From an uncultured Oscillospiraceae bacterium (GTDB taxonomy: Bacteria > Bacillota > Clostridia > Oscillospirales > Oscillospiraceae): 64,000 nucleotides of DNA. Positions 1-64,000 of this stretch are shown here, one piece after another. The stretch covers positions 5,037 through 69,036 of the forward strand of contig CAZDFB010000002.1 in the NCBI GenBank assembly GCA_964504605.1. The letters run 5' to 3'. The stretch's first letter is position 1. Each line of letters begins with the position of its first letter. The translations under genes and the position numbers were made by a program. A model generated the notes under the pieces. It did no database searches, was not told the DNA's origin, and saw nothing but the letters and a program-made list of their open reading frames with translations.

Positions 1-2221
<2,221 letters not shown>

Positions 2222-2261
2222 AGCATAAAACCTGCCCCGGGAACAATATGTTATGAATGGA

Positions 2262-2295
2262 AACCCCCTCCGTATGAAGCCATACGGAGGGGGTT
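2262..2295. terminator. Bidirectional stem-loop between convergent ligA and the small Cys-rich ORF
   Basis: CCCCCTCCGTATG / CATACGGAGGGGG stem, followed by a T-run (GAACGTTTTT). Confidence 0.6.
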
Positions 2296-2313
2296 GAACG
2301 TTTTTGAAGGGGA

Positions 2314-2541
2314 TTACAGGGAATAATCTTCCTTGTCATATTTAGCAAAATCCATAGCCTTGCTCTTTTTGGGGATCCGCTTTGTGGGATCGTAGCGGAA
2401 GCGGCGGCATTTACCGTCCATCGGGCAGACCCCCTTTTTGGAACAAAGGACCTGCTCATCATCCAGCCTGGCCCCGAAGGTACAGTAGGAGCAGGAACGT
2501 TCAATTTTTTTGCGGAACAGCATGGCAAACCCTCGTTTCAT
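2314..2541 (-). CDS. Small Cys-rich hypothetical protein
   Basis: 75-aa ORF with CxxC...C...C...C spacing and a basic tail. It sits between the terminator and ylbJ. No family recognised. Confidence 0.4.
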   Translation of the reverse strand: MKRGFAMLFRKKIERSCSYCTFGARLDDEQVLCSKKGVCPMDGKCRRFRYDPTKRIPKKSKAMDFAKYDKEDYSL

Positions 2542-2556
2542 ATTCGGATGAACCCA

Positions 2557-3567
2557 TTATACACCAAGCTTTGCCGGAATGCTACTGATTTTTCTCTTTT
2601 TTATTCCCAGGGGAAGGAAAACAAGCACGAGAGCAGGAAGCGTAATCCAGAGGCCGTTCAGCCGGCTTTCCTCCGGGAAAAGCAGCTGGACCAGGAGAGC
2701 AAAAAATACACTGAAGAGGGTTTGCAGGAGCTTTCCCGGAAGATACAGGGAAATATCCGTATCCTGCGCCACAGTTACCGTCTGCATGGTGACACACAGC
2801 CCGCCAAAGGCCAGCATGGCGGCGCAGAGCACAAACCGAAGGCCCAGATTTTCCACGGAACCGAGGGCACAGCAGCCGTTTGACAGCTCCAGAAGCCCGG
2901 TTAGCGCAATGCGCAGATTTTCTCCCGGAAGCCACCCAAACCAGCGGTCCAAAAAGCAGATCAGCACCCGAAACAGAACAATCCAGCCGCATATGGTCCC
3001 CATTGTCCGAACAGCGGAGGAAAGGGAGGCGGATATCCCCGGAGGATTGCCGGGGGAAGGAGAGGCGGTATTCCGGCTTTTACCGGGAAGCAGGAGGGCA
3101 ACCAGCAGGGCGCTGGCAATGTGGATACCCCAAAGGGCCCAGCCCATCCAAAGCCTTGGGAAAACGCTGGCAGCCATCCCGAAAAGGAAGGCGGGTCCGG
3201 CGTTGCTGCAAAAGGCCAGCATACGCCGTGCATCCCGGGGGTGAAGTGTGCCGTTTTTTTGAGCGGCTCCAATAAGCTGCGCACCCAGGGGATAGCCACC
3301 CAGAAAGCCGGCCAGTAAAATGGACTCCGCTCCTGCGGGAATTCCGGTGAGACGACTAAGCCCCCGGAGAAAGGGAATTTTCCGCCCGGAAAGGGAGCTG
3401 GTTACCAGCCCGGAAAGAACGATAAAGGGAAAAAGTGAAGGAATTACGGTTTTTATGCAAAGTCCGATGCCCTCCCGGGCCCCAAGAAGGGCGGTCTTGC
3501 TGTCCAGAATCAGGGGGAGCATCCCGATGGCGGCTGCGACACCCGGAATGGCGCTTGATTTATTCAT
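2557..3567 (-). CDS. ylbJ: Sporulation integral membrane protein YlbJ (nucleoside-recognition-domain type)
   Basis: Polytopic membrane protein with Gly/Pro-rich TM segments typical of YlbJ. Start chosen at MNKSSAIPG, preceded by RBS GAGGTG. The longer ORF to 3624 lacks an RBS. Confidence 0.7.
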   Translation of the reverse strand: MNKSSAIPGVAAAIGMLPLILDSKTALLGAREGIGLCIKTVIPSLFPFIVLSGLVTSSLSGRKIPFLRGLSRLTGIPAGAESILLAGFLGGYPLGAQLIGAAQKNGTLHPRDARRMLAFCSNAGPAFLFGMAASVFPRLWMGWALWGIHIASALLVALLLPGKSRNTASPSPGNPPGISASLSSAVRTMGTICGWIVLFRVLICFLDRWFGWLPGENLRIALTGLLELSNGCCALGSVENLGLRFVLCAAMLAFGGLCVTMQTVTVAQDTDISLYLPGKLLQTLFSVFFALLVQLLFPEESRLNGLWITLPALVLVFLPLGIKKRKISSIPAKLGV

Positions 3568-3644
3568 GATCTCACCTCGGAAGAATCTATGCGCCGGAAT
3601 GAAAAAACATCCCACCGGATGCATATGCTGGAAGCAAAAAGGGG

Positions 3645-3935
3645 GTGCCGCTTTTGGCGGATCGGAAGCGCTGGATGGAGCGCCTGGCGGACAGCATGGA
3701 TTTACACACGGAGCCGCTGCCTCTGGAATCCCTTGTTGAGATTGTGGGTTTCAGGCGGGTGCTGATTGAAAATCACAACGGGGTATGCCAGTACAGCCCG
3801 GAAAAAATCTGCGTAAAGGTTCGCTGCGGTACCGTGGCTGTGTCGGGCCAGGCCCTGGAGCTGACCAGAATGACCGGGGAGCAGCTGGTGATTTCCGGGG
3901 AAATTGCGGGCATAAGCCTTGTCCGGAGGGATTGA
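3645..3935 (+). CDS. yqfC: Sporulation protein YqfC (YabP family)
   Basis: ...VEIVGFRRVLIENHNGVCQYSPEKI...ISGEIAGISLV matches the YabP/YqfC pattern (ENH.G). It is followed by yqfD as in Bacillus. The exact start is uncertain (GTG 3645, TTG 3654 or ATG 3675). Confidence 0.75.
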   Translation: MPLLADRKRWMERLADSMDLHTEPLPLESLVEIVGFRRVLIENHNGVCQYSPEKICVKVRCGTVAVSGQALELTRMTGEQLVISGEIAGISLVRRD

Positions 3936-3936
3936 T

Positions 3937-5124
3937 ATGGATTTTGTGTCATCCGCCATGGGGATGGTCCGGGCGGAACTGCTTACGGCGGATATTGCCG
4001 CTGCACTGGAAAATCTGAACAGGGCGGGAATTCCGGTTTTTACTGTAAAAGCCATGGATGGAGTGCGTGTTATTCTGGACTTAAACCGGAGGGATTATAA
4101 AAAAGCCTGGGTCATCTGCCGGAAACGGGGGGAAAAGCTGAGGCTTCTTAAAAGAACCGGGATATACTGGAGTCTTAAGGCCATTGCGAAACGTCCCCTT
4201 CTGTTATTCGGGCTGGCGGTGCTGGTAATGGCGGGTGCTCTGCTTCCAAGCCGGGTGCTGTTCGTTCAGGTGGAGGGAAATCAGATTGTCCCGGATAATC
4301 GCATTTTTGCGGCGGCCCAGGAGCTGGGCCTGGGGTTTGGAGCCCTTCGCAGGGATATCCGCAGTGAACGGCTGAAAAATGCCCTGCTGGAGGAGATTCC
4401 ACAGCTGCAGTGGGTGGGTGTGAATACCCGGGGCTGTGTTGCTGTTATCCGCGTCCGGGAGCGCAGCCCGGTGGAAGCGCTGCCTGTGGAGCCCGCTGTC
4501 AGCAGCATTGTGGCGGCGGCGGACGGGATTATCCTGTCCGCCACCGCCACCCGGGGAAATTTGCTCTGCCAGCCGGGGCAGGCGGTCACTGCCGGGGAGT
4601 TGCTGATCTCGGGATATACGGATTCCGGCTTCTGTATCCGGGCCACCCGGGCTCAGGGAGAGGTTTATGCCCGGACGAGACACATTTTATCGGTTACAGC
4701 ACCCTCTGAAGGGATACAAAGGGGTACACAAACGGGAACCCGGGTCCGCTACAGCCTTATTTTTGGAAAAAAACGAATAAATTTATGGAAAGGTAGTGGA
4801 ATTTCAGATGCTGTTTGTGGTAGAATGTATGAAGCGTATTATCTCACACTGCCGGGCGGCTTGACTTTGCCGGTTGCCCTGATAAAGGAAACCCTTTCCT
4901 GCTGGGAGACGGAAATCGTCTCCTGCCAAAGCCCTGGGCTTCAGGCCGGGGCGGAGAACTTTGCCCGGGGATATCTGAAAAGCCGGATGATCGCCGGAAC
5001 CCTGGAGCGCCAAAGCATCCGGGTAACCTGGCTGGAGGATGCCTGCCGTCTGGAGGGCACCTTCCACTGTGTGGAAATGATCGGAAGGCAGAGAACAGAA
5101 CAGATTGGAGAAGAGCATGAGTAA
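3937..5124 (+). CDS. yqfD: Sporulation protein YqfD (stage IV sporulation)
   Basis: About 395 aa with a central TM segment, located downstream of yqfC. ATG at 3937 is preceded by GGAGGG and lies 1 nt after the yqfC stop. Confidence 0.75.
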   Translation: MDFVSSAMGMVRAELLTADIAAALENLNRAGIPVFTVKAMDGVRVILDLNRRDYKKAWVICRKRGEKLRLLKRTGIYWSLKAIAKRPLLLFGLAVLVMAGALLPSRVLFVQVEGNQIVPDNRIFAAAQELGLGFGALRRDIRSERLKNALLEEIPQLQWVGVNTRGCVAVIRVRERSPVEALPVEPAVSSIVAAADGIILSATATRGNLLCQPGQAVTAGELLISGYTDSGFCIRATRAQGEVYARTRHILSVTAPSEGIQRGTQTGTRVRYSLIFGKKRINLWKGSGISDAVCGRMYEAYYLTLPGGLTLPVALIKETLSCWETEIVSCQSPGLQAGAENFARGYLKSRMIAGTLERQSIRVTWLEDACRLEGTFHCVEMIGRQRTEQIGEEHE

Positions 5125-6136
5125 GACTGTGGAGCGGATCGTCGGCGTGGAGCGGCTGGAAGACCTGATCGCCGTATTTGGATCCTTTGACGAAAATATC
5201 CGGCGCATCGAGGACGCGCTGCAGGTTCGGATTGTGAACCGTGAGACGGAACTGAAAATCACCGGCGATGAGGAAATGGCGGATAAGGCCGTCCGGACAC
5301 TGGAAGGGCTGCTGGCGCTGGCCTCCAAGGGGGAAACCATCGATGAGCAGCGGGTCCGGTATCTGATTACCCTGGTAAACGAGGGAAACGAAGCTCAGGT
5401 GGCCCAGATGGCAAAGGATGTGGTGTGCATCACCGCCAAGGGTAAGCCCATCAAGGCCAAAACCGTGGGCCAGCAGCACTACATGAAAGCCATTCAGAAA
5501 AACACCATTACCATCGGTGTGGGCCCTGCGGGCACCGGAAAAACCTACCTGGCTGTGGCTGCCGCTGTGGCTGCTTTCCGGGAGCGGACCGTGAACCGGA
5601 TCATTTTGACCCGCCCCGCTGTTGAAGCGGGTGAGCGGCTGGGCTTTCTACCCGGTGATTTGCAAAACAAGGTGGACCCCTACCTGCGTCCTCTGTACGA
5701 TGCACTTTACGATATGCTAGGCCCGGAGACTTTCCAGAAATATCAGGAGCGGGGCTCCATTGAGGTGGCACCCCTTGCCTATATGCGGGGCCGGACGCTG
5801 GATGACAGCTTCATCATTCTGGATGAGGCCCAGAACACCACCCGGGAGCAGATGAAAATGTTCCTGACACGCCTGGGCTTTGGCTCCAAAATCGTCATCA
5901 CTGGTGACGTTACCCAGATTGACCTGCCGGACGACAAGGTTTCCGGATTGAAGGATGCTGTGCGGGTGCTGGATGGGGTGAAGGATATTGCTATCTGCCG
6001 CCTGACTGCCGCTGACGTGGTTCGCCATGCACTGGTGCAGGAGATCATCACCGCCTACGAAAAGGACGCAAAGCACCGGGAAGAGAAAAAACTTCCCCCT
6101 CAGCAATTCCGGGGGACCTATAAGAGGAAAAAGTGA
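5117..6136 (+). CDS. phoH: PhoH-family ATPase
   Basis: Walker A GPAGTGKTYLAV and the PhoH core ...ILDEAQN...ITGD.TQIDLP. Conserved yqfD-phoH-ybeY order. Confidence 0.9.
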   Translation: MSKTVERIVGVERLEDLIAVFGSFDENIRRIEDALQVRIVNRETELKITGDEEMADKAVRTLEGLLALASKGETIDEQRVRYLITLVNEGNEAQVAQMAKDVVCITAKGKPIKAKTVGQQHYMKAIQKNTITIGVGPAGTGKTYLAVAAAVAAFRERTVNRIILTRPAVEAGERLGFLPGDLQNKVDPYLRPLYDALYDMLGPETFQKYQERGSIEVAPLAYMRGRTLDDSFIILDEAQNTTREQMKMFLTRLGFGSKIVITGDVTQIDLPDDKVSGLKDAVRVLDGVKDIAICRLTAADVVRHALVQEIITAYEKDAKHREEKKLPPQQFRGTYKRKK

Positions 6137-6137
6137 T

Positions 6138-6638
6138 ATGAGACATAAAATCAACCTTGTATTCGAAGAGCTGAGCCTGCAAAAATTTACCATTCGGGCC
6201 ATAATCAAAAAGTGCATTCAGGAAACCTTAAAAGCGGAGGGAATCGGTGTTCCTTGCGAGATCAATGTCCTGGTGACCAACGATGCCGGGATTCAGCTGG
6301 TGAATCAGACCAGCCGGAATATTGACCGGCCTACGGATGTTCTTTCCTTCCCCATGTTTCAGCTGGAGCCGGGCAATCCGCCCACAGACTGGGTGCCCTA
6401 TCAGGACCCACAGACCGGTCTGGTGCCGCTGGGGGATATGTGCATCTCTTTGGAGCGGGCTGTGGCCCAGGCTCAGGAGTTCGGTCACAGCGCCCGCCGG
6501 GAGGTGGGGTATCTGACCATCCACTCCATGCTCCATCTGCTGGGCTACGACCACCTGGACGAGGGCCCCATGAAAAAGCAAATGCGGGGCAGGGAAGAGC
6601 AGATCGCTGCTGCAATTCCCAACATGAGCAGAGACTGA
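6138..6638 (+). CDS. ybeY: rRNA maturation endoribonuclease YbeY
   Basis: Zn motif HSMLHLLGYDH. ATG at 6138 directly after the phoH stop. Confidence 0.9.
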   Translation: MRHKINLVFEELSLQKFTIRAIIKKCIQETLKAEGIGVPCEINVLVTNDAGIQLVNQTSRNIDRPTDVLSFPMFQLEPGNPPTDWVPYQDPQTGLVPLGDMCISLERAVAQAQEFGHSARREVGYLTIHSMLHLLGYDHLDEGPMKKQMRGREEQIAAAIPNMSRD

Positions 6639-6797
6639 TGTAATTCAAAATTATAAATTCAGATTATAAATTTTCCGTAGGGATACATGAACCGCATTTC
6701 CAACGGAAGGAATCTTACCGTAGGGGCGGCCATTGGTTGCCACAACAGTGTATTTGCACCTATTAAAATGAATTTTACCGAAATCAGGAGAAAGAAT

Positions 6798-7685
6798 ATG
6801 AAAACCAAAACCGCTATGATTACCATTGCCGGACGGCCCAACGTGGGCAAGTCCACCCTGACCAACTATCTGGTTGGCGAAAAAATCGCCATTGTTTCCA
6901 ACAAGCCCCAGACCACCCGTAACCGCATCTGCGGCATCGTCACCCGGGAGGATACCCAGTTTGTCTTTGTGGATACCCCCGGATATCACCGCTCCCGCAC
7001 CAAGCTGGGAGACTATATGGTGAATGTGGCCCGGGATTCCATTGCGGACGTGGATGCCACCATTCTGGTGGTGGAGCCCATCGCTTCCATCGGACCCCAG
7101 GAGGAGGGGCTGATTGAGAAAATCACGGCCTCCCATTGTCCCGCTGTCCTGGCCATCAACAAAATCGACACCGTGGAAAAGGACAAGCTGCTGGAGGTCA
7201 TTGCCGTTTACTCCCAGAAAGCCAAATTCGATGCCATCATCCCCATTTCCGCCAAAACCGGCGATGGGGTGGAGGAACTGCTGAAGACCTGTGAGAGTTA
7301 CGCCCAGGAGGGCCCCTTCCTGTTTGACCCGGATTTGACCACCGACCAGCCCGAGCGCCAGGTTATGGCGGAAATCATCCGGGAAAAGCTGCTGTGGTGC
7401 CTGGATAAGGAGATTCCCCACGGCACTGCCGTGGAAATCACCCGGTTTTCCGAGCGGGACAGCGGCGTTATCGGTATCGATGCCACCATTTACTGCGAAA
7501 AGGCCAGTCATAAGGGCATCATCATCGGCAAGCAGGGCGCCATGCTGAAGAAAATCAGCTCCATGGCAAGAATCGACTGTGAAAAGTTCATGGGCACCAA
7601 GGTCTACCTGACCACCTGGGTCAAGGTCAAGGAAAACTGGCGGGACAGTGATTTCCTGATCCGGAATTTTGGCTATAACGAATAA
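6798..7685 (+). CDS. era: GTPase Era
   Basis: G1 GRPNVGKST, G3 DTPG, G4 NKID and a C-terminal KH domain. ATG 6798 follows AGGAG. Confidence 0.95.
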   Translation: MKTKTAMITIAGRPNVGKSTLTNYLVGEKIAIVSNKPQTTRNRICGIVTREDTQFVFVDTPGYHRSRTKLGDYMVNVARDSIADVDATILVVEPIASIGPQEEGLIEKITASHCPAVLAINKIDTVEKDKLLEVIAVYSQKAKFDAIIPISAKTGDGVEELLKTCESYAQEGPFLFDPDLTTDQPERQVMAEIIREKLLWCLDKEIPHGTAVEITRFSERDSGVIGIDATIYCEKASHKGIIIGKQGAMLKKISSMARIDCEKFMGTKVYLTTWVKVKENWRDSDFLIRNFGYNE

Positions 7686-7787
7686 TTTCCAGTAGTAACG
7701 TCGAAGAAAACGCAAATCCTATTTCTAAAGCAATCCATAGCACGATCCAAGACGACGATTTGCTGTGAAACACAGGAGGGAGCTTGC

Positions 7788-7931
7788 GTGAAACCTTCGG
7801 ATTACTGGCAATTATTTCTGGAAACCGGGGCACCGGAATACTACCTGCTATATCATAACGCAATGAAAATGGAGACAAATCATGTACCTGACGATTCAGG
7901 CCATCGTCCTGCGGGTCACGGACTACAATGA
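7788..7931 (+). CDS. yqzL: Candidate YqzL-family small protein (47 aa, below the ORF-track cutoff)
   Basis: GTG start 7 nt after AGGAGGG. The peptide VKPSDYWQLFLETGAPEYYLLYHNAMK... matches the recalled YqzL motif (W..F..TG....YLLY). It occupies the same era-recO position as in Bacillus. The 3' end overlaps recO by 50 nt. Confidence 0.4.
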   Translation: MKPSDYWQLFLETGAPEYYLLYHNAMKMETNHVPDDSGHRPAGHGLQ

Positions 7932-8625
7932 CCGGGACGCTCTGCTCACGGTCCTCAGTCGCAACCATGGCAAGCTGACCATCAAGGCCCGGGGCCTGCG
8001 GCGGAAAAACAGCCCCCTCATCGCCCCCTGCCAGCTGTTGGCCTTCGGAGAATTTACCCTCTTTGAGTACCGGGGACTGTATACCATCAACGAGGCCCAT
8101 TCCCTTGAGCTGTTTACGTCTCTGCGCAGGGACCTGACAAAGCTCAGTCTCGGTACCTATTTCGCTCAGGCGGCGGAGGTTATCTCTCAGGAGGACCTGC
8201 CCAACCCGGAGCTTCAATCGCTGCTGTTAAACAGCCTGTACGCTCTGTCGAAGCTGAGCCTGCCGGAGCCACTGGTGAAGGCAGTATTTGAGCTGCGGGC
8301 AGCGTGTCTCGCGGGCTACACACCGGACCTTTTTGGTTGCCATATCTGCGGGAACCAAACTCCGGACCGGTTCGATATTTCAGCCGGTCAGCTGGAGTGC
8401 CGTGGCTGCCGGTCGGGGGAGAGCCGGGGAATCCGTATGCCGGTGACACCGGGTATGCTGGAGGCCATGCAGTACATCTGCCTGTGCGACCCGAGAAAGC
8501 TTTTCTCTTTTCAGATCGGACAGGATACCCTGGAGCAGCTTTCCGCCCTGACGGAGGCCTACCTGACGACCCAATTGGAGCGGGGCTTTTCAACGCTGGA
8601 TTTTTATAAATCACTGCTCATCTGA
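7882..8625 (+). CDS. recO: DNA repair protein RecO
   Basis: 247 aa. N-terminal OB-fold pattern (IVLR..DY...D.L...L....GK....ARG.R) and a Cys cluster CHICGN...C.GC. Confidence 0.9.
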   Translation: MYLTIQAIVLRVTDYNDRDALLTVLSRNHGKLTIKARGLRRKNSPLIAPCQLLAFGEFTLFEYRGLYTINEAHSLELFTSLRRDLTKLSLGTYFAQAAEVISQEDLPNPELQSLLLNSLYALSKLSLPEPLVKAVFELRAACLAGYTPDLFGCHICGNQTPDRFDISAGQLECRGCRSGESRGIRMPVTPGMLEAMQYICLCDPRKLFSFQIGQDTLEQLSALTEAYLTTQLERGFSTLDFYKSLLI

Positions 8626-8682
8626 CCGCAGGCCGGGGGCATAACCCCACCGGCAATACTATATCCTGAAAAATCGGAAAGC

Positions 8683-9114
8683 GTGATTAAGATATATTAT
8701 CATATCATTACTGTTTCCTGTTTGCTATGGGTGTGGTTTCTTGGCTGTACAATATCCTGGCGGTTTGGCAAGGTTTGCCTTGTGGAAGGCATGGGCGTAA
8801 AAAGTGCTGAGTTTGCCGTTTTAGTCTTTTTCACCGTGGGAATCGTTCTCTATGCCTGCTTCCCGCAAGTTGGCTGCTGGGTGCTGTTGTGCGAGCTTGC
8901 GCTTTGGCTGTCTGTTCAGTTCTGCTGTCATTGGCGGTATACGATTTTTGGAGTCTCAGAGAGGAAACTCAAAGGTTATAATAAATGCTTTGAGGGAACT
9001 GTACGACTGTTTCCCGTGAGTGAAACTCGCCTGATTCCTGATTTATACCATATCGTGTTACATATTTTGATTGCATTGGATTTAATTTTGGTGCTTATGG
9101 GAAGCATCAAATAA
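8683..9114 (+). CDS. Hypothetical multi-pass membrane protein (Cys/Trp-rich)
   Basis: 143-aa ORF with a GTG start and 3-4 hydrophobic segments. Visibly more AT-rich than its neighbours. No family recognised. Confidence 0.4.
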   Translation: MIKIYYHIITVSCLLWVWFLGCTISWRFGKVCLVEGMGVKSAEFAVLVFFTVGIVLYACFPQVGCWVLLCELALWLSVQFCCHWRYTIFGVSERKLKGYNKCFEGTVRLFPVSETRLIPDLYHIVLHILIALDLILVLMGSIK

Positions 9115-9146
9115 TTCTACATTTACAAAGACTCAGGAGAAATACC

Positions 9147-11522
9147 ATGTCTGAACTATACGAAAAATCCCTTCTCAAGCTGGAGCTTGACCAGGTCTTG
9201 CAGCTTCTGGCGGACTGCGCCGGATCTGCCGGCGGCAAGGAGGCCTGCCTGCGGGTGCGGCCCAGCTCTGATCTGGAGGACGTAAATTTAATGCTGCAGC
9301 AGACGACGGCAGCATCTGACCTTTGTACCCGGAAGGGTAACCCTATTTTCGGAGACGTTGCCGATGTTTCGGCATCTCTGGAGCGGGCGGACCGGTGCGG
9401 CAGCCTGCAGCCTGTGGAACTGCTGCGGATTGGCGGCGTTCTTCGCTGCGCCCGGAATATTAAGGGCTATGTGTCCGATGATGATCCGCCGACGGTGCTG
9501 GATATTCTTTTCCGCGGGCTGACCCCCAATAAATATCTGGAAGACCGGATTTTCGGCGCAATCCTTTCCGAGGAGGAGATTGCGGACAACGCTTCTCCGG
9601 CTCTGGCGGATATCCGGCGGCATATGCGCATTCAGGCCGGCAAAATCCGGGACAGCCTGCAAAAGGTGATTTCCTCTCCAGCTTACAGCAAGTTCCTCCG
9701 GGAGCCCATTATTACCATCCGGGACGGACGGTATGTGGTGCCCGTGAAGAGCGAGTGTAAAAACGATGTTCCGGGCCTTGTTCATGATGTATCCGCCACA
9801 GGTTCCACCTATTTTGTGGAGCCCATGAGCGCCGTTACCGCCAACAATGCCCTGCGGGAGCTGGAGCTGAAGGAAAAGAAGGAAATCGAGCGGATCCTTG
9901 CGGAGCTGTCTGCGGAGGCGGCGGCCCACGGGGAGGATATCAACCTGAACTACCGGATGCTGGTGGAGCTGGACGTGATTTTCGCCAAGGCTAAGCTGGC
10001 CTACCGGATGCGGGCCTGGGCTCCCATCATGAACGAGGAGGGCAGAATTGACCTTCGGAAAGCCCGCCACCCGCTGATTGATGACAAAAAGGTGGTTCCT
10101 GTTTCCGTGCGTCTTGGCTCGGATTTTGATACGATGATTATTACCGGTCCCAATACCGGCGGCAAAACCGTTACCTTGAAGACCATTGGCCTGCTGACGC
10201 TGATGGCGGAATGCGGACTCCATATCCCCGCCGGGGACGGAAGCCAGCTTTCCACCTTTGAGGCGATTCTGGCGGATATCGGTGACGAGCAGAGCATTGC
10301 CCAGAGCCTTTCCACCTTCTCCAGCCATATGAGAACCATTGTGGATGTGGTCGATCAGTGTGACGACCGCACACTGGTGCTTTTTGATGAGCTGGGCGCG
10401 GGCACGGACCCTGCGGAGGGCGCTGCCCTTGCCATGGCAATCATCGAATTTTGCCGGAAGCTGAACAGCCGGGTGGTGGCAACGACCCACTACGCCGAGC
10501 TTAAGCTCTACGCCATGCGCACCAGGGGCGTTATCAATGCCTCCTGTGAATTTGACGTGGAGAGCCTTCGGCCCACCTACAAGCTCCTGATCGGCATTCC
10601 CGGCAAATCCAATGCCTTTGCGATTTCCCGGAAGTTGGGGCTTTCAGAGGACATCCTGAAGGAAGCGGATGACCTGGTGGGAAAAAGCGACAAGGATTTT
10701 GAAGATGTGCTCAGCCAGCTGGAGCAGCAGCGCCAGCAGATGGAAGCCGCCAGAAGGGAAGCGGAGCGGCTGAGGCAGGAAACGGCCCGGATCAAGCAGC
10801 AGAGCGAGGAATACAATGCTCAGCTGCAGAAGGAAAAGGAAAAGGCTATGGAGGCCGCCCGGAAGGAGGCCCAGCATATTATCGAGGAGGCCCGGGCGGC
10901 AGCAAACCTGGCATCCGAGGAGCTGAAGGCTCTGCGCAAGCAGCTTCAGAACAGTGCCGATACTACCAATCTCAACCAGCGTCAGGCGGAGGTCCGGAGA
11001 AGCCTGAATGAAATGGAGAGCAAGATTCGCTCCACCCAGCCCAAGGCCGAGCGGCCTCAGCCCAAGCGTGGAATTATGGTGGGCGATACGGTAGAGCTGC
11101 TGAAGCTGGGCACCAAGGCCAATGTTATTGCCATCAATAAGGACGGAACCTACCAGCTTCAGGCAGGAATCCTGAAGATGAACGCGAAGGCTGACGAAAT
11201 CTACCTGCTGGAGAACGAAAACCCCTATAAGGTCAAAGGTCGTCCTGCCCACTCGGGCCGGGAGATGAAGATGACGGCTATGTCCAGCGAGGTGGACCTG
11301 CGCGGCATGGATACGGTGGAGGCAGTGTGCGTGCTGGAGCGGTATATGGATGAGGCTATGCGGTCGAACCTGTCCCAGGTGCGGATTATCCACGGCAAGG
11401 GAACCGGTGTGCTCCGGGCCGCGGTTCAGCAGGCACTGAAAAAGAATAAATATGTAAAAAAATTCCGTCTGGGCGTGTATGGTGAGGGCGAGGACGGCGT
11501 TACCATCGCTGAGTTTGTTTGA
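9147..11522 (+). CDS. mutS2: Endonuclease MutS2
   Basis: 791 aa. Walker A GPNTGGKT, a long coiled coil and a C-terminal Smr domain (DLRGM...IIHGKGTGVLR). Confidence 0.95.
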   Translation: MSELYEKSLLKLELDQVLQLLADCAGSAGGKEACLRVRPSSDLEDVNLMLQQTTAASDLCTRKGNPIFGDVADVSASLERADRCGSLQPVELLRIGGVLRCARNIKGYVSDDDPPTVLDILFRGLTPNKYLEDRIFGAILSEEEIADNASPALADIRRHMRIQAGKIRDSLQKVISSPAYSKFLREPIITIRDGRYVVPVKSECKNDVPGLVHDVSATGSTYFVEPMSAVTANNALRELELKEKKEIERILAELSAEAAAHGEDINLNYRMLVELDVIFAKAKLAYRMRAWAPIMNEEGRIDLRKARHPLIDDKKVVPVSVRLGSDFDTMIITGPNTGGKTVTLKTIGLLTLMAECGLHIPAGDGSQLSTFEAILADIGDEQSIAQSLSTFSSHMRTIVDVVDQCDDRTLVLFDELGAGTDPAEGAALAMAIIEFCRKLNSRVVATTHYAELKLYAMRTRGVINASCEFDVESLRPTYKLLIGIPGKSNAFAISRKLGLSEDILKEADDLVGKSDKDFEDVLSQLEQQRQQMEAARREAERLRQETARIKQQSEEYNAQLQKEKEKAMEAARKEAQHIIEEARAAANLASEELKALRKQLQNSADTTNLNQRQAEVRRSLNEMESKIRSTQPKAERPQPKRGIMVGDTVELLKLGTKANVIAINKDGTYQLQAGILKMNAKADEIYLLENENPYKVKGRPAHSGREMKMTAMSSEVDLRGMDTVEAVCVLERYMDEAMRSNLSQVRIIHGKGTGVLRAAVQQALKKNKYVKKFRLGVYGEGEDGVTIAEFV

Positions 11523-11610
11523 ATTTACCAAAAACGATGACCGATTTGCAGGAAACTGAGGTTTGTTTGCACATTTATGACGCAGCTTGTTAATTTAGGC
11601 TGAAATTTTA

Positions 11611-11639
11611 TTGACTTTTTCGGTAAAAATAGCTATGAT
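11611..11639 (+). promoter_or_regulatory. Sigma-A-type promoter candidate for the HPr gene
   Basis: TTGACT - 17 nt - TATGAT, about 55 nt upstream of the ATG. Confidence 0.4.
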
Positions 11640-11693
11640 ATACGCAGAGCCGCCGTACTTTGACCAAGCTGCGGCGTAAAGGAGTGTTGATTT

Positions 11694-11954
11694 ATGTTCA
11701 ATAAGGAAGTAACGGTTCGTTGTGAATCCGGACTGCACAACCGTCAGGCTACATACTTCGTGCAGAAGGCCAACGAATTCGAGAGCAGCATCTGGCTGGA
11801 ATCCGGTAATCGGAAGATGAACGCGAAAAGTCTGCTGGGTATCATGTCCCTTGGCATTGTCACGGGTACAACCGTAAAGCTGACGGCGGTAGGCTCCGAT
11901 GCTGAGGCAGCCGTAAATGCTCTGGATGCTCTGCTCCAGCGGGATGTTTATTGA
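11694..11954 (+). CDS. ptsH: HPr-family phosphocarrier protein
   Basis: 86 aa. His15 in SGLHNRQA and Ser46 in NAKSLLGIMSL. Confidence 0.85.
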   Translation: MFNKEVTVRCESGLHNRQATYFVQKANEFESSIWLESGNRKMNAKSLLGIMSLGIVTGTTVKLTAVGSDAEAAVNALDALLQRDVY

Positions 11955-11970
11955 TATTCTTTGAAATTGG

Positions 11971-12012
11971 GCCGCCTCAATGCCGAAAATACGCATTGAG
12001 GCGGTTCTTTTT
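11971..12012 (+). terminator. Rho-independent terminator after the HPr gene
   Basis: GCCGCCTCAATG / CATTGAGGCGG stem followed by TTCTTTTT. Confidence 0.6.
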
Positions 12013-12021
12013 GGTGACACT

Positions 12022-13857
12022 ATGACTTTTGACGAATTAAAAGATAAGGCTCTTAGTCTTCCTTATGCGCCCGGCGTTTACATCATGCGCAACAGGGAGG
12101 ATAAAGTCATTTATGTGGGTAAGGCAAAAAAGCTGAAAAACCGGGTGAGCCAGTATTTTCAGGATACAGCCTCCCATACGGCAAAGACCAGACAGATGGT
12201 GAGCCACATTCACCATTTTGATGTTATCGTAGCCGCGTCGGAATTTGAGGCGCTGGTGCTGGAGTGCAGCCTGATCAAGCGGTATATGCCGAAATACAAC
12301 ATCCTCCTGAAGGATGACAAAGGCTATCCCTATTTGCGGCTGGATATGCGGGAGATATACCCCGTTATCACCCTGGTAAACCGGATCGCTGACGATAGGG
12401 CGGAGTATTTTGGCCCCTATGGCAGCAGGAGCGTTACCCATGATGTACTGGAGGCTCTGCGGCTGACACTGAAGCTTCCCGGCTGCCATAAGCAGTTCCC
12501 CAGGGACGTGGGCAAGGACAGACCCTGCCTGAATTATCACATGAACCAGTGCGAGGGCTGGTGCCAGAGCACGGTCAGCTCCGTGCTCTACCGGGAGCGG
12601 ATAGAGCAGGCCCGGCAGCTTCTGCTGGGGAATTATAAGGACGTTTCTTCCCAGATCAGGGCCCAGATGCTGCTCCATGCGGAGAATCTGGAATTTGAGC
12701 TGGCGGCGTCCTTGCGGGACAGGCTCAATGCCGTGGAGTCGCTGGGCCAGAAGCAGCTGGTTACTGCCGGAAGCCTGGCAGATACGGATGTGATCGGCTA
12801 CGCAGAGACGGAGACAAAGGCCTGCTTTGCGGTGCTCCATTTCTCCGGCGGTAATCTGCTGGACAAAGAGTATGAAGTATTTTCCGTGCCGGATGACAAA
12901 AATGAGGCCGTATCCAGCCTGATGAAGCAGTTCTATCTCAGCCGGGGCCTTGCGCCGAAATTTGTTATGCTTCCCTTTGCGCTGGAGGACAGTGAGCTTT
13001 TTTCGGAATTTATGGAGCAGCAGTACGGACGGCGGCCCAAGCTGCGGGTTCCGCAGAGGGGTGACAATGTGCGTCTCGTTGAACTGGCAAATAAAAATGC
13101 CAGGGAGGAGGCGGAGCGTGTTACGGATAAGGATGAGCGTGTCAGCGCCACGGTTGCCCTGCTTGGAAAAATGCTGGGCCTGGAGCCGCCGAAACGGATT
13201 GAATCCTTTGATATTTCCAATATTTCCGGCACGGATATTGTGGCAAGCATGGTGGTGTTCCAGGACGGAAAGCCGAGAAAGAGCGATTACAAGCGATTCA
13301 AGGTTGAAGGACTGACGGATCAGGATGACTATGCCTCCATGCGCCAGGTGGTAAAGCGTCGGTTTGTGCACTTCCGGCAGCAGGACAAGGGCTTTGAGGC
13401 GGCACCAGACCTTCTGCTGATCGACGGCGGTATCAACCATGCCAACGTGGCGCTGAGAGCGCTGGAAGAGCTGGAGCTCAGCTTCCCGGTGTTCGGCATG
13501 GTGAAAGATGATCGACACCGTACACGGGCGCTGGTGACCCCGGAGGGACAGGAAATTCGAATTGACAACAATCAGGCGATTTTTTCCCTCATCGGCAACA
13601 TCCAGGAGGAGACCCACCGTTTTGCCATCACCTACCACCGCTCTCTGCGCTCCAAGCGCCTGCGGTATTCTGAGCTGGACAATATTCCCGGCATTGGCCC
13701 CAAGCGCAAGCAGGAGCTGCTGCGGCAGTTTAAATCCCTGACCGCCATTGGTCAGGCAACGTTGCCCGAGCTGGAGCGGCTGCTGCCAAAGGATGCCGCC
13801 GCAGCGGTGTATCATCACTTCCGGGAAAAGGAGAAACTTTCTGATGATACGCTATGA
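12022..13857 (+). CDS. uvrC: Excinuclease ABC subunit C
   Basis: GIY-YIG N-terminus (PGVYIMRN..KVIYVGKAKKLKNRVSQY) and a C-terminal HhH. Start set at MTFDELK because the upstream ATG at 11980 lies inside the terminator stem. Confidence 0.93.
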   Translation: MTFDELKDKALSLPYAPGVYIMRNREDKVIYVGKAKKLKNRVSQYFQDTASHTAKTRQMVSHIHHFDVIVAASEFEALVLECSLIKRYMPKYNILLKDDKGYPYLRLDMREIYPVITLVNRIADDRAEYFGPYGSRSVTHDVLEALRLTLKLPGCHKQFPRDVGKDRPCLNYHMNQCEGWCQSTVSSVLYRERIEQARQLLLGNYKDVSSQIRAQMLLHAENLEFELAASLRDRLNAVESLGQKQLVTAGSLADTDVIGYAETETKACFAVLHFSGGNLLDKEYEVFSVPDDKNEAVSSLMKQFYLSRGLAPKFVMLPFALEDSELFSEFMEQQYGRRPKLRVPQRGDNVRLVELANKNAREEAERVTDKDERVSATVALLGKMLGLEPPKRIESFDISNISGTDIVASMVVFQDGKPRKSDYKRFKVEGLTDQDDYASMRQVVKRRFVHFRQQDKGFEAAPDLLLIDGGINHANVALRALEELELSFPVFGMVKDDRHRTRALVTPEGQEIRIDNNQAIFSLIGNIQEETHRFAITYHRSLRSKRLRYSELDNIPGIGPKRKQELLRQFKSLTAIGQATLPELERLLPKDAAAAVYHHFREKEKLSDDTL

Positions 13858-14305
13858 ATTCCGGCATCTGGACGACGATACCGTGTCTCAGCTCATTGCC
13901 CTTTCTGCCCGATGGGTGGAGGAAGAATGCAGCTATGGGATGGTGGTCAACCAACGGGAAGATTTAAAAGAGCCCCTGGCTGTGGCGCTGGATGGCGACA
14001 AAATCGTCGGCTATTGTTTCGGGGAATTCTACCGGCAACAGCGGAAATCCTCCTGTATTCCCGTGGATGCCAGTTGCTTTTCTGTAGATGAGCTTTACAC
14101 CTTGCCCCAATACCGGGGAATGGGCATAGGCAAGACTCTCTTTCGGATGATAGAGAAGGCTGTAGCCGGGCAATGCGGCTACAGCACCCTGACCACTTCT
14201 ACAAAAAACTACAAAGCCATTCTCCGCCTGTACATTGAGGAACTGGGAATGGACTTTTACAGTGCCTTTTTGATTAAAAAGACAGGAGATACCATATGCG
14301 AGTAA
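13844..14305 (+). CDS. GNAT-family N-acetyltransferase
   Basis: Acetyl-CoA motif ...LPQYRGMGIGKTLF. ATG 13844 overlaps the uvrC end. Confidence 0.7.
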   Translation: MIRYEFRHLDDDTVSQLIALSARWVEEECSYGMVVNQREDLKEPLAVALDGDKIVGYCFGEFYRQQRKSSCIPVDASCFSVDELYTLPQYRGMGIGKTLFRMIEKAVAGQCGYSTLTTSTKNYKAILRLYIEELGMDFYSAFLIKKTGDTICE

Positions 14306-14838
14306 TTTCCGGTAAAGCCCGTGGGGTTCAGCTGAAGACCCCGGAGGGACTCACCACCCGGCCCACCATTGACCGGGTGAAGGAAGCATTGTTCAGCATC
14401 ATTCAGTTTGACATTCCCGGGGCGGCTGTGCTGGATCTGTTCGGCGGAACCGGCCAGCTGGGCATAGAAGCTTTGAGCCGGGGGGCCAAAAGCGCCACCT
14501 TTGTGGACGCGGCAGATAAGCCCTGCGCCCTGATCCGTGAGAATTTGCGCCGCACCAAGCTGGAGAGCCAGGGCCGGGTCCTTCGGGCGGATTACCTGGA
14601 TTATCTGAAGCGCTGCCGGGAAGACTATGACATTATCTTTTTGGACCCGCCCTATGCGGAAGTTTTTCTGGAAAATGCGTTAAAAAAGATAACGGAAATT
14701 GACATTTTGCGATCTGGTGGTATAATAGTCACTGAGCGCCCTCTGGAAAAGGAACTGCCTTGGGAATTTGAAGGCTATCAGCGCTCCAGAGACTATAAAT
14801 ACGGAAAGACTTTGCTCGCAATATACCGCAAGGCGTGA
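14296..14838 (+). CDS. rsmD: 16S rRNA (guanine966-N2)-methyltransferase RsmD
   Basis: SAM motif LDLFGGTG and catalytic FLDPPYA. Conserved rsmD-coaD pairing. Confidence 0.85.
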   Translation: MRVISGKARGVQLKTPEGLTTRPTIDRVKEALFSIIQFDIPGAAVLDLFGGTGQLGIEALSRGAKSATFVDAADKPCALIRENLRRTKLESQGRVLRADYLDYLKRCREDYDIIFLDPPYAEVFLENALKKITEIDILRSGGIIVTERPLEKELPWEFEGYQRSRDYKYGKTLLAIYRKA

Positions 14839-14846
14839 GGAATAGT

Positions 14847-15347
14847 ATGAAAATCGCAATTTATCCGGGCAGCTTTGATCCGGTCACAACGGGACATTTG
14901 AATATTATCCGAAGAGCAGCCAAAATTTTTGACCGGCTGATCGTGTGCGTCATGGTCAACTCCGGAAAAAAGCCCATGTTTACACTGGAGGAGCGGGTCT
15001 CTCTGATCCGAATGGTCACGGAGGATATTCCCAATGTTGAGGTGGACGGTTCCAATATGCTTCTGGCGGAGTACGCGAAAACCGTTGGTGAATGCGTCAT
15101 CGTCAAGGGCCTGAGAGCCGGCTCGGATTTTGAAAACGAATTCCAAATGGCAATGATTAACCGTAACATTAACCCGGATCTGGATACCATGTTTTTGACT
15201 GCTGAGCACCAGTACACCTACCTCAGCTCCAGCATGGTCAAGGAGCTGGGCAGCTACAATGTGGATCTGAAGGACTTCCTGCCGGAAAAAATTATGCCGC
15301 TGGTTCAGGAACGGATTCGCCAAATGCAAGGAGGAGCAGAAAAATGA
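14847..15347 (+). CDS. coaD: Phosphopantetheine adenylyltransferase
   Basis: MKIAIYPGSFDPVTTGHLNII (nucleotidyltransferase T/HxGH motif). Confidence 0.9.
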   Translation: MKIAIYPGSFDPVTTGHLNIIRRAAKIFDRLIVCVMVNSGKKPMFTLEERVSLIRMVTEDIPNVEVDGSNMLLAEYAKTVGECVIVKGLRAGSDFENEFQMAMINRNINPDLDTMFLTAEHQYTYLSSSMVKELGSYNVDLKDFLPEKIMPLVQERIRQMQGGAEK

Positions 15348-15847
15348 GCAACCGCAATATTGAAGATATCATCGGAACCCTGTATGACATGATCCAGGAT
15401 GCCCGTTCCATGCCCCTGGCGGCTGACAAGTGCATTGTCGAGCGGGACCGGGTGCTGGATATGCTGGACGAAATCCTGGCACAGATGCCCGGCGAACTGA
15501 AGCAGTCCCGTACCATCGTGGAGTCCCGCAATGAGCTCATCAGCCAGGCCCGCCGGGAGGCTGAGACCATCGTTCGTCAGGCTCAGGAGCAGGCCAATCA
15601 GATGGTGACCAAGGAAGCAATCTACGCTGAGGCAAAGCGCCGCAGTGAAGAGCTGGTTCAACAGACCCAGAACCGGATCAACCAGATTCAGAAGGCTGGC
15701 TTCAGCTATATGGATGAATCTCTGCGTCAGACAGAGGATGCTATCGCCCAGGCTCTGAACGAGGTTCGGGAGACCCGGATGAAGTTCCGTGGTGTGACGG
15801 AGGCACAGGAGCAGCGCAAGGCCGCCAATGTGGATATTGACGTATAA
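15344..15847 (+). CDS. Coiled-coil protein of unknown function
   Basis: 167 aa, rich in Glu/Gln/Arg heptads, translationally coupled to coaD (ATGA overlap). Confidence 0.5.
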   Translation: MSNRNIEDIIGTLYDMIQDARSMPLAADKCIVERDRVLDMLDEILAQMPGELKQSRTIVESRNELISQARREAETIVRQAQEQANQMVTKEAIYAEAKRRSEELVQQTQNRINQIQKAGFSYMDESLRQTEDAIAQALNEVRETRMKFRGVTEAQEQRKAANVDIDV

Positions 15848-15860
15848 TTGAACAAAAATG

Positions 15861-15897
15861 GGAACCGGGACAGAGCATCTGTCCCGGTTCTTTTTTT
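15861..15897 (+). terminator. Rho-independent terminator
   Basis: GGAACCGGGACAG / CTGTCCCGGTTC stem followed by TTTTTTT. Confidence 0.7.
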
Positions 15898-15937
15898 ATC
15901 CATCGGCACATAGAGTGCATCGAAAGGGGAGGGGACA

Positions 15938-16366
15938 ATGGTAGTGAACCGGAAAGTGACGGGAAAGGCCAGCTCCATGCCGGCGGGGCTGGCTATCGGG
16001 GCGGCTGTAAGCATAGGTGCTACGCTGGCACTGTCTGTTGTGGTCGGGTGGCTGGTGTATGCGGGACAATTGAAGGAGGGACATATAGGCTACTGCGCAA
16101 TGGGAATTCTGCTCCTTTCTTCACTGCTGGGGGCGGTGGTATCAAAGGGAAAAATCAAGAGGCAGTTGTTGGCTGTATGCGGCGCGTCGGGGCTGATCTA
16201 TTATGCCGTTCTTCTGATGACAACGGCTCTGTTCTCTGGCGGCGAGTACAGGGGCATGGGGGTTACCGCCCTTATGGTCCTCTGCGGCTGCGCCATCGGC
16301 GCACTGCCGGGCGTGCGCCGGGGAAGGGGAGTGCGGACCGGAAGAGGCCGAAGAATCAGGCGGTAG
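15938..16366 (+). CDS. Small membrane protein (TIGR04086-like) with an Arg/Gly-rich tail
   Basis: 142 aa with four hydrophobic segments. RBS GGGGAGGGG lies upstream. The family call is from memory only. Confidence 0.5.
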   Translation: MVVNRKVTGKASSMPAGLAIGAAVSIGATLALSVVVGWLVYAGQLKEGHIGYCAMGILLLSSLLGAVVSKGKIKRQLLAVCGASGLIYYAVLLMTTALFSGGEYRGMGVTALMVLCGCAIGALPGVRRGRGVRTGRGRRIRR

Positions 16367-16413
16367 TTAAGTTGTACAATTTTTAGCTGGAGTAAATAAT
16401 ATTTACCACCGGC

Positions 16414-16445
16414 ATTGTGTTTGCAGGAAAACTTGCAAACACAAT
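16414..16445 (+). terminator. Stem-loop in an AT-rich spacer (terminator or operator)
   Basis: ATTGTGTTTGCA / TGCAAACACAAT perfect arms around GGAAAACT. Only a weak T tract follows. Confidence 0.4.
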
Positions 16446-16598
16446 ATTTAGTAAAATCTCGAAACCAAAACCCAAGATATGGAAAAATAATTGAAAATGG
16501 TAAAACAGAATGCACCTATGGTTTCTTGAGTTGACATAATTGTGCTGACATAAATATTTGGCATAATTTACAAAAATACCGTTTTTGGCTAAAAAAGC

Positions 16599-16627
16599 TT
16601 GAAATTGTATAAATTATGGAGTATAGT
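16599..16627 (+). promoter_or_regulatory. Sigma-A-type promoter candidate
   Basis: TTGAAA - 17 nt - TATAGT, upstream of the membrane protein/xerD pair. Confidence 0.35.
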
Positions 16628-16719
16628 ATTGGTGAATCAAAAGCGAGGGTATTATTATGCCCGTGCCATGCTCGCTCCGCAAATTCGGCGTTGTCCGATA
16701 CTTCAGGAGGGATGCTATC

Positions 16720-17235
16720 ATGGCACGGTTTTTACTTCACGATTTTTGCAAATCAGGACGCAAGGGCAGATGCTTCTTTCTTGCGTTGGCCTGGGCAGCA
16801 GGGCTCCTTTCGGGAGTGCTACTGTTTCTTCACGCAGACACTTCTTTTCTTTCTTTGATGCACAGGGTGCGGACGGTTCCTGTGTCGATCGTCGGTCTGG
16901 TGAGTGTGCTTGTCTTTCCCTTTCTTATTTCTGCTTTTTCTGTTTACAGCTCTCTGGACTGGGTGCTTTACCTGGCTGCCCTGGGAAAGGGCTTTGGCTA
17001 TTGTCTTGCTGTTCTTTCCTGCGCGGCAGCTTTTGGAAGCGCCGGCTGGCTGATTTGCCCCCTGCTGCTATTCAGCGATGGCGGCGGTGTGCTTTTCCTG
17101 TGGCTTTACTGGCTGCGTTGTGGCACCGGGGGCGGAGGCTTTTCCACAAAGGTGTGGCTGCTCTGCCTTGGAGGAGCCTGCTTGCTGGGTCTGGTTGATC
17201 TGCTTTTTATCTCGCCTTTTTTGGCGGCATTATAG
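16720..17235 (+). CDS. Polytopic membrane protein, possibly SpoIIM-like
   Basis: 171 aa from MARFLL (RBS AGGAGGG 8 nt upstream) with about 5 TM segments. Its position next to xerD is reminiscent of spoIIM. The family assignment is weak. Confidence 0.45.
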   Translation: MARFLLHDFCKSGRKGRCFFLALAWAAGLLSGVLLFLHADTSFLSLMHRVRTVPVSIVGLVSVLVFPFLISAFSVYSSLDWVLYLAALGKGFGYCLAVLSCAAAFGSAGWLICPLLLFSDGGGVLFLWLYWLRCGTGGGGFSTKVWLLCLGGACLLGLVDLLFISPFLAAL

Positions 17236-17265
17236 ATTTTTGGAAAGGGTTTGGGTCGCTGGTTC

Positions 17266-18153
17266 ATGCTGGACTTAATCAATGCCTACGAAAATTACCT
17301 GACCAAGGTAAAGCAGGCATCTGCCAACACCATCTCTTCCTATATGCGGGATATCCGGCAGTTTGCCGGGTGGCTCCGCGAGCGGGAGGATTTGGATGTG
17401 GTGGATGCGTCCCAATTGAATATCAGTGACTATCTGGCCTATCTCCAGGAGCAGGGAAAATCCGGTGCGACGGTTTCCCGTGTGCTTGCCAGTCTGAAGA
17501 ATTTCTACGGCTATGTGGTTTCCACCGGCTTCCTGGAGGCATCTCCCGTTACGGCCCAGATTCATGTGGAGCGGGGCGAAAAAAAGCTGCCCCAGATCCT
17601 TACCGGCAGAGAGGTGGAACTGTTGCTGGCGCAGCCTGCCTGCGTGGATGCCAAAGGCTTCCGGGATAAGGCTATGCTGGAGCTGATGTATGCCACCGGC
17701 ATCCGTGTCACGGAGCTGATCGAGCTGAACGTGGATGACGTGAATCTGGATCTTGCTACCGTAAAATGCAGCGGGGCCAAGAAAACCAGAGCGATTCCGC
17801 TGTATCCCGCAGCGCTGAATGCATTGAGCCAGTACATACGGGAGGTCCGCCCGGGTATGATTGCTGAGCCCGGTGAAAGGGCACTTTTTGTGAATATCAA
17901 CGGTGTGCGGATGAGCCGCCAGGGCTTCTGGAAAATCCTGAAGCACTATCAGGCCACGGCCCACATCGACAAGGATATCACCCCCCACACCCTGCGGCAC
18001 AGCTTTGCGGTACACCTGCTGGAAAATGGTGCGGATTTAAATTCCGTCCAGGAGCTGATGGGGCACAGCGATATTTCCTCCACCCAGATGTATACCCACA
18101 TGATTAACCAGAAGCTCAAGTCGGTATACGAAAAATGTCATCCAAAAGCATAA
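17266..18153 (+). CDS. xerD: Tyrosine recombinase XerD/XerC
   Basis: Catalytic signature ...ATGIRVTEL..., HTLRHSFAVHLL, GHSDISSTQMYTH. About 295 aa. Start at MLDLINAY. Confidence 0.85.
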   Translation: MLDLINAYENYLTKVKQASANTISSYMRDIRQFAGWLREREDLDVVDASQLNISDYLAYLQEQGKSGATVSRVLASLKNFYGYVVSTGFLEASPVTAQIHVERGEKKLPQILTGREVELLLAQPACVDAKGFRDKAMLELMYATGIRVTELIELNVDDVNLDLATVKCSGAKKTRAIPLYPAALNALSQYIREVRPGMIAEPGERALFVNINGVRMSRQGFWKILKHYQATAHIDKDITPHTLRHSFAVHLLENGADLNSVQELMGHSDISSTQMYTHMINQKLKSVYEKCHPKA

Positions 18154-18154
18154 A

Positions 18155-18193
18155 AAATCTGCCCGGCGTCTTGACGCTCAGGCAGATTTTTTG
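18155..18193 (+). terminator. Rho-independent terminator after xerD
   Basis: ATCTGCC...GGCAGAT stem followed by TTTTTT. Confidence 0.6.
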
Positions 18194-18285
18194 TTGCTCC
18201 GATGGCACGGACCATTGGTTGACAATTGGAGGGCTATCCGCTATAGTATGATTATCCGGAAATCTTATTGAGAGGATGTGGCTAT

Positions 18286-19947
18286 ATGGAACGTTATTGC
18301 AGTAAGTGCGGCGCAAAGCTGCCCGATGAAAGTACCTTCTGCCCCCAGTGCGGCGCGCCCCGAGCATCAGAAGGGCCGGATATCCGCGCAATCCCCCTGA
18401 GCCAGGAGCCTGCGGCAACACCGCAGACGGCTGCGCCCTTGTCTGCGCCCAATGCAGCACCGCCGGTCTGGGCAGAGCCTGCGCCGGAGAAGGGGAGAGG
18501 CCCCCGTAAATTCAAATGGTGGATGGCAGCCATTCCCGCGGTGCTTGTGGTGGCACTGGCGGTACTTTTGCTCTGGGAGCCTCTTTCTATCCGGATCAAT
18601 CCCCTGGGAGCGCTGGCAAAGGCAGCAGCCAATACGGCGGAGTCTCTGGTGGACCGGTATGAAGGAAATCCCATTTCCATGATGGAAAAAGCCTACACCT
18701 CCGATCAAACTGCCGGAGAAGGAACCATTGCCATCCGTGTGCCGGAAAATGGCGAAATCCAGGCAAATATTTCCGTGAATGCCGACCGCAATACCCGGCA
18801 AACGCTGATGGGAATGGGAATGACGCTTAACTATTCCGATTACGGAGTTTCTGTATCCGGGGATCTGGATTTTTATATGGATCCGGACTTTATGGCATTC
18901 AATCTGGAGCAGGCTACCAACGGAACCTTCTATGGCATTGCCTATGATACCTTTGGCAGCGATATTCGCTCCAATCCGCTGCTGACGGATTCGCTGAGCG
19001 AGGAGCAACTGGTTGTCCTGGAGGAGCTGGTCTCCGGCCTGCAGGAGGTACTGAACCGGGAAAATACGGAATTTCAGCTGTCCGAAGAATACTCAGAGCT
19101 GTTTGCGCAGTTCCCGAAGGAGCAGAAGCCCACTGTGTCCACCGAAAAAATCAACCTGGGCGAAAATGTGCGCAGCTGCCATAAGATTTGCTATACGATT
19201 CCGGTTTCCGAGCTTGGGGAGCTTATGGACGCTGTGGTGGACCTGCTGGAAGATGACGAGATGATTCAGGCACTGGACATGGTCAATACACTGGAATATG
19301 ACTGGGAAGTGCTGATTGAAAACGCCCGAAATGCGGTGGATTCTCTCCGGGACTCCGATGGCGATATGACGGTCTGCTACTACATCTACAGGAACCGTTT
19401 GGTCAACCTGAGCGTAAATGCGACCATTTCCGACGACATGGGAGATGAAATGTCGGCTGACATAGCCTTCCTGCTGGGAGAGGACCCTGACCGGAACGAT
19501 CAGGTGCTGAGCATGGATATTATCAATACCGATGATGAGATGCAGCGTATGGAGCTGGTGTTCAGCACCCAAAAGGACGGCAGCACCATCTCTCATGGAC
19601 TGGAGCTCTGCGTCAACGGAGATGACACCGATGAGAGAATCTTTGTATCCTATGAATGGGATCGGGAGGATGGAGATCTGGAGCTGGTGCTTCAGATGGA
19701 CAGCCCCAGCATTTCTTCCCCCCTGAAGGTAAAGCAGAGGATGATCCTGAAAGAGGAAGAGGATGGCTTTCTGCTTGAAATTTCCGATTTCAGCAACATT
19801 CCGGATATGCAGGATATTGATCTGGATGTTTCCTTCTATTTCCACGAGGGCAAGAGCATCAAAGCTCCCAAGTATACCAATATCAAAGATTTGACAACCA
19901 CGGATCTTTACGATATCCTGATGAACATTGAGAATAGCTACGGCTGA
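18286..19947 (+). CDS. Zinc-ribbon / single-TM protein with a large acidic extracytoplasmic domain
   Basis: N-terminal CSKCG...CPQCG zinc ribbon, a Pro/Ala-rich linker, one TM (WWMAAIPAVLVVALAVLLLW), then about 430 aa of Asp/Glu-rich sequence. Confidence 0.55.
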   Translation: MERYCSKCGAKLPDESTFCPQCGAPRASEGPDIRAIPLSQEPAATPQTAAPLSAPNAAPPVWAEPAPEKGRGPRKFKWWMAAIPAVLVVALAVLLLWEPLSIRINPLGALAKAAANTAESLVDRYEGNPISMMEKAYTSDQTAGEGTIAIRVPENGEIQANISVNADRNTRQTLMGMGMTLNYSDYGVSVSGDLDFYMDPDFMAFNLEQATNGTFYGIAYDTFGSDIRSNPLLTDSLSEEQLVVLEELVSGLQEVLNRENTEFQLSEEYSELFAQFPKEQKPTVSTEKINLGENVRSCHKICYTIPVSELGELMDAVVDLLEDDEMIQALDMVNTLEYDWEVLIENARNAVDSLRDSDGDMTVCYYIYRNRLVNLSVNATISDDMGDEMSADIAFLLGEDPDRNDQVLSMDIINTDDEMQRMELVFSTQKDGSTISHGLELCVNGDDTDERIFVSYEWDREDGDLELVLQMDSPSISSPLKVKQRMILKEEEDGFLLEISDFSNIPDMQDIDLDVSFYFHEGKSIKAPKYTNIKDLTTTDLYDILMNIENSYG

Positions 19948-19962
19948 TTTTTTCCGATGCAA

Positions 19963-19995
19963 AACCCCCGGTCTGCTGTAAGCAGGCCGGGGGTT
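19963..19995. terminator. Bidirectional terminator between convergent genes
   Basis: AACCCCCGGTCTGC / GCAGGCCGGGGGTT stem. Confidence 0.6.
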
Positions 19996-20019
19996 CGCGT
20001 ATGTATCCGGGCAGAGAAA

Positions 20020-20991
20020 TTACAGGCCGGTCATGGCTGCCAGAACGTCAACCTCCATTTTCTGGATGCTCTTCTGCATAGCCAGTCCCTCGTCGATATC
20101 CACGTCTGTAAAGTGACCGTCCTTGGTGCAGACAATCCGGTTGTTCTTGCCCTGCAGCAGCAGTTCAACAGCCAGATAGCCCATCTTGGTGGCGTTTACA
20201 CGGTCGCGTCCTGTGGGGGTACCGCCTCGCTGAATATGGCCCAGAACAGTCACCCGGGGATCCAGATCGATGGTCTCCTTGATTCGGGCAGCGATGTCCG
20301 TGGCATGACCGGCACCCTCCGCCACAACAATCATGTAGTGGGTGAAGCCGTTAAAACGGGCCTGGCGAATCTTTTCGATAACATCCCGCTCAAAATCAAT
20401 GGGTTCCTCAGGAACCAGAACCGCGGTGGCACCCACAGCCAGACCAACGTACATAGCCAGGTATCCGGCGTTGCGGCCCATGACCTCCACAACAGAGCAG
20501 CGCTCGTGGGACTGCATAGTATCCCGGAGCTTGTCGATGCATTCAATGGCGGTATTGGCGGCGGTATCGAAGCCGATGCAGTAATTGGTGCAGGAAATGT
20601 CGTTGTCAATGGTTCCGGGAATACCAATCACATTGATACCGTATTTGCTCAGAGCTCTGGCGCCGCGGAAGGTGCCGTCACCGCCGATGGCAATGATGCT
20701 GTCCAGTCCCAGGAATTTGCAGGTGGAGACGGCCTTTCGCTGGCCCTCTTCCGTCATAAATTCCTTGCTGCGTGCGGTATAGAGAATCGTGCCGCCCCGG
20801 TTGATGGTATGGGAGACACTCTTTTCATCCAGTTTCACAATATCACCGGTAATCAGACCGTTCCAGCCCCGGCGGATACCGTAGCATTCCAGACCATGAT
20901 ACAAAGCGGTACGGACAACAGCACGGACGCAGGGATTCATGCCGGGGGCATCGCCACCGGAAGTCAGAACGCCGATTCTTTTCACACTCAT
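20020..20991 (-). CDS. pfkA: ATP-dependent 6-phosphofructokinase
   Basis: TSGGDAPGMN, IGGDGTF, PGTIDND and MGRNAG motifs. 323 aa. Confidence 0.95.
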   Translation of the reverse strand: MSVKRIGVLTSGGDAPGMNPCVRAVVRTALYHGLECYGIRRGWNGLITGDIVKLDEKSVSHTINRGGTILYTARSKEFMTEEGQRKAVSTCKFLGLDSIIAIGGDGTFRGARALSKYGINVIGIPGTIDNDISCTNYCIGFDTAANTAIECIDKLRDTMQSHERCSVVEVMGRNAGYLAMYVGLAVGATAVLVPEEPIDFERDVIEKIRQARFNGFTHYMIVVAEGAGHATDIAARIKETIDLDPRVTVLGHIQRGGTPTGRDRVNATKMGYLAVELLLQGKNNRIVCTKDGHFTDVDIDEGLAMQKSIQKMEVDVLAAMTGL

Positions 20992-21149
20992 ATGATTTCC
21001 TCCTGTAAGGCCATATTATGACATTTCTATTTTACCTTCCGTCAGCGCAAATGTAAAGCCGAAATTTGCTAAAATAAGCTGCATTTGTAAAATTTCCCTT
21101 GACTGTAAAGGGGCTTCATAGTATATGATAAAGAAAAGGAGGCGGTATT

Positions 21150-22613
21150 ATGCAAATTCGTGATCTGGAAGAACGAACAGGGCTGGACAGAGCGACCATC
21201 CGTTACTATGAAAAGGAGGGCCTGCTGGCTCCCCGGCGTCAGGAAAACGGCTACCGGCTGTACAGCGAGGCTGACGAAAAGACACTGCTGAAAATCAAGC
21301 TCCTGCGCAGACTGGGAATGTCCCTGGAGGCCATCCGGCAATTTCAGCAGGGAAGCGGGAACTTTTCCTCCGCACTGGATGCCCAGATTACCGCACTGAG
21401 CTGCCAGATGGAGGAAAATTCCAGAGCAAGAGACATATGCCGGGAAATCCGGGAGCAGGGCACGGGCTATGCGGAGCTGGACGCGGCTTATTATTTAGAG
21501 GAGCTCAGCAGACCGTCGGCCTCGGCTTCTTCCCAGAAGCTGGCTGCGGAGTTTCCTTTCCGGGAGACAGTGCCCAGGCCCCATCATCCGGTCCGGCGGT
21601 TTGTGGGACGAATGGCGGACTACGCAATACTGGTGGTGCTTTTGCGGCTGCTCCTGATTGTGGTGCTGCGCATCCGGCCCTACGGAAAGCTGCTGTCCTG
21701 GCTGGTTGATTATGGAAGCTATTTTCTCATGGTTCCGCTGGAGGCGCTGCTGCTGTCGGCTTTTGGCACCACACCCGGAAAATGGCTCATGGGCCTGCGG
21801 GTGCATTCCCGAGACGGTGACCTGCTGACATTCAGCCAGGCAATGGAGCGGGAATGTGCCGTTCTTTCCCAAGGTCAGGGGCTGGGAATTCCGGTCTGGT
21901 CCCTGTGGCGACGGTACAAAAGCTACCAGGCATATTGTCAGTGGCCGGATATGGAATGGGATGAAAAATGTGAATACATATATGGCAGCTGGGGAGGGAA
22001 GCGGAAGGCAGCGCTGGCAGGCCTTGGCTGTGTGCTGGTGCTGTGCACCCTTTGGACAGCCCAATCTCAGACCAGACCCAAATATGTGGGCGAAGATTTG
22101 ACGATTGCGCAGTTCGCTGAAAATTATAATTATTATCTGACAATGCTGAATTCGGAGGCAGATCAAAGTGAAAAGCTGGATTCCGACGGAAAAAAGGGCA
22201 CTCGACCTTCTGGCACGGTAATAATTTTTGTTGATGGTCAGCCGGAGGATGCGGTTGGAAATTTCCAATATGAAACGGAAAATGGCGTTCTTCAAAAAAT
22301 TCGGTATGAAAACAAATGGACGGATGTTTTCATCACAAAAACCATTCCGTCCCAGTGCTATCTGGCTGCTTTTACGGTGTTGATGTCGCAGGGGGATATG
22401 ACACAGAAAACTGCGTTGGATGTCATTCGCCAGTGGGAGCAGCGGCAGGAAGAAACCAGCGGAGCACTGGAATGGGAAAATATCCGCATACAATGGGAAA
22501 CCCAGCTGGAGAACTGCGTAATCGTCAACGGTGGGGCAGACATTACAACGGAAGACAGCGAATTACCAAGCAGCATCACATATTTCTTTGAGATAAGTAT
22601 CGATCCGAAATAG
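21150..22613 (+). CDS. MerR-family HTH regulator fused to an RDD-type membrane domain and a C-terminal extracytoplasmic domain
   Basis: N-terminus MQIRDLEERTGLDRATIRYYEKEGLL...GYRLY is a MerR HTH. Residues about 150-300 carry R..ADYAILVVLL... TM segments (RDD-like). Confidence 0.7.
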   Translation: MQIRDLEERTGLDRATIRYYEKEGLLAPRRQENGYRLYSEADEKTLLKIKLLRRLGMSLEAIRQFQQGSGNFSSALDAQITALSCQMEENSRARDICREIREQGTGYAELDAAYYLEELSRPSASASSQKLAAEFPFRETVPRPHHPVRRFVGRMADYAILVVLLRLLLIVVLRIRPYGKLLSWLVDYGSYFLMVPLEALLLSAFGTTPGKWLMGLRVHSRDGDLLTFSQAMERECAVLSQGQGLGIPVWSLWRRYKSYQAYCQWPDMEWDEKCEYIYGSWGGKRKAALAGLGCVLVLCTLWTAQSQTRPKYVGEDLTIAQFAENYNYYLTMLNSEADQSEKLDSDGKKGTRPSGTVIIFVDGQPEDAVGNFQYETENGVLQKIRYENKWTDVFITKTIPSQCYLAAFTVLMSQGDMTQKTALDVIRQWEQRQEETSGALEWENIRIQWETQLENCVIVNGGADITTEDSELPSSITYFFEISIDPK

Positions 22614-22645
22614 CAAAAAGGCACCAACCAGGTGCCTTTTTGCTA
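22612..22645 (+). terminator. Rho-independent terminator
   Basis: AGCAAAAAGGCACC / GGTGCCTTTTTGCT stem-loop with a T-run. Confidence 0.65.
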
Positions 22646-22798
22646 TATTTATCCGATACACAAATCAGGTTTTTGAAAAGTAAGGCGAGTGCCGTTGAAT
22701 GTGGCTGGTATCGGGCCAAAAGCCGCCGCAGGGTGGCGAGGGGGCAGCGCAGGGGTTCACTTGGGCCACACCTTGGCCCGAATATTTTTGGGTCAAGT

Positions 22799-22851
22799 GA
22801 ACGCAACAAAATAAAAATTTTGTTGCGTTCGTGACAGGAATGTGTTATAAT
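22799..22851 (+). promoter_or_regulatory. 32-bp perfect palindrome overlapping an extended -10 promoter upstream of the tyrosine recombinase gene
   Basis: GAACGCAACAAAAT-AAAA-ATTTTGTTGCGTTC (22799-22830). Its right arm covers TTGCGT, which sits 17 nt upstream of TGTTATAAT (-10 at 22846-22851). Confidence 0.45.
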
Positions 22852-22975
22852 AAATTCAACAAAAGCATTTTACAGGGCTTACGGAACAGCTGCTCTCAGA
22901 AATGCTGCATTTACCACCACATTTTCTTGAACTGAATGAAACGATTGTAACCATCTCACACAAAGGAGCCACGTT

Positions 22976-23974
22976 ATGCAGAAATACAGCGATTGCCCCC
23001 AGATTTTGCGGGATTTTTTGACCTATCACGAGACAATTAAAGGACAGTCACCCCGGACCATATCGGAATATTACCTGGATATGCGGATGTTTCTGCGCTT
23101 TATAAAGCTCATGCGCAGCGATATGCCAATCCAAACAAGGCTGGACGACATTCCGATTAAGGATATTGATCTGGATTTCATCCGGTCAATAACCACATCG
23201 GATATTTTTGAATTTCTGTCCTATCTGGCAAATGACCGCACACCAAATCCCGATTCAGCGGCACCGGAATATGGCATCTCCCCTGCTGCCCGGGCCAGAA
23301 AGCTTTCGGCGCTGAAATCCTTCTATAAATATCTTACCATACGGACAAAACAATTGCAAGAAAATCCCGTAGCGGATCTGGAGTACCCAAAGCTCCGCAA
23401 GAGCCTGCCCAAATATTTGACCATGGAGCAATCTGCCGCACTTTTGAAGGCGGTAAACGGCCCAAATCAGACACGGGACTATGCAATTTTAATGCTTTTT
23501 CTAAATTGCGGCATCCGCCGCAGTGAGCTGGTTGGCCTGAATCTTACAGATGTATATGAAGACAGGATCCGTGTCGTAGGCAAAGGAAACAAAGAGCGGT
23601 TTGTCTATTTTGGTACACCCTGCCGCAAAGCGATTGATGCCTATCTGGTGGAGCGAAACGAGAAGGTTTTGTCCGACAACCGGGCTTTGTTTGGCTCCCG
23701 GGACGGGAACCGAATCAGCGTTACAGCGGTGCATCGGCTGGTAAAGAAGGCGCTTTTACAGGCAGGACTGGATTCAACCCAGTTTTCCGCCCACAAGTTG
23801 CGCCATACCGCCGCGACCATGATGCTTTCAGGCGGTGTCGATGTGAAGACGGTACAGGAGGTGCTGGGCCACGAGAATCTGAATACAACCCAGATTTACA
23901 CGCACATCGAGAACACGGAGTTGAAGATTGCCGCCGAGGCCAATCCCCTCTCCAAGCTTGATTTTTCCGAATAA
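22976..23974 (+). CDS. Tyrosine recombinase / phage-integrase-family protein (second Xer-like gene in the window)
   Basis: 332 aa. N-terminal SAM-like core-binding domain. Catalytic residues in ...NCGIRRSELVGL..., HKLRHTAATMML, GHENLNTTQIYTH. Confidence 0.85.
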   Translation: MQKYSDCPQILRDFLTYHETIKGQSPRTISEYYLDMRMFLRFIKLMRSDMPIQTRLDDIPIKDIDLDFIRSITTSDIFEFLSYLANDRTPNPDSAAPEYGISPAARARKLSALKSFYKYLTIRTKQLQENPVADLEYPKLRKSLPKYLTMEQSAALLKAVNGPNQTRDYAILMLFLNCGIRRSELVGLNLTDVYEDRIRVVGKGNKERFVYFGTPCRKAIDAYLVERNEKVLSDNRALFGSRDGNRISVTAVHRLVKKALLQAGLDSTQFSAHKLRHTAATMMLSGGVDVKTVQEVLGHENLNTTQIYTHIENTELKIAAEANPLSKLDFSE

Positions 23975-24027
23975 ATGTTGTATAATCAAAAAAGCAACCA
24001 AAAGTTGTCAGGTTTGGCGGTGATATA

Positions 24028-24468
24028 ATGTCGATTGGAGAGAGAATAACAGAGCTGCGCAAAGAACGGAATATTTCTCAGGGGCAGCTTGCTGAGGCAC
24101 TGGAGGTATCTAGGCAGGCAGTCAGTAAGTGGGAAAATGATCTTTCCAGTCCCGATTCCCTGCGGCTTATCAAACTGGCGGATCTTCTGGATACAGATGT
24201 TGAATATCTTACCACCGGACGAAAAAACCAGGCCATTCGCCCGCCGGTGGTGCTGGAAACGGTGAAAACGGTGGAAAAAATCGTTGAGAAGCCTGTTGTC
24301 CGGGTGGTCGAGAAAATCGTTCAGGTGGAAAAGCCTGTTACGCAGTATATCGAGAAGCCCGTCATTAAGAAGGTCGTTCGGGTGAAATACAGAAGAAATG
24401 TTCCGGAAATGGTTATTGTCGGAGGTATTTCTATGATTATCGGGTTCCTGATAGGACTGCTGCTGTGA
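24028..24468 (+). CDS. Membrane-anchored XRE-family HTH protein with an EKPV/EKIV repeat linker
   Basis: The HTH ITELRKERNISQGQLAEALEVSRQAVSKWEN is followed by the repeats VEKIVEKPVVRVVEKIVQVEKPV..IEKPVIKKVV and a C-terminal TM (MVIVGGISMIIGFLIGLLL). Confidence 0.7.
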   Translation: MSIGERITELRKERNISQGQLAEALEVSRQAVSKWENDLSSPDSLRLIKLADLLDTDVEYLTTGRKNQAIRPPVVLETVKTVEKIVEKPVVRVVEKIVQVEKPVTQYIEKPVIKKVVRVKYRRNVPEMVIVGGISMIIGFLIGLLL

Positions 24469-24476
24469 TATAATCT

Positions 24477-24512
24477 AACCCCGGTGAGGATTAATTTTTC
24501 CTCACCGGGGTT
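24477..24512. terminator. Bidirectional terminator
   Basis: AACCCCGGTGAGGA / TCCTCACCGGGGTT stem with T-runs on both strands. Confidence 0.65.
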
Positions 24513-24515
24513 TTA

Positions 24516-25550
24516 TCAGGACTTACCGGCTTTTTGTTCCAGCCGGAGGATTTCTCTGCGGACGATATCTGTGGTTTCACCGGTGGTGAAATGCCATTCC
24601 CTTTCAAATACCGCCAGCTCTTCCTTCAGCGCGTCAACGGCACAGTCGAACTGCCCAATCCGTTCATAGAACTGGGCCAGAGCCTCGAGAGGACCAACAT
24701 AGCGCGGTGCGGGCTGGACGTCCATTGCCTTTCGATAGTACCGCTCTGCCCTCTCATACTCCCTTGCCCTGGTCAAATAGTCTCCGATATTGTGGTAAAC
24801 GCACCATTCATCCGGGAAGGACCGCTCCATTTGCTTCCAGATTTCAAAGGCCTCCGATCTTCTGCCGTCCTGCCAGGCGATTTTACCTTGGTACAGAGGC
24901 ACACGGTAGCTGCTGTTGATGGCAGCGAATTTTACGCAATAGGCGGAGGCTTCTTCCAGACGATAGTCCGCAATGAGCTGGTCCATAACAGCGAGATAGG
25001 CAATCTGGCAGTTCGGGTGGTTGGACAGATACCCCTCGTAATAATCGATCAGGGCATAATGGCTGGAACCGTTCCAATCCGCAACAAATCCACCCATGGC
25101 AGATATCAGCTCGCCATGGGCATCCCGAAGACCGGAATCCCGCTGCAGGGCCTCCTTGGCGTATTCCGCAGCTCTGGATTGGTGCTCCCGGGCGATGTGG
25201 TTCTCCATATCTGCAAGAAGTTCGAAGGGGCGGCCGTTTTCAGGGTCCAGAGCAGCCTTTTGCAGTAAAAAGCTGCGGCTGGACTCCACTTCGGCATCGT
25301 CCAGATACCGAACATCCCAAAGCATATTCTGAATCCGCTCCATGCGGGTGTCGTCGGACAGGGCAAAAAGCTCGTCAATGGTCACGCCGAAAAATGCGGA
25401 AAGCTCCGGTAGCAGACTGATATCCGGTGTCGCAACACCGCGCTCCCATTTTCTGACGACCTGGGCGGTGAGACCGAAATGCTGCGCCAGGGTTTCCTGG
25501 GAAATACCCCGCCGAAGCCGCAATGATTTAATCTGGTTTCCGATTTCCAT
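24516..25550 (-). CDS. XRE-family HTH regulator with a C-terminal TPR-like repeat domain
   Basis: N-terminus IKSLRLRRGISQETLAQHFGLTAQVVRKWERG. The C-terminal ~270 aa is helical-repeat rich (..YYRKAMDVQPA..ALAQFYERIGQFD..). Confidence 0.75.
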   Translation of the reverse strand: MEIGNQIKSLRLRRGISQETLAQHFGLTAQVVRKWERGVATPDISLLPELSAFFGVTIDELFALSDDTRMERIQNMLWDVRYLDDAEVESSRSFLLQKAALDPENGRPFELLADMENHIAREHQSRAAEYAKEALQRDSGLRDAHGELISAMGGFVADWNGSSHYALIDYYEGYLSNHPNCQIAYLAVMDQLIADYRLEEASAYCVKFAAINSSYRVPLYQGKIAWQDGRRSEAFEIWKQMERSFPDEWCVYHNIGDYLTRAREYERAERYYRKAMDVQPAPRYVGPLEALAQFYERIGQFDCAVDALKEELAVFEREWHFTTGETTDIVRREILRLEQKAGKS

Positions 25551-25596
25551 AGCAAACGCTCCTTTGATTTATTTCGAGCTCGTGGCATTATCGTAG

Positions 25597-25631
25597 CAAA
25601 ATCCCGGTCAGAATGCAATGACCGGGATTTT
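25597..25631 (-). terminator. Terminator downstream of radA
   Basis: AAAATCCCGGTCA / TGACCGGGATTTT stem. Confidence 0.5.
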
Positions 25632-25712
25632 TACTATAGGAAAACCATTGGTTGAAAAGCAAATCTTCGAAGAAAAACCGTTTATATCTGGCAACTATCG
25701 GTTGCATTCTTG

Positions 25713-27074
25713 TTAAAGAGCAACTTCTATTGCTTCTCTCAGGTTGCGCACCCGGTAGACGGTCAGTCCGTCGGGGATATCCAGCTTGTCGCTCTTTCCC
25801 TTCGGGATGATGCATTTTTTGAACCCCAGCCGGGCTACCTCCCCCAGCCGCTGGTTCAGGTTGGATACGGTGCGGATCTCCCCTGTCAGTCCCACCTCAC
25901 CGATTGCCACCAGATCATGGGAAATTGGCGCATCCCGGTAGGAGCTTGCGACAGCCAGAACAACGGACAGATCGGCACCAGGCTCGTCCAGCCGCAGGCC
26001 GCCGACAATATTGATATAGGCATCAAATACGCTGAGCTTCATCCCCGCCCGCTTCTCAGCGACGGCAAGCAGAAGGGCCGCCCGGTTAAAATCAAATCCG
26101 TCGGCGGTTCTTCTGGGGACATTGAAGGTCGTTTTACTGACAAGAGCCTGAACCTCAGCCAGAATGGGTCGGGTTCCCTCCATGACGCAGGCAACGCAGG
26201 TGCCGCTTGCGCCCTCCGGGCGGCCCTCCAGAAGCATCTGGGAGGGATTGGGTACCTCCACAAGCCCGGAATCCATCATTTCAAAGACACCAATTTCGTT
26301 GGTGGATCCAAAGCGATTTTTGGCTGCGCGGAGAAGGCGGTAGGAGGAATTTTGATCACCCTCAAAATAAAGGACGCAATCCACCATGTGCTCAAGGACC
26401 TTCGGGCCGGCAATATTGCCGTCTTTATTGATATGGCCCACGACAAAAACCGTGATCCCCTGCTGTTTGCTCAGGTGCATCATGGTCATGGTGCAGTCCT
26501 TGACCTGGGAAACGCTTCCCGGGGAGGATTCATTTTCTTCGTTATAAAGGGTTTGGATGGAATCAACGATCAGGAAATCTGGCTTCATTTCTTCGGCTGC
26601 CTCCACAATATCGGACAGCCGGGTTTCGGACAGAATGAACAGATCATCCGGCGATACCCCAAGCCGCTCAGCCCGCAGCTTCAGCTGACGCTCGCTTTCC
26701 TCACCGGAAATATACAGTACGGTGCGGCCCCGGCACAGGGAATTGCAGATCTGAAGCAGCAGCGTGGACTTGCCGATACCGGGAGCGCCCCCTACCAGAA
26801 CAAGGGAGCCGGCTACCGCGCCGCCCCCAAGAACCCGGTCCAGTTCTCCCATGCCGGTGGAAAAGCGAAGCTCCCGGTCGCAGTCCACCTCCTGAATGCG
26901 CTGAGGCATTCGTCTTGCGCCAATGGGGGCGGATTTGGGTTTTCCCACGGCAGCGGGCTTTTCGATGTGCTCCTCCATGGTATTGAAAGCGCCGCAGCCG
27001 GGGCAGCGGCCCATCCATTTTGGGGTTTCATTTCCGCAATTGGTGCAGAAAAAGATGGTTTTATTCTTGGACAT
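25713..27074 (-). CDS. radA: DNA repair protein RadA
   Basis: Zn ribbon CTNCGNE..RCPGCG, Walker A GAPGIGKST, KNRFG motif and a Lon-like C-terminal domain. Confidence 0.95.
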   Translation of the reverse strand: MSKNKTIFFCTNCGNETPKWMGRCPGCGAFNTMEEHIEKPAAVGKPKSAPIGARRMPQRIQEVDCDRELRFSTGMGELDRVLGGGAVAGSLVLVGGAPGIGKSTLLLQICNSLCRGRTVLYISGEESERQLKLRAERLGVSPDDLFILSETRLSDIVEAAEEMKPDFLIVDSIQTLYNEENESSPGSVSQVKDCTMTMMHLSKQQGITVFVVGHINKDGNIAGPKVLEHMVDCVLYFEGDQNSSYRLLRAAKNRFGSTNEIGVFEMMDSGLVEVPNPSQMLLEGRPEGASGTCVACVMEGTRPILAEVQALVSKTTFNVPRRTADGFDFNRAALLLAVAEKRAGMKLSVFDAYINIVGGLRLDEPGADLSVVLAVASSYRDAPISHDLVAIGEVGLTGEIRTVSNLNQRLGEVARLGFKKCIIPKGKSDKLDIPDGLTVYRVRNLREAIEVAL

Positions 27075-27134
27075 ACGGTACAGCTCCTTATTTCTTTGGC
27101 TTTTTTATTATTATATCAGGGTTACGCAATGCGG

Positions 27135-27839
27135 TCAAGTGTTCGCAAGACTTTGGGCCACAGTTGCTGCTATCACGCAGCACAGTTTTTTCTGATAGGC
27201 CGGGCCTCTCAGTTTTGCTTCCTCCGCCGGGTTGGAAAGAAAGCCGCATTCAATCAGCACTCCGGGACGGGTGATGTGCTCCATCAGATAGATTCCGCTG
27301 CCGGGCTTGCATTGCCGGTTGCTGCCAGGATTTAAGGTGGAAACCAGCATCTGCTGGAGGGACTGGGCCAACTCCTGGCTGCCCGGGGAAGACGCATAAA
27401 ATACCTGGGCTCCGCTGTAGCGCCCATCCGAGAAGGTGTTCTGGTGAATGCTCAGAAGCAGTGCGTTTTGAGTGCTTTCCACCATCCGAACACGCTCCTT
27501 TAAATCGGATGCCTTCTTCTGGGCAATGGTCGTTCCCTGGGTATAGACGGCAGTATCCGTTTGACGAACCATTTTTGTCTCAAATCCAAGCAGCTGCATC
27601 AGATCCTTCAGCCGCAGGGCGATTTCCAGATTGATACTGCTTTCGGCTTTTCCTGTGCAGGAGATGGCCCCGCCATCCTCTCCGCCGTGGCCCGGGTCAA
27701 TGATGATGCAGTATTTTCGCATAGTGGGCCTGCTTTCCGACCAGACTGTTATACCCCGGCTGCAAAGGCCTGTACCCCCCAGAAAGCCCAGAATAATCAG
27801 CACATATGCAAGGACGAGCTTCCCCTTCCCTGTTTTCAT
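27135..27839 (-). CDS. cwlD: N-acetylmuramoyl-L-alanine amidase CwlD (germination-specific)
   Basis: About 235 aa. N-terminal signal anchor and the Amidase_3 core IIIDPGHGGEDGGA...LSIHQN...ECGFLSN. Start at MKTGKG with RBS GAGGTGG. Confidence 0.8.
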   Translation of the reverse strand: MKTGKGKLVLAYVLIILGFLGGTGLCSRGITVWSESRPTMRKYCIIIDPGHGGEDGGAISCTGKAESSINLEIALRLKDLMQLLGFETKMVRQTDTAVYTQGTTIAQKKASDLKERVRMVESTQNALLLSIHQNTFSDGRYSGAQVFYASSPGSQELAQSLQQMLVSTLNPGSNRQCKPGSGIYLMEHITRPGVLIECGFLSNPAEEAKLRGPAYQKKLCCVIAATVAQSLANT

Positions 27840-27958
27840 GTCCACCACCTCATCCATTCTTATGCGGAACGCAGGCGGGGATGAACCCACCGGCTGATTG
27901 CGGCATAGTATGACCCGGAACGACAGTTCCCATCGAATGAAACAGGAGGAATGCAGCT

Positions 27959-28405
27959 TTGGAGCATAAACCGAATTATACCGAAGGAACGGAGGGCAAT
28001 CTGCCTGCACTGGCACCCCTTGCCAATCCCTATGTCCCATTCCAGATGGAAAACCCACCAAAGTATGAGCCCAGGAAAGCCATGGTGCGGGGCACCCTGT
28101 TTCCTGGGCTGGATCTTCCGTTTATGGGGATGGTAAACCAGAAGGAAGGGGCTGTGACACCCCTTGCTGAGCTTCAGGTCATGGCATTTGCGCTGCAGGA
28201 GCTGGCTCTGTATCTGGATACCCACCGGGAGGACGCTGAGACGCTGGAAATGTACCGGGAATACCAGAGACGCTACCGGGAGGCGGAGGAGGCTTATACA
28301 GAGGATTACGGCCCTCTGAATCATCTGACACCGGTGACGGGACCTTACGGCTGGCTGGACGATCCGTGGCCCTGGGAATACGGCCTGAACCGAAAGGAGG
28401 ACTGA
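27959..28405 (+). CDS. cotJA/cotJB: Fused CotJA-CotJB spore-coat-associated protein
   Basis: The N-terminal half LANPYVPFQ...AMVRGTLFPGLDLPF is the CotJA pattern. The C-terminal half ...FALQELALYLDTHRED...YGPL...DPWPWE is the CotJB pattern. TTG start 8 nt after AGGAGGA. Confidence 0.75.
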   Translation: MEHKPNYTEGTEGNLPALAPLANPYVPFQMENPPKYEPRKAMVRGTLFPGLDLPFMGMVNQKEGAVTPLAELQVMAFALQELALYLDTHREDAETLEMYREYQRRYREAEEAYTEDYGPLNHLTPVTGPYGWLDDPWPWEYGLNRKED

Positions 28406-28408
28406 GCC

Positions 28409-28831
28409 ATGTTTGTGTATGACAAGAAATTGCAGTACCCGGTAAAAATTGACAAACCCAATCCCCGTCTGGCTGCGCTCATCATATCCCAGTATGGCGG
28501 GCCTGATGGCGAGCTGGGAGCATCGCTGCGGTATCTGAGCCAGCGCTACGCCATGCCCTTTGATGAGCTGAAGGGATTGCTTACGGATATCGGTACCGAA
28601 GAGCTGGGGCATTTGGAGATGATCGGTGCGATTGTCCACCAGCTGACCCGGAATTTAAAGGATTCTCAGATTCAGGATTCCGCTTTTGCTCCTTATTTTG
28701 TGGATCATACGGCGGGCATTTACCCAACCGCCGCTTCCGGATTCCCTTGGAACGCTGCCAGCATGGCGGTTAAGGGGGATCCTATGGCGGATTTGACGGA
28801 GGATCTGGCGGCAGATGGTACGACTGCGTAA
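28409..28831 (+). pseudogene. cotJC: cotJC 5' segment (codons 1-135 authentic, then 5 element-derived codons and a stop). The gene is interrupted by the element.
   Basis: MFVYDKKLQYPVKIDKPNP...QYGGPDGELGASLRYL...GTEELGHLEM...KGDPMADLTEDLAA matches CotJC/Mn-catalase-family N-terminal two-thirds. Reading continues DGTTA* into foreign DNA. Confidence 0.85.
28811..28815 (+). other. Left junction core GCAGA (putative crossover GA at 28814-28815)
   Basis: Identical pentamer, in the same codon phase, to the one at 33306-33310. Confidence 0.7.
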
Positions 28832-28838
28832 GAACAAC
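28829..28838. repeat. Left terminal inverted repeat arm TAAGAACAAC
   Basis: Perfect reverse complement of 33286-33295. It lies 13 nt from the GA, the same distance as the right arm. Confidence 0.65.
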
Positions 28839-29069
28839 ACACAGTCTGAAATGATAGGACAAGCCATTTCTAAAACATAATACCGTACCTACAAGACGTT
28901 CAGAAATGAGCGTCTTTTTTTATACCCTCTGTTACGGAGTAGGAACGAAAAAGACCTTGCCACGCAAGGCTTTCCGGGCGTGTTTCTGACCGGGTAAGGG
29001 GTTTATACCTTATCCCTCAAAATCGCCGTTCTACTGCGTAACAAATCCGAAATAAAGGAGTGAACCACA

Positions 29070-29585
29070 ATGGCAGTTTTCCGAGTGGAACGAAACACAG
29101 GCTACACCGTAATGAGCAACCACCACCTACGCAACAAGGAGCTGTCCCTAAAGGCAAAGGGGCTGTTATCGCAAATGCTGTCCTTGCCGGAGGATTGGGA
29201 CTATACCCTTGCGGGGCTGTCCTACATCAACCGGGAAAGTATCGACGCTATCCGTACTGCGATATGGGAGCTTGAAAAAGCCGGATATATCACAAGGCGG
29301 CAGGGACGCGACGAGAAAGGCAAAATGACAGCGATTGAATACACCATTTACGAGCAGCCGCAACCGCCGCAGTTGGAAAAGCCGATATTGGAAAATCCAA
29401 CAGTGGGCAAACCGATATTGGAAAATCCGACAACGGATAATCCGACGTCGGAAAATCCAATGCAATTAAATAAAGATATACAAAGAACTGACTTACCAAA
29501 GAAAGAAAAATCAAATACGGATTTATCAAGTACCCATTCCATTCCTAGGAACGCTTACCGGCTATCTTATGTGTCAAGTATTTAG
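29070..29585 (+). CDS. Winged-helix/HTH DNA-binding protein of the kind common in clostridial integrative elements, probably C-terminally truncated
   Basis: MAVFRVERNTGYTVMSNHHLRNKELSLKAKGLLSQMLSLPEDWDYTLAGL...AIWELEKAGYI. RBS AAAGGAG upstream. The conserved-looking sequence gives way abruptly to AT-rich DNA after about residue 155. Confidence 0.65.
   Translation: MAVFRVERNTGYTVMSNHHLRNKELSLKAKGLLSQMLSLPEDWDYTLAGLSYINRESIDAIRTAIWELEKAGYITRRQGRDEKGKMTAIEYTIYEQPQPPQLEKPILENPTVGKPILENPTTDNPTSENPMQLNKDIQRTDLPKKEKSNTDLSSTHSIPRNAYRLSYVSSI
29376..29460 (+). repeat. In-frame tandem repeat (30-nt period) encoding (K)PILENPT units
   Basis: CCGATATTGGAAAATCC occurs at 29382-29398 and 29412-29428, with a third degenerate GGAAAATCC copy at 29450-29458. 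Confidence 0.6.
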
Positions 29586-29589
29586 CAGC

Positions 29590-29745
29590 ATGAGCGTGTT
29601 CGGAAAAGTTGAGTATCATTTTCCGCTGTTTGAAATGCTGGCATATTTTCTCTTTATGCTGGTCATTCAAATGTTCTTTTCCACGCAGACAATCCGGCAA
29701 ATTAAAAAACAATCCTTGATAGAACAAATACGAGAAATAGCATAA
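29590..29745 (+). CDS. Candidate 51-aa hydrophobic ORF, possibly the remnant 3' end of a deleted gene
   Basis: ATG 29590 to TAA 29743-29745, followed immediately by a strong terminator. No RBS. Below the ORF-track cutoff. Confidence 0.2.
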   Translation: MSVFGKVEYHFPLFEMLAYFLFMLVIQMFFSTQTIRQIKKQSLIEQIREIA

Positions 29746-29756
29746 TTCTTTCTTGA

Positions 29757-29797
29757 AAACCGGGGTGCAGACGATAGCCACCCCGGTTTTTCTTTTT
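29757..29797 (+). terminator. Rho-independent terminator inside the element
   Basis: AAAACCGGGGTG / CACCCCGGTTTT stem followed by TCTTTTT. Confidence 0.55.
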
Positions 29798-29979
29798 GAG
29801 ATTTTTTGAAATCTCCTTATCTTGTAACAATTCAGCATGATTATTTGTTGAAATTGAGAATGGCACGGAGATTTTTGTGACATTCATTCTTTATAATTAC
29901 AGCAGAATAGAAAAGCACTCTGCCGCACGACGGCAAAAGAAAAAAAGCCGTCGTACAGCAGCCCTATCAACACGCCTAT

Positions 29980-30024
29980 GAAACGGCGGCTTTGAGAAAA
30001 ATTCAGAGCCGCCGTTTCTTTTCG
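29980..30024 (+). terminator. Long stem-loop / terminator inside the element
   Basis: GAAACGGCGGCTTTGAG / TCAGAGCCGCCGTTTC stem followed by TTTTCG. Confidence 0.5.
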
Positions 30025-30225
30025 TCTATCCTAAACCAACGACGACCCAACACCGTGTAAAGTACACGGCGGCAAACAAGGAGGATTTGTCGCCGTGTCT
30101 ATTTTTGCATTGATACACAGCACCCATGATTTGCACCAGTTAAAAAAAGCATAGCCCCACCTCCGGGATATTCTGCTTTTGAATGTGAACTGTCAGTTCT
30201 TTATATTGCTTTTGTTATTTCCTAT

Positions 30226-30265
30226 GCGTCTGTCCGCGCCCTTTTGCGGACAGGCGCATTTTGTC
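30226..30265 (+). terminator. Stem-loop upstream of the sigma-like gene (terminator or attenuator candidate)
   Basis: GCGTCTGTCCGC / GCGGACAGGCGC (one mismatch) followed by ATTTTGTCGTTTC. Confidence 0.4.
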
Positions 30266-30389
30266 GTTTCGGAGAAATTTTTTCAAAAACTTTCTCTGAA
30301 TGTTTGGCATTTTCCCCGTGCCGTTTGTTGAGGGGTTACGAAAGGGGAAATCATCACCCGCTTTCGCGGTTGCGAAAGGAGGTGATACC

Positions 30390-30827
30390 ATGAATGAACC
30401 TAATCGTACCCAATGGCAAATCCGATGTGCTTTTAACGGGTTCTGCAAGCGGGCATTGAAGAATGAAGCTATCAATGCTCACGGGGAGATCAAAAGGCGG
30501 CAGCTACAAGAAGTTTCGTTTTCTGACCTTACTCCGCAAGAGGAAAATCAGCTTTACACCTACGACACTTACTTTGAACATGATGAAGCTGAAAAATCCT
30601 TTTGTATGGCAGGCAAGGAAATAACTGCAAAACTGCTTGCCGAAGCCCTGCACAGGTTGCCGGACGATAAACGGGAAGCCGTATTGCTGTATTACTTTTT
30701 CGATATGAATGACGCGGAGATTGCAAAGCTCCACGACATTCCGAGAAGCACAGTACAGTACCGACGGACAAGCTCATTTGAACTGTTAAAACGCTATTTG
30801 GAGGAACGCGCCTATGACTGCACATAA
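30390..30827 (+). CDS. Sigma-70 region-4-type small sigma-like factor (Tn916 Orf7-like)
   Basis: 145 aa. The C-terminus LPDDKREAVLLYYFFDMNDAEIAKLHDIPRSTVQYRRTSSFELLKRYL is a sigma r4 HTH. RBS AAAGGAGGTG upstream. Confidence 0.75.
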   Translation: MNEPNRTQWQIRCAFNGFCKRALKNEAINAHGEIKRRQLQEVSFSDLTPQEENQLYTYDTYFEHDEAEKSFCMAGKEITAKLLAEALHRLPDDKREAVLLYYFFDMNDAEIAKLHDIPRSTVQYRRTSSFELLKRYLEERAYDCT

Positions 30828-31065
30828 TGGTAACACCGAACAGGACGAGCGCGGCTTGTTACCGTACCCGGTAATCATAGCCGCAACAAAGGGCGACCCG
30901 GAAGCTATGAAGATTGTCGTACAACATTACGAAAGCTACATAGCGTCCCTGTCTATGAGAAAACTCCGCGACGAACGCGGCAACACCTACTACGGCATAG
31001 ACGAGGACATACGCGACCGCTTACGGTCAAAGCTCATGCGGGCTGTCCTTTCATTCAAGGTATAA
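30814..31065 (+). CDS. Conjugative-transposon-type helix-turn-helix protein (Tn916 Orf8-like, HTH_16-like)
   Basis: 83 aa. ...AATKGDPEAMKIVVQHYESYIASLSMRKL... It overlaps the sigma-like gene by 14 nt, the usual Orf7/Orf8 arrangement. Confidence 0.7.
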   Translation: MTAHNGNTEQDERGLLPYPVIIAATKGDPEAMKIVVQHYESYIASLSMRKLRDERGNTYYGIDEDIRDRLRSKLMRAVLSFKV

Positions 31066-31503
31066 GGTAGACCCGGCAGCGTCCCCCTTTCCGCTGCCTA
31101 TGGCTATCCTGCCTTTTCTGCTCCTTGACAAAGAAAGCGACGCAAGATAACGGCGGCGCAGCATAGGGCAAATCAGATACGTTCCTTTTGCGCCGAGCCA
31201 TGCGGTGGGTGCGCCATGACTTCCCGACCGGGAATGAGCGACCAACACCACGCCGGAAAACAAGTGTAGCGGCTTGTGGGCGACGACACGCAAAATACAT
31301 AATGATACTCCCTTACAGCCACAGTCCGAGCGTTCAAAGCGTCGCAGGCAATGGGTAGGGCTGCGCGAGAACCGCGCAGGGGTGGAACTCCCGTGAGATT
31401 GCAGCTAACAATCGTCTGATAAAAGCCCCTCTTTTTATGTTGTAATAGTGGACTTGCCACTATTCATATAGTGTATTAGCCATTTCTGAAAGGGGGCTAA
31501 ACA

Positions 31504-31653
31504 TTGGAAAAAACACAAAACCCTAAACCTATTTGTAAGAGTGTTTTCAAAAGCGGCGAAAACACGACTTCTAAAACACAATTCACAAAAACGTGGATTG
31601 AAATGATAAATAAAATTGAGAAAGGCAAAATTGTAAACTTTTCTAAAAAGTGA
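31504..31653 (+). CDS. Candidate 49-aa basic ORF just upstream of the recombinase (function unknown, speculative directionality factor)
   Basis: TTG start 7 nt after AAAGGGGG. The peptide is (M)EKTQNPKPICKSVFKSGENTTSKTQFTKTWIEMINKIEKGKIVNFSKK. Below the ORF-track cutoff. Confidence 0.25.
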   Translation: MEKTQNPKPICKSVFKSGENTTSKTQFTKTWIEMINKIEKGKIVNFSKK

Positions 31654-31655
31654 TG

Positions 31656-31700
31656 ACAAGCCGTTTCTGTTGTGATACGATCACGATAGAAATGGCTTGT
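31656..31700 (+). promoter_or_regulatory. Extended stem-loop immediately upstream of the recombinase RBS
   Basis: ACAAGCCGTTTCT / AGAAATGGCTTGT (13 bp including one G-U) encloses an inner GTGAT-ACG-ATCAC hairpin. It is followed by TCTATCTCTT and then GAAGGAG-N7-ATG. Confidence 0.45.
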
Positions 31701-31725
31701 TCTATCTCTTGAAGGAGATACGAAC

Positions 31726-33279
31726 ATGAAAGTAGCTATTTATTGCCGCTTATCCGAAGAAGATAGAAACAAGCAATTTGAAACCGACGACAGCAACAGC
31801 ATACAGAACCAAAAGGCTATGCTGCTGCAATACGCTGCGGAACAGGGGTGGGAACTTTACAACATATACAGCGACGACGACTACACGGGTTTAGATAGAC
31901 GACGCCCGGAATTTAACCGTCTGCTCAAAGACGCAGAAGCACACAAATTTGATATTATCCTCTGTAAAACACAATCCCGCTTCACCCGTGAATTGGAATT
32001 AGTTGAGAAGTACATACACGGGCTATTCCCTATTTGGGGTATTCGTTTCATCAGCATTGTTGACAACGCCGATACCGCCAACAAGGGCAACAAAAAGTCA
32101 CGGCAGATCAACGGACTTGTCAATGAATGGTATTTGGAGGATATGTCCGAGAATATCCGCAGCGTTCTGACCAACAGACGAGTGAATGGTTTTCATATCG
32201 GTGCATTTGCCCTTTATGGGTACAAGAAAGACCCCGACCAAAAGGGACACTTGATAATCGACGAAGAAGCCGCAGCCGTTGTCCGAGAAGTATTTACCCT
32301 ATTCGCAGAGGGTTACGGAAAAACTGCGATTGCCCGTATGCTCAATGACAGGGGCATACCTAATCCAACTGAATATAAGCGTCTGCATGGCTTACGATAT
32401 AAGCAGCCGAAAACCAAAAACAGCACTTTATGGAAATACTTTGCTATTTCCGATATGCTGATAAATGAAATCTATATTGGAAATATGGTTCAAGGCAAAT
32501 ACGGCAGCGTTTCCTATAAGACGAAGCAAAACAAACCCCGCCCTAAAAGTGAGTGGTACATTGTCGAGGGGACGCATGAGCCAATCATAGACCGTGAGTT
32601 ATGGGACAGAGTGCAGGCGTTGGTGGAACAGAAAGCGAAACCGTTTGACGTTGGTACAATCGGCTTGTTTGCACGAAAAGCCCGTTGTGCTAATTGCGGT
32701 TACACGATGCGTTCTTCCAAAAATCGCGGCAGACACTATCTGCAATGCTCAAACCGCCATGTGGCAAAAGACGCTTGTATCGGTTCTTTTATCTCTGTTG
32801 ATAAATTGGAGGGGCTTGTCATTGACGAGCTGAACCGTTTAGCAGCCGAGTATCTTGACAAGGACGAGTTAGAACAGAATATTGAGTTTTGCGATAACTT
32901 ACAGGCACAAAAATCCCGCCTACTCTCCGACATAGCAATCTACGAAAAAAAGGTTGCAGAGTATTCAAAGGGTATTCGGGAGCTTTACATGGATAAGGTC
33001 AAGGGCTTAATTTCTGAAAGTGATTATTTGGAAATGTCAAAGGATTTTACCACAGACCGCGACCGTTTAGAGCGCGTGATCGCTGACGGACAAAAGCAGT
33101 TATCCGAAATCGAAGAAAAAATTGCGGCGGGCGACAATCGCCGCGAACTGATTGAACAATATACCAACTTGGAACATCTAACCCGTGAAATTGTGGAAAC
33201 GCTGATTGATTATATATCTGTTGGCAAGCGTATTCCGGGAACAAAGGACGTTCCGATTGAAATTCACTGGAACTTTTAA
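31726..33279 (+). CDS. Large serine recombinase (TnpX/TndX-like, DUF4368-type C-terminus)
   Basis: 517 aa. Resolvase catalytic N-terminus MKVAIYCRLSEED, recombinase domain, Cys cluster CANCG...C...C, coiled coil and the tail ...LIDYISVG......IEIHWNF. The stop lies 7 nt before the right inverted repeat. Confidence 0.93.
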   Translation: MKVAIYCRLSEEDRNKQFETDDSNSIQNQKAMLLQYAAEQGWELYNIYSDDDYTGLDRRRPEFNRLLKDAEAHKFDIILCKTQSRFTRELELVEKYIHGLFPIWGIRFISIVDNADTANKGNKKSRQINGLVNEWYLEDMSENIRSVLTNRRVNGFHIGAFALYGYKKDPDQKGHLIIDEEAAAVVREVFTLFAEGYGKTAIARMLNDRGIPNPTEYKRLHGLRYKQPKTKNSTLWKYFAISDMLINEIYIGNMVQGKYGSVSYKTKQNKPRPKSEWYIVEGTHEPIIDRELWDRVQALVEQKAKPFDVGTIGLFARKARCANCGYTMRSSKNRGRHYLQCSNRHVAKDACIGSFISVDKLEGLVIDELNRLAAEYLDKDELEQNIEFCDNLQAQKSRLLSDIAIYEKKVAEYSKGIRELYMDKVKGLISESDYLEMSKDFTTDRDRLERVIADGQKQLSEIEEKIAAGDNRRELIEQYTNLEHLTREIVETLIDYISVGKRIPGTKDVPIEIHWNF

Positions 33280-33285
33280 TCAAAA

Positions 33286-33295
33286 GTTGTTCTTA
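33286..33295. repeat. Right terminal inverted repeat arm GTTGTTCTTA
   Basis: Reverse complement of 28829-28838, located 13 nt before the GA at 33309-33310. Confidence 0.65.
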
Positions 33296-33305
33296 TATGA
33301 TTGTA

Positions 33306-33500
33306 GCAGAGCAGAAGGCAAGGGTAACCTATGACAATATTCTCCGGCTTTCGGATGACCCGGACGTAAATGATGTGATCAAATTCCTCCGGGAGCGGGA
33401 AATCGTCCATTTCCAGCGCTTTGGCGAGGCCTGTCAGCTGCTCAGAGAGAAGCTGGATCGAAGAAATGTGTATTATATGAATCCTGCTTTCGATATGTAA
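33306..33500 (+). pseudogene. cotJC: cotJC 3' segment (about the last 63 codons). It becomes in frame with 28409-28815 after excision.
   Basis: (A)EQKARVTYDNILRLSDDPDVNDVIKFLREREIVHFQRFGEACQLL...YYMNPAFDM is the conserved CotJC C-terminus. It has no RBS or plausible start of its own. Confidence 0.85.
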
Positions 33501-33506
33501 AGAGTC

Positions 33507-34895
33507 TCAGGGTCTCATTGCCGGGATCATGATGCAGTCCCGATAGTTTCCGTCGGTGGATGCCACATCCAGCAGATATACCGGCTGGTAAAAGCCCTTC
33601 GTATCGATTTCATAATCCATGCGGCAGGAGAAAACACGCACCTCCGCGGGGGATTTGTACTCAAAATATCCCCCATCATAAAATTTCCCACTACAAAGGC
33701 TGCTGTATGCCTCCATGGGTGAAAGAATCACGGCATCCTGATAGTAGCGGTACCAGACCAGATGATTATTGACACAGGCTGCCGTACCGTCTGTCTGCAT
33801 ATAGCACCGCAGGGTGCCATCCATTAAAACGGCACCGTCTCTCACCGCGTCACAGGTAAAGCTGTACCAGCCGTCCCCTTCTGCCTCGAAAGCAGCGCTC
33901 TCCGGGATGTGGACCGGGAAAGCAGCAAGGGCCTGCAAAACGGTCTCCCGGTCTTCGTCAGGGCTGCCTTCGCCGTTCCAGCTGTTGATAGTGAGTTCGA
34001 AGCTTCCGTCGTAATAATAGACAGAGAGAATGCCGCCGGAAAGGTTGTAATAAACCATTTCCTGGTAATAGCTGATCATGTCCACCTCCTGACCGATGGA
34101 GGCGGCAAGCTCCCGGGCGAAGGCATCGCACTGGGCCCTGCTCAATGCCTGGGTCTGATATACCGGTGCCTGCTCCCCTGCCTCAGGCAGGTCGCAGTCC
34201 AGGATCCACTGAACATTGCGGGTGTTATTAGTATACGCGGGGGCATTGGGAAGATTGCCGTATTCCTGCAGCTGATACGCACAGAAAATACTGCCGATGG
34301 CAACAAATGGAATGAGAAGAAGCCCGGAATAGGCAAGCGCAGGCTTCAGTCGGGTGCCCTTCGGTCCGGTCAGCGCTATGGCGGCAAAATAGCCCATTGC
34401 GGTGCCGAGGGTATTGGCAAACAGATCGTCTGCGTCGCAGATTCCCCGGGCGAAGGCCAGCTGGAGGAGCTCGATGACCAGCGAGAGGGCAAAGCCCGTG
34501 GAGATGGTCGTGTACCACCTACGGAATTTTCGGATCAGCAGCGGCAGAAGAAAGCCCAGAGGGCCAAACATGGCGATGTTCAGAAGCACATTCGCCCAGT
34601 TCTTCGTGGAAAAATTATTCCATGCCTCCCGCCATGCCCGGAACAGGTGGAAATTCCAGTCCCGGTAATGACCGGCACTCCGAAAAAATGTAGCGTAGAT
34701 AACAATGAGCGTGTATCCGGCAAAGACCAGCCAGCCGATGGCCCGGGGCCAGGGGAATTTCTTTTCTCCGCCGTACTTTTTCCTGTAAAGCCACCGGCAG
34801 ATCAGCAGGGCTGCCACTGCGCCCAGGCTACCCAACAGGCACAGGCTGAGGGCGGATTCCAGCTGCCCGAGAACGTACCACAGAAATTCATACAT
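33507..34895 (-). CDS. VanZ-family membrane protein with a large C-terminal extracytoplasmic domain
   Basis: The N-terminal ~190 aa has the VanZ pattern (NVLLNIAMFGPLGFLLP...LSLVIELLQL...RGICDADDLFANTLG). Start at MYEFLW with RBS AAAGGAG. Confidence 0.7.
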   Translation of the reverse strand: MYEFLWYVLGQLESALSLCLLGSLGAVAALLICRWLYRKKYGGEKKFPWPRAIGWLVFAGYTLIVIYATFFRSAGHYRDWNFHLFRAWREAWNNFSTKNWANVLLNIAMFGPLGFLLPLLIRKFRRWYTTISTGFALSLVIELLQLAFARGICDADDLFANTLGTAMGYFAAIALTGPKGTRLKPALAYSGLLLIPFVAIGSIFCAYQLQEYGNLPNAPAYTNNTRNVQWILDCDLPEAGEQAPVYQTQALSRAQCDAFARELAASIGQEVDMISYYQEMVYYNLSGGILSVYYYDGSFELTINSWNGEGSPDEDRETVLQALAAFPVHIPESAAFEAEGDGWYSFTCDAVRDGAVLMDGTLRCYMQTDGTAACVNNHLVWYRYYQDAVILSPMEAYSSLCSGKFYDGGYFEYKSPAEVRVFSCRMDYEIDTKGFYQPVYLLDVASTDGNYRDCIMIPAMRP

Positions 34896-34970
34896 AGAAA
34901 ACACTCCTTTCTTGCAGACATTATACAACATTCCCGCCGCAACTGCAATGCGGCGGGAATTAAAGCTTTA

Positions 34971-36740
34971 TTAAGTTTTCGGTGTTTCCGTAATTTCCGC
35001 ACCGCCCCACTCCACCAGGGCAAAGCCTGTTCGCTCCCATTGGGGGATGGTCTGGGGAGAAACGGCAACCGGGGCATCCAGGGCCTTCCAGGCCATGAAG
35101 ACCCGCAAAATACTGTCCGGGGCCGGGTCAACGGTGAGAACGGCGGAATCCGTGTAGTCCTCCCACTGGAAGGAAATCAGGTTGTAGGGATTGCCCTCCA
35201 TCCGGGGCAGCCAGTAGATGATAAATTCATTGGCTTCTCTGTCCGTCAGTCCCATTTGGGAGAGGACAGTTTCCAGAAAGTCCTTCGTATCTGCCCCTGC
35301 CACGACAAAGCCGGTGGAGAGGTCATATGCCCGGCTGCTGACACCTTCCCAGAACAGACAGTAGTATTCCCGACCGGTATCCGGGTCTGTCAGGGTCCCG
35401 TCGGGCCTTGCCAGGACGTTCCAGCCATTTTTATAGCTGGGATAGGTGGAGGTCAGCACCCCATCGTAATCCAGCATGAGGGAAACCATCGTCTCCTTCC
35501 GGGGATAGAGATAGATCACCGGCTTTTCCGCACGGATCTCTTCATCATAAACAGCTGTACCGAGAATGGTACCATCCACTCCCACCCGGACGGCGTAGAG
35601 GACTTCGTCCTGCACAAAGGTTACGAGCCATTCCCCTTCGCAGCTGTCAAACCGATAAGAACGGATGGTGGCAGTGGCTTCCAGCTCCTTCGCTGCGATT
35701 TCCGTGGCCTCCGGGGCTTGGATGATTCCCTCTGCCAGCGACATGGACCGCAGAAGCTCCATAGCCTCTTCGCCATAAAGTGCCCAACTCTCCTCCGTTG
35801 CGGCATTATTCAGAACATAGGCGCCGGGCAGGTCCGGGAAGGTGATATAATCCCAGACAGACTTGTTGTCATAGGTTCCCTGGATGCCCCGCAGGCCGCT
35901 TAAAAGCCGGATTTCCTTTGTATCCAGGCCGGTCCCGCATACGCCGTAGCCATCGGGATAGAAGCGCAGCTGGAGCTTACAGTCCTCACAGTCCCGGGGC
36001 CAGAAGCAGATGCCAAAGCAGCCGCTCCCGGAATCGTATTCCTCGATTTCATATTCCCAACCGGCATCCAGCGTCAGGCTCATGCTTGCGTAATCCCGGG
36101 CGCAGGAGACGGTTTTGCATTCCTTTAGCCACAGAACCTCCCGATAGCCGCTGCTTTCCGTGACGTACTCCAGCATCACTGTATCCCCGGGGGACAGCGC
36201 ATCAAAAAGCGTCAGCCGGGAGTCTTCAACCAGTGTCAGGGTCAAAATCTGTGTTTCATCCAGCATGGGAACCTGAAGCTTCAGAATGGAATTCCCCGGA
36301 TCCTTGTAAACCTCCGTTACGCTCTGAACCGTGCCGGTGAAGATTTCCCGGGTTAGCTGATTTTCGTCCACCGCTTTCCAGCCTAACTCGGTAAGGCTTT
36401 GCAGCACATTTTTGGGCAGATCATCAAAGGTTCCATCCTCCAGCTTCCGGCAGAAATATACCCCCGTGGAGCCGGGATAGGATTCCTCAATTCCGTCGTG
36501 GACAATCCGTATCAGATCACCGGATTTTAGCCCGTCAAACAGTTTTCCCTTCCGGGACAAGTCAACCATGCACACGGGAGAATCGTCAATCAGAATCACC
36601 CCGGTTCCGTTGCTGGTTTCCAGATAGCGTCCGGTGGAAATTCCCCGGGCCTGGGTGCAGAGCAGGCACCCAATCGGGACTGCCAGTAGGACCAGAAGCA
36701 CAATTACCAAAATCAGCCATTTTTTCTTCACAAAAATCAC
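34971..36740 (-). CDS. Signal-anchored extracytoplasmic protein of unknown function (589 aa)
   Basis: N-terminal KKKWLILVIVLLVLLAVPIGCLLC anchor. It overlaps the upstream anti-sigma-like gene by 4 nt (operon). Confidence 0.6.
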   Translation of the reverse strand: MIFVKKKWLILVIVLLVLLAVPIGCLLCTQARGISTGRYLETSNGTGVILIDDSPVCMVDLSRKGKLFDGLKSGDLIRIVHDGIEESYPGSTGVYFCRKLEDGTFDDLPKNVLQSLTELGWKAVDENQLTREIFTGTVQSVTEVYKDPGNSILKLQVPMLDETQILTLTLVEDSRLTLFDALSPGDTVMLEYVTESSGYREVLWLKECKTVSCARDYASMSLTLDAGWEYEIEEYDSGSGCFGICFWPRDCEDCKLQLRFYPDGYGVCGTGLDTKEIRLLSGLRGIQGTYDNKSVWDYITFPDLPGAYVLNNAATEESWALYGEEAMELLRSMSLAEGIIQAPEATEIAAKELEATATIRSYRFDSCEGEWLVTFVQDEVLYAVRVGVDGTILGTAVYDEEIRAEKPVIYLYPRKETMVSLMLDYDGVLTSTYPSYKNGWNVLARPDGTLTDPDTGREYYCLFWEGVSSRAYDLSTGFVVAGADTKDFLETVLSQMGLTDREANEFIIYWLPRMEGNPYNLISFQWEDYTDSAVLTVDPAPDSILRVFMAWKALDAPVAVSPQTIPQWERTGFALVEWGGAEITETPKT

Positions 36741-37288
36741 CCTTCCTCCTGCAGCACCGCAGCGCTGTCAATAATCAGAATATTGGTTTCCGGGTCATAG
36801 GAAACCACATGGACCCGAAGCCGCTGCCCATGAGCAGCCTGGGCAGAATTTTCCGGAGTAGCCTCCGCCTTTTGACCGGCTGCGATTTCCCGGTCGGAAG
36901 AAACGGAAAGGACCTGAACCTTCAACCCGGGAACGAGGGCATCAAAGCTGTCTGCCTCCTCAATGACCCCGGTCAGGTCACCGGAAACATTCTGCTCCAG
37001 CCGGAGAATTACAAAGAAATCTGCCTGCTCTGTGATCGGTGCGCCATAGGGGGTGCCACCTCCGCTGACAATTACTTCCGTATTATCATCTGCCCCGATT
37101 TCTTCCGTGCTTTTGCCCCAATTCAGGAAACCGTCCACCATCCACAGAGCCGCAAGGCAAAGACAGGCTGCCGCAGCAAGGGCGGCCCACTGTATGACAT
37201 GAGGCCTGGAAAGACGCACATCCTCCGCCTCCTGAACATAGCGTTCATCCACGGCTCCCATAGCCTCCAGTAGCTGCCTTCCATTCAT
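36737..37288 (-). CDS. Putative anti-sigma factor (single-pass membrane protein)
   Basis: N-terminus MNGRQLLEAMGAVDERYVQEAE, then a TM (WAALAAAACLCLAALWMV). Translationally coupled to the ECF sigma gene. Confidence 0.5.
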   Translation of the reverse strand: MNGRQLLEAMGAVDERYVQEAEDVRLSRPHVIQWAALAAAACLCLAALWMVDGFLNWGKSTEEIGADDNTEVIVSGGGTPYGAPITEQADFFVILRLEQNVSGDLTGVIEEADSFDALVPGLKVQVLSVSSDREIAAGQKAEATPENSAQAAHGQRLRVHVVSYDPETNILIIDSAAVLQEEG

Positions 37289-37839
37289 AAACCGATCCCC
37301 TCCTTTTCCAGAAATGCCCGGAGCTTTTCCCGGATACGGAAAAGCCGGGTCTTGACCTTGCTCTGGCTCATACCGCAGCGCCGGGAAATTTGCTCTATGG
37401 TGTCCAGATACCAGTAGCGGCGCATGAACAAAATTCGGTTTTCCCGGGTCAGCGTGGCAAGGAAGCTGTTTAATGCTTCACCGATTTCCGCACCCTCCCG
37501 GGCAAGCTCCTGACGGTGATCCGGGATGCACATTTCCATTTCCTGCGTCAGGCACACCACCTCGGCTCTGCGTTTTTCGGCTCCCCGCTTGTCCAGAATG
37601 CCAAAGGCACAGTTGCGGCAGATTTTTGCCAAAAAGGCATATAGGTAATTGGGCCGGCCCGGCGGCATAGCGTTCCATGCGTTCATGTAGGTATCCTCCA
37701 CACATTCCTCAGCGTCCTCGGTAATGTATAAGACCTGATATGCCAGGCGAAAAAGCCTTTTGCCATAGACGGCATCTGTACAGGTGATTGCCTCTTCGTT
37801 CCGGCTCCAGTACAGCCCGATGATCTGTTCGTCCTCCAC
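37285..37839 (-). CDS. ECF-type RNA polymerase sigma-70 factor
   Basis: Region 2 (...AEECVEDTYMNAWN...) and region 4 (IEQISRRCGMSQSKVKTRLFRIREKL). GTG start 8 nt after AGGAGG. The upstream part of the longer ORF looks non-coding. Confidence 0.8.
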   Translation of the reverse strand: MEDEQIIGLYWSRNEEAITCTDAVYGKRLFRLAYQVLYITEDAEECVEDTYMNAWNAMPPGRPNYLYAFLAKICRNCAFGILDKRGAEKRRAEVVCLTQEMEMCIPDHRQELAREGAEIGEALNSFLATLTRENRILFMRRYWYLDTIEQISRRCGMSQSKVKTRLFRIREKLRAFLEKEGIGL

Positions 37840-37985
37840 GGCTTTCACCTCCTGTTTCCCTTCACCCTGTAAGAAGGAAAAATTATCCCCAGGGTTACAT
37901 TTTTTTGCAAATTTTTTATAAGGAAGCCGCCTGAATGTGACGATACAAACAGGCGGCCCGCTGACATTCCAATCTGGAATACTCT

Positions 37986-39185
37986 TTACTTTTTTACCCT
38001 GGCAGTGCGTCCAAGCAAAAGGCACAGCACCATAGTAAGGGGGAAAACAATGGCTGTCAAAATGCCCTTCTTCAGATTGCCGCCTGCGGCATTGGAGATA
38101 AACCCGACCAATGTGGGGCCGGTGGAGCAGCCAAGGTCACCGCCCAAAGCCAGCAGCGCAAACATGACGGTACCGCCGTTTTTAAGGGCCACGGAGGACT
38201 TGCTGAAGGTACCGGGCCACATGATGCCAACGGACAGCCCGCAGACCGCACAGCCTGCCAGGCTCAGGACAGGAATCGGAGAGAGGGTTATCATAAGATA
38301 GGCACCTATGCACAGCAGGGCGCTGCCCTTCATAAAGGAATCAAGGTCGATTTTGTGACCCAGCTTTCCGTAAATTGCCCGGGCAGAGCCCATGCAGATG
38401 GCAAAGGTCATGGGACCGGCCAGATCACCGGCTGCCTTGCTGATACCAAGGCCCTGCTCGGCAAAGGCGGAGGCCCACTGGGCAACGGCCTGCTCACTGG
38501 CACCGGAGCAGATCATCATAACCAGCAGAAGCCAGAAGGTCTTGTTGCAGAAAAGATCACGGAAGGTCATTCCCTGCTCACCCTCCGAAATCAGGGACAC
38601 CATGGGAGTCCGGGCAAAGATGAAGGCGTTGACAATGGGAATCAGCGCCCAAACACAGGCAAGAATCCGCCAGTTTTCAATCCCCGCAAGGAAGAAAAAC
38701 AGGGTGGAAAGCAGGACGACCCCCACCTGCCCCCAGCAGTAGAAGGAGTGGAGCAGGCTCATGGCAGCCTCCTTGTTGTCCGTAGGGCAGCTCTCCATAA
38801 TAGGACTTACAAGAACCTCCAGCAGGCCACCGCCAATGGCATAAATGACCACACTGATGAGAATCCCCGTAAAGGGCGGCAAAATTTCTGGGAGGAAGGA
38901 CAGCAGAATCAGCCCCAGGGCGCTGATAATATGGGCCGCAACGATGGAAATACGGTAACCGATCCGATCAACAAAACGGGCGGCAACCAGGTCCGTCAGC
39001 AGCTGCACACCGAAATTGATGGTGACGAGCAGCGTTATTTTGTCCAGCGGAATCTGATAGGATGTCTGGAAGGTGATGAACAGCAGGGGCGCAAAATTAT
39101 TGACAATGGCCTGGACGATGTATCCTACAAAGCAGGAAATGATTGTGGTTTGATAAGAAAGCCGTGAAGCAGCCTTAGTGGGCAT
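37986..39185 (-). CDS. MFS transporter
   Basis: About 400 aa with about 12 hydrophobic segments. Start at MPTKAAS with RBS AGGAGGAA. Confidence 0.8.
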   Translation of the reverse strand: MPTKAASRLSYQTTIISCFVGYIVQAIVNNFAPLLFITFQTSYQIPLDKITLLVTINFGVQLLTDLVAARFVDRIGYRISIVAAHIISALGLILLSFLPEILPPFTGILISVVIYAIGGGLLEVLVSPIMESCPTDNKEAAMSLLHSFYCWGQVGVVLLSTLFFFLAGIENWRILACVWALIPIVNAFIFARTPMVSLISEGEQGMTFRDLFCNKTFWLLLVMMICSGASEQAVAQWASAFAEQGLGISKAAGDLAGPMTFAICMGSARAIYGKLGHKIDLDSFMKGSALLCIGAYLMITLSPIPVLSLAGCAVCGLSVGIMWPGTFSKSSVALKNGGTVMFALLALGGDLGCSTGPTLVGFISNAAGGNLKKGILTAIVFPLTMVLCLLLGRTARVKK

Positions 39186-39358
39186 GGTACTTCCTCCTAA
39201 ATTTCGTACTGGGCTTATTATACGGTCAAATCCTGAATTTGACAACTGTTATTTACAGAATCCTACAGAAATCCGGAAAAAATGAAAAATTTACAAAATA
39301 TCATCTTTTCCGAAGAAAAAGGTGGTATACTAAGAAAAAAACATAAGGAGTGGACAGT

Positions 39359-40567
39359 ATGCAGGAAAACACGATTCTTACAGAAGCAAAAGCCATGGAA
39401 GCTGAAATTCTGGCCCACCGGCGGTGGCTCCATGCCCACGCGGAAACGGGCTTTGATTTGACGAATACCCTTCCCTATGTGCAAAATGCCCTGGAAGAAA
39501 TGGGCTATACCCCCATCCCCTGCGGCAGGGCCGGACTGGTAGCAACCGTTGGACAGGGGGACTCTGTGCTTCTTCTGCGGGCGGATATGGATGCTCTGCC
39601 CATTCAGGAGGAATCCGGTGTGGATTTCGCCTGTCACGATGGCCGGATGCACGCCTGCGGTCACGATATGCACACAGCCATGCTTCTTGGCGCTGCCGGT
39701 ATTTTGAAAAAACATGAGTCGGAGCTTCGGTGCACAGTAAAGCTGATGTTCCAGAGCGCGGAGGAAATATTTGAAGGCAGCGCGGACATGATTGAGCACG
39801 GTGTTCTGGAGAATCCAAAGGTTGACGCAGCTATGATGATCCATGTCACCGCCGGTGTCCCCCTTCCCGCGGGGACCGTTATCGTTTCCGCTCCCGGTGT
39901 CAGTGCCCCTGCGGCAGATTACTTTACCGTCCGGGTCCAGGGCAAGGGTTGCCACGGGTCCGCGCCCCAGAATGGTGTGGATCCCATCACAGCCGCGGCG
40001 CATATTCTGATTGCCCTTCAGGAAATTCAGGCCCGGGAGCTTGCGGCCTCTGACGAGGCTGTTCTCACCGTCGGAATCTTCCATGGCGGTACTGCGGAAA
40101 ATGTTATCGCGGACGGTGCTACCATGGGCGGTACCATCCGAACCTATGATGAAGGGACCCGGGCCTACCTGAAGGAGCGTATTCTTCAGATTTCTCAGGG
40201 TATTGCGACGGCCTTCCGTGCAGAAGCGGAGGTAACCTTTGGAAGCGGATGTCCAACCCTGGTAAATGACGCCGCACTGTGCAATCAGGTAGCGGGCTGG
40301 CTGAAAAGCCTCCTGGGCCCTGGAAAAGTCCTGACCACTGCCCCGCTCAGCCCCGACGGCAAGCCCAGCCGTGGCGGCGGATCGGAGGATTTCGCGTATA
40401 TCAGCCAGAAGGTCCCCGCTCTGATGCTGGCGCTCTGCGCCGGTGAGCCGGATAAGGGCTTCCTATATCCTCAGCACCACCCAAAGGTTCGGTTTGACGA
40501 AGACGCACTGACTACAGGCACAGCGGTTTTTGCCTGGAGCGCGCTGCAGTTTGGCGCAAAAGACTGA
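39359..40567 (+). CDS. M20-family amidohydrolase / peptidase
   Basis: GRMHACGHDMH metal motif. About 400 aa. ATG follows AAGGAG. Confidence 0.85.
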   Translation: MQENTILTEAKAMEAEILAHRRWLHAHAETGFDLTNTLPYVQNALEEMGYTPIPCGRAGLVATVGQGDSVLLLRADMDALPIQEESGVDFACHDGRMHACGHDMHTAMLLGAAGILKKHESELRCTVKLMFQSAEEIFEGSADMIEHGVLENPKVDAAMMIHVTAGVPLPAGTVIVSAPGVSAPAADYFTVRVQGKGCHGSAPQNGVDPITAAAHILIALQEIQARELAASDEAVLTVGIFHGGTAENVIADGATMGGTIRTYDEGTRAYLKERILQISQGIATAFRAEAEVTFGSGCPTLVNDAALCNQVAGWLKSLLGPGKVLTTAPLSPDGKPSRGGGSEDFAYISQKVPALMLALCAGEPDKGFLYPQHHPKVRFDEDALTTGTAVFAWSALQFGAKD

Positions 40568-40585
40568 CCCGGGGAAAGGATTTTC

Positions 40586-40614
40586 TCGACATTTCCAGAA
40601 TTCCATGCTATAAT
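40586..40614 (+). promoter_or_regulatory. Strong sigma-A-type promoter (extended -10)
   Basis: TCGACA - 17 nt - TATAAT with TGC immediately upstream of the -10. It drives a leader of about 225 nt before the RNHCP gene. Confidence 0.55.
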
Positions 40615-40845
40615 GGCCCGGAAAAAAGGAGATGATGCGTTATGACGAAGAGAACCAGCGGTTCCGATCGTCGCTGGATTTCCTGATACAGGATTCCAAA
40701 AAAACTTTAGAAAAACGAGGAATTGCGTTTGTTTATGAATCATTATGGTGCAGCGGTGATTGCTTCCTGAGCGGGAGGCTCGCACCCCAAAAACCGCAGC
40801 CTCCCGAAAGTGATTTTTTATCATAACTTTTAGGAGGAATCCCAC

Positions 40846-41253
40846 ATGAACCGGGAAAATAAAAGAAAACAGCACGAAAAAGGCTATTATAAAAACCATC
40901 CCTGCGAAGAAAGCTTTATTTGCCGCAACTGCGGCATGGAGGTTGTTCCCACGGGAGCAGCCTCAGAGCACAGAAACCACTGTCCCAACTGCCTCCATTC
41001 CCGTCACCTGGATATTGAGCCCGGTGACCGGGAGGCGGATTGCGGCGGGCTGATGGAGCCTGTATCGGTTTGGGTCCGCCGGGGCGGCGAATGGGCCATT
41101 ATCCACCGGTGCCGTCAGTGCGGCTGGCTCAGCTCCAACCGGGTGGCGGCGGACGACAACCCGGTGTTGCTTATGTCCATAGCCATGAAGCCTGTTGCCA
41201 ATCCGCCTTTCCCCATCGCGCGGATGCAGTCCATTTTTGAAAAGCTGGGATAA
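40846..41253 (+). CDS. RNHCP-domain protein
   Basis: Contains the eponymous HRNHCPNCLHSRH plus additional CxxC pairs. RBS TAGGAGGAA upstream. Confidence 0.8.
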   Translation: MNRENKRKQHEKGYYKNHPCEESFICRNCGMEVVPTGAASEHRNHCPNCLHSRHLDIEPGDREADCGGLMEPVSVWVRRGGEWAIIHRCRQCGWLSSNRVAADDNPVLLMSIAMKPVANPPFPIARMQSIFEKLG

Positions 41254-41261
41254 CGAGACAG

Positions 41262-41288
41262 CGCCCCTGACCGAATTGGTCAGGGGCG
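41262..41288. terminator. Bidirectional terminator
   Basis: CGCCCCTGACC / GGTCAGGGGCG stem. Confidence 0.55.
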
Positions 41289-41302
41289 TGATTTATGCTA
41301 TT

Positions 41303-41968
41303 TTATACACGGAAGCGGCGGAGAAAGGCCTTTTGCGCATCGGCAATCCGCCGGGATTCAATGGACTTTTGGATAGCCTTGTTATGGACCCACGGATCAA
41401 GCCGGTACCCCGTAATATAGGGCAGGGTATGTTCCCATTGCTTCGCCAGAGCGGTGGCAAAGTACCACGCAGCCATCATGCGGATATAGTATTCCTCCCG
41501 ACGGATGTTCCCGGCCCAGGAGAGAAATACCGGATCAAACCGGTCATCCAGAAAGTGTACCATCAGCATTTCCAGCCCGAACCGGACGGTGTACTCCCGT
41601 GGGGAGGCCAGCCATCGTTGGATACAGGGAAGCAGCTTATCCCGGTTTTGGGAAAAGCACCGGGGGCGAAGCTGGTCACAGGTGGCCCAGTTATCGATAT
41701 AGGGCAGAAATTCCTCCACCTGGGAAATAACCACATCAAAATTCTTCTCCCGCTCAAGGGAAAATGCGTGAATCTGATTTTCCTCAAAAAACCGATAGGG
41801 CAGCTGCTGCCGGAAAAGCTGCGGGTCAGGAAGATCCCTGGCAATTTCTCTCAGCTCCGGCGTCGGAACCCCCAGAATGGTTTCCGGAGGAACCGTGGGA
41901 AGCAGACGGCGCTGAAAGGCGGCGTAATCCTCCTTCCGCAAAGAGAAAATCCGCTCCTCCGGGGTCAT
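41303..41968 (-). CDS. DNA alkylation repair protein (AlkD-like HEAT-repeat family)
   Basis: 221 aa. ...GVPTPELREIA...FEENQIHAF...IDNWATCD... is the pattern typical of the family. Confidence 0.75.
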   Translation of the reverse strand: MTPEERIFSLRKEDYAAFQRRLLPTVPPETILGVPTPELREIARDLPDPQLFRQQLPYRFFEENQIHAFSLEREKNFDVVISQVEEFLPYIDNWATCDQLRPRCFSQNRDKLLPCIQRWLASPREYTVRFGLEMLMVHFLDDRFDPVFLSWAGNIRREEYYIRMMAAWYFATALAKQWEHTLPYITGYRLDPWVHNKAIQKSIESRRIADAQKAFLRRFRV

Positions 41969-42840
41969 ACCCGGCGCTCCGTCAGCTCCTTTGCCAGAGC
42001 CGTCAGGTATTCGGTGCTTTCAAAGGCGGAGAGAGCTTGGATGGCGTAGTCCGTATATTTTTGCACCAGTGCCTCGCATTTTTCCAGACCGTAAAGCCGG
42101 ACGAAGGTGTTCTTCTTTCCGTCGGTGCCCACACCCTTGCCCATTTCTGCCTGGGTGCCGATGACATCCAGCATATCGTCCCGAATCTGGAAGGCCAGAC
42201 CCAGGCCTGCGGCAAACTGGGCCGCTGCTTCCAGCTGCTCCTGGGTACCGCCGCCGGCGATGACACCAAGGCAGCAGGCCGCAGAGATCAGGCAGCCGGT
42301 TTTCCGGCTCTGAATGGCAAGAACCTCCCATTCTGTCAGCTCCCGGACCTCGCTTTCCATGTCCAGAACCTGACCGCCCACCATGCCCAGAGAACCGACG
42401 CACTCGGAAAGTATGCCGATGGCATTGCGCAGCGCGTCCAGATCCGCTACCTCATTCCGGGCGGCTACGGTAAAGGCATCCGTCAGCAGGGCATCCCCCG
42501 CCAGAATCGCCATGGCCTCTCCGAAGACTCTGTGGTTGGTGGGCCTGCCCCGGCGGAAATCGTCGTTGTCCATGGCGGGCAGGTCATCGTGAATCAGGCT
42601 GTAGGTTTGAATCATCTCAATTGCAGCAGCAAAGGGAGCGGCTTTCTTCCAGTCCTTACCGCACATCTGGCAGAAGGCAAAGGTAAAAATGGGGCGAAGC
42701 CGCTTGCCGCCGCCCAGAAGGCTGTATTCTATGGCCTCAAACAGCTTTTTCTGTGGCTCATCATGGAACTGGGCGTAATAATCCTTCAAATAGCATTCGA
42801 TAAATTCCCGATATTCCCGGGTCTGAGCCTCAAGCTTCAT
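41965..42840 (-). CDS. ispA: Polyprenyl (farnesyl) diphosphate synthase
   Basis: Asp-rich motifs LIHDDLPAMDNDDFRRG and FQIRDDMLD. Start at MKLEAQ with RBS AGGAGGAA. Confidence 0.85.
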   Translation of the reverse strand: MKLEAQTREYREFIECYLKDYYAQFHDEPQKKLFEAIEYSLLGGGKRLRPIFTFAFCQMCGKDWKKAAPFAAAIEMIQTYSLIHDDLPAMDNDDFRRGRPTNHRVFGEAMAILAGDALLTDAFTVAARNEVADLDALRNAIGILSECVGSLGMVGGQVLDMESEVRELTEWEVLAIQSRKTGCLISAACCLGVIAGGGTQEQLEAAAQFAAGLGLAFQIRDDMLDVIGTQAEMGKGVGTDGKKNTFVRLYGLEKCEALVQKYTDYAIQALSAFESTEYLTALAKELTERRV

Positions 42841-43063
42841 CCTGGAATTCCTCCTCCACGGGTCTGCCATCCTCTGCGGTCATAATCTTCTTTACCTGCA
42901 GCTGGGCATTCTCCAGAAGCTGATTGCAGCTGCGCACCAGCTCGGTTCCCTCCTGAAAAAGCTTCAGGCTTTCCTCCAGGGGCGCGTCACCCCGCTCCAT
43001 GGTACGGACAATCTGCTCCAGACGGGCCATGGACTGCTCAAAGGTCATATTCTTTTCATTCAT
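42830..43063 (-). CDS. xseB: Exodeoxyribonuclease VII small subunit
   Basis: 77 aa. FEQSMARLEQIVRTMERGDAPLEESLKLFQEG. Confidence 0.9.
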   Translation of the reverse strand: MNEKNMTFEQSMARLEQIVRTMERGDAPLEESLKLFQEGTELVRSCNQLLENAQLQVKKIMTAEDGRPVEEEFQDEA

Positions 43064-44273
43064 TGCTTATCAGCTCCTTCTTTTCCATAACTGTGGCGTG
43101 GACAGTGCCGTCGCTGAGGCGGACACGGATCCGCTCACCAAGCTGTATCTGCTGTACGGAACGCAGGATTTCGCCGTTTTCTCTCTCCGCCATGGCGTAG
43201 CCACGGGTCAGTACCTTCAGGGGGCTCATGGCATCGAGCTTGGCTGTCAGCGCGACGTAACGCTGGGAACTCCTGGAAATAATCTGATTTTCGGACGAAA
43301 TCAGCCGGTTTTTCAGGTATTCCAGGTTTTGCTGCTTCTGGCGCAGGTAAGCCTCAGGGCTTTGCAGGGCGGGACTTTTTCCCAGAGTGTCCAGGTGACG
43401 GCGGGCGTTCCGGATTTGGCGGGCCAGAGCGGAGGCCATGGTGCCGGACATGGAATCCAGCATTTCCGTAAGCGCGTCCCGGTCCGGCACAGCCAGCTCG
43501 GCAGCATTGGAGGGCGTTGCGGCACGCAGATCCGCAACATAGTCCGAAATGGTCACATCGGGCTCGTGGCCCACGGCGGAAATTACAGGAATCTCCGAAT
43601 GGTAGATGGCCCAGGCCACCTGCTCGTCGTTAAACGCCCAGAGATCCTCGATAGAGCCGCCGCCTCTGCCAACAATCAGAAGATCTGCCAGCCGATGGCG
43701 ATTGGCATAGCCGATGGCTGCGGCAATCTCTCCCGGTGCCTCTGCTCCCTGAACCCGGACAGGCAGAAGCCGAACCCGGGTCAGCGGATAGCGCTTTCGG
43801 AGAATGCGGAGCATATCGTGCACCGCGGCACCGGCGGAGCTGGTAATAATTCCGATGGTGCCGGGATATTTGGGCAGGGGCTTCTTGTGGGCCGGATCAA
43901 AAAGGCCCTGAGCGGCAAGCTTTTTCTTCAGCTGCTCAAAGGCAGCGTATAAATCGCCTACGCCGTCCATTGCCATGGCGGTAACATACAGCTGATAGGC
44001 ACCGTCCCGGGGATACACGGACACCTTGCCCATAGCGATAACCTGCATACCGTTCTCCGGCCGGAACCGAAGGCGCATAGCGTTGCCCTTGAACATTACA
44101 CATTTCAGGGCGGCCCCCTCATCCTTCAGGGTGAAATAGTGATGGCCTGAGGGGTACATCTTATAGTTGCTGATCTCTCCGCGTACCGCAACGGCATTGA
44201 GAAGACCGTCGCTGTCCAGCTTTCCACGGATGTACTCGTTAAGCTGAGAGATGGAAAGCACCTGCTGGGCCAT
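43056..44273 (-). CDS. xseA: Exodeoxyribonuclease VII large subunit
   Basis: 405 aa with an N-terminal OB fold (..VRGEISNYK...SGHHYFTLKD). Coupled to xseB. Confidence 0.93.
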   Translation of the reverse strand: MAQQVLSISQLNEYIRGKLDSDGLLNAVAVRGEISNYKMYPSGHHYFTLKDEGAALKCVMFKGNAMRLRFRPENGMQVIAMGKVSVYPRDGAYQLYVTAMAMDGVGDLYAAFEQLKKKLAAQGLFDPAHKKPLPKYPGTIGIITSSAGAAVHDMLRILRKRYPLTRVRLLPVRVQGAEAPGEIAAAIGYANRHRLADLLIVGRGGGSIEDLWAFNDEQVAWAIYHSEIPVISAVGHEPDVTISDYVADLRAATPSNAAELAVPDRDALTEMLDSMSGTMASALARQIRNARRHLDTLGKSPALQSPEAYLRQKQQNLEYLKNRLISSENQIISRSSQRYVALTAKLDAMSPLKVLTRGYAMAERENGEILRSVQQIQLGERIRVRLSDGTVHATVMEKKELISNE

Positions 44274-44277
44274 AATT

Positions 44278-45198
44278 TCACTCCTGACTTCTGTGGGCTA
44301 ATACGGCAACACCCATGGCATTGTCCGTAGAATACTGGGGCTCGGAAAAAACCGGATCCAACGGCGCAATCCACTGGCGAAGCAGCGAATTGGAAGCGAC
44401 ACCCCCGGAGAAAACAATCCGAAGTCCCGGATAGGCCTTCAGGGCCTGACGGGAGGCCTGCTCCACTGCCCCGGCAACACATCGCAGCGCATAGCCGGCG
44501 GTATCTGCCGGGGAATTTCCAGACTGAAAATACTGCTGCACTTTATTCTGGACGCCGGACAAGGAAAAGGTCATGTCCTGGCATTTGACCTTGAATACAT
44601 CCTTCTTCTCCCCTTCCCGGCTCAGTGCATCCAGATGCTTGCCGGATGGGAACGGAAGGCTAAGCAGCTGACCCGTCCGGTCGATGAGCTGACCGGCGGA
44701 GATGTCGGAGGTACCGCCGATTTTTGTACACCGGACATTTCGCCCCTCAGGCTCCACCAGCAGCAGCTCCGTGGTTCCGCCTGACAGATGCCAGGCCAGA
44801 TGGGGCACATCCATCAGCTCCAGATGTCCCGCACTCCAGAGGGAAGCGGCAACATGGCCCTGCTGATGGGAAACCTCCACCAGGGGGACTTTCAGGGTAC
44901 TGCTGAGCATCACAGCGTGGGAATAACCCACCATAAAGCAAGGCATATAGCTGCCATCTACGGCCCGGGGGCGGGTGGATACACCTACGGCGGTGATTTC
45001 CTCTTGGGGAATATGGGAAAACAGCCTGCCGGAAAGCTCCGGCAGGCTTTTAATGTGGGCAAATACAGCATCAGACTGACGCAAACCAAGCTCCCCCTGC
45101 TTCACAGGCAGAAGTCTGGAGCAATTCTCACCGCCGTTACCGTCAAACCAGGCAATAGAGGTGGTGTAATTGCTGGTATCAATGCCAATCACGCTCAT
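44278..45198 (-). CDS. Kae1/TsaD-like (peptidase M22 / ASKHA fold) protein
   Basis: MSVIGIDTSNYTTSIA... N-terminus and ...GGVASN... near the C-terminus. The assignment is tentative. Confidence 0.5.
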   Translation of the reverse strand: MSVIGIDTSNYTTSIAWFDGNGGENCSRLLPVKQGELGLRQSDAVFAHIKSLPELSGRLFSHIPQEEITAVGVSTRPRAVDGSYMPCFMVGYSHAVMLSSTLKVPLVEVSHQQGHVAASLWSAGHLELMDVPHLAWHLSGGTTELLLVEPEGRNVRCTKIGGTSDISAGQLIDRTGQLLSLPFPSGKHLDALSREGEKKDVFKVKCQDMTFSLSGVQNKVQQYFQSGNSPADTAGYALRCVAGAVEQASRQALKAYPGLRIVFSGGVASNSLLRQWIAPLDPVFSEPQYSTDNAMGVAVLAHRSQE

Positions 45199-45671
45199 TG
45201 GCTGTCCTCAGTGGCAGGAGCGGTCAAACTCCGTGCAAAGGCACCCAAAATGCCGTTGACAAAGGAGCCGGTATCATTTCCGTCATACTTCTTTGCCAGA
45301 CGAACCGCTTCGGAAACGGCAACGCCTGTGGGAACATCCTCCACATAAAGGATCTCATAGATGGCAAGCTGCATGACGGCCCGGGCCAGCCGGGAAATCC
45401 GGGTCACATCCCAGCCAATGGAAAACTGCTGGATGGTGGCATTCAGGTCCTCCTGGCGGTTGGCTACGCCGGAAACCACATTGTCGATATAGCTCAGCTG
45501 AGCTCTGCTGGGGCGCTCCGCATAAATATCATTTTCACCGGAAAGCTTCTCATAATAGGCCTTGTCCAGCCGGGTGGATACAACCTGCTGGGGCTCCTCG
45601 CCGGTAAATTCCCGGCTATAAATCAAATGAACAGCCAGTTCTCTGGCGTTTGCTCTTGTCATACCTCTCAA
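45195..45671 (-). CDS. nusB: Transcription antitermination factor NusB
   Basis: ARELAVHLIY...ISRLARAVMQLAIYEILY..DVP..VAVSEAVRLAKKY. Confidence 0.9.
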   Translation of the reverse strand: MRGMTRANARELAVHLIYSREFTGEEPQQVVSTRLDKAYYEKLSGENDIYAERPSRAQLSYIDNVVSGVANRQEDLNATIQQFSIGWDVTRISRLARAVMQLAIYEILYVEDVPTGVAVSEAVRLAKKYDGNDTGSFVNGILGAFARSLTAPATEDSQ

Positions 45672-45674
45672 CCC

Positions 45675-46043
45675 TTACCGGCGGACGATGCCGCACACGT
45701 TTACATTCACCTGATTGACCTTGACACCGGTCATATTTTCAACTGTCGTTGTAATGCTTTCCTGGACAGCCTTTGCCACATCCACTACGCTGGAGCCGTA
45801 AGCAATCATCACAGAGCAGTCGATGGAGACGGAATTATCCTCGGCAATCACAATCTTCAGGCTCTTGCCCCAATTCTTCTTGATGGCAAAGTCGGCAATG
45901 CCGATGTCAGGCCGGGTGCCCATAGAGCCCAGACCCTCCACCTCGGACAGAGCGTAGGCAACAATGGTAGCGATAACGTCCTCAGATACCATAACGTTTC
46001 CGTTTTCCTGGACCTGGGTGATGTACTGTTTAGAATCAGCCAT
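45675..46043 (-). CDS. Asp23/Gls24-family envelope stress protein
   Basis: ...VSEDVIATIVAYALSEVEGL...VNVNVCGI. Start at MADSKQ with RBS GGAGG. Confidence 0.8.
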   Translation of the reverse strand: MADSKQYITQVQENGNVMVSEDVIATIVAYALSEVEGLGSMGTRPDIGIADFAIKKNWGKSLKIVIAEDNSVSIDCSVMIAYGSSVVDVAKAVQESITTTVENMTGVKVNQVNVNVCGIVRR

Positions 46044-46172
46044 AAAAGTAAACCTCCTAGATTTTGCATACCTTGCGGCATGACACACTTTTATTTATTG
46101 TACCACCCTTTCCGGGAAATTACAACTGTTTTCTGCGTGGAAAGCCCGGAGATTTTCATCTCCGGGCCTGAA

Positions 46173-46724
46173 TTATGGGACCTCCACAATGCGTATGTCA
46201 TCCAGCCCGTATTCGGACTGAGACATAACAATATCTGCGATTACAGCCACATCCGTCTCCTGAAGTCCACCCTCCGGGGAGGCTACGGCAACGGAGATCC
46301 CTGCGTTGGTCATGTAAGCCACGCAGTCCGTATACCCCTTGGCGATAATCAGACTTTCAATGGCGGCTTCACTGAGGGCTGTCTGTACAATGTCCTCCAG
46401 CTCCGCGTTGGATTCCGCAGCCTTGCTTGTATCGCTGTAGGACATGGCCTCCTGAAGTAAGCCAATGGCGGAGTCTCTGGCCTCCTGACGGGAAAGCCGG
46501 ACAGCCGCGAAATAGTCGGATGCGGTATTTTCTCCATCCCCGGAGAGCACTGGGGTATCTCCGTCCAGGGCCAGGGAATCGTCGGACATAACCTTCTGTG
46601 CATCCAGGGTGTCCGTTAAATCCGCCGGGGTGTTTTCTTCGGTGTAGAGCCAATTGACATAGATTCCGGCGCATACCGTCACCAAAATGGCAGCGGCAAC
46701 CATATTCTTTTTCCAGGTTTTCAT
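46173..46724 (-). CDS. spoIIIAH: Stage III sporulation protein AH
   Basis: N-terminal TM and the motif ...FAAVRLSRQEARD... Last gene of the spoIIIA operon. Confidence 0.8.
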   Translation of the reverse strand: MKTWKKNMVAAAILVTVCAGIYVNWLYTEENTPADLTDTLDAQKVMSDDSLALDGDTPVLSGDGENTASDYFAAVRLSRQEARDSAIGLLQEAMSYSDTSKAAESNAELEDIVQTALSEAAIESLIIAKGYTDCVAYMTNAGISVAVASPEGGLQETDVAVIADIVMSQSEYGLDDIRIVEVP

Positions 46725-46739
46725 AAAAAGGCCTCCTTG

Positions 46740-47252
46740 TTATTTCATTTTCAATACGGTTATTTTATCGGCACCCAAGCCTGTGGCGCTCGCAACCGCT
46801 TCAACAATTGCCAGCCGGACGGCGGGATCACCGCCCCCCTGGCATACCACAACGGCACCCATATATACAGGTGGTTCCACCTGACGGATCAGGGCTGACT
46901 GTGACCGGTCCTGACCTGTCACCAGCACGGTCTGCACATTGACCGATGCGTTTTCACCGCCGGTGGTTGTGCTCTGATCTGTCTGGTAAACGGTGTTGGT
47001 GCCCCGGGCAATCGTAAGCAGTACCCGCACCTCCCCAGCCCCCGCAATCTGGGATAGAATGTCCTCCAGCGACTGTTGGACAGAGTTACCTGTTTCGCCG
47101 GCCTCCTCAGATGGAGCGGGAACCGCCTCTTCCGTCTGCTGCTTTCTGTCCGGCAGGGCCATCAGTAAAATTCCCAGAGCCAGGACCAGAAGCCAGTAGC
47201 GGTTTTTCCGAAAGACCTCCGTAACCTTTTTTCGGTGCTTTACCCAATCCAT
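46740..47252 (-). CDS. spoIIIAG: Stage III sporulation protein AG
   Basis: C-terminal ...PVYMGAVVVCQGGGDPAVRLAIVEAV...LGADKITVLKMK. Confidence 0.8.
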   Translation of the reverse strand: MDWVKHRKKVTEVFRKNRYWLLVLALGILLMALPDRKQQTEEAVPAPSEEAGETGNSVQQSLEDILSQIAGAGEVRVLLTIARGTNTVYQTDQSTTTGGENASVNVQTVLVTGQDRSQSALIRQVEPPVYMGAVVVCQGGGDPAVRLAIVEAVASATGLGADKITVLKMK

Positions 47253-47716
47253 AGCTGATTCTCCTTACTGATTCCCAGCTCCTGCTCCAGAAGCGCTTCC
47301 AGCTCTCTTCGGGCATAGGGAGAAACCGGACCGGAGATCCGCACGGACCCGGGAGCAGGCAGACTCCCCTCTCCCAGGGTGACCGTAACGGTGATATTCG
47401 CCCCAAGTGCCCCGGCTTTGTCCAAGATATATGCTTCCGTTTGCTCTTTTATGAACCTTCGGGTGGATTCCTCTGCCAGCTTTTCTCCGGCGGCGGCAGC
47501 CTCCTGACCGGAGACCGTCCAGGTGTCAATTACCTCCGGCAGCGCCGCAAGATTTACGGTGGATATCGGACTGATGACAACAAAGCACAGAAATATGCCG
47601 CACACCAGCCGGATCAGTTTGCCGCCGGGACTTTGCTCCGGAAACAGGGTTCTTACCACCGCACACAGCACAGCTGCGGCTGTTACCGTTAAAATATACT
47701 GGCGGATACCATCCAT
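47240..47716 (-). CDS. spoIIIAF: Stage III sporulation protein AF
   Basis: MDGIRQYILTVTAAAVLC... two N-terminal TMs. ATG overlaps the spoIIIAE stop (TAATG). Confidence 0.7.
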   Translation of the reverse strand: MDGIRQYILTVTAAAVLCAVVRTLFPEQSPGGKLIRLVCGIFLCFVVISPISTVNLAALPEVIDTWTVSGQEAAAAGEKLAEESTRRFIKEQTEAYILDKAGALGANITVTVTLGEGSLPAPGSVRISGPVSPYARRELEALLEQELGISKENQLWIG

Positions 47717-48756
47717 TATCCCACCCCCCGCAAAAAACAAACCGTGCTAATCATTAAAAGCAGACATATGGACCCTGCCATAGCCAGAAGCAGCCCCATA
47801 GCGGTACCGAAATCCTGAATCAGCTCCGATACTGTCCCCGGGCTAAAGATGGCGCAGGCGGCCCCAGTGGCCCGTAGCATGAGGTAATGGACACCAATCC
47901 GCAGAAAGGGGCCCAGAAATACCGCGGCAATAGCAAGAATCCCATAGATTCCGGCGGCATTTTTCGCAATGCCCGCACCTACCAGAACTGCCTCCGAGGC
48001 ATCCGAAAGAATTCCGCCGACTACAGGCACCATGCCGGATATGGTCATTTTTGTTACCTTCAGGGCAGCTGCGTCGGTGGTTCCGCTGACCACGCCGGTT
48101 ACACTGATATAGAGCGTAAATACCGATAAAATGATTTTGATGCACCAGGTCATAAGCCATTTTACAAAATCCCGCATTTTTTTCAGGACATCCTCCCCCA
48201 GCGAGCTGTTGGCGGTGGAAAGAGCCAGATAAATGTATACCATGGGAATCAGCAGCCTGACCAAAAGTGCGGTTAAAACCGCATTGAAGGCCGCAGTTGC
48301 GGCGTACAGAGCCGCAGATGTGGACGGAGCACCCTGAGCCGCCAGAGCGGATGTCATTACCGGCAGCAAAAGCTTTCCGTATTGGCTCAGTTCCTGAATG
48401 GTATCCGTCCCCAGATTGATAAGGGAATTTGTGCTCTTCAAAAGGAAAAAGCCTATCAGAACCGTTCCGGCAAGCTGGACGCTCTGCCGGGTGCTCCCGG
48501 GAAAATTATGGGCCACGCTGACGAAAAGAGCCGCCCCACAGACAGCAAGGCAGGTTTCTGCCGCTTCCTTTAAATCCGGGCGGAATCTGGTCAGCGCTTC
48601 CCGAATGATGAAGCGAAGTCCGTCGGAAAAGGTTTCCGTTTTCTCCGGCATCAAAGCGGAACCGGACTGAGGAACCTGAGGAGCCGTAATTTCCGAGGCA
48701 GATACCGGCGGTGCCAGCACCAGAAGCAGTAACAGCGAAAGGAGAAGCTTTCTCAT
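47716..48756 (-). CDS. spoIIIAE: Stage III sporulation protein AE
   Basis: 346 aa polytopic membrane protein with a signal peptide, in the conserved operon position. Confidence 0.85.
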   Translation of the reverse strand: MRKLLLSLLLLLVLAPPVSASEITAPQVPQSGSALMPEKTETFSDGLRFIIREALTRFRPDLKEAAETCLAVCGAALFVSVAHNFPGSTRQSVQLAGTVLIGFFLLKSTNSLINLGTDTIQELSQYGKLLLPVMTSALAAQGAPSTSAALYAATAAFNAVLTALLVRLLIPMVYIYLALSTANSSLGEDVLKKMRDFVKWLMTWCIKIILSVFTLYISVTGVVSGTTDAAALKVTKMTISGMVPVVGGILSDASEAVLVGAGIAKNAAGIYGILAIAAVFLGPFLRIGVHYLMLRATGAACAIFSPGTVSELIQDFGTAMGLLLAMAGSICLLLMISTVCFLRGVG

Positions 48757-49148
48757 AATTCCCCCAAAATTTGACCGATCAAATCAATCAGCGCCGTAAA
48801 TATGGGCAGTGAGAGCCATAGAATCACGCCGGTTCCCAAAAACTGCAGGGCCTTTCCCAGGGAGCTGTTCCCCGCGTCGGTGCAGACCATGGCGGTAATC
48901 TCTGTCAAAATTCCAATGCCAAGTATTTTAAACAGAGAAGAAACCGTGACGCTGTTTAAGTTTCCGATGGTCACAAGGTTGTCCAGAAAGGTGACCACTG
49001 GCCTTAAATAGGACGCGGCAGCACCGGTAATCATGCAGCACACCCCAACGCTCAGCACCAGCGCGGTATCTTTCCCCTGTTTTTCCAGCGCAATCCCCAG
49101 AATCACGGTCAGCAGCCCTCCGGCAGCGCATTTAATAAACAGATCCAT
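48753..49148 (-). CDS. spoIIIAD: Stage III sporulation protein AD
   Basis: 131 aa, four TMs, ...LFKILGIGILTEI... Confidence 0.85.
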   Translation of the reverse strand: MDLFIKCAAGGLLTVILGIALEKQGKDTALVLSVGVCCMITGAAASYLRPVVTFLDNLVTIGNLNSVTVSSLFKILGIGILTEITAMVCTDAGNSSLGKALQFLGTGVILWLSLPIFTALIDLIGQILGEL

Positions 49149-49342
49149 CAGAACTGAAACAGCTCCTTTACCAGCGCAAAAAGGTCCGCAATCTTCTGTG
49201 CGATCATCATCAGAACAACCACCAGCCCCGCCAGGGTGGTCATGGTTGCCTGTTCCTCCCGACCGGACCGGGAGAGAACCTGATTGAGAATCGAAACAAT
49301 AATGCCTATGGCGGCAATTTTAAATATCAGATCGATGTCCAT
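49148..49342 (-). CDS. spoIIIAC: Stage III sporulation protein AC
   Basis: 64 aa. MDIDLIFKIAAIGIIVSILNQVLSRSGREEQA... Confidence 0.85.
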   Translation of the reverse strand: MDIDLIFKIAAIGIIVSILNQVLSRSGREEQATMTTLAGLVVVLMMIAQKIADLFALVKELFQF

Positions 49343-49343
49343 A

Positions 49344-49856
49344 TCAAATAAACAGAATCGTTATGGCGGCTCCGGCGCAGATGCCCAGGGTTTTGTAGCT
49401 TCGAAGCCGGGCATCCCTGTTTTCGCTGAGGAGCTCCAGCTGCCGCCTGCACTCGGTACGGACAGCCTCCATTCCCTTCAGCTGACCTGTCAGATCAAAG
49501 CGGCCCAGGGTTTGTCCCAGAAGGGAGAGTGCGTTGTGGGCTCTGCCAGGCAGGTTCCCCTTCTGGGACAGAACAGCAGCCATACAAAAAGCTGGGTCCG
49601 GGGCCACCTGCGCCTCCAGCTGCCGGGAAAAAACCAGCATAGCCTGGGATACTGCCCCCTGAAAGTTTTCCGCTGCCTGCCGGCACAGGTCCGGCAGCGG
49701 GGTTAAGCGGTATTGCAGCTCACATTCCATATAGTCCAGCATTCCGACAAGCTGCCGCAGGGCCGCCTCCTCCCGAACTTGTGAGGCCGCCAGGGACAAT
49801 CCAAAGCCGCCGCAGCTGCCAAGAATCAAAATTGTACCGATCCATTTTATTGCCAT
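49344..49856 (-). CDS. spoIIIAB: Stage III sporulation protein AB
   Basis: 171 aa from MAIKWIGTILILGSCGGFG. The start overlaps the spoIIIAA stop by 1 nt. Confidence 0.75.
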   Translation of the reverse strand: MAIKWIGTILILGSCGGFGLSLAASQVREEAALRQLVGMLDYMECELQYRLTPLPDLCRQAAENFQGAVSQAMLVFSRQLEAQVAPDPAFCMAAVLSQKGNLPGRAHNALSLLGQTLGRFDLTGQLKGMEAVRTECRRQLELLSENRDARLRSYKTLGICAGAAITILFI

Positions 49857-50704
49857 TACGCGATCCTTTCCCGGGACCAGGTCTTGTCCCGCTTCAAAAC
49901 TAGTACCGTAGAAAACAGCCGGCTTTCGATGAGGGGCCGGTAAACGGGCCGGGCGTAAAGCTCGTCCAGACTTTCCGCGTGGGCGGTAGCGAGAAGCTTT
50001 ACACCGCACCAGCCAGCCCGCAGGAGGGCCTGACAGTCTGCCGGTGCGGTTATCTCGTCCACCGCAACGTATGTCGGCCCCATGGTTCGGATTGCGACAT
50101 CAATGCCCGTGTCCCTGGGACATCCGTAAAGAATATCCGTGGATTTCCCGGCGGGAAAAATGCCGCAGGAGGGAAAAAGCTCCTCCCGCTGGTCGATTAC
50201 GGAAATCTGCTCACCACGGGTGGATATCTGCCGGATCAGATCCCGCAGGAGGGTTGTCTTTCCCCAGCCGGGGGCACCGATTATCAAAACCGAGCCTCTC
50301 TCCCCTGCCAGCGGCTCCGCAATTCCGGGAAAGTCTCTGGCGACCCGGATGCACAGGGAGCGTATTTCACGAAAACCGGTCATTTGTCCCTCCTGCATTA
50401 CGGCCTGTCCGCATATCCCAATCCGGTGGCCCCCGGGAGCGGTCAGATAGCCCTGGGCCATACCGGCGGCATTCCAGGGGGAATAGCGGCTGGCGGTGTT
50501 AACGCAGAATGTCAGCTCCTCACGGGTAACATTTCCGCAGAGCCACCGGCTGCCCTCTGCCATAACCAACTCCGGCGGCAGCCCCAGCCGAAGCCGTATC
50601 TCCTGAAGATTCTGTTCCCGGTGAAGGCCTGTCCGCAGACGGACCGGAAGAACGGATAAAAGCTCCTGCCACGCGCACCTCATTTGCATCAACTCCTGGG
50701 ACAT
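49856..50704 (-). CDS. spoIIIAA: Stage III sporulation protein AA (ATPase)
   Basis: Walker A GAPGWGKTTLLRD. First gene of the eight-gene spoIIIA operon. Confidence 0.85.
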   Translation of the reverse strand: MSQELMQMRCAWQELLSVLPVRLRTGLHREQNLQEIRLRLGLPPELVMAEGSRWLCGNVTREELTFCVNTASRYSPWNAAGMAQGYLTAPGGHRIGICGQAVMQEGQMTGFREIRSLCIRVARDFPGIAEPLAGERGSVLIIGAPGWGKTTLLRDLIRQISTRGEQISVIDQREELFPSCGIFPAGKSTDILYGCPRDTGIDVAIRTMGPTYVAVDEITAPADCQALLRAGWCGVKLLATAHAESLDELYARPVYRPLIESRLFSTVLVLKRDKTWSRERIA

Positions 50705-50768
50705 ACTATGCGCCCGACTCCGGATTCATCCCTGAAAAATATAGCCGGCGAAGCCTCTGGGCGAGCGC

Positions 50769-50802
50769 AAAAAAGGTGGTCACCACGTTCATGGTGACCA
50801 CC
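50769..50802 (-). terminator. Terminator downstream of ftsK
   Basis: GGTGGTCACCA / TGGTGACCACC stem, followed on the - strand by TTTTTT. Confidence 0.6.
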
Positions 50803-50810
50803 CTGGTTGA

Positions 50811-53543
50811 TTATAAAAGCTCATCCGGTACGCCGGAATCCAGATCGTCAAAGTCCATCTGGACAGATTGCCCGGACTGTATGGCAGCCCACTGCTCCTT
50901 GGTTACCAGAATGGCCCGGGGCTTGGAGCCCTGGAAGGGGCCTACGATGCCCTTTTCCTCCATCTCGTCCACGATTCTGGCTGCCCGGGCATAGCCCAGC
51001 TTCAGGCGGCGCTGGAGCATGGAAACGGAGGCCTGTCCCGTCTCAAGGAACACATCCACGGCGGCGGCAAGCATCTCATCGCCCTCCAGCTCTTCGGCAG
51101 AGGGGGCAATATCGACAGCGCCGGAGGCGGATTTCTTTCCGGCCTGAAGGGCATTTTTCTCAATGTCCTTCAGAACCTCCTGACTGTATTCTGCGGAATA
51201 GTTGGTTTTCACATATCCGGCAACGGCTTCAACCTCAGCATCGGTAACAAAGCAGCCCTGAACACGCAGGGGCTTGCCCGCTCCGATGGGCGCATAGAGC
51301 ATATCGCCCTTGCCAACCAGCTTTTCCGCGCCCATGGTATCCAGAATAATCCGGGATTCCATAGCAGAAGCAACGGAGAATGCGATACGGGAGGGAATAT
51401 TGGCCTTCATCAGGCCGGTGATAACATTGGCGGAGGGACGCTGGGTTGCGATAATCAGGTGCATTCCCGCCGCACGGCCCATCTGGGCAATGCGACAGAT
51501 GGAATCCTCCACCTCTTTGGCGGCAGCCATCATCAGGTCAGCCAACTCGTCGATAATCACAACAATCTGGGGAAGCTTTTGACCGCCCTCCTCCTGGGTT
51601 ACGATGGAATTATAGGATTCCAGATCCCGAACGCCCAGCTCGGACATGGACTGATAGCGCCGGAGCATTTCCGTAACAGCCCACTGCAGGCTTCCGGCAG
51701 CCTTTTTGGGGTCGGTGACAACGGGGATCAGCAGCTGAGGAATGCCGTTATAGATGCCCAGCTCCACCATTTTGGGGTCCACCATAATGAGCTTCACATC
51801 ATCAGGCCCGGCCTTATACAGCAGGGAGATGATGATAGAGTTCATGCAGACGGATTTACCGGAGCCCGTGGTACCGGCAATCAGCAGATGGGGCATTTTG
51901 GCAATATTACCGACAACGCAGTTGCCATCGATGCTTTTACCAAGGGCGATAGAGGTTTTGGACTGGGATCGGCTGAATTCCTGAGAATCAATGACCTCCC
52001 GAAGGGAAACGGTGGTAACGGTCCTGTTAGGCACCTCAATACCCACAATGGAAATTTTTCCGGGGACAGCGGCAATCCGGACACCGGAGGCACCAAGGCT
52101 CAGGGCAATATCATCCGCGCAGGAGGTCAGCTTATTGAGCCGGACACCCTTGTCCAGCTCCACCTCGTAGCGGGTGACACTGGGACCCCGGGTCACATTG
52201 ATAATATGGGCATCGATATTGAACGACGCCAGGGTTTCATTCAGACGGCGGGAATTTTCCCGCATTTCCTCGGTTCCGTCAGCGCTGGATCTGGAAGGCC
52301 GGTTCAGCAGGCTGATGGGAGGATAGCAGTAGACGGGAGCCTGCTCCGACTGGGTCTGGGCGATTTCCTCCGCTACCTGCTGGGCAGCGGCATCGGCCTC
52401 CTTTGCGGTGACCTTTCCGCTTTTTGGCGGAACAGCCGGCTCTGCCGGTACCTCCACCGGAGGGGCCTCGAGAATCGGGTCATCCAGAACAAGCTCCGGC
52501 ATGGTCTGCGGAAGGGGTTCGGAATGGGCCACTGCCGGCGGCACAGGGGCCTCCTGCTGGGGGGTATGGGTAATTCCGGGAAGCTCCGCAAGGGCAGCCT
52601 CGTCGGAAACGTGTTCGGCGGCAGCAGCAACCGGGGTGCCGATCTCGGAATCTATCTGGCTGAGCATATCATCGGCCTTGGGGTTGCCGGTTTTGGCGGG
52701 CTTGCGCCGGGGGGCGGTTTTTTCGGCCTTTGCGGGAAGACTTTCAGGAATACTCCCCTCGGTGAGAATGGGAAGGTCGGAAATTTCCATCTGACGGCGG
52801 CGGGAGCGATTGTGCTCGATCCGCTTATTGGCGATATGGTTCACCACCACAACGGCGGGATCCAATTCTTCCTCCTCCAGCTCCTCATATTCATCCCGGG
52901 GCCGGTTTTGAATGGCCCTGAACAGGCTGAAAACGGTAATCTGCATGGAGCCGAGCAGCGAAAGAACAGCGGCAAGAATGAAGAGAATATACGAAATGAC
53001 CGGGCCGCAGCCCCAGCGGACAAAAATGGCAATCAGGCCACAGATCACACCACCGGTAGTCCCATCGGGACCGCCCTGATAGAGTTGGGATACCATGGAA
53101 AAATCCACAGCCATGTATCCATCCTCCACACTCAGGTGGGCAATACAGCCGCAGAGCAGGACAAAAACCAGAATGCACACTGTCCGCATGGTTACCCGGG
53201 TCTTTCGTCCGAAGGTATTGATGGCAAAGATGTACAGCAGCGCGGGGATAGCAAAATAAAAGCCAACCTTACCGATCAGTCCCTGAACCACATTCTGAAT
53301 CAGCGTCAGTAACGCACCGTCCGGGTTAATGGAAATGACCAGAAAAAGCACAAACAGGGCCAGGCTGACAATGGCGACGACTACATTTGTAGGCAAACCG
53401 GTGGCAAAGTCCTGATTGACCACTTTAACACTGGAGGAAGATGCTTTTCCAGCAGCTTTCTTGCCGGAGGATGTGGAAGTCTTCTTCTTTTTAGCGTCCG
53501 TAACCGCCTTCTGGGCCTGGGAACCTTTTTTATTGGATGCCAT
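50811..53543 (-). CDS. ftsK: DNA translocase FtsK/SpoIIIE
   Basis: 910 aa. N-terminal TMs, a Pro/Ala-rich linker, Walker A GTTGSGKS and a C-terminal gamma winged helix. Confidence 0.95.
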   Translation of the reverse strand: MASNKKGSQAQKAVTDAKKKKTSTSSGKKAAGKASSSSVKVVNQDFATGLPTNVVVAIVSLALFVLFLVISINPDGALLTLIQNVVQGLIGKVGFYFAIPALLYIFAINTFGRKTRVTMRTVCILVFVLLCGCIAHLSVEDGYMAVDFSMVSQLYQGGPDGTTGGVICGLIAIFVRWGCGPVISYILFILAAVLSLLGSMQITVFSLFRAIQNRPRDEYEELEEEELDPAVVVVNHIANKRIEHNRSRRRQMEISDLPILTEGSIPESLPAKAEKTAPRRKPAKTGNPKADDMLSQIDSEIGTPVAAAAEHVSDEAALAELPGITHTPQQEAPVPPAVAHSEPLPQTMPELVLDDPILEAPPVEVPAEPAVPPKSGKVTAKEADAAAQQVAEEIAQTQSEQAPVYCYPPISLLNRPSRSSADGTEEMRENSRRLNETLASFNIDAHIINVTRGPSVTRYEVELDKGVRLNKLTSCADDIALSLGASGVRIAAVPGKISIVGIEVPNRTVTTVSLREVIDSQEFSRSQSKTSIALGKSIDGNCVVGNIAKMPHLLIAGTTGSGKSVCMNSIIISLLYKAGPDDVKLIMVDPKMVELGIYNGIPQLLIPVVTDPKKAAGSLQWAVTEMLRRYQSMSELGVRDLESYNSIVTQEEGGQKLPQIVVIIDELADLMMAAAKEVEDSICRIAQMGRAAGMHLIIATQRPSANVITGLMKANIPSRIAFSVASAMESRIILDTMGAEKLVGKGDMLYAPIGAGKPLRVQGCFVTDAEVEAVAGYVKTNYSAEYSQEVLKDIEKNALQAGKKSASGAVDIAPSAEELEGDEMLAAAVDVFLETGQASVSMLQRRLKLGYARAARIVDEMEEKGIVGPFQGSKPRAILVTKEQWAAIQSGQSVQMDFDDLDSGVPDELL

Positions 53544-53554
53544 AGGTTACCTCC

Positions 53555-54391
53555 TTAAATGGTTAAGAACAGAATAAAGGAAAACAGTGCCGCACCCCAG
53601 CAATAGTAGGCAAACAGTCCGAAGCCCACACTCGTGGCAAGCTTTCGCATGAGCTTGACCCCAAGGAAGGTGCCGAGAAAGGCGGCGGCGGCGCAGAGCA
53701 GCCCCCGCAGGAACAAGCCGAAGGACAGACCGGCGACGCCAACGGAAATCAATGAAATAAAATCAAATATAATCAGTCCGACGCACATGGGAATGCTCAG
53801 CAGCAGGGCCATATTCAGGCTGTAGGTCTTGTCCGCTCCCCTGACCATTGCAACAGAGGTAACACCCGCAATGCAGGAAATGCCGGGAATCAGCGACGCG
53901 ACAGCACCTAATCCCATAAGAAGGCCATCCAGCGGTGTCATGGAAAGAGATTCCTTGTTACTGCCCGGCAGATACTGGGGCACAAACAGGATGATACCGT
54001 TGATAAACAGTGTGATTGCCAGTGTGCTAAGCATGGTAATGATGCCCGAAATTTTTCCGTAAAACAGGAAGCCGACGATTACCGGAAGCAGCATGGTCCG
54101 CAGGAGCTTCAAATCCATAAGGCAGGCCGTATCCAGAGGACGCTTGCGGCGGCGCTTGGGAACCTTTGCCAGCTTATAGGCCCGGGTAATGCGGATAATA
54201 TGGTTCTGACAGCAGTAATACAGCGCACACAATGTGCTGATATGTATCAGAAGCCGCAGTAAAGGGGATTCACTCCCCTCCCCGAACAGCTCCATCAAAA
54301 GCATTCTGTGGGCCTGGGCTGAGACAGGCAAAACATCCGCCAGTCCCGCGAAAAAGCCGAAAAGAATGCTCTCTATCCAGTTAAGGTCCAA
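53555..54391 (-). CDS. uppP: Undecaprenyl-diphosphate phosphatase
   Basis: LADVLPVSAQAH motif with eight TMs. Confidence 0.9.
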   Translation of the reverse strand: MDLNWIESILFGFFAGLADVLPVSAQAHRMLLMELFGEGSESPLLRLLIHISTLCALYYCCQNHIIRITRAYKLAKVPKRRRKRPLDTACLMDLKLLRTMLLPVIVGFLFYGKISGIITMLSTLAITLFINGIILFVPQYLPGSNKESLSMTPLDGLLMGLGAVASLIPGISCIAGVTSVAMVRGADKTYSLNMALLLSIPMCVGLIIFDFISLISVGVAGLSFGLFLRGLLCAAAAFLGTFLGVKLMRKLATSVGFGLFAYYCWGAALFSFILFLTI

Positions 54392-54465
54392 GCCTGTCCC
54401 TCCTTTGCTCAGAATTTTACAGTTTATGATAACACATTTTCGGCAGGATTTCCAGCCCTAATTTA

Positions 54466-55149
54466 TTAAATTTTGCTTCTTTGCCGCTCAATCATCCGGT
54501 GCAGGGCGGAAAGGGCATCATTCAGCCCGCCCAACCGGTCGATGAGCCCGGCATCCACTGCTTCCCTGCCGTAAAGAATGGTGCCCACATCCGTAGCCAT
54601 TTCCCCGGTAGCCATCATATAGTGCTCAAAGGCATCCTTACTGATTTTGGAATTCGCAGATACAAATTCCAGAATCTGCTCCTGGATCCGCTGAAAATAC
54701 CGGAAGGTCTGGGGTGCGCCAACTACAAGCCCCGTCATCCGGACCGGGTGAACGGTCATGCTTGCAGTGGGGGTAATAAAGGATTTTTTCGTGCATACCG
54801 CCAGGGGAATGCCGATGGAATGTCCGCCGCCCAGAACCAGGGATACCGTCGGCTTTTTCATTCCCGCAATCATTTCCGCAATGGCAAGCCCCGCCTCAAT
54901 ATCCCCGCCCACGGTATTGAGCAGAAGCAGAAGTCCATCAATTTCCTCGCTTTCCTCAATGCCCGCAAGCAGAGGAAGCACGTGCTCATACTTGGTGGTT
55001 TTTACCGTTTCCGGTGCCACCTGATGGCCCTCAATCTGTCCAATGATGGTCAGGGTATAGATGCTGCCCTTGCTGGATTTTGTAATATCGGAGCCCAGCT
55101 CAAGGATCTGCTTTTGCTCCTGCTCCTTCATATCCGCACGATCTCCCAT
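54466..55149 (-). CDS. tepA: ClpP-fold serine protease paralogue (TepA-like)
   Basis: ...LLLLNTVGGDIEAGLAIAEMI...GGGHSIG... Start at MGDRADM with RBS AGGAGG. The upstream extension of the ORF is non-coding. Confidence 0.7.
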   Translation of the reverse strand: MGDRADMKEQEQKQILELGSDITKSSKGSIYTLTIIGQIEGHQVAPETVKTTKYEHVLPLLAGIEESEEIDGLLLLLNTVGGDIEAGLAIAEMIAGMKKPTVSLVLGGGHSIGIPLAVCTKKSFITPTASMTVHPVRMTGLVVGAPQTFRYFQRIQEQILEFVSANSKISKDAFEHYMMATGEMATDVGTILYGREAVDAGLIDRLGGLNDALSALHRMIERQRSKI

Positions 55150-55251
55150 GAAAAAACCTCCTGTGTTTTCTTTTAGGATATCCCTGCTTCTGAAAACTAT
55201 ACGAAGATGCGGGGGCTTGACAAGATGTCGTATAATAAAAGTGGTGATGAT

Positions 55252-55725
55252 ATGGCTACAAAAACGAACGCCGTGCGACTGGTGCAGCAGGCCGGAATCC
55301 CCTGCCGGGAATCCTTCTATACGTTTGATGAAAAGGACCTCAGCGGACTTCACGCCGCCAGGGCCATCGGTATGCCGCCGGAGCAGGTTTTTAAAACATT
55401 GGTTGCCCGGGGTGAGAAAACCGGCATTCATGTATTCTGTATCCCGGTGTGCTGCGAGCTTGACCTGAAAAAGGCTGCCCGGGCCGCCGGTGACAAGAAT
55501 ATGGAGCTGGTTCCGGTGAAGGAGCTTCTGAATCTGACGGGCTACATCCGGGGCGGCTGCTCTCCTGTTGGCATGAAAAAGAGATATCCCACCTGTATGG
55601 ACGAAACCGCCCAGCTCTGGGATGAAATCGCGGTTTCGGCAGGTGCCAGAGGTCACCAGATGATCGTTCCGCCGGAGCAGCTTATCCGGCTTGTGAACGG
55701 AAAATTCGTTGATATTATTCTCTAA
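55252..55725 (+). CDS. ybaK: Cys-tRNA(Pro)/Cys-tRNA(Cys) deacylase YbaK
   Basis: MATKTNAVRLV...KTLV...GYIRGGCSPVG. Confidence 0.85.
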   Translation: MATKTNAVRLVQQAGIPCRESFYTFDEKDLSGLHAARAIGMPPEQVFKTLVARGEKTGIHVFCIPVCCELDLKKAARAAGDKNMELVPVKELLNLTGYIRGGCSPVGMKKRYPTCMDETAQLWDEIAVSAGARGHQMIVPPEQLIRLVNGKFVDIIL

Positions 55726-55742
55726 GAGAAAGGAAAATAACT

Positions 55743-55991
55743 ATGGAATACACTTACAAAACCAGCGGAACCTGCTCCCGGGAGATCCTTTTTGAGATCG
55801 AAGACGGAAAGGTGAAGAATCTTCGCTTTATCGGCGGCTGCAACGGCAATCTTCAGGGCATCGGCGCTCTGGTGGAAGGTATGAATGTGGACGATGTGAT
55901 TGCCCGGGTTGAGGGAATCAGCTGCGGCGGGCGCCCCACCTCCTGCCCCGATCAGCTTGCCAAGGCGCTGAAGGCGGCAAAGGAAGCGTAA
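55743..55991 (+). CDS. TIGR03905-type 4-Cys small protein (TSCPD-like)
   Basis: 82 aa. ...GTCSREI...FIGGCNGNLQG...ISCGGRPTSCPDQLA. Confidence 0.7.
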   Translation: MEYTYKTSGTCSREILFEIEDGKVKNLRFIGGCNGNLQGIGALVEGMNVDDVIARVEGISCGGRPTSCPDQLAKALKAAKEA

Positions 55992-56001
55992 TAATCAGCT
56001 C

Positions 56002-56030
56002 AGGCAGCCGGGTATCCGGCTGCCTTTTTT
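56002..56030 (+). terminator. Rho-independent terminator
   Basis: AGGCAGCCGG / CCGGCTGCCT stem followed by TTTTTT. Confidence 0.7.
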
Positions 56031-56034
56031 GCGC

Positions 56035-56070
56035 AAAAAAGCTGTCGTAATCCATGAGGGTTACGACAGC
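56035..56070 (-). terminator. Terminator downstream of engB
   Basis: GCTGTCGTAA / TTACGACAGC stem, followed on the - strand by TTTTTT. Confidence 0.6.
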
Positions 56071-56075
56071 AATTT

Positions 56076-56660
56076 TTATTCATTTACCGCGGCAAGAATA
56101 TGCTTTACCAGCTCATCTCTGCCGTTTCCTTTTTCTGCGGAAAAGGGAATGATGGGAACGGAATCCTGCAGCTCCAGATCCTCCCGGATGGTGCGAAGAT
56201 TCGGCTCCAGCTCGGATTTTTTCAGCTTGTCCATTTTGTTCGCCACGACAACAAAGGGACAGCCGCTCTGCTTGAACCAATCCGCCATGGTAATGTCGTT
56301 GTTCGTGGGCGGGTGGCGGTAATCAACGATCAGCACACCCAGGTCAATGCGGTTTTCCGCAAAGTAATCCTCCATGAGCTTGCCCCAGCGGGCTTTCTCA
56401 CTCGCTGAAACCTTGGCAAATCCATAGCCCGGCAGGTCCACGAAGTAGCATTTTCCGTCAACGGTGAAGTAATTCACGTGAATGGTCTTTCCGGGCTTTT
56501 CACCTACCCGGGCGAAGTTTTTTCGCTGAAGAATCCGGTTGATAACAGAGGACTTGCCTACATTGGATTTTCCGGCAAATGCGATTTCCGGCAGGCGCTT
56601 TCCGGGAAAATCCTTTACGGCAGCAGCCGAAATCAGAAAATCTACCTTTTGAAAATTCAT
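56076..56660 (-). CDS. engB: Ribosome biogenesis GTPase YsxC/EngB
   Basis: GKSNVGKSS, DLPGYG and NKMDK motifs. Confidence 0.9.
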   Translation of the reverse strand: MNFQKVDFLISAAAVKDFPGKRLPEIAFAGKSNVGKSSVINRILQRKNFARVGEKPGKTIHVNYFTVDGKCYFVDLPGYGFAKVSASEKARWGKLMEDYFAENRIDLGVLIVDYRHPPTNNDITMADWFKQSGCPFVVVANKMDKLKKSELEPNLRTIREDLELQDSVPIIPFSAEKGNGRDELVKHILAAVNE

Positions 56661-56670
56661 AGTTTCCTCC

Positions 56671-59073
56671 TTACTGCCGAATTTCGGGGCTGCGGCTTAT
56701 TTTCCGGTTATCCTGAGGGATTTTCGGCAGACGCTCCGTATCACCAATGGGCAGCGGATTCAGCGCTGCCTCCAGAACCGTTTCCACAGAGGAAGCGGTG
56801 ATGAAATTCAGGCTCTTGCGGACAACGGGATCAATCTGCTCCAGATCCCGCTCGTTTTCAGCGGGAATAATCACGGTTTGGACACCGTGGCGCAGAGCAG
56901 CCATAGTCTTCTCCTTCAGGCCGCCAATGGCCATTACCCGGCCCCGCAGGGAAATTTCACCGGTCATGGCGATATCCTGCCGGACGGAACGTCCCGTCAG
57001 TGCGGAAACGATGGCAGTACAGACTGTAATACCGGCGGAGGGACCGTCCTTGGGCACAGCACCCTCAGGGAAATGCACATGGATATCTCTGGTTTTATAG
57101 AAGTCGGTGCTGATACCCAGCTTCTGGGCGTTGGCACGGATGTAGCTCAGGGCCGCATGGGCGGATTCCTTCATAACATCCCCCAGGTTACCCGTCAGCT
57201 CCAGCTTACCGTTGCCCTCCATGACATTGACTTCAACCTCCAGGGTCTCGCCGCCAACGGAGGTCCAGGCAAGCCCTGTAACCAGGCCCACCTGATCGGC
57301 ACCGGCAAGGCGCCCGGAAAGATATTTCCGGATTCCCAGATATTCCTCCAGATTGGAAACGGTAACGGTGATTTTTTTCGGTGCGTCCTGGGAAACCAGC
57401 CGCATATCCGCCTTCCGGCAGATTTCCCCAATCCGGCGCTCCAGGGTTCGGACACCGGATTCCCGGGTATAGCAGCGAATGACCTCCCGGAGGGCATCGT
57501 CCGTAATCCGAAGCTGAGATTTTTTCAGGCCGTGCTTTCCGAGCTGCTTGGGAATCAGGTGATTCTTGGCAATCATCAGCTTTTCCTCGTCGGTATAGGA
57601 GCCAAGCTCAATGATCTCCATACGGTCCAGAAGGGGTCGGGGCACCGTATCCAGCGTATTTGCGGTGGTGATAAACATGACATCGGAAAGATTGACGGGG
57701 ATTTCCAGATAGTGGTCCCGGTATGTATGGTTCTGCTCCGCATCCAAAACCTCCAGCAGCGCGGCGCTGGGGTCTCCCCGGTAGTCAGAGCCCATTTTAT
57801 CGATTTCGTCCAGCAGAATCACCGGATTCATGGAACCGGCCTGAGTCAGGGCGGTAATGATCCGGCCCGGCATGGAACCGACATAGGTTTTCCGGTGGCC
57901 CCGGATATCCGCTTCATCATGGACACCGCCCAGAGAAATCCGGGACATTTTCCGGTTCAGGCTTCGGGCGATGGAATAGGAAATAGAGGTTTTGCCCACA
58001 CCCGGAGGACCCACCAGACAGATGATCTGGGGCGGCATGGCAGGTGCCATCTGTCGAACTGCCAGAGTTTCCAGAATCCGCTCCTTCACCTTCTCCAGGC
58101 CAAAGTGGTCCCGTTCCAGAATTTTACGGGCGGCCTCAACGTCAATGCGCTCCCTGGTTCGGGAGTTCCAGGGAATTTCCAGAACCGTGTCCAGGTAATT
58201 GCGCAGCACAGCACCCTCCGAGGAGCCGAAGGGCTGCTTTTTCAGCCGGTCTACGTCCTTTAGAAGCTTCTTTTCGGAATCGGCATCCAGCTTAAGGGCC
58301 TTGAGCTTCTGGGAATAGACATCAAATTCGTTTTCGTCCTCCCCTTCCCCCAGCTCCTGCTGAATGATCCGCATCTGCTCCCGCAGATAGTAGTCCTTCT
58401 GATTCTGGTCGATGCTTGCCCGGGTCTTCTCCTGAATGTCAGATTCCAGCCGGAGCATTTCCACCTCTTCACTCAAAAGCTTGATTGCCGCCTCCAGCCG
58501 CTTGTGGGGATTCAGCTGGGAAAGAAGCTTTACCTTATCCGGGTAATCAATCCCGGAATTTTGGGCGATGGAATCGGCAACAAAGCCACTGTCCGAGCTG
58601 GCAAGCATCCGCAGCTGGATAGCCTGGGCCGGATGCTCTGTCAAATCGACATAGGTCCCATAGAGCATATTGGCTTCCCGCCGAAGGGCCCGGGCCCGGA
58701 GGGAATCCTGAACCTCGGTTTCGGGGACACCGGTGACCTGGCCCTGGAGGAAAGGTTCAGCCTGGTCCAGCTGGACAATTCTGGCGCGGCAGATGCCGGT
58801 TACCAATACCCGGAGATTTTCTCCCTGGGACTTGAGCACCTGCTTGACCTTTGCAATGGTACCGATGGTGTAAAGCCCCTCAAGAGAAGGGTCGTCCTCC
58901 ATAATATTCCGCTGAGGAGCCAGGAAAATAACCTGGTCCTTCTTCATGCAGGCCTCCAGAGCAAGGACAGATTTCTTGCGGCCCACATCAAAATGAATGG
59001 TTTGCTCGGGAAACACAGCCAGGCCCCGCAGAGCCAGCACCGGCATTTTCCCGGATTCTAATATTTCAGTCAA
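56671..59073 (-). CDS. lon: ATP-dependent protease Lon
   Basis: 800 aa. Walker A GPPGVGKTS and catalytic PKDGPSAG. Confidence 0.95.
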   Translation of the reverse strand: MTEILESGKMPVLALRGLAVFPEQTIHFDVGRKKSVLALEACMKKDQVIFLAPQRNIMEDDPSLEGLYTIGTIAKVKQVLKSQGENLRVLVTGICRARIVQLDQAEPFLQGQVTGVPETEVQDSLRARALRREANMLYGTYVDLTEHPAQAIQLRMLASSDSGFVADSIAQNSGIDYPDKVKLLSQLNPHKRLEAAIKLLSEEVEMLRLESDIQEKTRASIDQNQKDYYLREQMRIIQQELGEGEDENEFDVYSQKLKALKLDADSEKKLLKDVDRLKKQPFGSSEGAVLRNYLDTVLEIPWNSRTRERIDVEAARKILERDHFGLEKVKERILETLAVRQMAPAMPPQIICLVGPPGVGKTSISYSIARSLNRKMSRISLGGVHDEADIRGHRKTYVGSMPGRIITALTQAGSMNPVILLDEIDKMGSDYRGDPSAALLEVLDAEQNHTYRDHYLEIPVNLSDVMFITTANTLDTVPRPLLDRMEIIELGSYTDEEKLMIAKNHLIPKQLGKHGLKKSQLRITDDALREVIRCYTRESGVRTLERRIGEICRKADMRLVSQDAPKKITVTVSNLEEYLGIRKYLSGRLAGADQVGLVTGLAWTSVGGETLEVEVNVMEGNGKLELTGNLGDVMKESAHAALSYIRANAQKLGISTDFYKTRDIHVHFPEGAVPKDGPSAGITVCTAIVSALTGRSVRQDIAMTGEISLRGRVMAIGGLKEKTMAALRHGVQTVIIPAENERDLEQIDPVVRKSLNFITASSVETVLEAALNPLPIGDTERLPKIPQDNRKISRSPEIRQ

Positions 59074-59098
59074 GGGAATCTCCCTCCTTTGCTAAGAC

Positions 59099-59125
59099 AA
59101 AAAGGGGGTAGATAGCCTACCCCCC
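59099..59125 (-). terminator. Stem-loop downstream of clpX
   Basis: GGGGGTAG / CTACCCCC stem with a T-run on the - strand. Confidence 0.45.
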
Positions 59126-59130
59126 TGGAA

Positions 59131-60393
59131 TCAATTCCTGCCGGGAAGGCCCTCACGGGGTCTCGCGGCATCCCGAATCACTTCGGGCTCACCGCCCTGG
59201 ACACACTCCGGGGTGATGATAACCTTTTTGATTGTAAGATCAGAAGGAATCCGGTACATGATTTTGGTCATGACCTGCTCCATAATGGCACGCAGGCCTC
59301 TTGCACCGATCTGACGGTCGAGCGCCTTCTGGGCAATGAGCTCCAGAGCATCGGGCCGAATCTCCAGCTCCACATTGTCAAATTCAAAAAGCTTGGCATA
59401 CTGGCGGGTCAGAGCGTTCTTGGGCTCGGACAGAATCCGGATCAGATCCTCCTTGGTCAGATTCTGCAGGCAGGTGATCACAGGCATACGGCCCACCAGC
59501 TCCGGGATAATACCGAATTTGATAAGGTCGTCACTCTCCACCTGAGAGAGCAGCTTGCCCACATCCCGCTTCTTCCGGCTTTCCACCGGTGCGTCAAAGC
59601 CGATGGCGCTGCGGTCCGTGCGCTTTTCAATGATCTTATCCAGACCATCAAAGGCACCGCCGCAGATAAAGAGGATATTCGTGGTATCCACCGGAATCAT
59701 TTCCTGCTGAGGATGCTTCCGACCGCCCTGGGGCGGTACGCTGGCAACGGTTCCCTCCAGAATCTTCAGCAGAGCCTGCTGAACACCCTCGCCGGATACA
59801 TCCCGGGTGATGGAGGTGTTTTCACTCTTTCTGGCGATTTTATCCATCTCGTCGATGTAAATGATGCCATGCTCAGCCGCTTCCACATCAAAATCCGCAG
59901 CTTGCAGAAGACGAAGTAGAATATTTTCCACATCATCGCCTACGTAGCCTGCCTCAGTCAGGGTGGTGGCATCCGCAATGGCGAAGGGAACGTTCAGAAT
60001 TTTTGCCAGAGTCTGGGCAAAGAGGGTCTTGCCGCAGCCGGTAGGGCCAATAAGCAGAATATTGCTCTTCTGAAGCTCCACATCGGAAGCGGATCCAAAA
60101 TAGATCCGCTTATAGTGGTTGTATACCGCAACTGCCAGAGCAACCTTGGCGTCATCCTGGCCTACGATATAGTTATCCATGAAGGCTTTCATCTCCATGG
60201 GGGTGGGCAGCTTCTCCGGTGCCCGGGAAGCGTCCTGCTGATCGAGCTGAATCTCGTCGGCCAGCAATTCACTGCAGGCGTGAACACATTCGCTGCAGAT
60301 ATATACGCCGGGACCGGCAATCAACTTGCTGGCTTGGGTTTCGCCTCTGCCGCAGAAGCTGCAGCGAATGGACTGCTCAGAATTTCTTGCCAT
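59131..60393 (-). CDS. clpX: ATP-dependent Clp protease ATP-binding subunit ClpX
   Basis: Zn finger CSFCG...CSEC and Walker A GPTGCGKT. Confidence 0.95.
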
Positions 60394-60413
60394 GAACTCA
60401 GGTCGCCTTTCTT

Positions 60414-60995
60414 TTAGTGGTGATCCAGCACCCGGTCAATCAGGCCAAATGCCTTTGCTTCCTCTGCGGTCATGAAATTGTCACGCTCGCAGGCGGCGGT
60501 GACCGTTTCAATGCTCTGACCGCAGTTTTCAGACAGGATACGGTTCATCCGCTCCTTAATGGTCTGCAGACGCTTCATGTGGATCGCCATGTCGGTAATC
60601 TGACCCTGGGTGCCGGCAGAGGGCTGATGAATCATGATCTCTGCGTTGGGCAGGGCCATGCGCTTGCCCTTGGTGCCGGCGCTGAGCAGGAAGGCTCCCA
60701 TGGATGCAGCCATGCCCACACAGATGGTGGCTACATCGCACTTGATGTATTGCATGGTGTCATAGATAGCCATTCCAGCGGTTACAGAGCCGCCGGGGCT
60801 GTTGATATAAAACTGGATATCCTTATCGGGGTCCTGCGCCTCCAGATACAGCAACTGGGCAACGATCAGGGACGCGGTGGTATCGTTCACCTCTTCCGAC
60901 AGGAAGATAATACGGTCATTCAGCAGACGGGAGAAAATATCGTAGCTGCGTTCACCGCGGCCCGTCTGCTCAACGACATAGGGGATAAAACTCAT
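60414..60995 (-). CDS. clpP: ATP-dependent Clp protease proteolytic subunit
   Basis: GMAASMGA (Ser) and IMIHQP (His). Start at MSFIPYV with RBS AAAGGAGA. Confidence 0.95.
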
Positions 60996-61081
60996 GGTGA
61001 TGTCTCCTTTCATGCTTTTTGCTCGAAACATTCTAACCATTTCAGAGGGCGGTTATTCCTCGCCGTGAGTAATGCGAAAAA

Positions 61082-62383
61082 TTACTCCTCAGTCTTCTCT
61101 TCTGCCTTGGGGGCAACAGCCACGGCGGACTCAGTGATGACCTTGGTGGCCTTGCGGACCTTCAGGGAAGCGGTCAGCTCCTCAGCGGGGACCATTTCCT
61201 TGACCTTGACGGCCTCCAGCTGATACTGCTCAGCCAGGCTGGCGATCTCAGCGTCGATCTCCTCGTCGGAAACAGTGATGCCCTCAACCTCAACGATCTT
61301 CTCCAAAGTGACGGAAATCTTGGCCTGCTTCTCAGCAGCGGGACGGAAGGCCTTGCGCATGGTGGAAACGTCGCCACCCATCATCTTGGCGTACTGCTCC
61401 ATGGAGTAGCCGCTCATCTGCAGCTGGTAAGCGAAGCGGTCCATCTGGGTATCAAGCTCGTTCTCAACCAAGGCGTTGGGCACATCCACGGTGGTGTTCT
61501 CAGCGGCCTTCTCAACACAGGCGTTCTCAAAAGCGGACTGAGCCTGCTTCTCGGCATTCTCCAGAGCCTTGGTGCGAATGTCGTTCTTCAGCTCCTCCAG
61601 AGTGTCGAACTCGGAAACGTCCTTGGCGAACTCGTCGTCCTGCTCGGGAACGATGGTAACGGTGACCTTGTTCAGCTTCACATGGAACACGACGGGCTTA
61701 CCAGCCAGCTCGGGGGTGTAGTTCTCGGGGAAAGTGATGTCGATGTCCTTCTCCTCGCCGGCGTTCATGCCAACGATCTGCTCTTCAAAGCCGGGAACGA
61801 AGGAGCCGGAGCCCAGCTTCAGGTCGAAGTTTTCACCCTTGCCGCCGTCGAAGGCAACGCCGTTGTCAAAGCCCTCGAAATCGATGTTGGCGGTGTCGCC
61901 CATCTCGGCAGCACGCTCAACGGTCTCGGTGGAGGCAACGTTCTGTGCCATCCGGTCCAGCTCAGCCTGAACCTGGGCGTCGGTAACCTCAACAGGAGCC
62001 TTCTCAACCTCCAGACCCTTGTACTGGCCCAGAGTGACCTCGGGATAAACATCGGTGGTCAGGGTCAGGGTAACAATGTGGTCCTCGCTGATCTGCATAT
62101 CGGTGAGGCTGGGACGGCCGATGGCCTTGAAGTCCTGACCGGCAATGGCGAAGTCATAAATCTCGGGGAAAATCTCCTCCAGGCCGTCTTCATAGAAGAC
62201 ATGAGCGCCGTACATGGACTCGATCATCTTCCGGGGAGCCTTGCCCTTACGGAAGCCGGGGATCATGATCTGCTTGCGGGCCTTCAGGTAAGCGGCGTTG
62301 ACGCCCTTCTCCATCAGGTCCTTGTCGATCTCAACAACCACGGTAGCCTGGTTGCCGTTCTTTTCAATGCTCTTGACATTCAT
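61082..62383 (-). CDS. tig: Trigger factor
   Basis: About 433 aa. GFRKGKAP ribosome-binding motif and a central FKBP domain. Start at MNVKSIE with RBS TAGGAGGA. Confidence 0.95.
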   Translation of the reverse strand: MNVKSIEKNGNQATVVVEIDKDLMEKGVNAAYLKARKQIMIPGFRKGKAPRKMIESMYGAHVFYEDGLEEIFPEIYDFAIAGQDFKAIGRPSLTDMQISEDHIVTLTLTTDVYPEVTLGQYKGLEVEKAPVEVTDAQVQAELDRMAQNVASTETVERAAEMGDTANIDFEGFDNGVAFDGGKGENFDLKLGSGSFVPGFEEQIVGMNAGEEKDIDITFPENYTPELAGKPVVFHVKLNKVTVTIVPEQDDEFAKDVSEFDTLEELKNDIRTKALENAEKQAQSAFENACVEKAAENTTVDVPNALVENELDTQMDRFAYQLQMSGYSMEQYAKMMGGDVSTMRKAFRPAAEKQAKISVTLEKIVEVEGITVSDEEIDAEIASLAEQYQLEAVKVKEMVPAEELTASLKVRKATKVITESAVAVAPKAEEKTEE

Positions 62384-62497
62384 GTTAAGTAATCCTCCTA
62401 AATTGGCCCTGTATAGCAAGACCATTTTATATTTTTACATAGCCGCTATATTCTAGCAGAAAAAGTCGAGATTGTCCACACTTTTCTAAAAAAACTT

Positions 62498-63187
62498 TTA
62501 AAAAATTACCTTGTAGGGCTTAAAATCAATGTAATCCGCAGCGACAAGGCGGAAATCGACCCCGTCCCACTGCCCCTCCATCGCCAGTTTGTGGCTTCCA
62601 CCGTGCAAATGCCCGTAAAAGCAGCGGCGGACCTGGTATTTTTTCAACAGATCCAGAATCTCACGGCATTCATAGCCCTTATATCTGGGGGGATAGTGCA
62701 GAAAGACAATTTTCTGCTTCTCCCCTGCCGCCTTCAGGGATGCCTCCAGCCGGATCAGCTCCCGGCGGAATACCTTTTCATCATGCTGACCGGAGCGCTC
62801 CTCCTCGAAAAACCACCCCCGGGTTCCGCAGAGAGCGTAATCCTGGTAGAAATAGCAGTTATTATTGAGAATGTGCAGGTTTTCAAACCCGTTTTCCCTG
62901 CAAAATTTCTGGAATTTTGCGGCGGTGGACCACCAGTAATCGTGATTTCCCTTTATAATAATCTTTTTTCCCGGAATCTGATTGATCCAGGCAAAATCCG
63001 CCTTTGCGTTTTCCATATCCAGTGCCCAGCTCAGATCCCCCAGCAGCACGGTGGTATCCTCCGGGGTGATAACAGACAGTCCTTCCTTCAGCTTGTCCAT
63101 ATACCCCACCCAGGCACCGCCGAAAACATCCATGGGCTTGGGCGCGCCAAGGCAAAGATGGAGATCACCAATGGCGTACAGTGCCAT
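62498..63187 (-). CDS. Metallophosphoesterase
   Basis: MALYAIGDLH...GDL...GNHDYW...GHLH motifs. Confidence 0.8.
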   Translation of the reverse strand: MALYAIGDLHLCLGAPKPMDVFGGAWVGYMDKLKEGLSVITPEDTTVLLGDLSWALDMENAKADFAWINQIPGKKIIIKGNHDYWWSTAAKFQKFCRENGFENLHILNNNCYFYQDYALCGTRGWFFEEERSGQHDEKVFRRELIRLEASLKAAGEKQKIVFLHYPPRYKGYECREILDLLKKYQVRRCFYGHLHGGSHKLAMEGQWDGVDFRLVAADYIDFKPYKVIF

Positions 63188-63198
63188 AAAGCACCTCC

Positions 63199-64000
63199 TT
63201 AATTCAGTTTCTTTTTCAGGGCCTGCTCCGTAATGCCCATCGCCATGGCTGTGACTGCAATATCACTGCCCGGGCTCCGGTCAGAAAGGATCAGGGCCGT
63301 CCGGTTTTCACCGGTGGACGCCCGGTAATCCAGCAGGCCGCCATATTCCATAGCGGTGTAGGGCCCGCACAGATAGGAATTGGTTCGGTAAAGATTGGGA
63401 ATTACGGAAAAAATCCGTTTTTCGCTCAGTACACTTACATGAAAGCGCTTACCCATTGCCTTAAGGGCATCGTCCTCCGGGCAATAAAGCCCACTGCGCC
63501 GGACGGCCTCCAGATAGCGCATCACTTCCCCGGTTCCGCCCCAGGCATAAATGAGTCGCTCCAGATTTTCCGACAGAATCCGGTCACACAGAGGCGTGGC
63601 GGTTTTTACGGGAGCGGCACCTGTGCGAAGTTCTCCACGGCAGACCAGGTCCCAGAACGCAACATTTTCATTACAGCAGATAACGATATTTTCAATGGGG
63701 CCGCCCCATTCCCGGGCATATACGCCGGCAACTGCCCAGCCCAAATTTCCGCTGGGGACCACGATATCCACCGGCAGCTCATCGGGGCTGAATTCAACAA
63801 GGAGGGACAGCAGAATTCCCGTCTGGATGGCGATGGTGCACCAGTCCCCCGGGGCCGGTGCATGACCGCAGAGCTGCTCCCCCAGGCGCATTGCCATCCA
63901 CCCGAAATCCCAGCCGGGATTATGCCAGCATTCTCCGACGGTGATCCGGTGGCTCATGGTGCTGGTACGGACCGGGTACCGGCCTACGCAGAAATCAATA
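63199..64000 (-). CDS. Threonine-synthase-like PLP enzyme, C-terminal part (the frame stays open to the window edge)
   Basis: ...VPSGNLGWAVAGVYAREWGGPIENIVICCNEN... resembles the SGNFGN...ASNEN core of threonine synthases. There is no stop between 63957 and 64000 in frame. Confidence 0.45.
   Translation of the reverse strand, partial: IDFCVGRYPVRTSTMSHRITVGECWHNPGWDFGWMAMRLGEQLCGHAPAPGDWCTIAIQTGILLSLLVEFSPDELPVDIVVPSGNLGWAVAGVYAREWGGPIENIVICCNENVAFWDLVCRGELRTGAAPVKTATPLCDRILSENLERLIYAWGGTGEVMRYLEAVRRSGLYCPEDDALKAMGKRFHVSVLSEKRIFSVIPNLYRTNSYLCGPYTAMEYGGLLDYRASTGENRTALILSDRSPGSDIAVTAMAMGITEQALKKKLN

Follow-up and report, generated by a model that had tools for sequence, protein, structure and literature searches.

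A small member of a cotJC-specific integrative element family in gut Clostridia splits a sporulation gene and may excise only in the sporulating mother cell

The interrupted cotJC gene and its surroundings

The window (the whole 64-kb stretch of DNA analysed) carries host sporulation genes, as the original prediction had stated: SpoIIIAB, AD, AE and AG were recognizable at 46.7 to 50.0 kb, and cwlD and cotJA/B are adjacent. The cotJA-cotJB fusion gene is preceded by a promoter-like site (Table 1) whose match to published consensus (PMC3789822) points to the sigma-K or sigma-E type; its CATA-type -10 octamer, CATAGTAT, also stands ahead of the spoIIIA operon (50710-50703, minus strand). A 4,495-bp element of lower GC content (42-47%; flanks, 53-57%) interrupts the next gene, cotJC, with breaks at 28815/28816 and 33310/33311, and the split lies where it had been placed, with GCAGA at both junctions. 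The open reading frame at 28409-28831 comprises 135 CotJC residues and ends, after five codons foreign to the gene (DGTTA), in a stop, and tblastn maps residues 1-136 of the joined protein to 28409-28816. Both halves of the gene are free of stops and frameshifts. Joining 28409-28815 to 33311-33500 yields a 198-aa open reading frame in which ...DLAAEQKAR... spans the junction; it gives a single Pfam Mn_catalase match (residues 1-183, E=7e-56), and its alignment with the solved Mn catalases 6J42 and 1JKU is unbroken over the junction. More than 100 intact CotJC proteins, each of exactly 198 aa, match it at 90-94% identity and 100% coverage, which bears out the claims that excision would be in frame, with the conserved motif restored, and that the product would align end to end with its homologues. 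Uninterrupted cotJC was found in two relatives (L092 and L093), whose empty syntenic sites read cwlD - cotJA/B - intact cotJC and where a cotJA-cotJB fusion gene likewise precedes cotJC. A second, intact cotJC had been raised as a possibility, and for the 64-kb window the answer is that there is none.

An assembly artefact, in which a mobile element was chimerically joined into a cotJC contig, is extremely improbable. Nothing specific points to it beyond the window probably being part of a metagenome-assembled genome (MAG), whereas the identical insertion is present in metagenome contigs L001 and L007-L011, where both attL and attR junctions were independently assembled, and dozens of isolate and MAG genomes have junctions of the same kind. 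The cotJC insertion is genuine.

Table 1. Coordinates and properties of the features at the interrupted cotJ locus
Feature	Position	Strand	Remarks
Mother-cell-type promoter-like site, cotJ operon	27885..27911	+	AC-N17-CATAGTAT, ~47 nt upstream of cotJA/B; read from sequence
cotJA-cotJB fusion gene, 148 aa	27959..28405	+	Gene before cotJC; single ORF; Pfam CotJA E=1.6e-13, CotJB E=2e-22
cotJC 5' part	28409..28815	+	Codons 1-135 plus GA of Glu136 codon
attL, left GCAGA core copy	28811..28815	.	Inferred crossover dinucleotide GA at 28814-28815
Integrated element, 4,495 bp (one GA copy counted)	28816..33310	+	Boundaries from empty-site comparison and joined ORF
attP P' arm	28816..28838	+	TGGTACGACTGCG + TAAGAACAAC; inverted repeat with 33286-33295
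13-bp motif, copy 1	28859..28871	+	ACAAGCCRTTTCT
Terminator-like hairpin and T-run	28893..28923	+	Just inside left end
HTH_36 protein, 171 aa	29070..29585	+	Pfam HTH_36 E=1e-5; resembles N-terminal part of replication initiators
Sigma-70 region-4 protein (Tn916 Orf7-like regulator)	30300..30827	+	Pfam Sigma70_r4_2 E=3e-10
HTH_16 protein, 83 aa	30814..31065	+	Pfam HTH_16 E=1.4e-26; homologue similarly placed in L099 and L008
pemK RNA motif (Rfam RF02913)	31299..31396	+	60.3 bits; gathering score 34.8
Sigma-E-type promoter-like site	31445..31472	+	ATA-N17-CATATAGT; upstream of small ORF
Conserved small ORF, 49 aa	31504..31653	+	...CKSVFKSGENTTSKxQFTKKWIELINxLEK...; just upstream of recombinase
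Inverted repeat, 20-bp stem	31655..31701	+	Motif copies 2 and 3; encloses sigma-A-like recombinase promoter (31653-31681)
Large serine recombinase, 517 aa	31726..33279	+	Intact; Pfam Resolvase, Recombinase, Zn_ribbon_recom, DUF4368; at element end
attP P arm plus GA (33309-33310)	33286..33310	+	GTTGTTCTTA + TATGATTGTAGCA; attR; right GCAGA copy 33306-33310
cotJC 3' part	33311..33500	+	Third base of Glu136 codon to stop; same strand as 5' part
Predicted circle junction of 4.5-kb element			GATTGTAGCAGATGGTACGACTGCG
Predicted repaired cotJC junction			GGCGGCAGAGCAGAAGG

One recombination module homing to one cotJC codon

The large serine recombinase expected at the element's border is indeed there, intact and with four Pfam domains. 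It has 6,970 homologues at E<=1e-30, shares 30.6-30.8% identity with annotated TndX along its entire length and finds its best PDB match in the catalytic domain of TnpX (2MHC); it is TndX/TnpX-like. Synonymous changes far exceed non-synonymous ones among the relatives compared; by this comparison the recombinase is under purifying selection. The P arm directly follows its stop codon, an arrangement kept in most of 80 genome loci, and an equivalent P' arm is kept at the left ends of L016, L024, L028, L035, L044, L061, L068 and L080. An intact attP of the same structure, P' arm included, lies beside a 95%-identical recombinase in a 107-kb phage contig (L095). The reconstructed attP is a 48-bp inverted repeat (10-bp arm, 13 bp, GA, 13 bp, 10-bp arm) with GA exactly at its centre, and attB lies within the DNA for the conserved CotJC motif D-[LM]-A-A-E-Q-K-A-R. 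Central GA is always present in TndX targets (PMC4430133), and TnpX has a 2-bp target (PMC3158075). Reverse-orientation insertions carry TC at the attP centre, as expected if the central dinucleotide sets polarity. The 5-bp identity of the GCAGA copies is, by itself, weak evidence.

At least 576 species-representative genomes contain close relatives of the recombinase (84-96% identity). Carriers among isolates include Lacrimispora indolis SR3 (L017), Parablautia intestinalis D8-82 (L028), Anaerotruncus colihominis JM4-15 (L037) and Flintibacter muris DSM 110149 (L082). Among the best 80 loci, 78 have the recombinase next to a piece of cotJC interrupted at the same codon (residue ~133-136), as do about 30 of 39 IMG/VR loci, and excision of any of the 11 complete elements examined would restore D[LM]AAEQKAR in frame. 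Such agreement, one break point beside one recombinase in 78 of 80 other genomes, makes chance untenable as an explanation. All family members use one recombination module that homes to the same cotJC codon, in the order pemK-type RNA motif (in many members), sigma-E-type promoter-like site, ~49-aa protein, sigma-A-type promoter within an inverted repeat, TndX/TnpX-like recombinase and 48-bp attP. The module is carried by phage, by a Tn916/Tn5397-like integrative and conjugative element (ICE; L099), by a MobA/MobL element and by cargo elements of 4-10 kb. Recombinase genes that share 98-99.6% identity are flanked by cotJC fragments that share only 60-77% (about 70% beside genes up to 99.6% identical), so the family is actively transferred between species, not domesticated. 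The structural reading of the original prediction therefore stood, while the two alternatives it offered, a domesticated element or an inactivating transposon, proved too narrow for a cotJC-specific family that is spreading horizontally. Because the insertions are recent, the intact cotJC halves are no evidence of selection.

The 4.5-kb insert is a small member of this large family of site-specific integrative elements of gut Clostridia. The 121 bp at its left end share 81% identity with the L095 phage DNA adjoining attP, and the three matches to ACAAGCCRTTTCT in the window (0.23 expected by chance) all fall within the element, at the same places as in L095. The pair of sigma-70 region-4 and HTH_16 genes also stands ahead of the recombinase in ICE L099, which has the same inverted-repeat layout with another repeat sequence, and the pemK RNA motif is equally placed in L012, L013, L017, L029 and L099. 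The left-end hairpin would stop transcription that starts at the cotJ promoter from running into the element. The 4.5-kb element, probably deletion-derived, has no genes for a relaxase, for conjugation or for phage structure, and the HTH_36 protein, probably a truncated remnant, matches PHROG replication-initiation profiles (300-450 aa) only over their first ~100-150 positions. The copy might be a decayed and locked relic of a Tn5397-like ICE or phage that lost its transfer genes, with no efficient excision and cotJC a pseudogene in the host species. Besides these losses, such decay would fit the recombinase -10 box (TACGAT here, weaker than TATAAT of the family consensus TGACAA-17-TGgTATAAT), the occurrence of the same insertion in several metagenome samples and the lack of an intact cotJC allele of the host species on record. 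However, the recombinase retains its open reading frame and all its domains, with identical copies in several metagenome samples; both att arms have been kept whole and differ little from the phage attP; the small open reading frame and its promoter-like site are intact; and neither cotJC half has a stop or frameshift. We consider a locked remnant unlikely.

The small open reading frame and its promoter-like site

The small protein encoded just upstream of the recombinase is kept in 69 of 71 genome loci (63 distinct sequences) and is present in phage L095 and ICE L099, with no relatives in Pfam, PHROG or PDB. It is a candidate for a regulator or a recombination directionality factor; to judge from the titles of the papers concerned, TndX and TnpX work without a directionality factor, and the small protein may thus have another role. 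The site ahead of it is one of two matches to the strict pattern in 64 kb (0.45 expected), and 66 of 89 related loci, with 35 distinct sequences, have ATA-N17-CATAnnnT upstream of the small open reading frame, against a mean of 1.2 (maximum, 5) in shuffled sequences and 0 on the opposite strand. Spacer length was 17 nt in 48 of 49 matches (69-locus subset) although spacer sequence has diverged between subfamilies, i.e., boxes and spacing are kept while the sequence between them is not. The assignment to sigma-E is by consensus only (PMC3789822): the -10 box fits sigma-E/K better than sigma-G, while the -35 box fits sigma-G (GHATR) as well, and no sigma-A -35 was read in the small-ORF promoters of the diverged subfamilies. 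The pattern is uncalibrated on host sigma-E promoters in the window, since those of spoIIIA and cotJ have a CATAGTAT -10 box and no clean ATA -35. In the largest subfamily the spacer doubles as a covarying hairpin, and some of the conservation may therefore have a different function. The pattern is missing from roughly a quarter of the loci, and in phage L095 the -10 box is TATATAGT, not CATATAGT.

Proposed excision in the mother cell and its alternatives

The explanation that we favor, by a modest degree of confidence, is a cotJC-specific module that integrates and excises seamlessly and whose sigma-E-timed excision rebuilds the gene in the mother cell. Strand exchange would occur at the central GA (bases 1 and 2 of the Glu136 codon), so that integration splits cotJC between its two metal-ligand halves; recombination of attL with attR would release the element as a circle and restore the 198-aa CotJC exactly. 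The timing of excision is the least certain step: the recombinase would be made from its own housekeeping-type promoter, and sigma-E RNA polymerase would transcribe the small protein in the mother cell only, where it would switch the recombinase to excision. The cotJC gene would thereby be reassembled in the terminally differentiated mother cell, early enough for the cotJ operon to be expressed, and the element would be retained in the forespore chromosome. This resembles skinCd, in which the recombinase is expressed constitutively and its partner, a 72-aa directionality factor, is driven by sigma-E (PMC5025042); the counterparts here are the sigma-A-like recombinase promoter and the sigma-E-type site before the ~49-aa open reading frame. 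The small open reading frame and its promoter pattern support excision timed as in skin and SPbeta, short of proof.

The element could instead be purely selfish, a reading we judge possible but rather doubtful. cotJC, a widespread but dispensable gene, would then be a safe harbor, knocked out in carriers, whose most conserved DNA serves as target; excision would be unregulated and no more frequent than conjugation, mobilization or phage induction requires for transfer, and the small open reading frame and its promoter would act in transfer or copy control of the element itself and not in sporulation. The high mobility implied by the divergence of cotJC fragments around near-identical recombinases is in its favor, as is the range of phage, ICE and relaxase-bearing or cargo elements that carry the module. 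TndX likewise aims at a ubiquitous conserved target, the Fic domain, which has been read as the strategy of a promiscuous element (PMC4430133), and paper titles describe TndX and TnpX as integrating and excising alone. In C. difficile, coat assembly can do without the CotJC paralogues, whose mutants show no significant coat defect (PMC11222575), and rescue of cotJC may thus be unnecessary. Excision junctions also went unseen: a collection of 15 billion proteins does not contain the exact joined protein, JGI metagenome contigs do not contain the repaired junction, an attP scan of metagenomes gave chance matches only, and neither the repaired nor the circular junction of the 4.5-kb element was found in public data. 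On the other hand, a conserved ATA-N17-CATAnnnT before a conserved small open reading frame, with no sigma-A -35 and with fixed spacing across diverging spacers, would be difficult to account for if no sporulation sigma factor were involved, and three unrelated recombinase lineages converge on this one sporulation gene.

That convergence suggests that the mother-cell-only use of cotJC matters, as it does for sigK, spsM, gerE, spoVFB, spoVR and yabG. By analogy with these systems and from its promoter layout, the element may excise only in the sporulating mother cell, in which case the logic of skinCd and SPbeta would here take the form of a portable cassette, shared by a phage, a conjugative transposon and elements that are mobilizable or carry cargo. 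The family, until now little described, is very widespread in gut Clostridia in phage, conjugative and mini forms.

In-silico restoration of cotJC and anatomy of the insert

The original prediction held that a spore-coat gene had been split in this stretch by a serine-recombinase element and would be made whole by its excision, and this observation is confirmed. Residues 1-135 of a CotJC/Mn-catalase protein are encoded by the 5′ ORF (28409-28831), which closes with DGTTA and a stop codon; the remainder of the gene lies on the same strand from 33311 to 33500, and the pentamer GCAGA is found at both junctions (28811-28815 and 33306-33310), as had been claimed. Joining the two parts (28409-28815 plus 33311-33500) gives an ORF of 198 aa that reads ...TEDLAAEQKARVTYDN... 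across the junction. End-to-end alignment of the joined protein with its homologues, which had been anticipated, was obtained with Pfam (a single-stretch Mn_catalase match, E = 7e-56), with the solved Mn catalases 6J42/4R42 and 1JKU (no gap across the junction) and with >100 intact CotJC orthologues, all exactly 198 aa long (90-94% identity, 100% coverage). Likewise, the proposed comparison with related genomes yielded two with an empty site (L092 and L093), in which intact cotJC stands in the order cwlD, cotJA/B, cotJC and the uninterrupted sequence is GAT YTG GCT GCS GAG CAR AAR GCC, GA included. Precise excision in silico would rebuild an intact cotJC ORF, and the structural reading (a split sporulation gene, a large serine recombinase [LSR] gene at the edge of the insert and an ORF restored by in-silico excision) is correct. 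Because the same junctions were assembled independently in metagenome contigs carrying this insertion (L001 and L007 to L011), the split is not an assembly artefact. GC content is 42-47% in the insert vs 53-57% in the flanks. No second cotJC was found within the 64-kb window, where cotJC follows the cotJA/B gene and adjoins cwlD, and where the host spoIIIAB, AD, AE and AG genes are recognisable. The fusion of cotJA and cotJB into one ORF recurs in both empty-site loci.

The element (28816-33310) is 4,495 bp long with every gene on the + strand (see the table of features below), and no conjugation or mobilization genes and no phage structural, packaging or lysis genes were found in this copy. 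Between the end of the LSR gene and the right crossover there are 27 bp. When the element ends are joined they form a 48-bp attP, in which GA is flanked on either side by 13 bp and then by a 10-bp arm, the second arm being inverted; since GA (28814-15 and 33309-10) is exactly central in this reconstruction, the crossover was placed there, at bases 1 and 2 of the Glu136 codon. The predicted circle joint of the window element is GATTGTAGCAGA|TGGTACGACTGCG.

Features of the split cotJC locus and its element (window coordinates)
Feature	Position	Strand	Description
CotJA+CotJB fusion	27959-28405	+	148-aa single ORF; both Pfam domains
Left att arm	element left end		TGGTACGACTGCG-TAAGAACAAC
13-bp motif	28859-28871, right of left att arm		ACAAGCCATTTCT
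Terminator-like hairpin	28893-28923		with T-run
HTH_36 protein			resembles replication initiators in N-terminal part only
Sigma-70 region-4 protein, then HTH_16 protein
pemK RNA motif	31299-31396		Rfam RF02913; 60 bits
Promoter-like site	31445-31472		ATA-N17-CATATAGT
Small ORF	31504-31653		49 aa
13-bp motif copy	31656-31668	+
13-bp motif copy	31688-31700	-
Inverted repeat			20-bp stem; formed by the two preceding copies of the 13-bp motif; encloses a sigma-A-like promoter
LSR			517 aa; domains Resolvase, Recombinase, Zn_ribbon_recom, DUF4368
Right att arm	begins 6 bp past recombinase stop codon		GTTGTTCTTA-TATGATTGTAGCA-GA

Several smaller features accompany this module. Across the 64 kb there are three copies of the 13-bp motif ACAAGCCRTTTCT, each of them within the element, vs 0.23 copies expected; the motif looks like an operator. 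Two copies make up the inverted repeat round the recombinase promoter and the third is near the left end, an arrangement that recurs in L095, a 107-kb phage contig from IMG/VR. The conjugative element (ICE) L099 has the same architecture with another repeat sequence. The pemK RNA motif was also detected in relatives (L012:9574-9671, L013:2672-2769, L029:9574-9669, L099:9592-9653 and, in Lacrimispora indolis SR3, L017:9576-9673), scoring 44-64 bits vs a gathering score of 34.8; as many family members have it ∼50 nt upstream of the sigma-E-like promoter, the motif appears to be a component of the recombination module. No functional literature on this motif was found. Upstream of the sigma-like gene of L099 (8132-8371), the Rfam motif SQ2397 (“cis-regulator of HTH transcription factor”) scores 157 bits; at the matching place in the window (29887-30034) there is a weak partial match of 24.8 bits, below threshold, in keeping with a Tn916-like regulatory region that has decayed. 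The sigma/HTH_16 gene pair, together with the truncated initiator-like gene, suggests that the window element may be a deletion derivative of an L099-type conjugative element.

In the surroundings of the element, a promoter-like site on the minus strand at the 3′ end of cotJC (33501-33472; TTTACA-18-TATAAT, 11/12 of the sigma-70 consensus) is directed antisense into cotJC and the right-hand end of the element; it also fits AC-N17-CATATAATA and may have arisen by chance. A few kilobases upstream of cwlD, beside radA, lie a tyrosine integrase gene (332 aa) and two HTH/Xre-type regulator genes (window ∼22976-25550, equal to L001:174-2748), which may be another integrated element. A radA-adjacent tyrosine integrase is present in L092 and L093 as well.

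A widespread family of cotJC-homing elements

Homologues of the window recombinase number 6,970 at E ≤ 1e-30, with 3,675 proteins in its 90%-identity cluster alone, and a scan of one genome per species returned at least 576 relatives. The best 80 loci have recombinases 84-96% identical to that of the window and come from Lachnospiraceae, Oscillospiraceae, Ruminococcaceae, Anaerotignum, Acutalibacteraceae and other hosts. Among them, 78 have a cotJC fragment broken at residue ∼133-136. At 68 of the loci the recombinase is followed by the C-terminal fragment in the same orientation, and at ∼9 it is followed by the N-terminal fragment on the opposite strand, with an arm ending in TC, not GA, as the established mechanics of serine integrases, in which the central dinucleotide sets polarity, would predict. 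Joining at GA restored D[LM]AAEQKAR in frame in all 11 elements for which both ends were known (4.1-10.1 kb). Across 12 compared elements, the recombinase was the sole clustered gene common to all (clustering was cut off at 50 aa, and the small ORF fell below this limit), and cargo genes within the family include Schlafen/AlbA_2-DeoR proteins, GmrSD nucleases, TrkH with a histidine kinase, a Na/Pi cotransporter, a MatE transporter and a MobA/MobL relaxase. This family is strikingly widespread, horizontally mobile and cotJC-specific. The two of the 80 best relatives located away from cotJC are L022, with an attP-like joint (1565-1620; ...GCACCAGA|TGGTGCC...GCAAC) that may be unintegrated or tandem, and L058, which abuts unrelated GC-rich DNA (6149-6200) and may mark an off-target or alternative site. 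In Parablautia intestinalis D8-82 (L028:11577-14234), an attP-like junction lies between a complete element and a second, tandem element of 2.6 kb before cotJC resumes. The recombinase-side arm is duplicated ∼75-80 bp apart, with a terminator-like hairpin between the copies, in L027, L053, L056, L062, L072 and L075; these duplicated arms just after the recombinase may be mini-inserts or scars.

The carriers of this recombination module are diverse. Based on its gene content (anaerobic ribonucleotide reductase, dUTPase, methyltransferase and endolysin), L095 is a phage; its recombinase, 95% identical to that of the window, precedes an intact attP, GTTGTTCTTATAAGATTGCAGCAGA|TGGTACGACCGTATAAGAACAAC, an independent confirmation of the circle junction that had been predicted for the window element. 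It was the sole match in IMG/VR to a degenerate attP 20-mer. The same 20-mer had 12 metagenome matches, which were rejected as chance matches since inverted-repeat arms, recombinase and cotJC were all missing nearby. The window and L095 have in common only the recombination module (31105-31223 and 31435-33310) and 121 bp of the left end. Directly beside attP in L095 is a gene for a ToxN-type toxin (11969-12526, minus strand; type III toxin-antitoxin, abortive infection). In L099, AAA_10, lysozyme-like plus NlpC/P60 and TcpC genes precede sigma70_r4, HTH_16, the small ORF and the recombinase, the whole lying inside cotJC; by gene content, this is a conjugative transposon of the Tn916/Tn5397 type. 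In L061 a relative of the recombinase stands beside a MobA/MobL relaxase gene. None of the phages in GenBank had a recombinase >42% identical to that of the window, and the best plasmid match (72% identical) was an unannotated Subdoligranulum record.

Recombinase genes that are 98-99.6% identical at the nucleotide level flank cotJC C-fragments of 60-77% identity. Near-identical recombinases beside diverged cotJC (about 70% identical) indicate that the insertions are recent and independent and that the element moves between species. Vertical, domesticated inheritance was rejected, as divergence of the recombinase and that of the host gene are uncoupled (correlation of 0.23 across 606 pairs). 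Synonymous changes in the recombinase far outnumber non-synonymous ones (e.g. 96 vs 14), which indicates that it is under selection. As the insertions are recent, the intact cotJC halves are uninformative about selection.

Annotated TndX proteins of Tn5397-like elements align with the window recombinase over their full length at 30.6-30.8% identity (E = 1e-66), and the best match in a PDB search was the TnpX catalytic domain, followed by the TP901-1 integrase and SPbeta SprA. With identity to TndX at only ∼31%, the recombinase forms a subfamily of its own within the TndX/TnpX branch, and its specificity for DNA encoding AAEQKAR is new and tight. Known TndX targets always have GA at their centre, with Fic-domain-coding DNA preferred (PMC4430133), and the TnpX target is 2 bp (PMC3158075). 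Both enzymes are reported to act without a directionality factor. Likeness to Tn5397, Tn4451 and Tn4453 extends from the full-length TndX homology, the DUF4368 region and the top-ranking TnpX structure to the GA at both ends, in the centre of the joint and in the target. As in Tn5397, the target DNA encodes a conserved protein motif (Fic for TndX), and relatives are found at the end of a Tn916-type conjugation module, after the sigma-like and HTH_16 genes (L099). The target differs, however, being cotJC and not Fic-domain DNA or loosely defined GA sites, and the window copy is without the transfer genes retained in L099 (AAA_10, NlpC/P60 and TcpC) and in L061 (MobA/MobL). As far as we know, neither Tn5397 nor Tn4451 has been described as having upstream a small conserved ORF whose promoter pattern is of the sporulation type.

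Promoters, a small ORF and the possible timing of excision

Throughout the family, conservation reaches ∼300 bp upstream of the recombinase. The small ORF is retained as protein at 69 of 71 genome loci (63 distinct sequences) as well as in phage L095 and ICE L099, with variable ends round the core C-K-S-V-F-K-S-G-E-N-T-T-x-K-x-x-F-T-x-K-W-I-E-L-I-N-x-L-E-K. No relative was found in Pfam, PHROG or PDB, nor any homology to known recombination directionality factors (RDFs) or SprB; its product is a candidate RDF. Identification as TnpW was considered and rejected, as only one of 38 members matched that Pfam family (E = 0.3). Upstream of the small ORF, the pattern ATA-N16-18-CATAnnnT was found at 66 of 89 loci (35 distinct sequences; absent from about a quarter), compared with a mean of 1.2 (maximum of 5) in shuffled sequences and none on the opposite strand. 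The spacer was 17 nt in 48 of 49 matches from a 69-locus subset. At least six subfamilies keep both promoter boxes with unrelated spacer sequences, and in the largest subfamily the spacer is a covarying hairpin (T-A to C-G). The −10 box of the phage L095 copy is TATATAGT. In Clostridioides difficile, an ATA −35 and a CATA-type −10 are the sigma-E signature, while AC is the −35 of sigma-K (PMC3789822). The −10 boxes of the small ORF match sigma-E/K at 5-7/8 (CATACAHT) or 8/8 (CATAnnnT) positions and sigma-G less well (4-5/7), an assignment made by consensus only, with a −35 that fits sigma-G too. For the recombinase itself, the family promoter consensus is TGACAA-17-TGgTATAAT with an inverted repeat on both sides.

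Within the host, a loose sigma-E pattern gave four matches in the window, none at a recognisable sporulation gene. The regions upstream of spoIIIA and cotJ have the −10 box CATAGTAT in common, with no clean ATA −35. Given known cotJ operons and the AC-N17-CATAGTAT site upstream of the operon, cotJC is probably expressed in the mother cell, and as the −10 octamer of that site is identical to that of the host spoIIIA operon, sigma-E-driven excision would precede or coincide with the need for cotJC. Developmental excision of the cotJC elements is plausible, with the chances standing at roughly even. Plain use of cotJC as a safe harbour, in which a selfish element parks in a dispensable gene and leaves it with no tie to sporulation, is the less likely alternative; it gains from the finding that C. 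difficile can assemble its coat in the absence of its cotJC paralogues (PMC11222575). Searches for the excised state returned no exact match to the joined CotJC protein in a collection of 15 billion proteins and no match to the repaired junction (31-mer; repaired attB GGATCTGGCGGCAGA|GCAGAAGGCAAGG) in JGI metagenome contigs. Searches for an intact allele through the exact CotJA/B protein recovered only short contigs, with the same insertion or ending 165 bp into cotJC, and no record was found for the exact VanZ neighbour protein.

The nearest parallels are the sporulation intervening elements, and by its architecture the window element joins this known class of serine-recombinase elements in sporulation genes. 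Such elements are established in sigK, spsM, spoVFB, spoVR, gerE and yabG. As in skin (sigK; SpoIVCA in B. subtilis, CD1231 with RDF CD1234 in C. difficile), a mother-cell sporulation gene is split in frame, an LSR gene stands at the element edge beside the 3′ gene fragment, and elements of different hosts have the recombinase alone in common (for skin, Galperin preprint). In skinCd, CD1231 is constitutive, from a sigma-A promoter with flanking inverted repeats, and the 72-aa RDF CD1234 depends on sigma-E and SpoIIID and confines excision to the mother cell (PMC5025042). The layout here would be the same, with a sigma-A recombinase promoter and a sigma-E-type small ORF. In contrast to skin, however, the target is a structural/enzymatic coat gene and not a regulator, the recombinase belongs to a TndX/TnpX-like branch with DUF4368, and the family is transferring now between bacterial families, riding complete phage, ICE and mobilizable elements as well; its regulated excision is a prediction. 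SPbeta (spsM, SprA/SprB) also exists as an active phage form (here L095) and reduced forms with one integrase/att unit, and its pairing of integrase with a small adjacent protein, as in the idea of exchangeable site-specific recombination units, is matched here. Similarity to SprA (YokA), a distant relative in the PDB search, is nevertheless weak (E = 3e-10), the small ORF is unlike SprB, and the hosts are anaerobic gut Clostridia. The gin element (gerE, B. cereus ATCC 10987) is similarly a small non-prophage, essentially a serine recombinase module in a mother-cell gene, and its excision at mid-sporulation was demonstrated experimentally (PMC5595907), whereas excision here is in silico, target and recombinase lineage are other ones, and the window element adds Tn916-like regulator genes. 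For cotJC itself there are brief mentions, as a locus of integration attributed to Abe et al. 2013 by one preprint (bioRxiv 10.1101/2021.11.22.469490) and as broken by a skin-like element in Laceyella sacchari (bioRxiv 10.1101/2022.02.25.481979); these examples are from outside the Subtilis clade or from Laceyella. The searchable literature yielded nothing that describes this recombinase family, the att sites that it uses, how it has spread through gut Clostridia or its promoter/small-ORF module.

cotJC as a possible landing pad

Other elements enter cotJC elsewhere. A second, unrelated element lies at the codons of R-F-G-E|A, with GGTGAAGC common to both junctions; in L035 (11754-15433; 3.7 kb) it has its own LSR (23% identical to that of the window), a MarR regulator and a flavodoxin-like gene, and as this locus carries it in addition to the first, cotJC there is cut twice. 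The same site is used in L034, L060, L061, L069, L070, L075 and L081, where the C-fragment ends at residue 176-178. A third site is the first metal-ligand motif, T-E|E-L-x-H-L-E (L099:11857-13605 and beyond), occupied by a serine recombinase gene (572 aa, 23% identical, without DUF4368) followed by a CI-like repressor, which marks the insert as prophage-like; N-fragment matches starting at residue 61-65 were found at ∼15 IMG/VR loci plus L042 and L088. In L042, cotJC is in three pieces. All three sites fall in codons of the most conserved motifs of cotJC.

These sites raise the possibility, which we hold tentatively and at somewhat less than an even chance, that in gut Clostridia that form spores, cotJC serves mobile elements as a dedicated landing pad. 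A sigma-E-type promoter, a factor of ∼49 aa, a TndX-like recombinase and attP would together make up a portable cassette with which phages, conjugative transposons and mini-elements could park in a coat gene at no cost; the element would leave only the disposable mother-cell chromosome and stay in the spore germ line. Three unrelated serine-recombinase lineages (≤23% identical to that of the window) would have independently evolved targeting of cotJC at three conserved metal-ligand motifs, E-E-L-x-H, A-A-E-Q-K and R-F-G-E-A, a convergence that adds weight to the landing-pad reading.

Should excision prove untimed, the family would still illustrate clearly how recombinases can have the DNA of conserved active-site motifs as their target, and it would be a frequent cause of cotJC loss, which may alter spore properties in the gut. 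If it is mother-cell-timed, programmed rearrangement during sporulation, represented so far by a handful of cases in Bacillus and Clostridium, would occur via a transferable cassette in hundreds of species of gut Clostridia, and the calling of cotJC as a pseudogene by annotation pipelines in many gut spore-formers would be explained. It would also give genetics in poorly tractable organisms a natural recombinase with well-defined 48-bp attP and attB sites, along with a small protein as candidate directionality factor. Several cultured isolates are carriers of the element, such as Lacrimispora indolis SR3, Parablautia intestinalis D8-82, Anaerotruncus colihominis JM4-15, Flintibacter muris DSM 110149, Pseudoflavonifractor sp. 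524-17 and, with the reversed orientation, Anaerotignum lactatifermentans DSM 14214. If the landing-pad reading is true, a developmental excision switch would be common and exchanged horizontally, as opposed to a rare relic of domestication.

Follow-up and report, generated by a model that had tools for sequence, protein, structure and literature searches.

Mobile elements with a probable TnpX/TndX-like integration system interrupt the spore coat gene cotJC at a single codon in gut Clostridia

Introduction

Clostridial elements that use a single large serine recombinase and a 2-bp core include Tn4451 and Tn4453, which encode TnpX, and Tn5397, which encodes TndX. The crossover of TnpX is said to lie at a GA, in work of Crellin and Rood from 1997. 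The central dinucleotide of TndX is GA (PMC4430133). Tn4451 undergoes a 2-bp exchange, and neither TnpX nor TndX is reported to need an accessory factor (PMC5704250). Tn4451 is mobilizable, carries a relaxase and has low target specificity, whereas Tn5397 favours a Fic-domain gene. Elements of the Tn916/Tn5397 type have sigma and HTH_16 regulatory genes 5' of their recombinase.

Other elements interrupt sporulation genes. They include skin in sigK (with SpoIVCA, or with CD1231 and the recombination directionality factor (RDF) CD1234), SPbeta in spsM (SprA/SprB), gin in gerE (GirC/GirX) and yin in yabG. The attP of skin- and gin-type sporulation elements is an inverted repeat about a central dinucleotide (PMC5595907). 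Their RDFs are small, unrelated proteins expressed from sigma-E or sigma-K promoters, and a sigma-A promoter can serve the recombinase (PMC5025042; PMC4191935). A further group, the streptococcal integrative mobilizable elements (IMEs) in rumA, inserts site-specifically into a dispensable conserved target and has very short end repeats (PMC5704250).

Here we describe an element in cotJC within a 64,000-nucleotide stretch of DNA (the window) from an uncultured Oscillospiraceae bacterium. It resembles the TnpX and TndX elements in being clostridial and in having one large serine recombinase with a 2-bp core. Like Tn916/Tn5397-type elements, it has sigma and HTH_16 genes 5' of the recombinase, and its relatives, like Tn4451, are mobilizable with a relaxase. 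It departs from them in its target, which for the cotJC family is essentially one codon, and in a conserved small ORF before the recombinase, where TnpX and TndX are reported to act without an accessory factor. With skin, SPbeta, gin and yin it shares a recombinase at one end, a broken mother-cell sporulation or coat gene, and an ORF that is restored by excision (here in silico). The skin-type arrangement of an RDF and a sigma-A recombinase is also the same, the RDF here being a candidate, and gin, like the cotJC element, is not a phage. The hosts differ, however: skin, SPbeta and gin reside in Bacillus or C. difficile and the cotJC element in gut Lachnospiraceae and Oscillospiraceae. In contrast to the skin type, the recombination module of the cotJC family accompanies many different IME-like cargos and is found in either orientation. 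The rumA IMEs and the cotJC family have in common a dispensable conserved target, site specificity and very short end repeats, and both the rumA IMEs and relatives of the window element have a relaxase but no type IV secretion system. Unlike these IMEs, the window copy has no relaxase, a sporulation gene as its target and an RDF candidate, none having been proposed for such IMEs. A looser parallel is XisF of the fdxN element, a large serine recombinase that frees a gene needed only in a terminally differentiated cell, the heterocyst. The window recombinase matches the XisF NCBIfam model distantly (8.4e-26; 90.9 bits, far short of the cut-off of 375), and the likeness, which spans another phylum and another developmental programme, is one of analogy only.

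Results

The interrupted cotJC gene

The features of the locus are collected in Table 1. cotJC, a spore coat gene of the Mn-catalase family, is divided in two by a 4.5-kb element of low GC content (approximately 0.44 within the element vs approximately 0.55 outside). The interrupted ORF reads into the element and stops at 28831. The 3' part matches Pfam Mn_catalase at profile positions 147-198 (3.1e-12), and its identity is also supported by tblastn and by alignment to the empty site of a related locus, L082. When the flanks are joined at the GA in silico, a 198-aa cotJC ORF results, so that precise excision would give back an intact reading frame. Intact cotJC relatives have the same length of 198 aa and are up to 94% identical to the rejoined window protein. 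Aligned with Mn catalases from the PDB, the rejoined protein has no gap at the junction and a sole gap approximately 45 residues upstream. The empty site of L082 reads ..GCTGCC-GA-GCAGAAAGCC; the window flanks align across this junction, and cotJA-cotJB is likewise followed there by cotJC. Positions 28816-33310 are thus, in our firm but not absolute judgement, an integrated mobile element inserted into cotJC by a TnpX/TndX-like large serine recombinase.

In B. subtilis and C. difficile, cotJC is expressed in the mother cell. A scan of the window found no sigma-E-like promoter at up to 4 mismatches before cotJA/B. By eye, a weak sigma-K-like motif, AC-N17-CATAGTATG, can be seen there.

Table 1. 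Features of the interrupted cotJC locus, with positions in the window
Feature	Position	Strand	Evidence or remarks
Fused cotJA-cotJB gene	27959..28405	+	Directly 5' of cotJC; Pfam CotJA 1.6e-13, CotJB 2e-22
cotJC 5' part	28409..28815	+	Codons 1-135 and GA of Glu136 codon; Pfam Mn_catalase 2.9e-38, profile positions 1-150
attL (probable)	28792..28838	+	B arm (cotJC ..GAGGATCTGGCGGCA), core GA 28814-28815, P' arm TGGTACGACTGCGTAAGAACAAC 28816-28838
Terminator-like hairpin just inside left end	28893..28916	+	Consensus scan only: 10-pair stem, then TTTTTTTAT
Replication-initiator-like HTH protein, N-terminal fragment, 171 aa	29070..29585	+	Pfam HTH_36
Sigma-70 family (region 4) factor	30300..30827	+	Pfam Sigma70_r4_2 2.9e-10; NCBIfam sigma70-ECF superfamily
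HTH_16 helix-turn-helix protein, 83 aa	30814..31065	+	Pfam HTH_16 1.4e-26
pemK RNA motif (Rfam RF02913)	31299..31396	+	60.3 bits vs gathering score 34.8, E 2.6e-9
Promoter-like motif TAATAGT-N15-CATATAGT	31443..31472	+	Sigma-E (mother-cell)-like; 31 nt 5' of small ORF
49-aa ORF	31504..31653	+	TTG start, RBS AAAGGGGG; stop-free in 81/81 related loci
Stem-loop (31655-31701) holding sigma-A type recombinase promoter	31653..31701	+	Promoter and terminator scans
Large serine recombinase, 517 aa, complete	31726..33279	+	Four Pfam domains
attR (probable)	33286..33332	+	P arm GTTGTTCTTATATGATTGTAGCA 33286-33308, core GA 33309-33310, B' arm (cotJC GCAGAAGGCAAGG..)
cotJC 3' part	33311..33500	+	Third base of Glu136 codon to stop

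Architecture of the element ends

A sequence-only reading of the window had described both ends as symmetric about a GA, and the letters bear this out. At the left end the GA is followed by TGGTACGACTGCG (28816-28828) and TAAGAACAAC (28829-28838); at the right end GTTGTTCTTA (33286-33295) and TATGATTGTAGCA (33296-33308) lead up to the GA. The two 10-nt arms are reverse complements without a mismatch, each stands exactly 13 nt from its GA, and the innermost hexamers, TGGTAC and TGCTAC, match at 5 of 6 positions. Joined, the ends form the 48-bp imperfect palindrome that had been foreseen, with 16 of 23 positions per half-site complementary. Such symmetry is rare by chance: among 2,000,000 random pairs of positions in the window, arms matching at 16/23 or better have P = 2.1e-5 and any perfect 10-nt run has P = 2.4e-5, and the composition-based probability of 10/10 at a fixed register is 9.6e-7.

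Relatives have ends arranged in this way too. All 12 two-ended elements of the genome set, the window copy included, have arms symmetric about the GA (14-17 of 23 positions matching), and the architecture is retained even in elements with diverged arm sequences. The half-site combines a conserved outer motif, GTTGTTCTTA, with an inner motif, ..TyGyAsCA, arranged symmetrically about an asymmetric 2-bp core, and the consensus of the P arm is GTTGttCTTatatgATTGCAgCA (80 arms, 43 distinct). The half-sites are inverted about the core and adjoin the recombinase gene, the P arm beginning 6 nt after its stop codon. The two 23-nt end sequences are very probably the P' and P half-sites of the attP of the element. 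With similar confidence, we take the host attB to be the DNA that codes for the conserved Mn-catalase motif L-A-A-E-Q-K-A-R, with the GA of the Glu136 codon as its core. When the arms were compared by eye, no convincing match to a zinc-ribbon motif shifted 5 bp inward was found in attB.

The sequence-only reading had also noted no target-site duplication beyond a shared GA. A duplication is indeed absent, but the shared part was understated: the window junctions have 5 bp in common, GCAGA, at 28811-28815 and 33306-33310. The additional GCA is a likeness of the P arm (..GCA) to a cotJC Ala codon and not a target-site duplication. Because the junctions share GCAGA, the window copy alone cannot place the crossover.

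Junctions in related genomes and the crossover point

We recorded the sequences that flank the element ends in other genomes. In 79 of 81 related loci, from many genera of Clostridia, the recombinase-proximal arm meets cotJC at the Ala135|Glu136 codon boundary. The element has the orientation seen in the window in 70 of these, where P-GA is followed by cotJC from Glu136, and is inverted in the other 9, where P-TC leads into reverse-complemented cotJC that ends at Ala135. Inverted elements with TC are expected if the asymmetric central dinucleotide alone sets polarity. Metagenome junctions lie at the same cotJC boundary in 113 of 120 cases, which brings the total to approximately 190 other contigs of gut Clostridia with relatives at the same GA. 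No homologue has its boundary at another place within cotJC, and the serine-recombinase att sites proposed from the window sequence are thereby upheld across related loci and metagenomes. The proposal that the joined ends make an attP-like site finds a natural counterpart in L017 and L011, where P-GA-P' junctions are present. The exact circle or tandem attP of the main arm type, P-GA-TGG, gave 0 matches in the metagenome collection when searched with the pattern GTTCTTATATGATTGYAGCAGATGG, which covers that arm variant alone. One putative plasmid considered as an excised circle (H1, OY725852.1, recombinase 72% identical) was rejected, since it carries an ordinary P-GA-cotJC junction.

The stretch common to attL and attR is GCAGA or CAGA in the window and in most hosts, and a crossover at GC, CA or AG within it would suit these copies as well as one at GA. 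Two related elements narrow the choice, since their attL and attR overlap in GA only: L077 reads GCAGCG-GA-TGG and CACCA-GA-GCA, and L084, in which a P' arm identical to that of the window lies behind a different B arm (..GCCGCC), reads GCCGCC-GA-TGG and GCAGCA-GA-ACA. Before the GA the B arm ends in G or C and the P arm in A; after it, T stands against G or A. The symmetry of the arms is likewise centred on the GA in every two-ended element, and inverted elements have TC at exactly that position, which leaves a crossover elsewhere in GCAGA very improbable. Short perfect terminal inverted repeats are also typical of insertion sequences, and the ends might be ascribed to a DDE-type transposon, or the 10-bp repeat to coincidence. 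Against this, the element has no transposase and a serine recombinase as its sole recombinase, a target duplication of fixed length is absent, and insertion is specific to one codon at approximately 190 independent junctions. Moreover, the repeats stand 13 nt in from the junction and have a chance probability of approximately 1e-5 or less. Domain searches, junction surveys and chance statistics together rule out both ideas for practical purposes, and serine rather than DDE chemistry, as the sequence-only reading had it, accounts for the element. Strand exchange at the GA is thus the position supported by comparison among relatives, which would also make this dinucleotide the likely site of catalysis. 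The window copy is, we infer, still active.

The recombination module

The recombinase comprises the Pfam domains Resolvase (PF00239, 1.2e-21), Recombinase (PF07508, 4.8e-28), Zn_ribbon_recom (PF13408, 3.3e-11) and DUF4368 (1.5e-8), and matches a PHROG integrase family at 9.5e-103. Its best PDB match is the catalytic domain of TnpX (2mhc, 1.2e-15), ahead of TP901-1, in a comparison of the catalytic domain alone. Kinship with TnpX and TndX is possible, TnpX being nearest among solved structures, and the GA that the sequence-only reading ascribed to both is documented for TndX (PMC4430133). Related recombinases are numerous, with 6973 proteins at E <= 1e-20 and identities of 85-95% among the 120 matches listed. 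In species-representative genomes, at least 576 of 600 matched stretches encode a recombinase relative, among the matches listed. Recombinases are 84-95% identical across hosts and the host cotJC fragments 53-95% identical to those of the window, which points to recent horizontal spread.

The 49-aa ORF always lies 5' of the recombinase in the 81 related loci. Its codon-position entropy is 1.20 at the third position vs 0.66 and 0.54 at the others, and the synonymous fraction is 0.41 in frame vs 0.11 and 0.07 out of frame. The ORF matched nothing in Pfam or PHROG, and its relatives form 30 unannotated protein clusters. The structure model is a single helix with a pLDDT of 68, too weak for a fold search. 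We regard the product as a candidate RDF or accessory factor. Since this small ORF is conserved upstream, the recombinase alone is possibly insufficient for both integration and excision.

Two promoter-like motifs accompany these genes. The motif before the 49-aa ORF has the conserved form ATA-N17-CATAnnnT. In a scan that allowed up to 3 mismatches in 15 to KMATAWW-N13-15-CATACAMT, a sigma-E consensus, it was present in 53 of 76 loci vs 8.6% of 4000 control windows. The spacer in the window is one base above the canonical 14. ATA and CATA..T are retained across otherwise diverged groups, and the motif also occurs in loci without the sigma gene of the element. On these grounds the motif may be a sigma-E promoter. 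The recombinase promoter has a -35 element ATGACA (31653-31658) and an extended -10 element TG-A-TACGAT that ends at 31681. The form nTGACn-N14-16-TGnTAnnnT is found in 52 of 80 loci, 28 of which have TGGTATAAT. The hairpin around this promoter has 14 predicted pairs, 8 of them with compensatory changes.

Cargo and family variation

The conserved part of the family is the recombinase module only; cargo is variable and IME-like in relatives. These carry relaxases (PF03432 with NikA/MobC; MobA_MobL), replication genes, and ABC-transporter or two-component genes. In the window copy, the hairpin at the left end would halt read-through from the truncated cotJC. The product of the replication-initiator-like gene matches PHROG replication-initiation families over the N-terminal ~110-230 of 300-455 positions only, and a coding repeat of 5 x 15 nt lies within this gene at 29358-29461. 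Of 42 relatives with over 3 kb of sequence upstream, only 11 have the sigma gene. The pemK RNA motif lies 5' of the recombination module and is found at the corresponding position in 9 of 12 other loci.

For want of a relaxase the window copy falls outside the definition of an IME; its relatives L006 and L050 have one. We consider it highly likely that the window element is a reduced copy, without relaxase, of an IME family. With no relaxase and a fragmentary replication gene, it may be a decaying remnant.

Discussion

In the mechanism that we propose, the recombinase would make a cut with a 2-nt stagger at the GA of each att site and swap strands, and integration would yield attL (B-GA-P') and attR (P-GA-B'). 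The reverse reaction would release a circle with a 48-bp quasi-palindromic attP and leave an intact 198-aa cotJC. The recombinase would be supplied by its own sigma-A promoter and the 49-aa directionality factor by the sigma-E-like promoter. As with skin, SPbeta and gin, excision would be set off in the mother cell during sporulation, and the spore would retain the element. The developmental part of this scheme, in which the 49-aa ORF encodes the directionality factor, the recombinase is sigma-A made and excision occurs in the mother cell, is put forward tentatively and in our estimate falls somewhat short of an even chance. A broader version, in which cotJC serves gut Clostridia as a hub of programmed DNA rearrangement, appears rather unlikely to us. 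In it the present family would combine horizontal, mobilizable spread with mother-cell excision, brought about by a constitutively expressed recombinase and a 49-aa directionality factor under sigma-E control. This version draws on the finding that at least four unrelated or distantly related families of large serine recombinase elements target cotJC, each at a different conserved Mn-catalase motif, with insertion sites near aa 30, aa 63, aa 135/136 and aa 176, and that many genomes have two different elements in one cotJC.

The alternative is a safe harbour, where a horizontally spread IME or its remnant uses dispensable cotJC as a landing pad and no developmental rearrangement takes place; this has close to an even chance. 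That excision would serve transfer only, with cotJC remaining inactive in carriers, is a reading we likewise place just below the balance point. Relatives carry relaxases, replication genes and ABC-transporter, two-component or resistance-type cargo, and the recombinases are better conserved than the host genes, as expected of recent horizontal spread. Disruption of dispensable genes is known from IMEs whose serine recombinases are site-specific (PMC5704250), and C. difficile mutants in cotCB and cotD (CotJC-like) have a coat without major defect (PMC11222575). Each of the four sites of insertion falls within the DNA that encodes the most conserved motifs of cotJC, as broad-host targeting would lead one to expect. 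However, a promoter-like motif of mother-cell type is kept before the conserved small ORF, also where the cargo sigma gene is absent, and the division between the small ORF and a sigma-A-driven recombinase mirrors skin(Cd). The simplest account of two elements in one cotJC is that every element is excised whenever the gene is required, although a dead gene is also compatible with them.

The literature searched did not mention cotJC as an attB or as a target of elements, and the cotJC-specific family is apparently widespread and undescribed. The phage phi027 adjoins a CotJC-like gene and is not inside it. The family provides a natural test of the polarity rule, with approximately 190 independent junctions at one GA, orientation that follows the core dinucleotide, and two elements with an overlap of 2 bp only. 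The attP/attB pair is defined and the recombinase abundant in gut bacteria, making it a possible tool for genome engineering in Clostridia. Should the proposed roles of the small ORF and the sigma-E-like promoter in mother-cell excision hold, cotJC would join sigK, spsM, gerE, spoVFB and yabG as a developmentally rearranged gene, in little-studied commensal spore-formers and with a module common to mobilizable elements that carry transporter and resistance-type cargo. Were cotJC also a hub, excision of the present family would count among the most widespread rearrangements of this type in the human gut microbiota. In annotations of carrier taxa, two to three pseudogene fragments are likely to stand in place of a whole cotJC.

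Element ends and the interrupted gene

The element lies in a cotJC (Mn-catalase) gene that is preceded by a fused cotJA-cotJB gene, and the segment between its ends has a GC content of ~0.44 compared with ~0.55 outside. When 28409-28815 and 33311-33500 are rejoined, the product is a 198-aa protein, as long as many intact relatives and up to 94% identical to them. Its alignment with solved Mn catalases continues across the junction, with the sole gap ~45 residues upstream. A related genome, L082, has an empty site with the sequence ..CTGGCTGCC-GA-GCAGAAAGCC.., to which the window flanks can be aligned as far as 28815 on the left and from 33306 onwards on the right. L082 also shares the arrangement of the CotJA and CotJB domains in a single ORF.

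The sequence-only reading had described the ends as serine-recombinase att sites, and on re-reading the window sequence its positions match exactly (see table). The 10-nt arms are perfect reverse complements with 13 nt between each arm and its GA, and the innermost hexamers match at five of six positions. Once joined, the ends make up an imperfect 48-bp palindrome in which 16 of the 23 positions in each half are complementary. For random position pairs in this window, the chance of at least 16 of 23 is P = 2.1e-5 and that of a perfect 10-nt run P = 2.4e-5. A shared core containing GA is indeed present at the window junctions; the idea that GA alone is shared did not hold there. The overlap is GCAGA (5 bp), so the window copy alone cannot place the crossover.

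Coordinates of features in the window and at related loci
Feature	Position	Strand	Description
CotJA-CotJB ORF	27959-28405		148 aa
Left end, GA	28814-28815		read from window sequence
Left end, inner 13 nt	28816-28828		TGGTACGACTGCG
Left end, arm	28829-28838		TAAGAACAAC
Tandem units in HTH_36 ORF	29358-29461		five 15-nt units
pemK RNA motif (RF02913)	31299-31396	+	60 bits
Promoter-like motif	31443-31472	+	TAATAGT-N15-CATATAGT; ~31 nt upstream of 49-aa ORF
49-aa ORF	31504-31653	+	TTG start, good RBS; directly upstream of recombinase
Stem-loop	31653-31701	+	between 49-aa ORF and recombinase, just before recombinase RBS
Right end, arm	33286-33295		GTTGTTCTTA
Right end, inner 13 nt	33296-33308		TATGATTGTAGCA
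Right end, GA	33309-33310		read from window sequence
L011, P-GA-P' joint	~1565-1612		tandem or circular; at contig end
L047, off-target insertion	~6149-6175		different gene; TC again next to arm
L017, P-GA-P' joint	~9577-9625		natural joint of two tandem elements
L017, second recombinase gene	10600-12155		looks disrupted; matches in three separate pieces
L075, other cotJC motifs	9909/13991
L031, other cotJC motifs	2341/7404
L050, just after cotJC 3' fragment	9935

Insertion point and crossover dinucleotide

A scan with one genome per species yielded at least 80 loci with recombinases 84-95% identical, hosted by Lachnospiraceae, Oscillospiraceae, Anaerotignum, Lacrimispora, Anaerotruncus and others. 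One locus with a 72% identical recombinase (L081) was added from a plasmid collection, giving 81 related loci. At 70 of these, the recombinase-proximal arm (P) is followed by GA and then by cotJC from exactly Glu136. At nine, the same arm is followed by TC and then by cotJC in reverse complement, with Ala135 as its exact end point; the orientation is opposite, and in the cotJC frame the GA is the same one. The set also includes L011, with a P-GA-P' joint, and L047, inserted in a different gene. GA is asymmetric, and the occurrence of both orientations, with GA or TC beside the same arm, agrees with the serine-integrase rule, under which the central dinucleotide alone sets polarity. Among 120 metagenome P-arm junctions, 113 abut cotJC at the same point, as does one frameshifted copy, and four fall outside cotJC. 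Host cotJC fragments at the related loci share only 53-95% identity with that of the window and therefore represent independent hosts, not a single inherited insertion. No homologous element bounded elsewhere was found among the 81 genome loci and 120 metagenome junctions compared, in line with the ends first proposed. The off-target insertion at L047 suggests occasional secondary sites; the gene it occupies is unrelated to cotJC, appears peptidase-like by eye and adjoins greA.

Both ends were recovered for 12 elements in the genome set, the window's included, and for three in metagenomes, with sizes of 4.1-8.5 kb. The first base 3' of GA is T (rarely C) in the left element arm (P') and G or A in the cotJC arm (B'), so the sequence in common invariably stops at the A of GA. 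On the 5' side, every P arm finishes in ..CA, and most hosts encode Ala135 as GCA, which makes the (G)CAGA overlap accidental. In two elements the junction overlap is GA and nothing else: L077 (GCAGCG-GA-TGGGGC / GCACCA-GA-GCAGAA) and L084 (GCCGCC-GA-TGGTAC.. / GCAGCA-GA-ACAGAA), the latter sharing its P' arm with the window. In all 12 elements with both ends, 14-17 of 23 arm positions are symmetric about GA, and this persists despite changed outer motifs such as GTTGCACTTT. These junction comparisons point to cleavage at the GA itself.

In mechanism, the ends are a standard large-serine-recombinase att system. TnpX has GA as its crossover dinucleotide, and the likeness to TnpX and TndX lies in the GA core and the clostridial IME/ICE context. 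The literature confirms the central GA that the sequence-only reading had ascribed to TndX (PMC4430133), and exchange by Tn4451/TnpX involves 2 bp (PMC5704250). Unlike Tn4451, the family studied here is highly site-specific, and it possibly differs further in having an accessory factor.

At six loci (L016, L042, L045, L051, L061 and L064), two successive P-arm-like sequences occur within ~100 nt of the recombinase stop. The inner arm directly follows the recombinase, and a ~60-nt spacer with a hairpin separates it from the true end at cotJC. The double arms may be a tandem-element remnant or an accessory binding site.

Cargo and relatives of the element

In order, the genes between the ends encode part of a replication-initiator-like HTH_36 protein, a sigma factor with sigma-70 region 4, an HTH_16 protein and a large serine recombinase of 517 aa. 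The recombinase contains Resolvase, Recombinase, Zn_ribbon_recom and DUF4368 domains, and its stop codon falls 6 nt short of the right arm. Of the solved structures, that of TnpX from Tn4451 comes closest to the catalytic domain (E 1.2e-15). The recombinase has 6973 matches at E <= 1e-20; among the 120 matches listed, all are 85-95% identical. Only the recombinase gene and ~300 bp upstream are conserved among loci at the DNA level, the remainder being variable. Relatives are integrative mobilizable elements with one recombination unit in common, and they carry relaxases (PF03432 with NikA/MobC in L006, MobA_MobL in L050), RepA/DnaC-like genes, ABC transporters and two-component systems. The window copy, with no relaxase and its replication gene present only as a fragment, is a reduced derivative of such elements.

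In the truncated HTH_36 ORF, the tandem units translate into repeated pentapeptides (PILEN/PTVGK/PTTDN..). The pemK RNA motif, which follows the HTH_16 gene and precedes the recombination module, is also found upstream of the module in nine of 12 other loci (L001, L002, L008, L014, L016, L020, L029, L037 and L043) and tends to co-occur with element-borne sigma and HTH_16 genes.

A conserved module upstream of the recombinase

The 49-aa ORF is free of stops in 81 of 81 related loci. Its third codon positions are twice as variable as the first and second, and the synonymous share of codon differences is 41% in frame versus 7-11% out of frame. Across the 81 loci, the ORF is maintained by purifying selection. 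Its homologues form 30 protein clusters, all unannotated, and searches found no Pfam or PHROG family for it. We consider it a candidate recombination directionality factor.

The promoter-like motif has the general form nnATAnn-(GGACwwG..)15-CATAnnnT, and its ATA and CATA..T are kept across groups with diverged surroundings. Scored against the sigma-E consensus KMATAWW-N14(+/-1)-CATACAMT, it shows at most three mismatches in 15 positions at 53 of 76 loci, versus 8.6% of control windows. By sequence, it resembles sigma-E (mother-cell) promoters, and its conserved bases are inconsistent with a sigma-A -10 element. Loci lacking a cargo sigma gene, which is present in only 11 of 42, also have the motif. 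The GGACAAG-like block, which we take to resemble a SpoIIID box, may be one and is offered as a lead only.

The stem-loop has 14 predicted pairs, eight with compensatory changes. A predicted sigma-A-type promoter, found in 52 of 80 loci, has its -35 (TGACA) within the 5' arm; the loop contributes an extended -10 (TGGTATAAT in 28 loci, the weaker TGATACGAT in the window). The stem-loop could both terminate transcripts arriving from upstream and give rise to the recombinase transcript. Just within the left end, a 20-nt stretch (28853-28872) shows 95% complementarity to this hairpin's 3' arm (31687-31706) and repeats its 5' arm in direct orientation; 28845-28871 also corresponds to 31642-31668. 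No conservation of this sequence was seen at the left ends of relatives.

Proposed developmental excision or a possible safe harbour

In the proposed mechanism, the 49-aa ORF would lie behind a mother-cell-type promoter and the recombinase behind its own housekeeping promoter. The 49-aa protein would serve as directionality factor, with excision triggered in the mother cell. We hold this proposal tentatively, at somewhat less than an even chance. It builds on the predicted layout, which is the same as the CD1234 and CD1231 layout experimentally shown for skin(Cd) (PMC5025042) and similar to those of SprB/SprA (PMC4191935) and GirX/GirC (PMC5595907). An interrupted sporulation gene is a feature shared with skin, SPbeta, gin, vfbin and yin. 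Our literature search found no paper naming cotJC as an attachment site or interrupted gene.

The same end facts fit a plain safe-harbour element. Loss of the target gene is tolerated (PMC11222575), and there is precedent for IMEs with site-specific serine recombinases interrupting dispensable genes (PMC5704250). Within cotJC, the targeted DNA is the most conserved, and the horizontal spread of the elements is clear. Safe harbour and developmental excision are not mutually exclusive; SPbeta is a phage as well as a developmental element.

Other insertions in cotJC

Further insertion sites in cotJC lie between QYGG and PDGE near aa 30, between DIGT and EEL near aa 63, and after FQRFGE(A) near aa 176. 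Elements at these three motifs encode distantly related large serine recombinases, 21-27% identical to the one studied here. They often share a genome with the studied element, and several genomes have two elements per cotJC. Examples are L075 and L031 and, just after the cotJC 3' fragment, L023, L024, L049, L050, L058, L059 and L070.
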